From the IMG/VR virus record IMGVR_UViG_3300032017_000004, positions 1-24,655 of that record: a stretch of 24,655 nt of DNA; one strand, 5' to 3'. Made by a program: the position numbers and the translations under genes. Origin of the DNA: a virus (taxonomy: Duplodnaviria > Caudoviricetes). Under the pieces are notes generated by a model. It searched no databases. It was not told where the DNA came from and was given only the letters and a program-made list of their open reading frames with translations. Below are positions 1 through 24,655 of the stretch, one piece after another (the stretch's first letter is position 1; every line of letters begins with the position of its first letter).

Positions 1-118
1 TGGTCTTGTTGATCTGGATGAGATGCTTGACTACTACCTTCTGGAACTTGACGGCTGCCGACCTCTGTGCGAAGGACGATTTCCGATACAGCTGCACACG
101 ACGCATTGTGTCGGTCAC
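1..118 (-). CDS. hypothetical protein, 5' part (runs off window)
   Basis: GTG at 118 overlaps upstream TGA (GTGA), GGAG RBS; open to window edge (MTDTMRRVQLYRKSS...). Confidence 0.55.
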   Translation of the reverse strand, partial: MTDTMRRVQLYRKSSFAQRSAAVKFQKVVVKHLIQINKT

Positions 119-270
119 GGTTTCTCCATAATCACGACAGGAACGACTATACCTCGAGATTCGAGATAAGGCAACACCAGGCTGGACATGATGGCCGAGC
201 CCCCGAGTGCGGACCCAACGATCATGAGATTGTTGAGAGTTGTTCGCAGGATCCGCACTCGGAGGCGCAT
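115..270 (-). CDS. small membrane protein (51 aa)
   Basis: Hand translation MRLRVRILRTTLNNLMIVGSALGGSAIMSSLVLPYL...; GAGGT RBS just after dnaE stop; hydrophobic segment. Confidence 0.6.
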   Translation of the reverse strand: MRLRVRILRTTLNNLMIVGSALGGSAIMSSLVLPYLESRGIVVPVVIMEKP

Positions 271-277
271 GGTTACC

Positions 278-3200
278 TCAGTCCGGGTCGATGACCCACA
301 TCTGGTTGCAGTGGACAGTCTTGCCGTAGAACGCCTTCTTCTCGACCCGCATGATCACGAAGTCGTGGCCCAGCGCAATGTCCCACAGAGCCGCCTTCAG
401 CTTGGGGTACATCCACCGGTTCACCTTGACCGTCATGAGGCCGGACTTGTCCTCCATGTACAGCGTCATGCTGTCCTTGAGGTGCGGGTCCTTGACGGTC
501 TTCGGGTCCAGCTCGTCGCCGGTCCGAGACCTGTGGTTCTCGTACAGGTCCTGGAGGTTGCGGGCTCGGACCGTCCCCATCACGACGTGCGAGCTCTTCT
601 TGGCGTCATAGGGGATGTTGTCGGCCAGCGTGTCGGGGAGCGGTATGCGTCCCAGCTTGCCCGACTTGATCTCCGCCTCGATGGTGGCCGCGCCGTCCTT
701 GAGCTTGTCCAGCTCGAAGGGGTCGTTCTTGGTGCAGAACTCCATGATCATTTCCATCTTGGCCGGGCCGATGCCACGGACCTTGATCAGGTCCTCCCAG
801 GCAGTGAACCCTCCGATCTCCTCGCGCTGCTCGACGATGGCCTCGGCGTACTTCTCACCGATGCCCTTGATCTGGAGGAACCCGGCCTGTACGCCGTCCC
901 TCTGCGGGGCGATCTCCCACGTCTCGGACGAACCCACCAGCTGAGGCGGGTACACCTTGTAGGAGCGCCCGTAGCGGTCGTCCGACATGTCTCGCATCAG
1001 CTGCACGTCGTTCATCTTCTTCGGGTCCGGCTTGGTCTTCCGGAGCTGGGCCGCGTAGAAGGCGAGCGGGTGGTGCTGCTTGAGCCACTGGCACCAGAAG
1101 GCCAGCATGGAGTAGGACACGCAGTGCGCCATGTTGAACGCGTAGGTGCCCGACGTGACGAGCTTCTTCCAGATCTTGTCGGCCAGCTCGTCCGAGATGT
1201 CCTGGGATCGGGAGCCCTCCAGGAACGTCTGGTACAGCTTGTTGAAGGCGGCCTCGCCCTTCTTCTGCGAGATCACCTTCCGGATCTCGGACGCGTGCAC
1301 CCAGGGGAACTTGCCGACGTTGCGGCACAGCGCGAGGATCTGCTCCTGATAGATGATCTGGTATTGGCTGTAGTGCGTCAGCTCGTCAACGAGCGGATGG
1401 AGATGTTCCACCTTCTGACGACCGTGCTTGACGGCGATGTAGTCACCAGTCGAACCACTGTGAAGCGGACCGGGCCGAGAGAGCGCGTTGATGTCACAGA
1501 GTTCGAGGAAGGTCGTCGGGGCAACCTCCTGGCAGACCATTCGAGTTGTACGGCCTTCGAACTGGAAGATACCCACAACGTCTGCCCGCCGAAAAGCGTC
1601 AAGAGTCTTCTCGTCCTCCATTGAGATAGCATACAAGTCCTCCAGGGACATTCCGATAAGCTCAAGGGCAATTCGAATCATGCCCATCGTTTGCAGTCCG
1701 AGAGCGTCCAGCTTCAGCAGACCCAGGTACTCGCCGTCGTACTTGTCGACCGAGAGAACCTGGAGGGTCTTCTTCTCCTTGCCGACGTTGTCCCGGGCGT
1801 ACGTGGCCACGTACTCGTGCAGCGGCTTCGCTCCCACAACCACACCGGCGGCGTGGACTCCGAAGCCCTTCAGATTCCCTTCGAGCTGGATCGCTCGGTT
1901 GAGTATCGGGTACCGATCGAAGACATCCTGCGCCTGAGGGAACTGAGCGATCGTGTCTTCCAGCGACGCATCGAACCGGCTGTCACCGCCGGAACGCTCG
2001 ACGAGAACCTCCTTGACCTTGTCGGCCTCGAACTTGGGGATCTCATACACACGCGCCACATCGTCGATCGAGTTCTTGCCACGGTACCGGGTGTATGTAC
2101 CGATGTTGCCTACGCGGTCTGCACCGTACCGCTTGATCATGTGCTGTCGGACGTAGTCCCGCTGGTCGTCGTCGAAGTCGAGGTCGACGTCGGGGAGGTC
2201 GTGCCGGTTCGGGTCGATGAACCGCTCGAACATCATCTGCGGGTACAGCATCGGGTCGATCTCCGTGATGCGGAGAAGGTAGCAGACCAGCGATGCAGCT
2301 GCGGAGCCTCGGGCCGGTCCCACGGGGATACCGGCGTCCTTGGTGGCTCGAACCGCATCGGACAGCATGAGGAAGTAGTCGACGAAGTCCTTGCTCACGA
2401 TCAGGCCGAGCTCGTACTCGACCCGCTCAACATATGCCCGCTGCTTGTCCTTGGGCATCTTGTTGAACTTGCGATACTTCCAGCCGTCGTTGAGCCAGAC
2501 GCGGATCATGTCGACGTTGGACATCCCCTCCTTGAACGAGGACTCCACCTCAAGCGGGTAGCGCACCCGGTCCATCGTCGGGAGCGTGACGTTGCAGCGG
2601 TCGAAGATCTCGCTGGTCGAGTCGATCGCCTGCTGCGCTCCGGACGCGCTCAGCCCCGTGCCACGGAGCCTGTCGAAGATGAACTTGTCCGAGGTCGGCA
2701 GCGTGAGGCGGATGTCGTACTCCCAACCAGCCTCTGCCGCTGCCACCGTGCCCGTGTTACGACCGGCGGCGTGCAGGATCTTCTGCATCTCGTTGTCGTC
2801 AGGGAACGGATAGTGGCAGTCGGACGTGGCGGCGAGCTTGAGCCCTGTCCGCTTGGCCTCCTGCTCCAGCCACGTGTTGATCTCGCCGGAGCGCTTCAGC
2901 TCGGGAAACTGCTGGGTCTCCAGGTAGTACCGGTCACCGAAGATCCGCTGGAAGCGCTGCATGACCTTGCGAGCCGCACGCTCGTCCCCGCGCTCGATCC
3001 ACTTCCCTCCCAGCAGAGTTGAGGACAGCATCGAGTCCGCGCACCCCGACAGGCAGATGAGTCCCTCGTGGTGATCCAGGAGCATCTGCCCCGTGACGGT
3101 CGGCCACCTGTAGTAGCCCTCGGCCCAGGACCGCGTCACGATCTGGTTCAGGTTGTGCAGGCCGGTCTCATCCATCGCCAGGAGCGTGAGGTGCATCTTC

Positions 3201-3475
3201 CGGGACATTCCGGTCCTGGTGTTGCCCTTGGCATCCTTGTACTGCATCGTCCGCATGTCGGCCGGAGCGGTGTAGGCCTCCAGGCCGAACATCGGCTTGA
3301 TCCCGTACTTCTGGCACGACAGCATGTGCTTGACGTGGGACGAGATGTTGCCGTGCTCCGTCAGAGCGAGCCCGCGCATCCCCAGGTCTGCCGCCCGCTT
3401 CGCATGCGTGTCAGGAGAGCCGTAGCCATCCATATACGAATACGTAGTGTGGTGGTGGAGGGAAACGTACTTCAT
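278..3475 (-). CDS. dnaE: DNA polymerase III alpha subunit (DnaE-type, C family) with PHP domain
   Basis: PHP motifs SLHHHT/TEHG/TSDCH; GPARGSAAASLV, FERF, PDVDLD, HAAGVV, KLDALGL, YAFNMAH; start at ATG 3475 (ATGA overlap, AAGGAAG RBS). Confidence 0.97.
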   Translation of the reverse strand: MKYVSLHHHTTYSYMDGYGSPDTHAKRAADLGMRGLALTEHGNISSHVKHMLSCQKYGIKPMFGLEAYTAPADMRTMQYKDAKGNTRTGMSRKMHLTLLAMDETGLHNLNQIVTRSWAEGYYRWPTVTGQMLLDHHEGLICLSGCADSMLSSTLLGGKWIERGDERAARKVMQRFQRIFGDRYYLETQQFPELKRSGEINTWLEQEAKRTGLKLAATSDCHYPFPDDNEMQKILHAAGRNTGTVAAAEAGWEYDIRLTLPTSDKFIFDRLRGTGLSASGAQQAIDSTSEIFDRCNVTLPTMDRVRYPLEVESSFKEGMSNVDMIRVWLNDGWKYRKFNKMPKDKQRAYVERVEYELGLIVSKDFVDYFLMLSDAVRATKDAGIPVGPARGSAAASLVCYLLRITEIDPMLYPQMMFERFIDPNRHDLPDVDLDFDDDQRDYVRQHMIKRYGADRVGNIGTYTRYRGKNSIDDVARVYEIPKFEADKVKEVLVERSGGDSRFDASLEDTIAQFPQAQDVFDRYPILNRAIQLEGNLKGFGVHAAGVVVGAKPLHEYVATYARDNVGKEKKTLQVLSVDKYDGEYLGLLKLDALGLQTMGMIRIALELIGMSLEDLYAISMEDEKTLDAFRRADVVGIFQFEGRTTRMVCQEVAPTTFLELCDINALSRPGPLHSGSTGDYIAVKHGRQKVEHLHPLVDELTHYSQYQIIYQEQILALCRNVGKFPWVHASEIRKVISQKKGEAAFNKLYQTFLEGSRSQDISDELADKIWKKLVTSGTYAFNMAHCVSYSMLAFWCQWLKQHHPLAFYAAQLRKTKPDPKKMNDVQLMRDMSDDRYGRSYKVYPPQLVGSSETWEIAPQRDGVQAGFLQIKGIGEKYAEAIVEQREEIGGFTAWEDLIKVRGIGPAKMEMIMEFCTKNDPFELDKLKDGAATIEAEIKSGKLGRIPLPDTLADNIPYDAKKSSHVVMGTVRARNLQDLYENHRSRTGDELDPKTVKDPHLKDSMTLYMEDKSGLMTVKVNRWMYPKLKAALWDIALGHDFVIMRVEKKAFYGKTVHCNQMWVIDPD

Positions 3476-3738
3476 GCAGGATTCTTCCTTACCCATCCGA
3501 ACGGCTCTTCAAGTTCGCCTATCCTACGGCCCGTTGCGACCTCGTCAGCGACCCACTTCATATAGCGGTCGAGGTCGGACCGGCTGACTCGAAGAAGCCT
3601 TGACGCCGTGGCCGCGAGCGCGATCCGACGACCGCTGATGTATCGGTCTCGGCTTCCCGCGTTGATCTGGACGTCGGCCTGGAGGATCTCGCCTACCAAC
3701 CAGACGACATCCCCTCTGCTAAGGCTGCCACTGGACAT
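3472..3738 (-). CDS. hypothetical protein
   Basis: 88-aa ORF, AAAGGA RBS, stop coupled to dnaE start. Confidence 0.75.
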   Translation of the reverse strand: MSSGSLSRGDVVWLVGEILQADVQINAGSRDRYISGRRIALAATASRLLRVSRSDLDRYMKWVADEVATGRRIGELEEPFGWVRKNPA

Positions 3739-3759
3739 TCAGTTCCTTTCGAAGACGGA

Positions 3760-3789
3760 GGCCGCCCGTGACCCTCGCCACGGGCGGCC
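3760..3789 (-). terminator. GC-rich stem-loop, possible terminator
   Basis: ggccgcccgtg-N8-cacgggcggcc, perfect 11-bp inverted repeat, intergenic; weak U tail. Confidence 0.55.
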
Positions 3790-3800
3790 AGCGGGTTGGA

Positions 3801-4877
3801 CTAGTAGCCCCGGATGATCCGCTCGAACCGGCTCAGCAGCGCGCGCTGCTGGTCGGACTTCTTGAAGATCTTGTCGAGGATGACCTTGGCCTCTCCCTTC
3901 AGGGCCTCGTCGGTGACGCCGTCCACGAGCTCTCCGAGACTGGCGAGCAGCGGGTCACGCTCGGCGGCCTCCTCCTCGCGGATCGCCTCGTCCATCTCAT
4001 CCTCGTCCGGGTCCTGCGGGTGCACCGGGTCGTCGTCCCGCTTCGGCAGAAGCGAGTTGCCCTCGTTGTCGTGGCAAGTGCAGGCCTTGACGACGCTGAT
4101 GTCGGTGACGCCGCCCCTGGCGACGAGGTAGTCGCCGTCCATCTCCAGCGATCCGCTGATGGTGAGCTTGTCGCCCACCTTGAGCGGGACGTGCTGCGCC
4201 TGGTCGGCCTCGCCGAACTCGGAGCTCGACATGCTGGCGAACGCGTCCGCGATCCTGTTCTGCAGCAGCTTGCCCCGGCTCATCAGCAGAGGCTCGTCGC
4301 GGTCGTTCGTCATGCCCGCGTCCCGGAGGCGCTGAGTGGCCTCCTCCAGGCTCAGAGACGGGTCGGAGCACCGGGCGGCCATCTCCTCCCGGGCGTCGTC
4401 CTCCATCTGCTTCGAGGCCCTCGCACGGACCATGTCACCGAAGGGCGGCGTCAGCCCGTACGACAGCTGATACGCCTTGCTCGCGTCGCCGCCCACCATG
4501 CGGAAGATCGCGTCGACGGCGGCGTCGTCCTCGCTGTAGGCATAGACCCGGTTCGCCTCCTCCTTCATGGCGCGCATGTGCAGCGTCAGGAACAGGTGGC
4601 CGATCAGGTCGCTGATGATCTCGTCCGTGCTCTCGAAGTCCAGCTCCTCGCCGTCCCACATGGCCCGCTTGAGCTTGATCATCTTGCGGTGGATGTCGGA
4701 GTACTGCCCGCGCTCGCCGAGCTCGAAGGCGGAGCCGCTGCCGTAGTCGGCGTTCTTCTTGGCGAACAGCCGGAGCCACTCCGGCATGTAGGTCCCGGCG
4801 ATCGCCAGGAGCTCGGCGCTGTCGCCCTCGCCGGGGATGATCTCGACGCGGCCCGAGGTTCCGTTAGCGACTCGCAT
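3801..4877 (-). CDS. Nmad1/DUF1599-like nucleotide-modification-associated protein with long C-terminal extension
   Basis: N-terminal LFAKKNADYG...DIHRKMIKLK...ESTDEIISDLIGH pattern typical of DUF1599 (MazG-like helical) family. Confidence 0.7.
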   Translation of the reverse strand: MRVANGTSGRVEIIPGEGDSAELLAIAGTYMPEWLRLFAKKNADYGSGSAFELGERGQYSDIHRKMIKLKRAMWDGEELDFESTDEIISDLIGHLFLTLHMRAMKEEANRVYAYSEDDAAVDAIFRMVGGDASKAYQLSYGLTPPFGDMVRARASKQMEDDAREEMAARCSDPSLSLEEATQRLRDAGMTNDRDEPLLMSRGKLLQNRIADAFASMSSSEFGEADQAQHVPLKVGDKLTISGSLEMDGDYLVARGGVTDISVVKACTCHDNEGNSLLPKRDDDPVHPQDPDEDEMDEAIREEEAAERDPLLASLGELVDGVTDEALKGEAKVILDKIFKKSDQQRALLSRFERIIRGY

Positions 4878-5508
4878 AGCTGGGTCCCATTTCCTTGTAC
4901 TGGTCGATCTTGGCGAGGATGATGCAGCGGGCCATCACGAGGTCGGACGCGGTGAGCTGCGTCGGCCCCGGGACGAACTGCCGGTTGGCGTCGTTGAGAC
5001 GCATGATGGTGGAGATGCCGAGCTGGTTGGCGACCTTGATCTGGGACAGGTCATCCTCCAGAGCGCAGATGACCCGCTCCTTGCCGACGCCCTTGACCAG
5101 GTCCCTGTACTTGTGCTCGCCGTACAGGATGCCGTCGACCTGAAGACCGTTGCGGCGGAGCCAGTGCTGGGTGTCGCCGTCGATGGTCGTCATCTGCAGG
5201 TACGGACGCGTCGTGCACGCCGTCACCATGACGCCACGGCGCCGGATGGCGATGGTCAGGTCACGAGCCGCCTCGAACACGGGCATGGACCGCTTCATGC
5301 CGCCCATGCGATAGGCGAGCTTGCACTTGCGGTACAGCGCCTTGCTCATGCCGAGCTGGGCCGCGAACGAGCCCTTGATCTCCGGATCCCACACGATCTC
5401 GCGGCCCGTCCACATCGTGGCGAACCGGCGGAAGTGCTCGTGGTAGTCGCCCAGGGTTCCGTCGAGGTCGAGCGCCACGACGGGCGCCTCGATGCCGGGT
5501 CGCTTCAC
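4864..5508 (-). CDS. HAD-superfamily phosphatase (5'(3')-deoxyribonucleotidase-like)
   Basis: VALDLDGTL motif I, TTR motif II, K motif III, LEDD motif IV; GTG at 5508 coupled to upstream stop. Confidence 0.85.
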   Translation of the reverse strand: MKRPGIEAPVVALDLDGTLGDYHEHFRRFATMWTGREIVWDPEIKGSFAAQLGMSKALYRKCKLAYRMGGMKRSMPVFEAARDLTIAIRRRGVMVTACTTRPYLQMTTIDGDTQHWLRRNGLQVDGILYGEHKYRDLVKGVGKERVICALEDDLSQIKVANQLGISTIMRLNDANRQFVPGPTQLTASDLVMARCIILAKIDQYKEMGPSYASR

Positions 5509-6290
5509 TGGGTGTTCCCTCCGTGCTCGATGCGGTCCAGCAGGTTGTTGGTCTCGTCCCAGGCCTCGTGGGACAGGACGCCCTTCTTCCACTGGCCGTA
5601 CCGGCCCATGCGGGTGACGGCGGGGAAGCAGTTGCAGTTCGTCGTGATGGGCTTGGTGACCTCCCACACACGGCTCATGGCCATGTCCGGCGCGGGCCTG
5701 TACATCGCGGGCCACTCGGTGTTCTGATACTCCTGGATCCTGGAGGACCGGTACCAGGGGATCTGCTCGTCACCCTGGCACAGCACCGTATTGTTGCGGA
5801 TCTGGCCATGGGCGAACTCGGTCGCGTGAACCATGGCGTACTCGAAGTCGTGCTTCCGGGCGCACAGGTACGGCGCCGGGATCGTCGAGATCACCTGGTC
5901 CGGGCGGACGCGGCGCATCCGGTTCAGCAGGTGGTCCGGGCTCGCCTCGAACGGGTTGACCAGCTGCATGTACTGGTCCCACAGCCAGTTGTACGCCTCG
6001 CGGATGTCCCAGGCCGGGTGCTGGCCGACGAGCGACTCGGGGCTCACCTCGACCTCGGAGTCCGGGCCGTACACCTTGTTCCGGTACCCCGCCACGTCCC
6101 CGGCCAGCTGGTAGTTGATCGTGAACTCGGGCAGAGTGTTTGCGTCCGGGATGGGAGCGTGCAGGTACTGCGCCCCGTTCATCTTGGACTTACGCGGCTT
6201 GCTGGCGATGACAACGTCATGCCCGCGCTTGACTGCCGCGTGCGCTGCGATGAGTCCCGCCGGACCGCATCCCAGGATCAGGATCTTCAC
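5505..6290 (-). CDS. FAD-dependent oxidoreductase (UDP-galactopyranose mutase/amine oxidase-like fold)
   Basis: KILILGCGPAGLIAA Rossmann motif, GAQYLH, C-terminal MGRYGQWK; GTG at 6290, AAGGAG RBS. Confidence 0.8.
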   Translation of the reverse strand: MKILILGCGPAGLIAAHAAVKRGHDVVIASKPRKSKMNGAQYLHAPIPDANTLPEFTINYQLAGDVAGYRNKVYGPDSEVEVSPESLVGQHPAWDIREAYNWLWDQYMQLVNPFEASPDHLLNRMRRVRPDQVISTIPAPYLCARKHDFEYAMVHATEFAHGQIRNNTVLCQGDEQIPWYRSSRIQEYQNTEWPAMYRPAPDMAMSRVWEVTKPITTNCNCFPAVTRMGRYGQWKKGVLSHEAWDETNNLLDRIEHGGNTQ

Positions 6291-6487
6291 TAGAGCTCCT
6301 TGATGATTCGCTCGACTGCTTTCTGGTCGAGCTCGTGAACGATGGACTTGTACGGGGCGGGCTGATCGTCCCGATTGTCCAGTATATGCTGCGGGCACCC
6401 CTCGGTGAAGAAGTGGACCCCACCACAGACGGCCGCACGCTCGCAGATGCAGCGGCTGTCAGCGGTGACACAACAGATGAGCGCCAT
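6290..6487 (-). CDS. small Cys-rich hypothetical protein
   Basis: 65 aa, six Cys, coupled to both neighbours. Confidence 0.65.
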   Translation of the reverse strand: MALICCVTADSRCICERAAVCGGVHFFTEGCPQHILDNRDDQPAPYKSIVHELDQKAVERIIKEL

Positions 6488-6708
6488 CAGTGGTCAATCC
6501 CGCACTCGGGGCACGCCTTGCGCTCGGTCAGCTTGCGGAGACCGGCTCGCATCCACCGGGCCGGGAAGCCCCACATCACGGCGTCCCACTCGGTGGCGTG
6601 CGTCTTGTTGTAGTTGATGATGTCGAGGATCTCGTCCTGGAGCCGACGGTCCTTGGCCATCCGCAACCGAATGCGAAGGTACTCCTCGACCTGCGGGCTG
6701 CTAGCCAT
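6487..6708 (-). CDS. hypothetical protein (C-terminal CPEC)
   Basis: 73 aa, coupled to neighbours. Confidence 0.7.
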   Translation of the reverse strand: MASSPQVEEYLRIRLRMAKDRRLQDEILDIINYNKTHATEWDAVMWGFPARWMRAGLRKLTERKACPECGIDH

Positions 6709-7246
6709 CCAGATTCACCACCCTTGCCCTTACGTCGTCCGGGAGCCACAGGTCGTCCCGGCTCATGGCCTCTCGGTCTCGCTTGCTGACCATGAGGTGG
6801 TAACCCCCGGTCGTGGCGACGGGCCACAGCGTCGGCCAGAACCCGTCTTCCTCGTCCAACTCTACCCTGTGGAGATCGGATCTCCAAAATCCGCCCCGTG
6901 TCATGGCGGCGATGTGCGAGATGTGCACGTCCTCGTCGTCGTGCCACGGCGGCAGCTGGAACCTGTGCCCCTCCTCAGCGAGCTTCCTCCCTGGCGTCCC
7001 GAAGTCCGCGAAGAAGTCGGCGTCCAGCCCGCGCTTGTGGTTGGCCTCGATGCAGAGGATCGCGCCGTACGCGTGAAGGGCGAGCACATGGTTCTCCCAC
7101 ATCCGCCCTACGGCCGGGAGCTCTCCGCCGCGCCACAGCAACCGGCGCAGGGACAGGGTCGTCTGGATCGTCGCCAACAGAGCCTCGTCGCTGATGCGGT
7201 CGAGCCACATGCTCGGCAGCGTATCAAGCCACCATGTGACCTTCAC
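6701..7246 (-). CDS. divergent pyrimidine-dimer DNA glycosylase/endonuclease V-like protein (MSMEG_6728-type)
   Basis: PAVGRMWENHVLALHAYG..C.E..RG and LPPWHDDEDVHISH match the family pattern; GTGA-coupled start at 7246. Confidence 0.65.
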   Translation of the reverse strand: MKVTWWLDTLPSMWLDRISDEALLATIQTTLSLRRLLWRGGELPAVGRMWENHVLALHAYGAILCIEANHKRGLDADFFADFGTPGRKLAEEGHRFQLPPWHDDEDVHISHIAAMTRGGFWRSDLHRVELDEEDGFWPTLWPVATTGGYHLMVSKRDREAMSRDDLWLPDDVRARVVNLDG

Positions 7247-7428
7247 TTGTACAACCTCGCAATCTCCTCGGGCGGGGTGCCCAGCTTGCACTCTACGATG
7301 TCGAGGATCTCGACACCCTGGTCTTCCATCTCGTCAGCCAGGTCGTTGGCGAGGTCCTCGGTGTAGCTGCACACCGTGGCACGAGGCTTCCCGTCGGCGT
7401 GGCGGTAAGCGACCTTGAACGACTTCAT
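7243..7428 (-). CDS. hypothetical protein
   Basis: 61 aa, ATGA/GTGA coupling on both sides. Confidence 0.75.
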   Translation of the reverse strand: MKSFKVAYRHADGKPRATVCSYTEDLANDLADEMEDQGVEILDIVECKLGTPPEEIARLYK

Positions 7429-7760
7429 CGCTTGCGCATCTCCAGTTCAATGCAGTTGGACGACGTGGGCGTCATGCTGGGTGCCGAGGTACAGTAGATC
7501 TTGAGGACGTCGCCCTCGATGTGCACCTCGAATGCATTGTTCCATGTCGCCCGAGTCGTCACGAATCGGATCCGCGTGTCCTTGCCGAGGGCCTCATCCT
7601 CAATCGGATACTGCGCCTTGCGGAACGTGTTGCTGTCGCTGACGTCCTGCTCAAGCTCGGCCTGCTGCGTCCGGATGGTCGACCGCAGCGAGTTGATGTG
7701 GTCCTGGACCCACTTGGGCAGGCCCTTCTCACGAGGGTCGATCTTGTAGTAGTTGCCCAT
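7425..7760 (-). CDS. hypothetical protein
   Basis: Start trimmed to ATG 7760 (TGATG overlap): MGNYYKIDPREKGLPKWVQ... Confidence 0.75.
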   Translation of the reverse strand: MGNYYKIDPREKGLPKWVQDHINSLRSTIRTQQAELEQDVSDSNTFRKAQYPIEDEALGKDTRIRFVTTRATWNNAFEVHIEGDVLKIYCTSAPSMTPTSSNCIELEMRKR

Positions 7761-8017
7761 CAGGACATCCCCATCCCGAGGTCGAGGGCCACCCTCGCCT
7801 TCTCGATCGGCAGGCTCCTGAGCCAGTCGTTGAACTCGATGTGCTCCTTCCAGGTCTTCTTCTTGGTCGGGATCAGGATCGGCTCGCTCATGATGTCGGG
7901 CGCCTCCATGGTCCAACTTCCGCCGCAGCTCATCTGGTTGCACAAGTGCCTTCCGTCGCACTTGCCCTTCTCGATGGTGCAGATGCATCCAGATATCTTC
8001 ACTCCGCAGATCTCCAT
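7760..8017 (-). CDS. hypothetical protein with Cys-rich N terminus
   Basis: 85 aa, AAGGAGGT RBS. Confidence 0.75.
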   Translation of the reverse strand: MEICGVKISGCICTIEKGKCDGRHLCNQMSCGGSWTMEAPDIMSEPILIPTKKKTWKEHIEFNDWLRSLPIEKARVALDLGMGMS

Positions 8018-8035
8018 GATCCACCTCCTTCAAGA

Positions 8036-8072
8036 CCGCGCCCCTGCTCCGCCCTGGTGAGCAGGGGCGCGG
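8036..8072 (-). terminator. stem-loop after terD-like gene
   Basis: ccgcgcccctgctc-N9-gagcaggggcgcgg, perfect 14-bp inverted repeat. Confidence 0.6.
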
Positions 8073-8087
8073 CGTTCAAGGGACGGC

Positions 8088-8759
8088 TCAGAAGTTGGCC
8101 ACGTGCCGCAGGAAGTTGTCGCGGTCGCCCTGCTTGACGTCCACCTTGCTGTCGGACACGCGGAGCGTCCAGTGCTCGGCGACGTCGGCGGTCGCGGGCT
8201 GTCGGGTGAGCACCGCCACGCCCATGGTGTTGCGGACGTTCAGGAGCGAGGGCTCGATGAACGCCACAGCGTCCTTGCTGTTGCCAGTGCAGTCGTACAG
8301 CGTGACCGTGATGTTCTTGGCACGCTTCATGGACGAGCCCGGCTTGAAGGCCGTGGCGGTGAGCACGACCTTGTTGTACCGGCGCGGGATGTCGCTCAGG
8401 CGGAGCCGGACAGTCTCGTCGTCGCCCTCGCCCTCGCCGGTCTGGTTGTCGCCGGAGTGGACGGCCGCACCGGGCGCGTCGCTGAAGGCGTCCAGCTCGT
8501 CCCAGCCGAGGTACTTCTTCGGCTCGCCGTTGGTGTAGAAGATCGCGATGCCGTCGAGGTCCGAGCCGACCTTCCGGTTCAGCCATCCGACGACGCCGCC
8601 CGCACCGGCCGTGGACTTGTCCCAGGCGAGGCCCATCTCGAGGACCTCGACTCCGGCGAGCGAGTTCTCTTCGCCGTCGAGGGCGAGCGGTGCGCCCAGC
8701 GCCTCGTAGTCGACCTGGACGGTCTGGGGCACGAACGCGGGCTTGGCGAGGTTAGCCAT
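8088..8759 (-). CDS. TerD-family (tellurium/stress-response) protein
   Basis: GLAWD, SDLD, HSGDNQTGEGEGDDE signature; ATG 8759 with AGGAG RBS. Confidence 0.9.
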   Translation of the reverse strand: MANLAKPAFVPQTVQVDYEALGAPLALDGEENSLAGVEVLEMGLAWDKSTAGAGGVVGWLNRKVGSDLDGIAIFYTNGEPKKYLGWDELDAFSDAPGAAVHSGDNQTGEGEGDDETVRLRLSDIPRRYNKVVLTATAFKPGSSMKRAKNITVTLYDCTGNSKDAVAFIEPSLLNVRNTMGVAVLTRQPATADVAEHWTLRVSDSKVDVKQGDRDNFLRHVANF

Positions 8760-8805
8760 TGCTATCTCCTGATTGTGTGGGACAACGGGTAAGCACCCGA
8801 TGCAG

Positions 8806-8888
8806 TCTCCGAGACGGGACTCGAACCCGCGACTTCCCTCCCTCTGCTGGATGCCAGGGAGATAGCTCTGCCGCTGAGCTACTCGGAG
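8806..8888 (-). tRNA. tRNA-like RNA with aberrant, extended anticodon arm (identity not assignable)
   Basis: CTCCGAG/CTCGGAG acceptor stem, TA, D arm GCTC-AGCGGCA-GAGC, T arm GCGGG-TTCGAGT-CCCGT; anticodon plus variable region 33 nt versus ~22; no encoded CCA. Confidence 0.75.
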
Positions 8889-9022
8889 AAGCGCTACGCG
8901 CCGTTCTAAGGCCCGATCGGCCCGGGGTCGGTCCCTTTGCTCGGCGGACCGCCCCGGAGCCGCGAGAGGCCCCAAAGAATCGCTTCCCGGGGCCTCTCAG
9001 GTGGTTGTGCTACCCGCGAGGG

Positions 9023-9955
9023 TTAGAACGGCGGCTCGTCCTCGCCGCCCTCGGCCTCGACGATCTCGTCCTCGACGAGCTTCGCCAGCAGCTTCTTCTT
9101 GCCCGCCGGTCCCTTGTAGGGGGCCAGCTCCTCGGCGGTGTACTCGAACTCGACGGCGAGCTTCTTCAGCTCGACCAGGGACATGGCGGAGGCGTCCTCG
9201 TAGGAGACGACGTCGTCAGCGTCCTCGCCGTCGCCGTCCTCACCCGCGTCCTCCGGCTCGTCCTCTTCGTCGTCCTCGTCCTCCTCCGGCTCCTCTTCGG
9301 GCTCCGGCTCGGCGACGGGCTCGGCCTTGCGACGGCGGCTGACCGGGACGGGCGTCGGAGTCGGGTCCTCCTCGACCTCGTCCTCCTCTTCCTCCTCGTC
9401 GAAGTCCTCGTCCAGGTCCTCCTCGTCCTCGTCGTCCTCCGGCTCGTCGTCGACCGGGGCGGCGGACGCCTTCGGCTTCCAGCCGGGGATGATGTCGGCG
9501 GACTCGGCCTTCCAGGGGGCCTCCTCGCCCTCCGGCACGCCGTAGGTGTCGCGCTTCCGCTGGAAGGTCATGCCCGCCGTCGCACCGACCGGGTTGCGGG
9601 TGCCGACCTTGGTGATCTTGCCGCCGTCGTCGATGTCGTCGTGCGTGAGGTCGGCCGCGTTCTTGCCGCAGACCGCCTGCATGTACTGGGCCACGCGGGC
9701 CTGCTGGATCTCGTGCTCGCCCGGGACGACGTTGTGCCAGACGGTGAAGCCCTTGCACTCGCCGCCGGTGATCTCCCACATCGAGCGGATGTACGGGGTG
9801 CCCGGGTTCTTGGAGTTCTCGCCGGTCAGGCGGACGGCCGCCGACTTCTGGGTGACCGGGTAGATCACGCCGTTCTTCGGGATGGGGCCGTCATAGGGGG
9901 AGAACCCGGTGTCCGTGGAGACCTTGTCGCCAACGCCGAACTTCGTCTTCGCCAT
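9023..9955 (-). CDS. single-stranded DNA-binding protein (DUF669-like) with acidic linker
   Basis: Follows AAA_24 ATPase; OB-fold-like N-terminal domain, D/E-rich linker, ends EDEPPF; start ATG 9955. Confidence 0.75.
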   Translation of the reverse strand: MAKTKFGVGDKVSTDTGFSPYDGPIPKNGVIYPVTQKSAAVRLTGENSKNPGTPYIRSMWEITGGECKGFTVWHNVVPGEHEIQQARVAQYMQAVCGKNAADLTHDDIDDGGKITKVGTRNPVGATAGMTFQRKRDTYGVPEGEEAPWKAESADIIPGWKPKASAAPVDDEPEDDEDEEDLDEDFDEEEEEDEVEEDPTPTPVPVSRRRKAEPVAEPEPEEEPEEDEDDEEDEPEDAGEDGDGEDADDVVSYEDASAMSLVELKKLAVEFEYTAEELAPYKGPAGKKKLLAKLVEDEIVEAEGGEDEPPF

Positions 9956-9969
9956 GCTGTTACTACTCT

Positions 9970-10746
9970 CTACTTGGCAGCGGTCGCCGGGCGGCGAACT
10001 GCAGTCTTCTTGGCGGCCGTGCGAGCGGCCGGAGCCTGGATGATGGCCTGCATCTGCGGGACGGTGATGTCGTCCTTGTACCGACCGAGCTTGTTGAACC
10101 GGTCCTTGCCACGGAGACCACCGGCGTGCGAGAAGTACATCCTGCGCACTTCCTTGCCGTTGACCTCCTTGGTCACGCCGTAGCCCGCGACGTTGAAGTG
10201 ACCGAGGGCCTGCTGTGCGACCTCGCCCTTGCCGCCGTGGACGTACGGGAGCGTGTAGGTCTCGCCCTCGTCGTCTTCCAGGTGCATGGGGTGGGCGGTG
10301 AAGAGGCTGTTCATGGGCAGGTCGTTGAACATCATGATGAACTTGATGATCTGGATCTGCGCCTTCTGGTGCACGTCCATGGACGGAACGTCCGGGTCGC
10401 GCTTGCCGGGGTTGGCCTTGTACGAGGCCTCCAGGGCGGACCTCTGCAGGATCCGCTGGGCTCCGCCGACCGTGTCGACGATCACCCAGTCGTACTCCTC
10501 GTGTCCTTCGTCCCGCAGCCACTTGTAGGCCTCTTCGAGGTCCTTGGTGCTGCGGATGACCCACTCGTCGGCGTCCGAGCCGAGCGAGGAGGCGGACAGG
10601 GTTCCCTCCGGGTCGCAGACGAGGAACAGGCCTCGATCTGCAGTACCGGCGAACACCGTCTTGCCCCATCCCGCGTCGGCCACGATCACCGCGTGGATGT
10701 AAGCCTTCTTGCCCTTCACCGGCTTGATGGCGCTAGGCCGTGGCAC
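9970..10746 (-). CDS. AAA_24/Sak4-like (RecA-like) ATPase
   Basis: ADAGWGKT Walker A, DPEG, WVIVDT Walker B, FTAH, GKDR; located between Cas4-like nuclease and SSB. Confidence 0.85.
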   Translation of the reverse strand: MPRPSAIKPVKGKKAYIHAVIVADAGWGKTVFAGTADRGLFLVCDPEGTLSASSLGSDADEWVIRSTKDLEEAYKWLRDEGHEEYDWVIVDTVGGAQRILQRSALEASYKANPGKRDPDVPSMDVHQKAQIQIIKFIMMFNDLPMNSLFTAHPMHLEDDEGETYTLPYVHGGKGEVAQQALGHFNVAGYGVTKEVNGKEVRRMYFSHAGGLRGKDRFNKLGRYKDDITVPQMQAIIQAPAARTAAKKTAVRRPATAAK

Positions 10747-10909
10747 TCGTCGTCTCCTTCATCGTGCCGATCCTCTCCTCGATCTCGTCGAGTCGCACGC
10801 GCATGAAGTCGTGGTCCTCCTGCGAGATGTGCTTGGCGCCGAGCGCCCGTCCGATCCTACGTCGGAGCCGGTTGCACTCCTCGACCCCCGCGTCCTTCAC
10901 GCTTCTCAT
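10733..10909 (-). CDS. hypothetical protein (58 aa)
   Basis: Hand translation MRSVKDAGVEECNRLRRRIGRALG...; ATGA-coupled to nuclease stop. Confidence 0.7.
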   Translation of the reverse strand: MRSVKDAGVEECNRLRRRIGRALGAKHISQEDHDFMRVRLDEIEERIGTMKETTSATA

Positions 10910-11901
10910 GCGCTCTTCCTGTTCTCTCGGTGATCCGCGTACGGGTCACGCTTGCGGTATACGGCCTCCTTGTACTCCTCCACATCAGCCCCCGCCTCGT
11001 GAAGCAGGCACATCTTGTAGAACTCGCAGCGCCACTTGCAGTCGCGGGTGGGCCGCTTGTACATCGGAAGGAGTCCGGAACGGAACGCCTCCATGTGAAG
11101 CGCTTCGTTCTGAATTCGTTCTTCCATAATCTTACGCTCTTCGGCCGACCTCCAGATTTCCTCTCGCAGGAAGTTCGCAGGAGGCTGGTTCTTGCTGACC
11201 GAACCGTTCTTGTTGAGTGCCTCGCCCTTTGCATTCCGTGGCCTGTCGTCGGCCAAGCCCTTTCGCATGAAGTTGTACATGATGCCCGAGATGGACTCAC
11301 GCGGCCCGATGAGGCCCTGCTTGCGGAGGACTCGCGTCGCGACCATCCAGTATGAACCGGCCTGGTCGTCGAGCGGGAGATGCTGGGTGTCGATGCTCGC
11401 GGCGGTCTTGTGCTCCATGAGAAAGATCTCGCCGGTCCGCAGGTCCCTATAGACCCCGTCGAACGTGCCGACGTAGCGGACCAGAGCCTTCAACTTGTCG
11501 CCGGGCTTGCGGAGTTGGCGAGGGTCGGCGATGAGGAGGCGGAACGTCTGCTCCGTGGCGATGACGTCCCAGTGGTCATCCTCGCCGTAGTGCTCGACGT
11601 ACCCCTCCATCATCGCCTCGCCCAGGGCCTTGGCGTCCATGTACTTGCGCTCATCCTCGTCGTACTCCATGGGGATGAAGCGCTGCTCATCGGCGCAGAA
11701 GTCCTCCCAGGTGTCAGCCGGGTGAGGTCCTCGTTCACGACCCTTGCGGTACCACTCCGCCAGAGCGATGTGGATACCCTGGCCGAACCAGAGCGGGTTC
11801 GAGTCCCGCTTTGCGGCCAGTCCCTCGTTGTTGCCCCACTGCCACTTCTGGGGGCACTCCTTGAAGCTCCCCCGCTCGGAGGTGCGGAGCATCTGGACCA
11901 T
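10906..11901 (-). CDS. Cas4-like PD-(D/E)XK exonuclease
   Basis: N-terminal ECPQKW, GQGIH, GTFDG, EHKT, DQ...Y, C-terminal CKWRCEFYKMC (four-Cys Fe-S pattern). Confidence 0.9.
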   Translation of the reverse strand: MVQMLRTSERGSFKECPQKWQWGNNEGLAAKRDSNPLWFGQGIHIALAEWYRKGRERGPHPADTWEDFCADEQRFIPMEYDEDERKYMDAKALGEAMMEGYVEHYGEDDHWDVIATEQTFRLLIADPRQLRKPGDKLKALVRYVGTFDGVYRDLRTGEIFLMEHKTAASIDTQHLPLDDQAGSYWMVATRVLRKQGLIGPRESISGIMYNFMRKGLADDRPRNAKGEALNKNGSVSKNQPPANFLREEIWRSAEERKIMEERIQNEALHMEAFRSGLLPMYKRPTRDCKWRCEFYKMCLLHEAGADVEEYKEAVYRKRDPYADHRENRKSA

Positions 11902-12122
11902 TACAGCTTCAGCTCCTCGTTGGCGAAGAACGGGATGATCTGGCTGTAGCTCACCAGGGAGCCCTCGTGCGACTGACTCCAGCCGAGCTGAGGACCGGTC
12001 GACCAGGTGCCCTTGAGCATCGGGTCGTGGACCTCGGCCTTGTGCCGGGTCGTGAAGGCGCCACGGAAGATCGGGGCACCCTCAGCGGGTCTGGTGACGA
12101 GGGCGAACAGCGGAAGTGACAT
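11901..12122 (-). CDS. hypothetical protein
   Basis: 73 aa, AGGAG RBS, TAATG overlap with next gene. Confidence 0.7.
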   Translation of the reverse strand: MSLPLFALVTRPAEGAPIFRGAFTTRHKAEVHDPMLKGTWSTGPQLGWSQSHEGSLVSYSQIIPFFANEELKL

Positions 12123-12142
12123 GATGTGCTCCTGGTGCGCGA

Positions 12143-12180
12143 GGAGCCCCTGGCCGATTCAGCAGTGGGCCAGGGGCTCC
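12143..12180 (-). terminator. stem-loop after paralog 1
   Basis: ggagcccctggcc-N12-ggccaggggctcc, 13-bp inverted repeat. Confidence 0.6.
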
Positions 12181-12214
12181 TTGTTCTGTGTTGGTGGTAC
12201 GGCGGACGTGCGAC

Positions 12215-12748
12215 CTACAGGTCGTCGTCCTCGTCGAAGTCGTCCTCGACGACCGGCGCGGCGGGAGCGGCCTTGGCGCGACGGCGACGGGTGGACGGCT
12301 TGGGAGCCTCCTCCTCGACCGGCGCGGCAGGGGCAGCGGCACCGCGACGGCGACGCGAGGGCTTGGCGGGGGCGTCGTCCTCGTCGGCGGCGGGAGCAGC
12401 GGCCTTCGCAGCGGCGTCCGCCTCCTTCTTGGCCTTCGCGGCGGCGGCACGGGCGGCCTTGTCCTTCTCGGCCTGCTCGCGCTTCTCGGCACGCTCCTGG
12501 GCCTTCTGCGCCCGGGTCTCGACCGCCTTCTCCGCGTCCGCTCGGCGCTTCTCCAGGGCCGCCTGGTTCTCCGGCGACTTCTGGAACTCGATGCGCAGGG
12601 AGCAGGCGAGCTGGACCGTCTTCAGGTCGACCTCGTCCTCCTCCAGGCCGACGTGCTCGACGAGCCAGGCAGCGAACCGGCGGTGCAGCTCGGTGGGCTC
12701 CTTGTCGGCCAGATGTGCGAACTGCGGGCCGTCTTCGGTGTTCGTCAT
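12215..12748 (-). CDS. unknown protein, PTELH family paralog 1
   Basis: PTELHRRFAAW...DLKTVQLA...EFQKSPENQA plus A/K/E-rich tail; ATG 12748 with GGAG RBS. Confidence 0.85.
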   Translation of the reverse strand: MTNTEDGPQFAHLADKEPTELHRRFAAWLVEHVGLEEDEVDLKTVQLACSLRIEFQKSPENQAALEKRRADAEKAVETRAQKAQERAEKREQAEKDKAARAAAAKAKKEADAAAKAAAPAADEDDAPAKPSRRRRGAAAPAAPVEEEAPKPSTRRRRAKAAPAAPVVEDDFDEDDDL

Positions 12749-12770
12749 GAGGTTAATCTCCATCGTCGAT

Positions 12771-12791
12771 TCGCTTACGAGTAGAACTATA
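12771..12791 (-). promoter_or_regulatory. repeated promoter motif P1
   Basis: TATAGT -10 followed by TCTACTCGTAAGCGA; no clear -35. Confidence 0.7.
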
Positions 12792-12819
12792 CTCCGAAAA
12801 GTCGAAGCGAGTTCCGCTC

Positions 12820-12987
12820 TTATTTGGTGTCCTTTTGGACATGGCACTGGCAGTAGCGGAGTCGAATTCCCTCTGCAGCTTTGAACCTGGCCAGGGCGTC
12901 TTTCTGTCCCAGTCGATAGCCCACCTTGCAGGCGATCGGGGGCAAGGTCATGATCGAGATGAGGACGAATGCATCGAGCGGACTCAC
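12820..12987 (-). CDS. small putative membrane protein (55 aa)
   Basis: GTGA-coupled to helicase stop, AAGGAG RBS; MSPLDAFVLISIMTLPPIAC... Confidence 0.6.
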   Translation of the reverse strand: MSPLDAFVLISIMTLPPIACKVGYRLGQKDALARFKAAEGIRLRYCQCHVQKDTK

Positions 12988-14882
12988 TTGGTCTCCTTCA
13001 GCAATCGGATTGCAAACTCAACCCCTCGACGGCCGTCGAGAAGAATCTTCTGCACCTCGTCCTTGCCGATGTTGCTCGCGGCGATGCGCTCATCGATCGA
13101 GCCACGGGCGTACAGGTAGTGGATCATCACATTGTGGATACGGGACACGCGGTGGATGCGGCCCTCTACCTGCTCCTGATCGTCTGGGACGTAGGTCTCA
13201 TCCATGAAGAACAGCTCGTCGCAGTGCTGGTCAAGGTCGATGGCGACACCGCCTGCCAGCGTGTTGATCAGCATGATCCGTGGCCCGCCCGGGGCCTGGA
13301 AGATCTCCTGCGCCTTGAGCCTCTGAGCCGGGGTGACCGCACCGGTGATGCGCATGGTGGGCACCTTGAGCTTCTCGAATTCGTCCGCCATCGCGTTGAT
13401 CACCTTGGTGAACTGCGAGGCGATGACGTACTTCTTGCCGTCGTCGTACCGGCTCGATGCGGGGCCTACGATGCCGCGTTCCTCCAACAGCTCAAGCAAT
13501 ACGTTCCACTTGCAGCTCTTGGAGAGAACCGGTCCGCTGGTCCCCTGGTACGCCGTCGCGATCTGCTTGAGCATCGTGAGCTCGGCCAGCGCACCTGTGA
13601 TCGTCATGTACTTCTTGCCGAACATGGCCTCGCCCGCTTCGCGCATCTCGTCATACTGACGCTGCTGCTCGGGGCTGGGGTCGCACCAGTGCTCGACGAG
13701 TTGGCGCGGCGGGAGGTCGGGGGCGACTTCCGCCTTGGTCCGGCGGAGCATCACGTAGTCCAGCGAGCGATACAGGGCCTCGCGCCTGTGCTCCGCGATG
13801 CCCCCGATCGTGTTGCCGAACTTGCCCTCCTTGACCTCCAAGTACTGCTGCGACCATGTCCACTTGGAGGTATACCGCTTGGGGTTGAGCCAGTGCAGCA
13901 CGCCCCAGAAGTTCGCCGGGATGCCCTTGATGGGCGTCCCGCTCAGGGCCACCTTGAGCCCCTCGTCGCCGTCGGCGACATCCAGACGACACAGACCCTC
14001 GCCCACCTGGGTCTTGTTGTGCGTGCCCTTGATCCCGCTGAGGAACCGGTGCGCCTCATCGACGGTCACCGACGTCCAGCGGAAGTCGAACAGGCCGGGG
14101 AACTTGGTCTCCCAGGGGCGAGGCTGCGTCTTGTGCTGGTCGTCTCGGTGGTCGATGTCCTGCTGAGGCTCAGTGAAGTCCTCCTCAAACATCTTGCACT
14201 TGGGGCACCAGCGCCCCATCTTGATCCGAGCGGTCTCGGGATTGATGATGAGGAACCGAGGACCGTCCGCAGCCTTGGCAGCCTCGATGGCTGCAGCCTT
14301 CTGCTTGGGCGAGCCATGCGCCGTGAACACCTGGAAGTCAGTCCACTTGCGAACCTCCTTCTCCCAGGTGATGCGGATGGCCGTGGCCGGACATGCCACG
14401 AGATGCGCACCGTCCTCGATTCCTCGCTCGACGATCCCACCCAGAGTCTGGATAGTCTTGCCGAGCCCCGGCTCGTCGGCGAGCAGGACCCCTCCGTCAG
14501 GCTGACGCGCCATGAAGGCCGCGCCCACCCGTTGATATGTCCTGCTCGACATCGCACCGGCGATCTTGGGGAGGATGTCGGCCACCCGGTCGAGCTCGGT
14601 GTCCGAGAGCTGGCCGAGGGCCCGCATCTCCTGCTCCTGCCGAGTCGCCTTCCAGGCCCACTTGGTGAGCCGGGGACGAACGATGAGCATGTCCGTGAAC
14701 ACGACGCGCAGGAGCCGACACGTCTGCAGCGAGAGCGGATAGGACCAGGTCCCCCGCGTCTTGCTCCAGCTCGCACCCGGCACTGCCTGGCACATCTCGC
14801 TCACGCCCATGAAGTAGGGGCTGCGCAACTCGATGCGCTCCCCATCCTCGGACAAATCGATCCTGACCATCGGACCCGACAC
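12984..14882 (-). CDS. SNF2-family (SF2) DNA helicase
   Basis: LADEPGLGKT, VDEAH, LSGTP, LRRTK, SQF, QVEGRIHR. Confidence 0.93.
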   Translation of the reverse strand: MSGPMVRIDLSEDGERIELRSPYFMGVSEMCQAVPGASWSKTRGTWSYPLSLQTCRLLRVVFTDMLIVRPRLTKWAWKATRQEQEMRALGQLSDTELDRVADILPKIAGAMSSRTYQRVGAAFMARQPDGGVLLADEPGLGKTIQTLGGIVERGIEDGAHLVACPATAIRITWEKEVRKWTDFQVFTAHGSPKQKAAAIEAAKAADGPRFLIINPETARIKMGRWCPKCKMFEEDFTEPQQDIDHRDDQHKTQPRPWETKFPGLFDFRWTSVTVDEAHRFLSGIKGTHNKTQVGEGLCRLDVADGDEGLKVALSGTPIKGIPANFWGVLHWLNPKRYTSKWTWSQQYLEVKEGKFGNTIGGIAEHRREALYRSLDYVMLRRTKAEVAPDLPPRQLVEHWCDPSPEQQRQYDEMREAGEAMFGKKYMTITGALAELTMLKQIATAYQGTSGPVLSKSCKWNVLLELLEERGIVGPASSRYDDGKKYVIASQFTKVINAMADEFEKLKVPTMRITGAVTPAQRLKAQEIFQAPGGPRIMLINTLAGGVAIDLDQHCDELFFMDETYVPDDQEQVEGRIHRVSRIHNVMIHYLYARGSIDERIAASNIGKDEVQKILLDGRRGVEFAIRLLKETK

Positions 14883-15280
14883 TAGCTTCTCCAGACCACG
14901 TGTTCCTTGCTGAACCCCGAGTTGAGGATCTTAGCCCAACATCCCGTGCACGGCTCACGAGTTGTGTACAGCATCATGCCAGGCTCGTAGTAACCCCACG
15001 ACTCCAGCATCTTGTCGATCGCGTTGGCCTCGGCGTGGATGGCGCAGCAGTCGTGGTAATCACCGCCACGGGGCTGTTCCTCCAGGCTCTTGAACCCTCG
15101 CGGACACCCGCCCTGGTCACAGTTGACCTGGCCGCTCGGCGGACCGTTGTAGCCGATCCAGACGTGGTAGTTGTCGAGGACGACAACCGCTCCGACCTGG
15201 CACCGGACACACGAGCTCCGAGTCGCCATCGCATCTGCAACCGCCAGCCAGACTTCGGTCCAGGGTCTACGGGAAGTCAA
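14882..15280 (-). CDS. dCMP deaminase
   Basis: RSSC..QVGA, GYNG, HAEANA, PCTGC Zn-deaminase motifs. Confidence 0.92.
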   Translation of the reverse strand: MTSRRPWTEVWLAVADAMATRSSCVRCQVGAVVVLDNYHVWIGYNGPPSGQVNCDQGGCPRGFKSLEEQPRGGDYHDCCAIHAEANAIDKMLESWGYYEPGMMLYTTREPCTGCWAKILNSGFSKEHVVWRS

Positions 15281-15470
15281 TCTGGATCACCAGCCAGAAG
15301 TAGTAGGCGCTCGTGAAGATCGCGAGTGCACCGGGGACGGCGAACGACTGGTACTCATCGGGGCGGAGGAAGAACTTCCGCTGCACCCAGAGGGTCAGAC
15401 TCGCCACGCCGATGCCGAGCAGCAGCTGGCCGAGGATGACGAGGATTCCGATGAGGCCGATGGAGCTCAT
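15267..15470 (-). CDS. small membrane protein
   Basis: 67 aa, two hydrophobic segments, GGAG RBS. Confidence 0.75.
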   Translation of the reverse strand: MSSIGLIGILVILGQLLLGIGVASLTLWVQRKFFLRPDEYQSFAVPGALAIFTSAYYFWLVIQIDFP

Positions 15471-15488
15471 TGTGTTGTGCTTCTCCCG

Positions 15489-15698
15489 CTAGTTCTTGGC
15501 GATGGGCGACGAGACCGGGGCAACCGGCTTGTCCGGCTTGTCGATCTCGACGGTCGTGGTGGTCTGGAGGAAGAGGACGAGACAGGCGCCGGTCACAACG
15601 CCTGCCACGAAGTTCTTCGCTCCGCCGGTGCGCAGCTTCTCGAGGTCACCCTTGGACATCGAGACGGACGATCTGGCCGGAAGGTCCTGCCACTTCAT
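15489..15698 (-). CDS. small membrane protein
   Basis: 69 aa, one hydrophobic segment, AAGGAG RBS. Confidence 0.75.
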   Translation of the reverse strand: MKWQDLPARSSVSMSKGDLEKLRTGGAKNFVAGVVTGACLVLFLQTTTTVEIDKPDKPVAPVSSPIAKN

Positions 15699-15707
15699 TT
15701 GGACTCC

Positions 15708-15965
15708 TTAGGGGAGGACGACCATGCGCGTCGCTCCCGTGATCGGGTCGACCTGCGAAGCCACTGCCTCGCCGATCTGGGGTTCCGGGGACTCCCCCGG
15801 CTCCGGGTGCGGCACCACGTTGAGCGTGTACTCCGAGCCCATCGGGATGCCGAGCCTGGCCGCCTCAGCGACCTGGACGAAGAAGACGCCACCGAGAACG
15901 AGGGCGGCTCCAGCGAACGTGTTGATCGCCGTGATGCAGATGTCTCGGAACAGTCCGTGCTTCAT
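15708..15965 (-). CDS. small membrane protein
   Basis: Start trimmed to ATG 15965 (GGAGGGGAG RBS); hydrophobic N terminus. Confidence 0.7.
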   Translation of the reverse strand: MKHGLFRDICITAINTFAGAALVLGGVFFVQVAEAARLGIPMGSEYTLNVVPHPEPGESPEPQIGEAVASQVDPITGATRMVVLP

Positions 15966-16102
15966 GTCGCTCCCCTCCTCGGGGTGTCTGGCAGGCGGAC
16001 CCCGCCCCGGGCCGCTACGGGGTCGTAGGGCTGAGACGGGGACCGCCTGAGTACCTTGGCCCACCGGACCGGAGATCGGCCCTTAGGGATCATCCTACGG
16101 CG

Positions 16103-16702
16103 TTAGCCGTTCAGCTTGCCCCAGCAGATATCGCCAACACCCCGTTCCCGGGTGTGCTGTTGGGTGAGCGGGGACGAGCACACGCCGCACTGCCCGACCC
16201 TCTGGCCGAACAGAGCGAACGCGGCCTTGTGGTCGGCGGCGATCCTCTTGAGGATGCCGTCGTACCTGTAGATCCGCTGCTTGCGGAACTCGCCGGGCGC
16301 ACCGATCAGGGCGTTGACCCAGCGCGGCGTTCCCTCAGCGAGGATCTTGCCCACCTGGTAGAACTTGACGTCGCCGTCGTCGGTCTCCAGGGCGTACTTG
16401 CCGGGCGGCACCTCGGGGAAGTCCCCGAAGGACACCGGCTCCAGCTTGGACTGCAGGAGCATCAGGCGGATGAACTCGGCGCACTGGCCAGCGTTCATCT
16501 CGTCGATCATCCTGTGGTAGTCACTCGCCTCCATGGCGACGTGGTCGGCCAGGCGAACCCGCTCACGAGTCAGGGCCTGCGCCAGGCCACGGCGCCGTTC
16601 GCTCGGCGGCATCTCCTTCCAGGAGGGGCGCTCGATGCACGCCTTGACCTCCTTGACCGAGGCGTGGATGCCTCGGCAGTGGGCGCATCGGATCCTGGCC
16701 AT
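16103..16702 (-). CDS. Zn-finger protein (C-terminal DUF6011-like domain)
   Basis: CAHC..H at N terminus; CGVCSSPLT...RERGVGDIC at C terminus. Confidence 0.75.
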   Translation of the reverse strand: MARIRCAHCRGIHASVKEVKACIERPSWKEMPPSERRRGLAQALTRERVRLADHVAMEASDYHRMIDEMNAGQCAEFIRLMLLQSKLEPVSFGDFPEVPPGKYALETDDGDVKFYQVGKILAEGTPRWVNALIGAPGEFRKQRIYRYDGILKRIAADHKAAFALFGQRVGQCGVCSSPLTQQHTRERGVGDICWGKLNG

Positions 16703-17700
16703 CAGCCCTCCAGGGCGGTGCGCGAGCCGTCGGTGATGTCGCCCGCACGCCGACCCAGATCCGCGCGCTTGCCCTCGGCGGAGCCCCGGTCGTACGCGCT
16801 CCAGTCCATCTTGGGCGCCTTGTACTTGGCCTTGGACTTCTTGCCGTCGTCCTTGCGCTGGGAGGCGTGCAGACCGTGGAGCATCTCCAGGTCCTCCATC
16901 GCCTTCTTGACGCGGTCCTTGCGGCCGACCAGGGCGAGCTCAGCGCCGGATCCTGCCGTGCTGCGGACCTCCTTGCCGACCTTCTCCAGGTCCCACAGGC
17001 GCGTCCGGATCTCGCTGACGAACCCGTCGGCGAACGACCGGCGGAACTTCTTCGGGTCGGCGATGGCCACGTACTCCAGGCCGTTGTCGCGGCAGTGACG
17101 CTTGGCCGCTCGGATCAGTCGGCCGCCGTCCTTCTTGCCCTGGCCGCGCCCGTCGACCTCCCAGGGGGTGATCGGCCAGGACTCGGCCAGCGAGCGAACC
17201 GGCGCGTTGTACCGCGCCTGCTCCATCATGTGGGCGATGGACTGCCACTTGATCCCGGCCTCGTGCAGGGTGTAGACGTTCTCGTCGTAGCCCTTGTTCG
17301 GGTCGGCCTTGGGGTCGACGCGCTGGAGGAGCTGGAGACGGATGGAGGCGTACATCATCTCCGCGTAGTCCAGGTCCTTCTCGTAGCCGACCATGTAGCC
17401 CTCGCCGGACCAGAAGCCCAGGAACTCGCAGCCGGTGTGGTTGGCCGTGGCGGAGATCAGGGAGAACAGCTGCTCCAGCAGCGGGCTGAAGCCCTCGGCG
17501 AAGGTGATGCGGCGGGTGTCCGGCTTGTCGTCGATGCCCTGGGCCATCTTGGCCTGGGCCAGCATCGCCTCGTCGATCTGGTACTTCTTCATGATGCGCT
17601 CGGCGGCCTCGCGGTACGTCTGGGCCTCAGCCTCGATGTCGGTCGCCTCGGCCTTGTTCAGCATCGCCTGGACGCGCGCCATCAGGTTGTTGTCAGTCAC
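16702..17700 (-). CDS. DUF2786-domain protein
   Basis: RVQAMLNKAEAT..EAEA...AERIMKKYQID N terminus; FRRSFADGF; AYDRG..EG.RADL C terminus. Confidence 0.85.
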   Translation of the reverse strand: MTDNNLMARVQAMLNKAEATDIEAEAQTYREAAERIMKKYQIDEAMLAQAKMAQGIDDKPDTRRITFAEGFSPLLEQLFSLISATANHTGCEFLGFWSGEGYMVGYEKDLDYAEMMYASIRLQLLQRVDPKADPNKGYDENVYTLHEAGIKWQSIAHMMEQARYNAPVRSLAESWPITPWEVDGRGQGKKDGGRLIRAAKRHCRDNGLEYVAIADPKKFRRSFADGFVSEIRTRLWDLEKVGKEVRSTAGSGAELALVGRKDRVKKAMEDLEMLHGLHASQRKDDGKKSKAKYKAPKMDWSAYDRGSAEGKRADLGRRAGDITDGSRTALEG

Positions 17701-17711
17701 GGTTACTCCCT

Positions 17712-17768
17712 GGACTCCTCAGCATGGGTACCTTACCCACGGACACCGCTGGGTGCGGTGTTTCGTCC
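17712..17768 (-). ncRNA. type II hammerhead ribozyme HH-A
   Basis: GGAC-GAAA-CACCGC/GCGGUG-UC^-CGUGGG/CCCAUG-CUGAGGA-GUCC; cleavage 17742/17741. Confidence 0.93.
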
Positions 17769-17781
17769 TGGTCGGGATGGA

Positions 17782-17916
17782 TCAGTCGAGCACTACATTC
17801 AGCAGGACCGTGAACAGGATCCCTGCTGCGAACCCGGTGCCCACGACGACGAGGAGCAGAAGCCCGAAGGCTCTTGCGCAACCCTCGCCGTCCGGCTGCT
17901 GGAACTTCTCGCTCAC
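17782..17916 (-). CDS. small membrane protein (44 aa)
   Basis: GTGA-coupled start; FGLLLLVVVGTGFAAGILFTVLL. Confidence 0.7.
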   Translation of the reverse strand: MSEKFQQPDGEGCARAFGLLLLVVVGTGFAAGILFTVLLNVVLD

Positions 17917-18200
17917 TGGAGCGCGTCCCAGAGGGTGCGCGGCGCGTAGGAGCTGTACGGGCTGGAGCCGGACACGCCGTCCAGAGCGAGCCATACGGCG
18001 TTGCGTTCCAGGTCGGCCAGCGGACGCTCCTCGCAGTAGTCGGCGAGCTCCTCTCCGGAGATCGCGCCGACGACGACGTTCGTGAGCGGGTAGGACGGCT
18101 GCACGCCGCAGAGCACCTGGACCTCGGCGGGGTCGATCCCGCTCTCTTCCAGGTCAAGGGCGATGGCCGCGAGCTTGTCGAGCAGCTCACCAAGCTTCAT
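17913..18200 (-). CDS. hypothetical protein
   Basis: 95 aa, GGAGG RBS directly after HH-B. Confidence 0.85.
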   Translation of the reverse strand: MKLGELLDKLAAIALDLEESGIDPAEVQVLCGVQPSYPLTNVVVGAISGEELADYCEERPLADLERNAVWLALDGVSGSSPYSSYAPRTLWDALQ

Positions 18201-18211
18201 GCTTCCTCCAC

Positions 18212-18275
18212 GATCTCGTCAGCACCCGTGCCTTACGGGCGGACCGCCGTGACTGGCTGCCACGGGGTTTCGATC
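18212..18275 (-). ncRNA. type II hammerhead ribozyme HH-B
   Basis: GAUC-GAAA-stem III-GUC^-CGCCCG/CGGGUG-CUGACGA-GAUC; cleavage 18242/18241. Confidence 0.92.
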
Positions 18276-18285
18276 TGGCTGTGGA

Positions 18286-18372
18286 TCAGGTACCGGTCAG
18301 GCCCTTGATTGCGCTCAGCAGCAGGACACCGGCGATGATGCCGACCATGCAGCAGAGCAGGAACTTGCCCAT
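18286..18372 (-). CDS. 28-aa hydrophobic peptide
   Basis: MGKFLLCCMVGIIAGVLLLSAIKGLTGT; GGAGG RBS, TGATG coupling. Confidence 0.6.
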   Translation of the reverse strand: MGKFLLCCMVGIIAGVLLLSAIKGLTGT

Positions 18373-18455
18373 CACTTCCCTCCCACTGCTGCAGCGAAAT
18401 TGTACAGGAGGATGAACAGAACGGCTCCGGCGAGGATCGCCTTGGGCCAGCTCAT
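18372..18455 (-). CDS. 27-aa hydrophobic peptide
   Basis: MSWPKAILAGAVLFILLYNFAAAVGGK; AGGAG RBS. Confidence 0.6.
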   Translation of the reverse strand: MSWPKAILAGAVLFILLYNFAAAVGGK

Positions 18456-18463
18456 GGAAACTC

Positions 18464-18604
18464 CTACTGGTTGTTGGGGTCGGTGTCGTGCTGCTCGTGT
18501 ACCAACGGCGGACCGGCGGGCTGCCCCTGGTTGCTGATGGGCAGGCTGATCATCGGCTGGACGCCCTGCTCGGGCAGGTCCCTGGGGCAGGCCTCGTCGC
18601 TCAC
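18464..18604 (-). CDS. small hypothetical protein (46 aa)
   Basis: GTGA-coupled, GGAG RBS, GC3-rich codons. Confidence 0.5.
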   Translation of the reverse strand: MSDEACPRDLPEQGVQPMISLPISNQGQPAGPPLVHEQHDTDPNNQ

Positions 18605-19056
18605 AGCTCGGTCTCCACGAAGCCCGCACCGTCCAGGGCGGACTGTACCGGGTCATGCCCGAGGATCCAGCGCTGCGGCGGGTCGAGCCGGAGGATCCGG
18701 CCGTCGATGCGGATCTTCTCGTTCGTGAGGCGCTCCACCTCGAAGCAGAGCCACTCGATGTTGAGCCACGCCGGGACCGTCGCGCTGCTGTGCGTGAATA
18801 TCGAGGAGACGGCCGCGTGCACGAACGGGTCGGTGGCCACATCGGCCAGGGCCGGACCCAGGCCCAGCTCCTCGTTGCGCGGGTTGGACCGCTTGTTGTC
18901 GAGGTACCAGGACATGTCGTCGTCCGCCATCGACTTGAGCCGCTGCACCTCGTGTGCGCGCTCCGTGGCCTCGGGGCCGGTGAACAGCGCCACGAGTTCG
19001 GCGTCGTCGCACCCCTCGGTCGCCTTGTACAGGAGGACGACCTTCTCTTGATCCAT
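18601..19056 (-). CDS. hypothetical protein
   Basis: Start trimmed to ATG 19056, AAGGAG RBS after HH-C. Confidence 0.8.
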   Translation of the reverse strand: MDQEKVVLLYKATEGCDDAELVALFTGPEATERAHEVQRLKSMADDDMSWYLDNKRSNPRNEELGLGPALADVATDPFVHAAVSSIFTHSSATVPAWLNIEWLCFEVERLTNEKIRIDGRILRLDPPQRWILGHDPVQSALDGAGFVETEL

Positions 19057-19068
19057 TTGTACTCCTTG

Positions 19069-19121
19069 AGAGCTCCTCAGCACCGGCTCTTACCGGCGGA
19101 CACCCGAAGGTGTTTCGCTCT
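19069..19121 (-). ncRNA. type II hammerhead ribozyme HH-C
   Basis: AGAGC-GAAA-CACC(UUCG)GGUG-UC^-CGCCGG/CCGGUG-CUGAGGA-GCUCU; cleavage 19099/19098. Confidence 0.95.
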
Positions 19122-19127
19122 TGTGGA

Positions 19128-19172
19128 CAGCGCCCCGGGAGGTTGGGGTGGTCGTCCTCCCCCGGGGCGCTG
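19128..19172 (-). terminator. stem-loop after paralog 2
   Basis: cagcgccccgg...ccggggcgctg 11-bp inverted repeat with further inner pairing. Confidence 0.55.
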
Positions 19173-19185
19173 CCGTCTGTGGGTG

Positions 19186-19686
19186 TTACTTGACCGGCTC
19201 GGCGCCAACCGTCCGGCGGGAGCGACGGGCTCGGGGCTTGGGCGCCTCCTCGACCTTCGGCTCCTCAGCGGCCTGCTCGGTGACCTCCGCCTTGACCTCG
19301 ACCTCGGCGGCGACGGGCGCCTCTTCGGTCTTGGCCTCGTCCTCGGCGGGCTTGTCCTCCGCCTTGGGCTCCTCGGTGGCCGGAGCCGCCTCGGTGACGA
19401 CCGCGCTGCTCAGCTTGGCCAGCTCCTTCTCCAGAGCCGCCTTGCGCTTGGCGACACGCTCGGCCTCCTTGGCAGCCGCCGCGTCCTTCTTCGCCTTGAG
19501 GGCGGCCTGGTTGTCGTCGCTCGCCTGGAAGTCCATGCGGAAGGCGACGGCCAGCTGGACCGTCTTGAGGTCCGCCTCGACCCCGGTCTGCTCCAGGATC
19601 CACTTGGCGAAGCGCTCGTGCAGCTCCGTGGGGGCGGAGGCAGCGCGCTCGGCGAAGGACTTCTTCTTGCTGTTGTTGTCGGTCAT
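19186..19686 (-). CDS. unknown protein, PTELH family paralog 2
   Basis: PTELHERFAKW...DLKTVQLAVAFRMDFQAS..NQA; ATG 19686, AAGGAG RBS after HH-D. Confidence 0.85.
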   Translation of the reverse strand: MTDNNSKKKSFAERAASAPTELHERFAKWILEQTGVEADLKTVQLAVAFRMDFQASDDNQAALKAKKDAAAAKEAERVAKRKAALEKELAKLSSAVVTEAAPATEEPKAEDKPAEDEAKTEEAPVAAEVEVKAEVTEQAAEEPKVEEAPKPRARRSRRTVGAEPVK

Positions 19687-19699
19687 GACTTGCTCCTTG

Positions 19700-19770
19700 G
19701 GACTCCTCAGCACCGGCGCTCTACCGGCGGACCATCGGGGCGGCCTTGCGACCGCCCCTAGGTTTCGTCC
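19700..19770 (-). ncRNA. type II hammerhead ribozyme HH-D
   Basis: GGAC-GAAA-stem III-GUC^-CGCCGG/CCGGUG-CUGAGGA-GUCC; cleavage 19730/19729. Confidence 0.93.
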
Positions 19771-19823
19771 TGTCTATGTTGTCGTGCTTCTCACGCACCC
19801 GCCGGGACCTACCGGCTGCTTGT

Positions 19824-20027
19824 GCGAGGCGCGTCAGGCAGTCGATTACCTGAGCTTCGGGTTTTGTGGAGGACCCGTTCCTGTCTCCAAGGCTGCATTT
19901 GCTGCTACCGACCTCTTGCCTGGCCGCCCTACTCGGTGCTCGCGGTCTCCGGCTCGGAAGCTTCGTCTCAACCTCGTACTCGGCGCTGCGGCCGTTCCGG
20001 GGAGTCGCTTCCTGCCCTCTCGCTTAC
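19824..20027 (-). ncRNA. putative structured ncRNA/leader, copy 1
   Basis: No credible CDS; conserved blocks and compensatory stems shared with 23064-23268. Confidence 0.6.
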
Positions 20028-20063
20028 GAGTAGAACTATGCCCCATATCGGCGCCGGAGGCAA
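20020..20063 (-). promoter_or_regulatory. repeated promoter motif P2
   Basis: TTGCCT-N17-CATAGT-TCTACTCGTAAGCGA. Confidence 0.75.
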
Positions 20064-20069
20064 CCCCTC

Positions 20070-20160
20070 GTCTACCTGCGCATTCATCACGTTTGCCCTG
20101 GTAGGAGGCTCGCGAAGTTTCTCCATCTTTTTTGGAGAAGTTTCAAATGCGCAGGTAGAC
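20070..20160. repeat. operator-like repeats upstream of P2
   Basis: Perfect 15-bp inverted repeat gtctacctgcgcatt/aatgcgcaggtagac plus internal gtttgccctggtagg. Confidence 0.65.
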
Positions 20161-20219
20161 CTGAGTGCGACGCGTCTACGGCGATTCACCGTGGGCCAGG
20201 GCGAATCGGGCGAAACACC

Positions 20220-20585
20220 CTAGAGAGGCAGGAGCTTCCACAGGTTGCCGTTGGGCGTGCGCACCACATCCTGGCCGTCGTTGGTCTTGCCGACCATCTC
20301 GATCAGCAGGGTGTCGGCCTTCCTCGGCGCCTCGGGAACGGGCACGACCTCGACCGCCTTGGCCTTGCGGGCCCCGGGGATGTTGCCGACCTCCCACGTG
20401 TTGCCACGATTGACGACCTTGATGTAGTTACCCAGGGACGTCTTCTCCAGGGTCCGACGCATGGCGTAGCGGACCTGCTCGCCGGTCAGGCCGGTTGCGG
20501 CCACGATCTCGGTTGCCGTCACCACCTCGTTCGCGCGGGTCTTCAGGTAGGCAATGACGTCGTTGGAGATGTTCTGTGCGGGCAC
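20220..20585 (-). CDS. putative HTH DNA-binding protein
   Basis: VTATEIVAATGLTGEQVRYAMRR; GTG 20585, AAGGAG RBS after HH-E. Confidence 0.75.
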   Translation of the reverse strand: MPAQNISNDVIAYLKTRANEVVTATEIVAATGLTGEQVRYAMRRTLEKTSLGNYIKVVNRGNTWEVGNIPGARKAKAVEVVPVPEAPRKADTLLIEMVGKTNDGQDVVRTPNGNLWKLLPL

Positions 20586-20603
20586 TGTTACTCCTTGTTG
20601 ATT

Positions 20604-20672
20604 GAGCTCCTCAGCACGGGCCATTACCCGTGGACACCGTGGCGGCTGTCGGGCCACCCCGGTGTTTCGCTC
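20604..20672 (-). ncRNA. type II hammerhead ribozyme HH-E
   Basis: GAGC-GAAA-CACCG..CGGUG-UC^-CACGGG/CCCGUG-CUGAGGA-GCUC; cleavage 20633/20632. Confidence 0.93.
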
Positions 20673-20909
20673 TCATCGCTCGTTGGTGTCGATCTGCACC
20701 GTCACGGGAACGTTGAACCTGGACGGGTGCGAGCCGTCGTTGTCGTCTTCCATCCAGGCCACGTCTGCGAGTTGCAGGAAGTCAACGAACCGGGCGGCCA
20801 TCAGCATGTTGGGGAACGTGAAGCTCCTGATGCCGAGAGTGTTGAACCCCAGCTCGCCGTTGAACGCCGTCACGGAGTCCAGCATCCGCGAGATCTGACT
20901 CTCGTTCAC
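20673..20909 (-). CDS. hypothetical protein
   Basis: 78 aa, GAGGAGG upstream, GC3-rich; stop abuts HH-E. Confidence 0.7.
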   Translation of the reverse strand: MNESQISRMLDSVTAFNGELGFNTLGIRSFTFPNMLMAARFVDFLQLADVAWMEDDNDGSHPSRFNVPVTVQIDTNER

Positions 20910-21231
20910 GTCTCTCGTCCTCCTCGCTGTTGCGCTCCCGGTACATCCGGAAGGCTCGGCGCAGCGTACCCGGCAGGACGCCGTAGGAGCGCGCTAGGGC
21001 GGCCTGCGAGCCGTTGCCGGTCCCGGCGGCCAGCCACTCCGCGTAGAGCTCCTCTACGGGCTTAGGGAGCTTCACGTATCGGTGCGCGGTGCCTGTGATC
21101 CGGCGTACCCGCTTGCGCACCTGGGACTCGTTGCAGCCATACACGGCGGCCGTGCGGGTGTTGTCGTTCCCGCACAGCGCGCGCATGGCCATGAGTTCCG
21201 CATCCGACTCGGGCAGGATGCGAGCCGTCAT
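20782..21231 (-). CDS. putative tandem-HTH protein
   Basis: TAAVYGCNESQVRKR and QAALARSYGVLPGTLRR; AAAGGA RBS; 3' end overlaps next gene by 128 nt. Confidence 0.7.
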   Translation of the reverse strand: MTARILPESDAELMAMRALCGNDNTRTAAVYGCNESQVRKRVRRITGTAHRYVKLPKPVEELYAEWLAAGTGNGSQAALARSYGVLPGTLRRAFRMYRERNSEEDERRERESDLADAGLRDGVQRRAGVQHSRHQELHVPQHADGRPVR

Positions 21232-21232
21232 G

Positions 21233-21313
21233 TCAGTGGTCCTTTCCGCCTGTCGTCCCGCTGCCGCCGTTGTCCTGTCCGTCGTTGGTCTTGCCGTGCT
21301 CGTCGCCGCCCAT
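21233..21313 (-). CDS. 26-aa Gly/Asp-rich peptide
   Basis: TGATG-coupled, MGGDEHGKTNDGQDNGGSGTTGGKDH. Confidence 0.4.
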   Translation of the reverse strand: MGGDEHGKTNDGQDNGGSGTTGGKDH

Positions 21314-21471
21314 CAGTACGCCTCTCCGTACAGGTCGGTGGCGTCCGCGTCCGGCGGCTGCACCTGCTCGGTGGGCGTGTGGCCTCGGGTCTCCGCCTGC
21401 ACGATCGACAGAGCCTCGTTGGGTCCGGCGGGCTCGTGGGTCACGTTGTGGCCACGGGGTACGTCAGGCAT
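21313..21471 (-). CDS. small hypothetical protein (52 aa)
   Basis: GAGGAG RBS, GC3-rich, coupled to neighbours. Confidence 0.55.
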   Translation of the reverse strand: MPDVPRGHNVTHEPAGPNEALSIVQAETRGHTPTEQVQPPDADATDLYGEAY

Positions 21472-21712
21472 TGGTCTCCTCGCTGATGTCGAACTGGATG
21501 ACGACGGGCTTGTCGAACGCGACCTGGCTCACGCCGTTCTCGTCGCTCCGGATCCGGGCGACCTTACGGAGCCCCGACAGGAGGATGTAGTCGGACGCGC
21601 ACAGCAGGTCCTCGAACTCGACGTCCATCATGTAGCCATCGTCGCCCAGGATCTTGCCACCGAAGTGGACGCAGTTGCGCTCCACCGTCGCCTTGATGCT
21701 GGCACCGCTCAT
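21464..21712 (-). CDS. hypothetical protein
   Basis: 82 aa, AAGGAG RBS after HH-F. Confidence 0.8.
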   Translation of the reverse strand: MSGASIKATVERNCVHFGGKILGDDGYMMDVEFEDLLCASDYILLSGLRKVARIRSDENGVSQVAFDKPVVIQFDISEETNA

Positions 21713-21726
21713 AGCTCTCCTTCTCG

Positions 21727-21791
21727 GGACTCCTCAGCACAGCCTCTTAGCTGCGGACCATCGGGCCCTTGGAGGGCCCTAGGTTTCGTCC
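21727..21791 (-). ncRNA. type II hammerhead ribozyme HH-F
   Basis: GGAC-GAAA-stem III-GUC^-CGCAGC/GCUGUG-CUGAGGA-GUCC; cleavage 21756/21755. Confidence 0.93.
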
Positions 21792-21799
21792 TTACGGCC

Positions 21800-22432
21800 T
21801 TACGCGCCGAACTCAGCCCGGCGCATGACCGACTTGATGCCGTGGCTCTTGACGAGCTCCGTCGCCCGCTGGAAGCACGCCTCCTCGTCGAGCGGGTCGA
21901 TGACCTCCAGGCGCTCCGTGTCGACCGTGGCCGGGTAGCGGAAGCCCTCCATGTTGTCGACCTTGAACACGCCCACCTTGCCGTAGCGGTTGAAGTCGGA
22001 GGGCTTGATCGCCTCGATGACGCCCTCGCACCCGACGTACCGGCCCTTGGTCGTCTTGGACTTGACGCGCTTCCCGTAGGAGGGCGTGCTCCACTCGCGG
22101 ATGTACTGCTCGGTCAGGTTGGCGATCATGATCGCCTCAGCCGCCGCGATGACCTCGGGGGTTGCGTCGATGGCGCAGTGGTTGTGGTAGGTCCAGCCAC
22201 GAGTCGTCGCGTACTGGACGACCTTGACCTTGCCCTCTTCCTTGTCGAGGACGATCGCCATGAAGTCGCTGTCGTCGTACATGTTGCGCTCGAAGGTGTC
22301 GATGACGCAGTCGACATAGGTGACCTCGTGGGCCTGCTCGACGTGCGCCTGGAACAGGCCGTTCTGCTCGCTGTACGAGTTGGGGTTGTAGCCCTCCGGC
22401 AGGTTGGGGTTGATGCACGTGATGATGGGCAC
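21800..22432 (-). CDS. hypothetical protein
   Basis: Start trimmed to GTG 22432 (AGGAGG RBS after HH-G); 210 aa. Confidence 0.85.
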   Translation of the reverse strand: MPIITCINPNLPEGYNPNSYSEQNGLFQAHVEQAHEVTYVDCVIDTFERNMYDDSDFMAIVLDKEEGKVKVVQYATTRGWTYHNHCAIDATPEVIAAAEAIMIANLTEQYIREWSTPSYGKRVKSKTTKGRYVGCEGVIEAIKPSDFNRYGKVGVFKVDNMEGFRYPATVDTERLEVIDPLDEEACFQRATELVKSHGIKSVMRRAEFGA

Positions 22433-22445
22433 GGGATCCTCCTGG

Positions 22446-22512
22446 GGACTCTTCAGCAGCGCCTCTGTAGCGCCGGACCGTCGCCCCGGTTGCCCGGGGC
22501 TAGGTTTCGTCC
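22446..22512 (-). ncRNA. type II hammerhead ribozyme HH-G
   Basis: GGAC-GAAA-stem III-GUC^-CGGCGC/GCGCUG-CUGAAGA-GUCC; cleavage 22476/22475. Confidence 0.93.
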
Positions 22513-22515
22513 TGG

Positions 22516-22758
22516 TTACTTCTCCATGCTCTGGCCGATGAGGCACCAGGCGCACTCTTCGGAGAGCTCGGGGAACTCCCGCTTGATCTGCACGAAGAGC
22601 TTCTGCGCCTCCGCGTCCTTCTCCGCCCATGCCGGCATGCAGCCGGGCAGCGGGATGGGCTGGCCCAGCGAGAGGGCCATCGCGTCGAAGTCGGCCGCCA
22701 GCATCAGCGTCGCGTCGTCGGCGGGCTTGTCGGTGATGACCTGGGCTACCGCGTACAT
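22516..22758 (-). CDS. hypothetical protein
   Basis: 80 aa, AGGAGG RBS after HH-H. Confidence 0.8.
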   Translation of the reverse strand: MYAVAQVITDKPADDATLMLAADFDAMALSLGQPIPLPGCMPAWAEKDAEAQKLFVQIKREFPELSEECAWCLIGQSMEK

Positions 22759-22769
22759 GCTTCCTCCTG

Positions 22770-22843
22770 GAGCTCCTCAGCAGCGCCGTTCAGCGCCGGA
22801 CGGCCGGAGCCCCGCTGGCTGCGGGGCCCGGACCGTTTCGCTC
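22770..22843 (-). ncRNA. type II hammerhead ribozyme HH-H
   Basis: GAGC-GAAA-CGG..CCG-UC^-CGGCGC/GCGCUG-CUGAGGA-GCUC; cleavage 22799/22798. Confidence 0.93.
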
Positions 22844-22974
22844 TACTGCTTCGGCGGGTTCGCGACCTCGACTACAGCCGCGTCCTCGCCCCACCCGGCC
22901 TGTGCGGCGGGCAGATCAGCCGGAAGCTGGATGACCTCGGCGTCGTTCCCGAGGTGCTGCTCGTTCTCGGCCAT
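22843..22974 (-). CDS. small acidic protein (43 aa)
   Basis: MAENEQHLGNDAEVIQLPADL...; AAGGAG RBS after HH-I. Confidence 0.7.
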   Translation of the reverse strand: MAENEQHLGNDAEVIQLPADLPAAQAGWGEDAAVVEVANPPKQ

Positions 22975-22986
22975 GTTCTCTCCTTG

Positions 22987-23052
22987 AGACTCTTCAGGAC
23001 CGCCGTTCAGCGGCCGACCCTCGGGGCTTGTGCAGCCCCTCGGGTTTCGTCT
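22987..23052 (-). ncRNA. type II hammerhead ribozyme HH-I
   Basis: AGAC-GAAA-CCC..GGG-UC^-GGCCGC/GCGGUC-CUGAAGA-GUCU; cleavage 23016/23015. Confidence 0.93.
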
Positions 23053-23063
23053 TAGTTGGTTTC

Positions 23064-23268
23064 GCGAGGCGCCTTGCCCCGCGCTTCGGCGTTACCGCCT
23101 ACCGGTTTTGTGGAGGTCCGGTGCCTGTCTAGAGTCAGCGGCCCTTGCGGGGCGCGATCGCAGCCGTCTCTCTTGGCTGTCCTACCGGGGCTCGCGGTCT
23201 TCGGGCGGATCCTCGACCGTCGGCTGGAGTCGCCGTCCCGGGAGTTCCTGTCCTGCCCTCTCGCTTAC
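23064..23268 (-). ncRNA. putative structured ncRNA/leader, copy 2
   Basis: Homolog of 19824-20027, nearly identical length, compensatory stems. Confidence 0.6.
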
Positions 23269-23303
23269 GAGTAGAACTTTACTCCATGTCGACAGAAACG
23301 CAA
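23261..23303 (-). promoter_or_regulatory. repeated promoter motif P3
   Basis: TTGCGT-N16-TAAAGT-TCTACTCGTAAGCGA. Confidence 0.75.
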
Positions 23304-23311
23304 AACAGCTC

Positions 23312-23397
23312 CTACCTGGTCAAACGCGCGTTTGCCCTGGTAGGGGGCTTGCAAAGTTTCTTGAAGTTTTTTCCGGAAGTGCGAATGCCCTGGTAGG
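23312..23397. repeat. operator-like repeats upstream of P3
   Basis: ctacctggtcaaac (inverted), gtttgccctggtagg, aatgccctggtagg. Confidence 0.6.
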
Positions 23398-23519
23398 CGG
23401 CTTGCGGCCCTACGCGCTCGCGTAAGGGGCTAGGGAGCGCCCGATGGGCCAGGGGCCCGGACTGCCGGCATGCGGCCGTTACGCGGCCACGTAGCCCGGC
23501 GCACGACCCCGGAACGCAG

Positions 23520-23549
23520 GACAGCCCCGGCTGGTAGGCCGGGGCTGTC
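23520..23549 (-). terminator. stem-loop after paralog 3
   Basis: gacagccccggc-N6-gccggggctgtc, perfect 12-bp inverted repeat. Confidence 0.6.
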
Positions 23550-23562
23550 GGAGCGGGGCTGG

Positions 23563-24189
23563 TCAGTCGTTCAGGCGACCGGCGCAGGGCAGGGTGTTGT
23601 AGGCCATGTAGTTCTCCTTGACCGAGTCCTCGCCGAACTCCTCCGGGGAGTAGATGTGGGCGGTGATCTCGGTGTGGGAGTGAGCCATCAGGGTCTCCTT
23701 GGAGTAGCCCTGCTTGCGGGTCTTCTTCTTGAGGTCGGCGCACCCGAAGGCGTGGACCTCGGGCTCGCCCATCCCGCCGTAGACGAGGGTCAGCTTGACC
23801 GGGGTCGTGTCGATCTCCTGCTCGGCGACAGCGGCCTTGACCTCGGCCTCGTCGTCGCTGAGGGCCTGGTCGGCCTCGGAGTCGTACTCCTCGGTCGCCG
23901 CGACCTTGCCGGTCAGCTTGGCGAGCTCGGCCTCCAGCTTGGCCTTCTTGCGGGCCGCGCTGGCCTTCTTGGTGGCGGCTGCAGCGGCCTTCTTGGCGGC
24001 CAGGACGGCCTGGTTCTCGGGGGAGGCCTGGAAGTCCATCCGGAAGATCACGGCGAGCTGGACGGTCTTGAGGTCGGGCTTGATGCCGGTCTCGGCCTCG
24101 ATCCACTCGGCGAAGTGGCGGTGGAGCTCGGTCGGCTCGACAGCTGCGCGCTCGGCGATGGTCTTCGCGGTGGCGGTGGTCTTGTTCAT
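23563..24189 (-). CDS. unknown protein, PTELH family paralog 3 (extra C-terminal domain)
   Basis: PTELHRHFAEW...DLKTVQLAVIFRMDFQASPENQA; GAGGAG RBS. Confidence 0.88.
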   Translation of the reverse strand: MNKTTATAKTIAERAAVEPTELHRHFAEWIEAETGIKPDLKTVQLAVIFRMDFQASPENQAVLAAKKAAAAATKKASAARKKAKLEAELAKLTGKVAATEEYDSEADQALSDDEAEVKAAVAEQEIDTTPVKLTLVYGGMGEPEVHAFGCADLKKKTRKQGYSKETLMAHSHTEITAHIYSPEEFGEDSVKENYMAYNTLPCAGRLND

Positions 24190-24210
24190 CGTGATCTCCT
24201 CGGTGGTGTT

Positions 24211-24259
24211 CCCTCTTGCTTACAGAGAGAACTCTACGCCAGTCCAGTCCAGTTGGCTA
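24211..24259 (-). promoter_or_regulatory. repeated promoter motif P4 (variant)
   Basis: TAGCCA-N17-TAGAGT-TCTCTCTGTAAGCAAGAGGG. Confidence 0.65.
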
Positions 24260-24343
24260 CCTCCAACCGCGACTTTCTTCAAGATTCTTTTCCAGCACCC
24301 CGTGGCGCGGCCGCCCGGCGGGGAGTCCGGGCGGCTGGCCGGT

Positions 24344-24547
24344 TCAGTGGGTCTTGCAGATCCGGTACTCGCGGACCGTGGGCATCCCGTAGTAGACGGG
24401 GCGCGGGCTGCCGTCCTCGTTGGTGTACAGGATCGGCTCGGAGTGGATCACGGTCTCGCCGTAGGTGGTGCTGATCTTGCACAGGCCGCAGATTGCCGGC
24501 ATGGCCGCGATCTCCAGGGCGATCTGCGCGTGCTGCTCGGGGCTCAT
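24344..24547 (-). CDS. small protein with CxxC...CxxH
   Basis: 67 aa, GAGGAGG RBS. Confidence 0.7.
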   Translation of the reverse strand: MSPEQHAQIALEIAAMPAICGLCKISTTYGETVIHSEPILYTNEDGSPRPVYYGMPTVREYRICKTH

Positions 24548-24655
24548 CTCAGGTCCTCCTCGTTGTGTAACGGTACCGCTACGGGCCCCGGGCCGGTTGC
24601 CCGGAGCCCTGGCCTGACTAGGACTGCGCGAGGCCGGAGAGGGTGCCGTAGGCCC

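Follow-up and report, generated by a model that had tools for sequence, protein, structure and literature searches.

The window, i.e., the whole stretch of 24,655 nucleotides that was analysed, covers part of the genome of a soil Streptomyces phage resembling cluster BN. Two copies of an RNA element, A (20027-19730) and B (23268-23016), lie on its minus strand, each flanked by a predicted early promoter on the 5' side and by a type II hammerhead on the 3' side. Their features are as follows.

Copy A
20072..20158, minus: three operator-like boxes (CTACCWGSKCA) at 20148-20158, 20094-20104 and, inverted, 20072-20082; an A-tract separates the first box from the second
20035..20063, minus: promoter A, -35 TTGCCT (20058-20063), 17-nt spacer, -10 CATAGT (20035-20040)
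19730..20027, minus: RNA copy A, from predicted start (G of GUAAGC) to predicted hammerhead cut, 298 nt
19949..20016, minus: 5' domain, a long irregular helix whose CUC-CC / GG-UY-GAG core is conserved and whose apex carries the CGGC/GCCG hairpin
19888..19925, minus: pseudoknot A, stem 1 GGCC/GGUC, stem 2 CAAG/CUUG, small GCA/UGC hairpin in loop 3
19858..19886, minus: AGAC linker and compact pseudoknot B, in which stem 1 pairs AGG(A)/(U)CCU, stem 2 pairs CGGG/CCCG and loop 3 is rich in A
19792..19853, minus: two 3' accessory hairpins (19834-19853 and 19792-19828)
19701..19769, minus: type II hammerhead, predicted cut between 19730 and 19729
19122..19177, minus: long hairpin, rich in GC, behind the gene that opens operon A, resembling hairpins that close single-gene early units in relatives

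Copy B
23312..23396, minus: three operator-like boxes with A-tract, at 23386-23396, 23333-23343 and, inverted, 23312-23322
23276..23303, minus: promoter B, -35 TTGCGT (23298-23303), -10 TAAAGT (23276-23281)
23016..23268, minus: RNA copy B, from predicted start to predicted hammerhead cut, 253 nt
23203..23258, minus: 5' domain, a helix whose core is CUC-CCG / CGG-UC-GAG, with the CGGC/GCCG hairpin
23131..23178, minus: pseudoknot A (subtype B), in which stem 1 pairs AGCC/GGCU, stem 2 pairs AGAG/CUCU and loop 3 holds a longer helix
23102..23130, minus: AGAC linker and pseudoknot B, stems AGG/CCU and CCGG/CCGG
22988..23051, minus: type II hammerhead, predicted cut between 23016 and 23015

Both operons
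17709..22843, minus: seven further type II hammerheads punctuating both operons, each just upstream of a ribosome-binding site (RBS)

The duplication had been noticed in a first-pass annotation, and we confirmed its segments at 204 and 205 nt. Global alignment of the two copies gave 144 identities over 221 columns and a score of 172, compared with 71 +/- 9 (maximum 106) for 500 shuffles. Both copies contain six of the seven shared blocks listed in that annotation, letter for letter and in the given order; the seventh (ACUCCC..ACGGC) needs a 1-nt gap in the 23064-23268 copy. The shared segment of about 205 nt stood, but the homology runs about 130 nt further upstream, through the three operator-like boxes. 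The leader lengths proposed earlier, about 300 and 250 nt, agree with those given by the predicted cuts.

Neither leader holds a credible coding sequence, as had been claimed, since no start codon is RBS-backed or shared: the sense strand of copy B has no ATG/GTG/TTG at all, and none of the six in copy A has an AGGAG/GGAGG-type RBS or is common to B. No conserved frame or ORF was found across the leaders. Copy A is overlapped by a 66-aa ORF whose start lies upstream of the predicted RNA start.

Promoters, hammerheads and transcripts

Promoters A and B scored 30.6 and 24.0, respectively, with a matrix trained on these same promoters. In the minus-strand early regions scanned, clustered operator-like boxes were located at RNA-bearing promoters, and the GUAAGC start motif opens ordinary mRNA promoters too. 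A generic sigma-70 and terminator scan returned no promoter and nothing useful.

Our descriptor (GAAA, NUH, CUGANGA core, stems I and III closed) recovered nine type II hammerheads in the window and none in 30 shuffles. They have the type II core, and self-cleavage is predicted from it. The first base after the cut would be 22798, 22475, 21755, 20632, 19098, 18241 and 17741 for the seven further hammerheads, five of which match Rfam RF02276 below threshold (22.6-26.9 bits vs. 37 for gathering). The two directly after the RNAs had no Rfam match (E<=5 on 17000-24655). That of copy A is followed by an RBS (19693-19698) and an ORF (19186-19686), that of copy B by an RBS (22980-22985) and a 43-aa ORF (22843-22974). 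The hairpin at 19122..19177 looks like a terminator or a 3' barrier.

Several type II hammerheads cutting one polycistronic phage transcript have been described (Perreault et al., 2011; excerpts of PMC3088659), as have haloviruses HF1/HF2 with one type II hammerhead just upstream of the first early ORF. Our window likewise has several in one predicted transcript. In contrast to these systems, for which the same excerpts mention no conserved folded RNA lying ahead of the first ribozyme and behind the promoter, its nine hammerheads punctuate two operons, each opened by a double-pseudoknot RNA.

One metatranscriptome contig covers 19767-20012 of copy A, and no cover of copy B was found in runs X1-X4 at depth 2-5. 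Among the 30 pieces listed we used the 16 full-length ones, leaving out 14 short partial matches. Crossings of the nine predicted cuts numbered zero among these 16, against 4.8 expected (p about 0.003, assuming uniform placement, at depth 2-5), a result not counted as evidence because structured GC-rich stretches can break assembly. One piece (24073-24261) extends 38 nt upstream of a predicted start, and read-through or DNA is therefore possible.

A family of leader RNAs and its fold

We collected 37 distinct cores from BN phages and from a second, uncultured phage group; nine cultured phages with standard hosts carry the element, and each of the four complete BN-type genomes searched has exactly two copies of it. 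The core spans about 170 nt, to which swappable accessory domains add up to 250 nt, and the accessory 3' domains set the leader length to the hammerhead, from 217 to 426 nt. The 5', pseudoknot and 3' modules were recombined in at least nine combinations and shuffled between copies, as expected, together with the variable leader length, of a modular RNA gene. Indels of many sizes separate the homologs.

Across this collection, paired positions change together, as the first-pass proposal of a structured RNA implied, in the long 5' helix, in two tandem H-type pseudoknots and in variable 3' hairpins. Stem 2 of pseudoknot A exists in six different 4-bp versions and is fully paired in 35 of the 37 cores. 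In four tests the named structures were paired in 100% of 207 cells, 99.3% of 280, 100% of 140 and 99% of 104, the changes being few independent ones among related phages and the structures being derived from the tested sequences themselves. Slid controls were 17-54% paired, and in each test none of 500 shuffles matched the observed paired percentage or covariation score. On two pair-counting measures the shuffles often equalled the observed value (e.g., 73/500 and 322/500 in the 207-cell test). The pseudoknots were absent from the earlier description.

Pseudoknot A has two subtypes with different loops, and stem 1 of pseudoknot B changes register between subtypes. A few nucleotides are invariant, among them an A-U pair in pseudoknot A. 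Of the copy A accessory hairpins, 19834-19853 (loop AUCGAC) shows two-sided changes at 4 of 7 pairs, in 4 sequences, and 19792-19828 (UAGGUC loop) is nearly invariant. The CGGC/GCCG hairpin with different loops in the two copies and the stem switch from CCGG/CCGG to CGGG/CCCG were both found as first described.

A GCGAG/CUCGC helix, previously proposed to close the ~205-nt domain, received no support from covariation or from comparison of the homologs. Of the 30 homologs with a located start, only 6 have CUCGC behind the core, and a pseudoknot-free model gave the pairing a probability of 0.22 for copy A and 0.57 for copy B; other possible partners are a GCGAG inside the RNA and local hairpins. 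In the subtype of copy A, CUCGCAC suits a downstream helix instead, which is not itself proven because it is invariant. Single-sequence folding of the copies (z +0.39 and +0.54) was no better than shuffles and is blind to pseudoknots; we dropped it as evidence.

Searches for known families

As a first-pass reader had anticipated in finding no familiar family, an Rfam scan of the whole window at the gathering score yielded only a tRNA (8806-8888). Copies A and B had no match in Rfam 15 at E<=5 on 17000-24655, and at E<=3 on eight homolog loci only two chance-level matches (16.2 and 15.8 bits, far below gathering) touched the leader or its end. Resemblances to RNase P, tmRNA, raiA, HDV, twister, pistol, preQ1, SRP and CsrA sponges had no Rfam support. 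ARAGORN reported only 8805-8888 in the window, thus no tRNA-like domain or tag frame in the leaders, and only noise at a lowered threshold. The repeat families shown for the window and the cores contained no tandem ~36-nt repeat array.

Outside phages, a pattern scan of genome contigs gave four matches, none in the pseudoknot context, and BLAST found no plasmid homolog; many chance matches of the pattern scans were discarded on context. The protein-based locus search found only a near-identical contig, and the cultured phages Marky, Henoccus and Microdon, which have flanking genes in common with L046, did not match RNA model R1. Our literature searches found no published description of the leader RNA. 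The DNAVirus models with Streptomyces hosts in Fremin et al. (2023) comprise three candidates of 42-76 nt (PMC10690425).

The proposal of an uncatalogued structured RNA reaching from promoter to hammerhead thus held in its fold and its absence from Rfam, but the hammerhead 3' end is not universal. A tRNA-like element follows the RNA in place of the hammerhead in L026 and L090, a tRNA-like element or an ORF follows it in the second phage group, and G002 (L046/L104) has no clear release element between the RNA and a 29-aa ORF, its first hammerhead coming after that ORF.

Possible functions of the leader RNA

The leader is duplicated and conserved, has covarying pairs and no conserved ORF, and lies between promoter-like and hammerhead-like motifs. 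To our knowledge, a function has been established for few phage ncRNAs, and those from Streptomyces phages have received almost no study. We tentatively favour, at somewhat less than an even chance, a free-standing early RNA gene whose product acts as a folded decoy for a host protein. The strong early promoter would have the RNA transcribed early, the RNA would fold into the 5' helix and two tandem pseudoknots, and the hammerhead would cut it free of the mRNA. A discrete RNA of 250-450 nt would then accumulate, act in trans and bind a host protein during takeover, a defence nuclease or a regulator being our guess.

The conserved fold, the free-standing units and a release device in most contexts (the hammerhead in BN phages, the tRNA-like element in L026 and L090) likely support this reading. 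In all 14 relatives that carry the commonest set of modules, promoter, RNA, hammerhead and a short spacer make up the unit. In annotated relatives of this subtype the spacer holds one small gene, and in the two examined for it a strong hairpin comes next. The RNA copy thus stands ahead of a single gene here and need not open a long operon. In the same 14 relatives, an RNA-less second promoter about 300 nt after the hammerhead drives a hammerhead-punctuated polycistron, which favours a free early RNA gene and weakens a put-like antiterminator.

A type III antitoxin (ToxI-like) neutralises a ToxN-like nuclease. The pseudo-ToxI pseudoknot RNAs of phage PhiTE, expressed during infection, neutralise a host toxin and offer a model for a decoy of a host protein (excerpts of PMC3475682). 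Pseudoknot B is of the compact H type on its paired changes, as in such antitoxins, whereas ToxI is a near-identical 36-nt repeat array (same excerpts) and the leader pseudoknots differ from each other.

Against the decoy, no partner, target or repeated binding motif turned up; AGAC, GAGAC and GGAG reached p<=0.05 in 3 of 21 tests on 7 leaders, weakly and inconsistently, and were rejected. Every copy sits directly behind a promoter, like a cis element, and the hammerhead after the RNA need not serve it because the same kind precedes seven other genes. G002 lacks a clear release element, and a simple decoy leaves unexplained why two divergent copies are kept in the four complete BN-type genomes.

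The put RNA acts in cis: it binds the beta' zinc-binding domain and counteracts termination. A cis-acting put-like or EAR-like antiterminator, whose nascent RNA would bind its own polymerase and read through hairpins and untranslated, self-cleaved early stretches, seems to us rather unlikely here, although several features of the layout recall it. Two related elements downstream of two early promoters resemble HK022 putL/putR, and hammerhead cleavage would not exclude the mechanism since put activity needs no polymerase tether (excerpts of PMC9378689). In the window, Yara and G003, every hammerhead found is downstream of RNA-bearing promoters, and the upstream promoters lead short single-gene units closed by strong hairpins. 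Hairpins similar to the one inside operon A after its first gene are present in Yara, in G003 and in five further relatives; for the window, Yara, phiRKBJ001 and Wentworth, no promoter was found downstream of this hairpin. The single G002 copy heads a hairpin-rich early operon. EAR/epsC provides a pseudoknot-containing precedent with antitermination activity, and STAXI one of tandem pseudoknots near mobile-element genes; both occur in other hosts and contexts, STAXI repeats one pseudoknot unit (excerpts of PMC2864571), and neither Rfam model matches. Besides the RNA-less promoter of the 14 relatives of one subtype, the window promoter at 12814, beyond which the next predicted one is only at 174, has no RNA leader, and no U-tract terminator was found in either operon. 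The phage leader also does not show the put fold: put has about 70 nt and two stem-loops, the word pseudoknot being absent from PMC9378689, whereas the leader has its far larger core and domains, two pseudoknots and a place ahead of one gene in many relatives.

With slightly more doubt than for the decoy itself, the leader may represent a new phage RNA effector class: modular, made first from the strongest early promoters, released by a ribozyme, and seizing a central machine of Streptomyces, its RNA polymerase or an anti-phage nuclease, without help from any phage protein. It would do so as a free decoy or else as an antiterminator of the put kind, the first in Actinobacteria. A decoy would be an RNA used in host takeover; an antiterminator would be one made of RNA outside E. 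coli and Bacillus. The RNA, its fold backed by paired changes, is of a size that suits probing and structural studies, direct tests can be made in the cultured phages Yara, Wentworth and phiRKBJ001, and the promoter-RNA-hammerhead layout is a way into why phages chop early transcripts with ribozymes.

Compact H-type pseudoknots with few invariant nucleotides are typical of ribozymes and riboswitch aptamers. It is improbable that the core is a ribozyme or a small-molecule aptamer (ligand sponge), with an active or binding site made up of pseudoknot B, the GAC linker and the invariant A-U pair in pseudoknot A: the phage already employs many ribozymes, but no Rfam ribozyme or riboswitch other than hammerheads matched, loops and register vary between subtypes, and there is neither an expression platform nor a consistent downstream gene.

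We regard as very improbable an RNA-only oligomer or scaffold in which stem-2 pairs are intermolecular and the two paralogs have orthogonal pairing codes. The window copies do have distinct, self-consistent stems 2 (CAAG/CUUG vs. AGAG/CUCU), and GOLLD and ROOL are structured multi-pseudoknot phage ncRNAs with one conserved and one variable region whose covarying pairs proved intermolecular (excerpts of PMC12286853). These RNAs have 650-800+ nt, are often near tRNA islands and form cages, whereas the leader RNA (250-450 nt) stays below 600 nt, is promoter-proximal and hammerhead-bounded and matches neither model, and the loop lengths of both pseudoknots suit ordinary intramolecular H-type folds.

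A DNA-level role (a replication origin with boxes, A-tract and RNA primer) or a small leader-encoded peptide is hardly credible, despite the three conserved boxes and A-tract upstream of both copies and the 66-aa ORF, since pairing tolerant of G-U to G-C/A-U exchange, together with compensatory changes, speaks for RNA, copy B lacks a start codon, indels are of many sizes, and the boxes abut the -35 element as operators would.

An RNA family in cluster BN phages

By sequence comparison, the two segments belong to a phage RNA family that we consider real, with a supported double-pseudoknot core and two copies per BN genome. In the window, these copies extend from a predicted start to a predicted hammerhead cut:

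Copy A: 20027-19730, minus strand, RNA ahead of the operon A genes
Copy B: 23268-23016, minus strand, RNA ahead of the operon B genes

Cleavage, predicted before 19729 and 23015, would leave leaders 298 and 253 nt long, in line with the roughly 300 and 250 nt of the first-pass annotation; the 14 copies measured from start to hammerhead span 217-426 nt. The proposed duplication was recovered, the segments of 204 and 205 nt aligning with 144 identities over 221 columns (score 172 versus 71 +/- 9 for 500 shuffles). Of the seven ordered blocks said to be shared, six occurred literally in both copies and the seventh required a 1-nt gap. The absence of a credible CDS also held: start codons are lacking on the sense strand of copy B, and none of the six in copy A is preceded by a clear ribosome-binding site. 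The suggested Rfam scan gave no match in either copy, and nothing credible was obtained with Rfam at eight homologous loci. Single-sequence folding of both copies was unremarkable (z of +0.39 and +0.54), so that the case for structure depends on comparison.

Nine cultured Streptomyces phages, all of the lytic cluster BN (PMC8852317), matched the region, Yara at 86% across the entire query and the other eight at 74-76% across about 60%; their records carry no annotated feature beneath the match. Viral and metagenome contigs and six GenBank regions were scanned with patterns and chance matches removed by context, which yielded 37 distinct cores, 33 of BN type (including the two of the window) and four, L026, L046, L085 and L090, from a second, uncultured phage group (group 2). 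Whole-record searches recovered exactly two copies in Yara, Wentworth and genomes G004 and G005; G002 had a single copy. Model R1 was concordant on copy number for G001 and G002.

The family has apparently not been described before. We found no description of it in the literature searched, which largely excludes subscription papers; the comparison included GOLLD/ROOL (PMC12286853, accessible part) and EAR/STAXI (PMC2864571, accessible part), and the part of PMC5737381 available makes no mention of Streptomyces. The accessible part of PMC10690425 lists three short DNA-virus candidate RNAs with Streptomyces hosts, and a fragment of the family may be among its candidates.

Five soil metatranscriptome runs contained 5-9% of the region's words. 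One contig covered copy A from 19767 to 20012 (depth 3.2) with a single difference, A>G at 19931, which converts a predicted G-U pair to G-C; further contigs were pieces of neighbouring genes. As contig depths are 2-5 and the libraries may contain DNA, these matches indicate presence in an RNA library rather than transcription level, strand or ends.

Fold and covariation of the core

The helix GCGAG/CUCGC, once proposed to close the domain, fared less well: CUCGC followed the core in only 6 of the 30 homologs with a located start, and the pairing probability was 0.22 in copy A and 0.57 in copy B under a model without pseudoknots. Furthermore, GUAAGC, the predicted start of each copy, 7 nt past the -10 box, opens ordinary mRNA promoters too. 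We regard this helix as not proven, and the boundary at 205 nt as arbitrary.

The 5' domain is an irregular helix with a CUC-CC/GG-UY-GAG core and an apical hairpin. All 140 cells were paired, with a two-sided change at one pair, in 14 distinct rows among 16 aligned sequences (copy A, long-insert copies and group 2 being left out because of indels). In copy A, this helix has an internal loop (19975-19998), AGUA opposite GAA, absent from most homologs, which we take to resemble the sarcin-ricin/loop E motif. Stem 2 of pseudoknot A, fully paired in 35 of the 37 cores, occurs as CAAG/CUUG, CGAC/GUCG, CGAG/CUCG, AGAG/CUCU, GAAG/CUUC and GGAG/CUCG. Pseudoknot B, downstream of a GAC linker, is a compact H-type, in which stem 1 changes from AGG/CCU to UGG/CCA and GGG/CCC, and stem 2 from CCGG/CCGG to CGGG/CCCG and CCA/UGG; the stem switch between CCGG/CCGG and CGGG/CCCG reported earlier corresponds to this stem 2.

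Pairing reached 100% of 207 cells with three two-sided pairs in subtype A (22 of 23 cores, 14 distinct rows) and 99.3% of 280 cells with seven two-sided pairs in subtype B (all 14 cores). The 3' domains are variable; four of the seven pairs in the first 3' hairpin of copy A showed two-sided change, among only four sequences. For all four counts, none of 500 shuffles reached the observed paired percentage or covariation score. Shuffles often reached the observed pair-count measures, the phages are related, and the structures were derived from the very sequences tested. Independent covariation events in these alignments are few, yet both pseudoknots are represented among them.

Ten combinations of 5' domain, pseudoknot A subtype, pseudoknot B loop and 3' domain were observed, one owed to a truncated contig; copy B of the window joins the usual 5' domain of one paralog to the usual pseudoknot A subtype of the other. 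The upstream copy of Yara (L001 18120-18389) and one copy of G003 (L106 12500-12702) have a far longer, differently built 5' domain and keep the same two pseudoknots.

Promoters, hammerheads and possible function

Both copies are set among small minus-strand genes whose functions are unknown, upstream of a helicase and other replication genes (names taken from relatives); gene layout and promoter density suggest that this region is early. A promoter matrix trained on 30 such promoters, with overlapping training and test sets, scored 30.6 for copy A and 24.0 for copy B, and above 9 at only four other sites of the window. Each RNA-bearing promoter has in front of it an A-tract and three CTACCWGSKCA boxes (20072-20158 and 23312-23396), at which some activator or repressor probably binds. 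These conserved boxes mark the RNA-bearing promoters, and two of the three form an inverted pair of about 33 bp that lies 8 nt ahead of the -35 element; group-2 promoters are preceded by the related word CAGGTCA.

A descriptor picked out nine type II hammerheads in the window, between 17709 and 23051, compared with zero in 30 shuffled sequences; all nine are downstream of the two RNA-bearing promoters and each is directly before an RBS. Since each stops a few bases short of the next gene's RBS, cleavage would yield monocistronic mRNAs with a hairpin at the start. In one common variant of the relatives, CCGAUGA replaces CUGANGA. Hammerhead arrays within phage transcripts are already known (PMC3088659, accessible part).

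We tentatively rank first an RNA that would be released and act in trans as a pseudoknot decoy, for which pseudo-ToxI, the PhiTE pseudoknot RNA neutralising a host toxin, is a precedent (PMC3475682, accessible part). Antitermination resembling that of the HK022 put RNAs comes second and seems rather doubtful. It is suggested by the operons: in Yara, nine upstream promoters lead to short units without RNA or hammerhead, most of whose genes are closed by strong GC-rich hairpins, and both RNA-bearing promoters lead to hammerhead-punctuated operons, the same picture being observed in the window and G003. In addition, a hairpin within operon A is kept in eight genomes, and put works without a tether (PMC9378689, accessible part). 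However, in every one of the 14 relatives that carry the commonest set of modules, an RNA-less promoter about 300 nt past the hammerhead of the upstream copy drives a hammerhead-punctuated polycistron (one small gene separates the two in five annotated phages), and a long stretch headed by the promoter at 12814 of the window also lacks the RNA. In group 2, a tRNA-like element comes after the RNA in L026 and L090 (judged by eye), and a short ORF directly after it in L046; the operon has long hairpins and T-arm-like elements as spacers and one Rfam-level hammerhead. RNA-less promoters driving polycistrons, together with this group-2 context, lead us to place the released, trans-acting RNA ahead of antitermination.

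Group-2 RNA-led operons (L104 10690-14000; L105 2430-5000) have as spacers long CUGAGC...GCUCAG hairpins that recur, elements with a tRNA-like T-arm, and one hammerhead; this may be a convergent punctuation of early transcripts. Phage phiRKBJ001 has an extra structured-looking insertion of about 170 nt (L002 12074-12387) between a post-gene hairpin and the next hammerhead, and a similar stretch follows gene 80 of Yara. In the window, the middle operon contains, ahead of one gene, a tRNA-like element whose anticodon arm is irregular (8806-8888; Rfam tRNA, 42.5 bits); instead of being a tRNA, it may be a signal for processing. Three paralogous small Ala/Lys/Glu-rich proteins (12215-12755, 19186-19686 and 23563-24189), of which the two tested correspond to phrog_20596/34140, are each encoded first, or nearly first, in a unit driven by a promoter.
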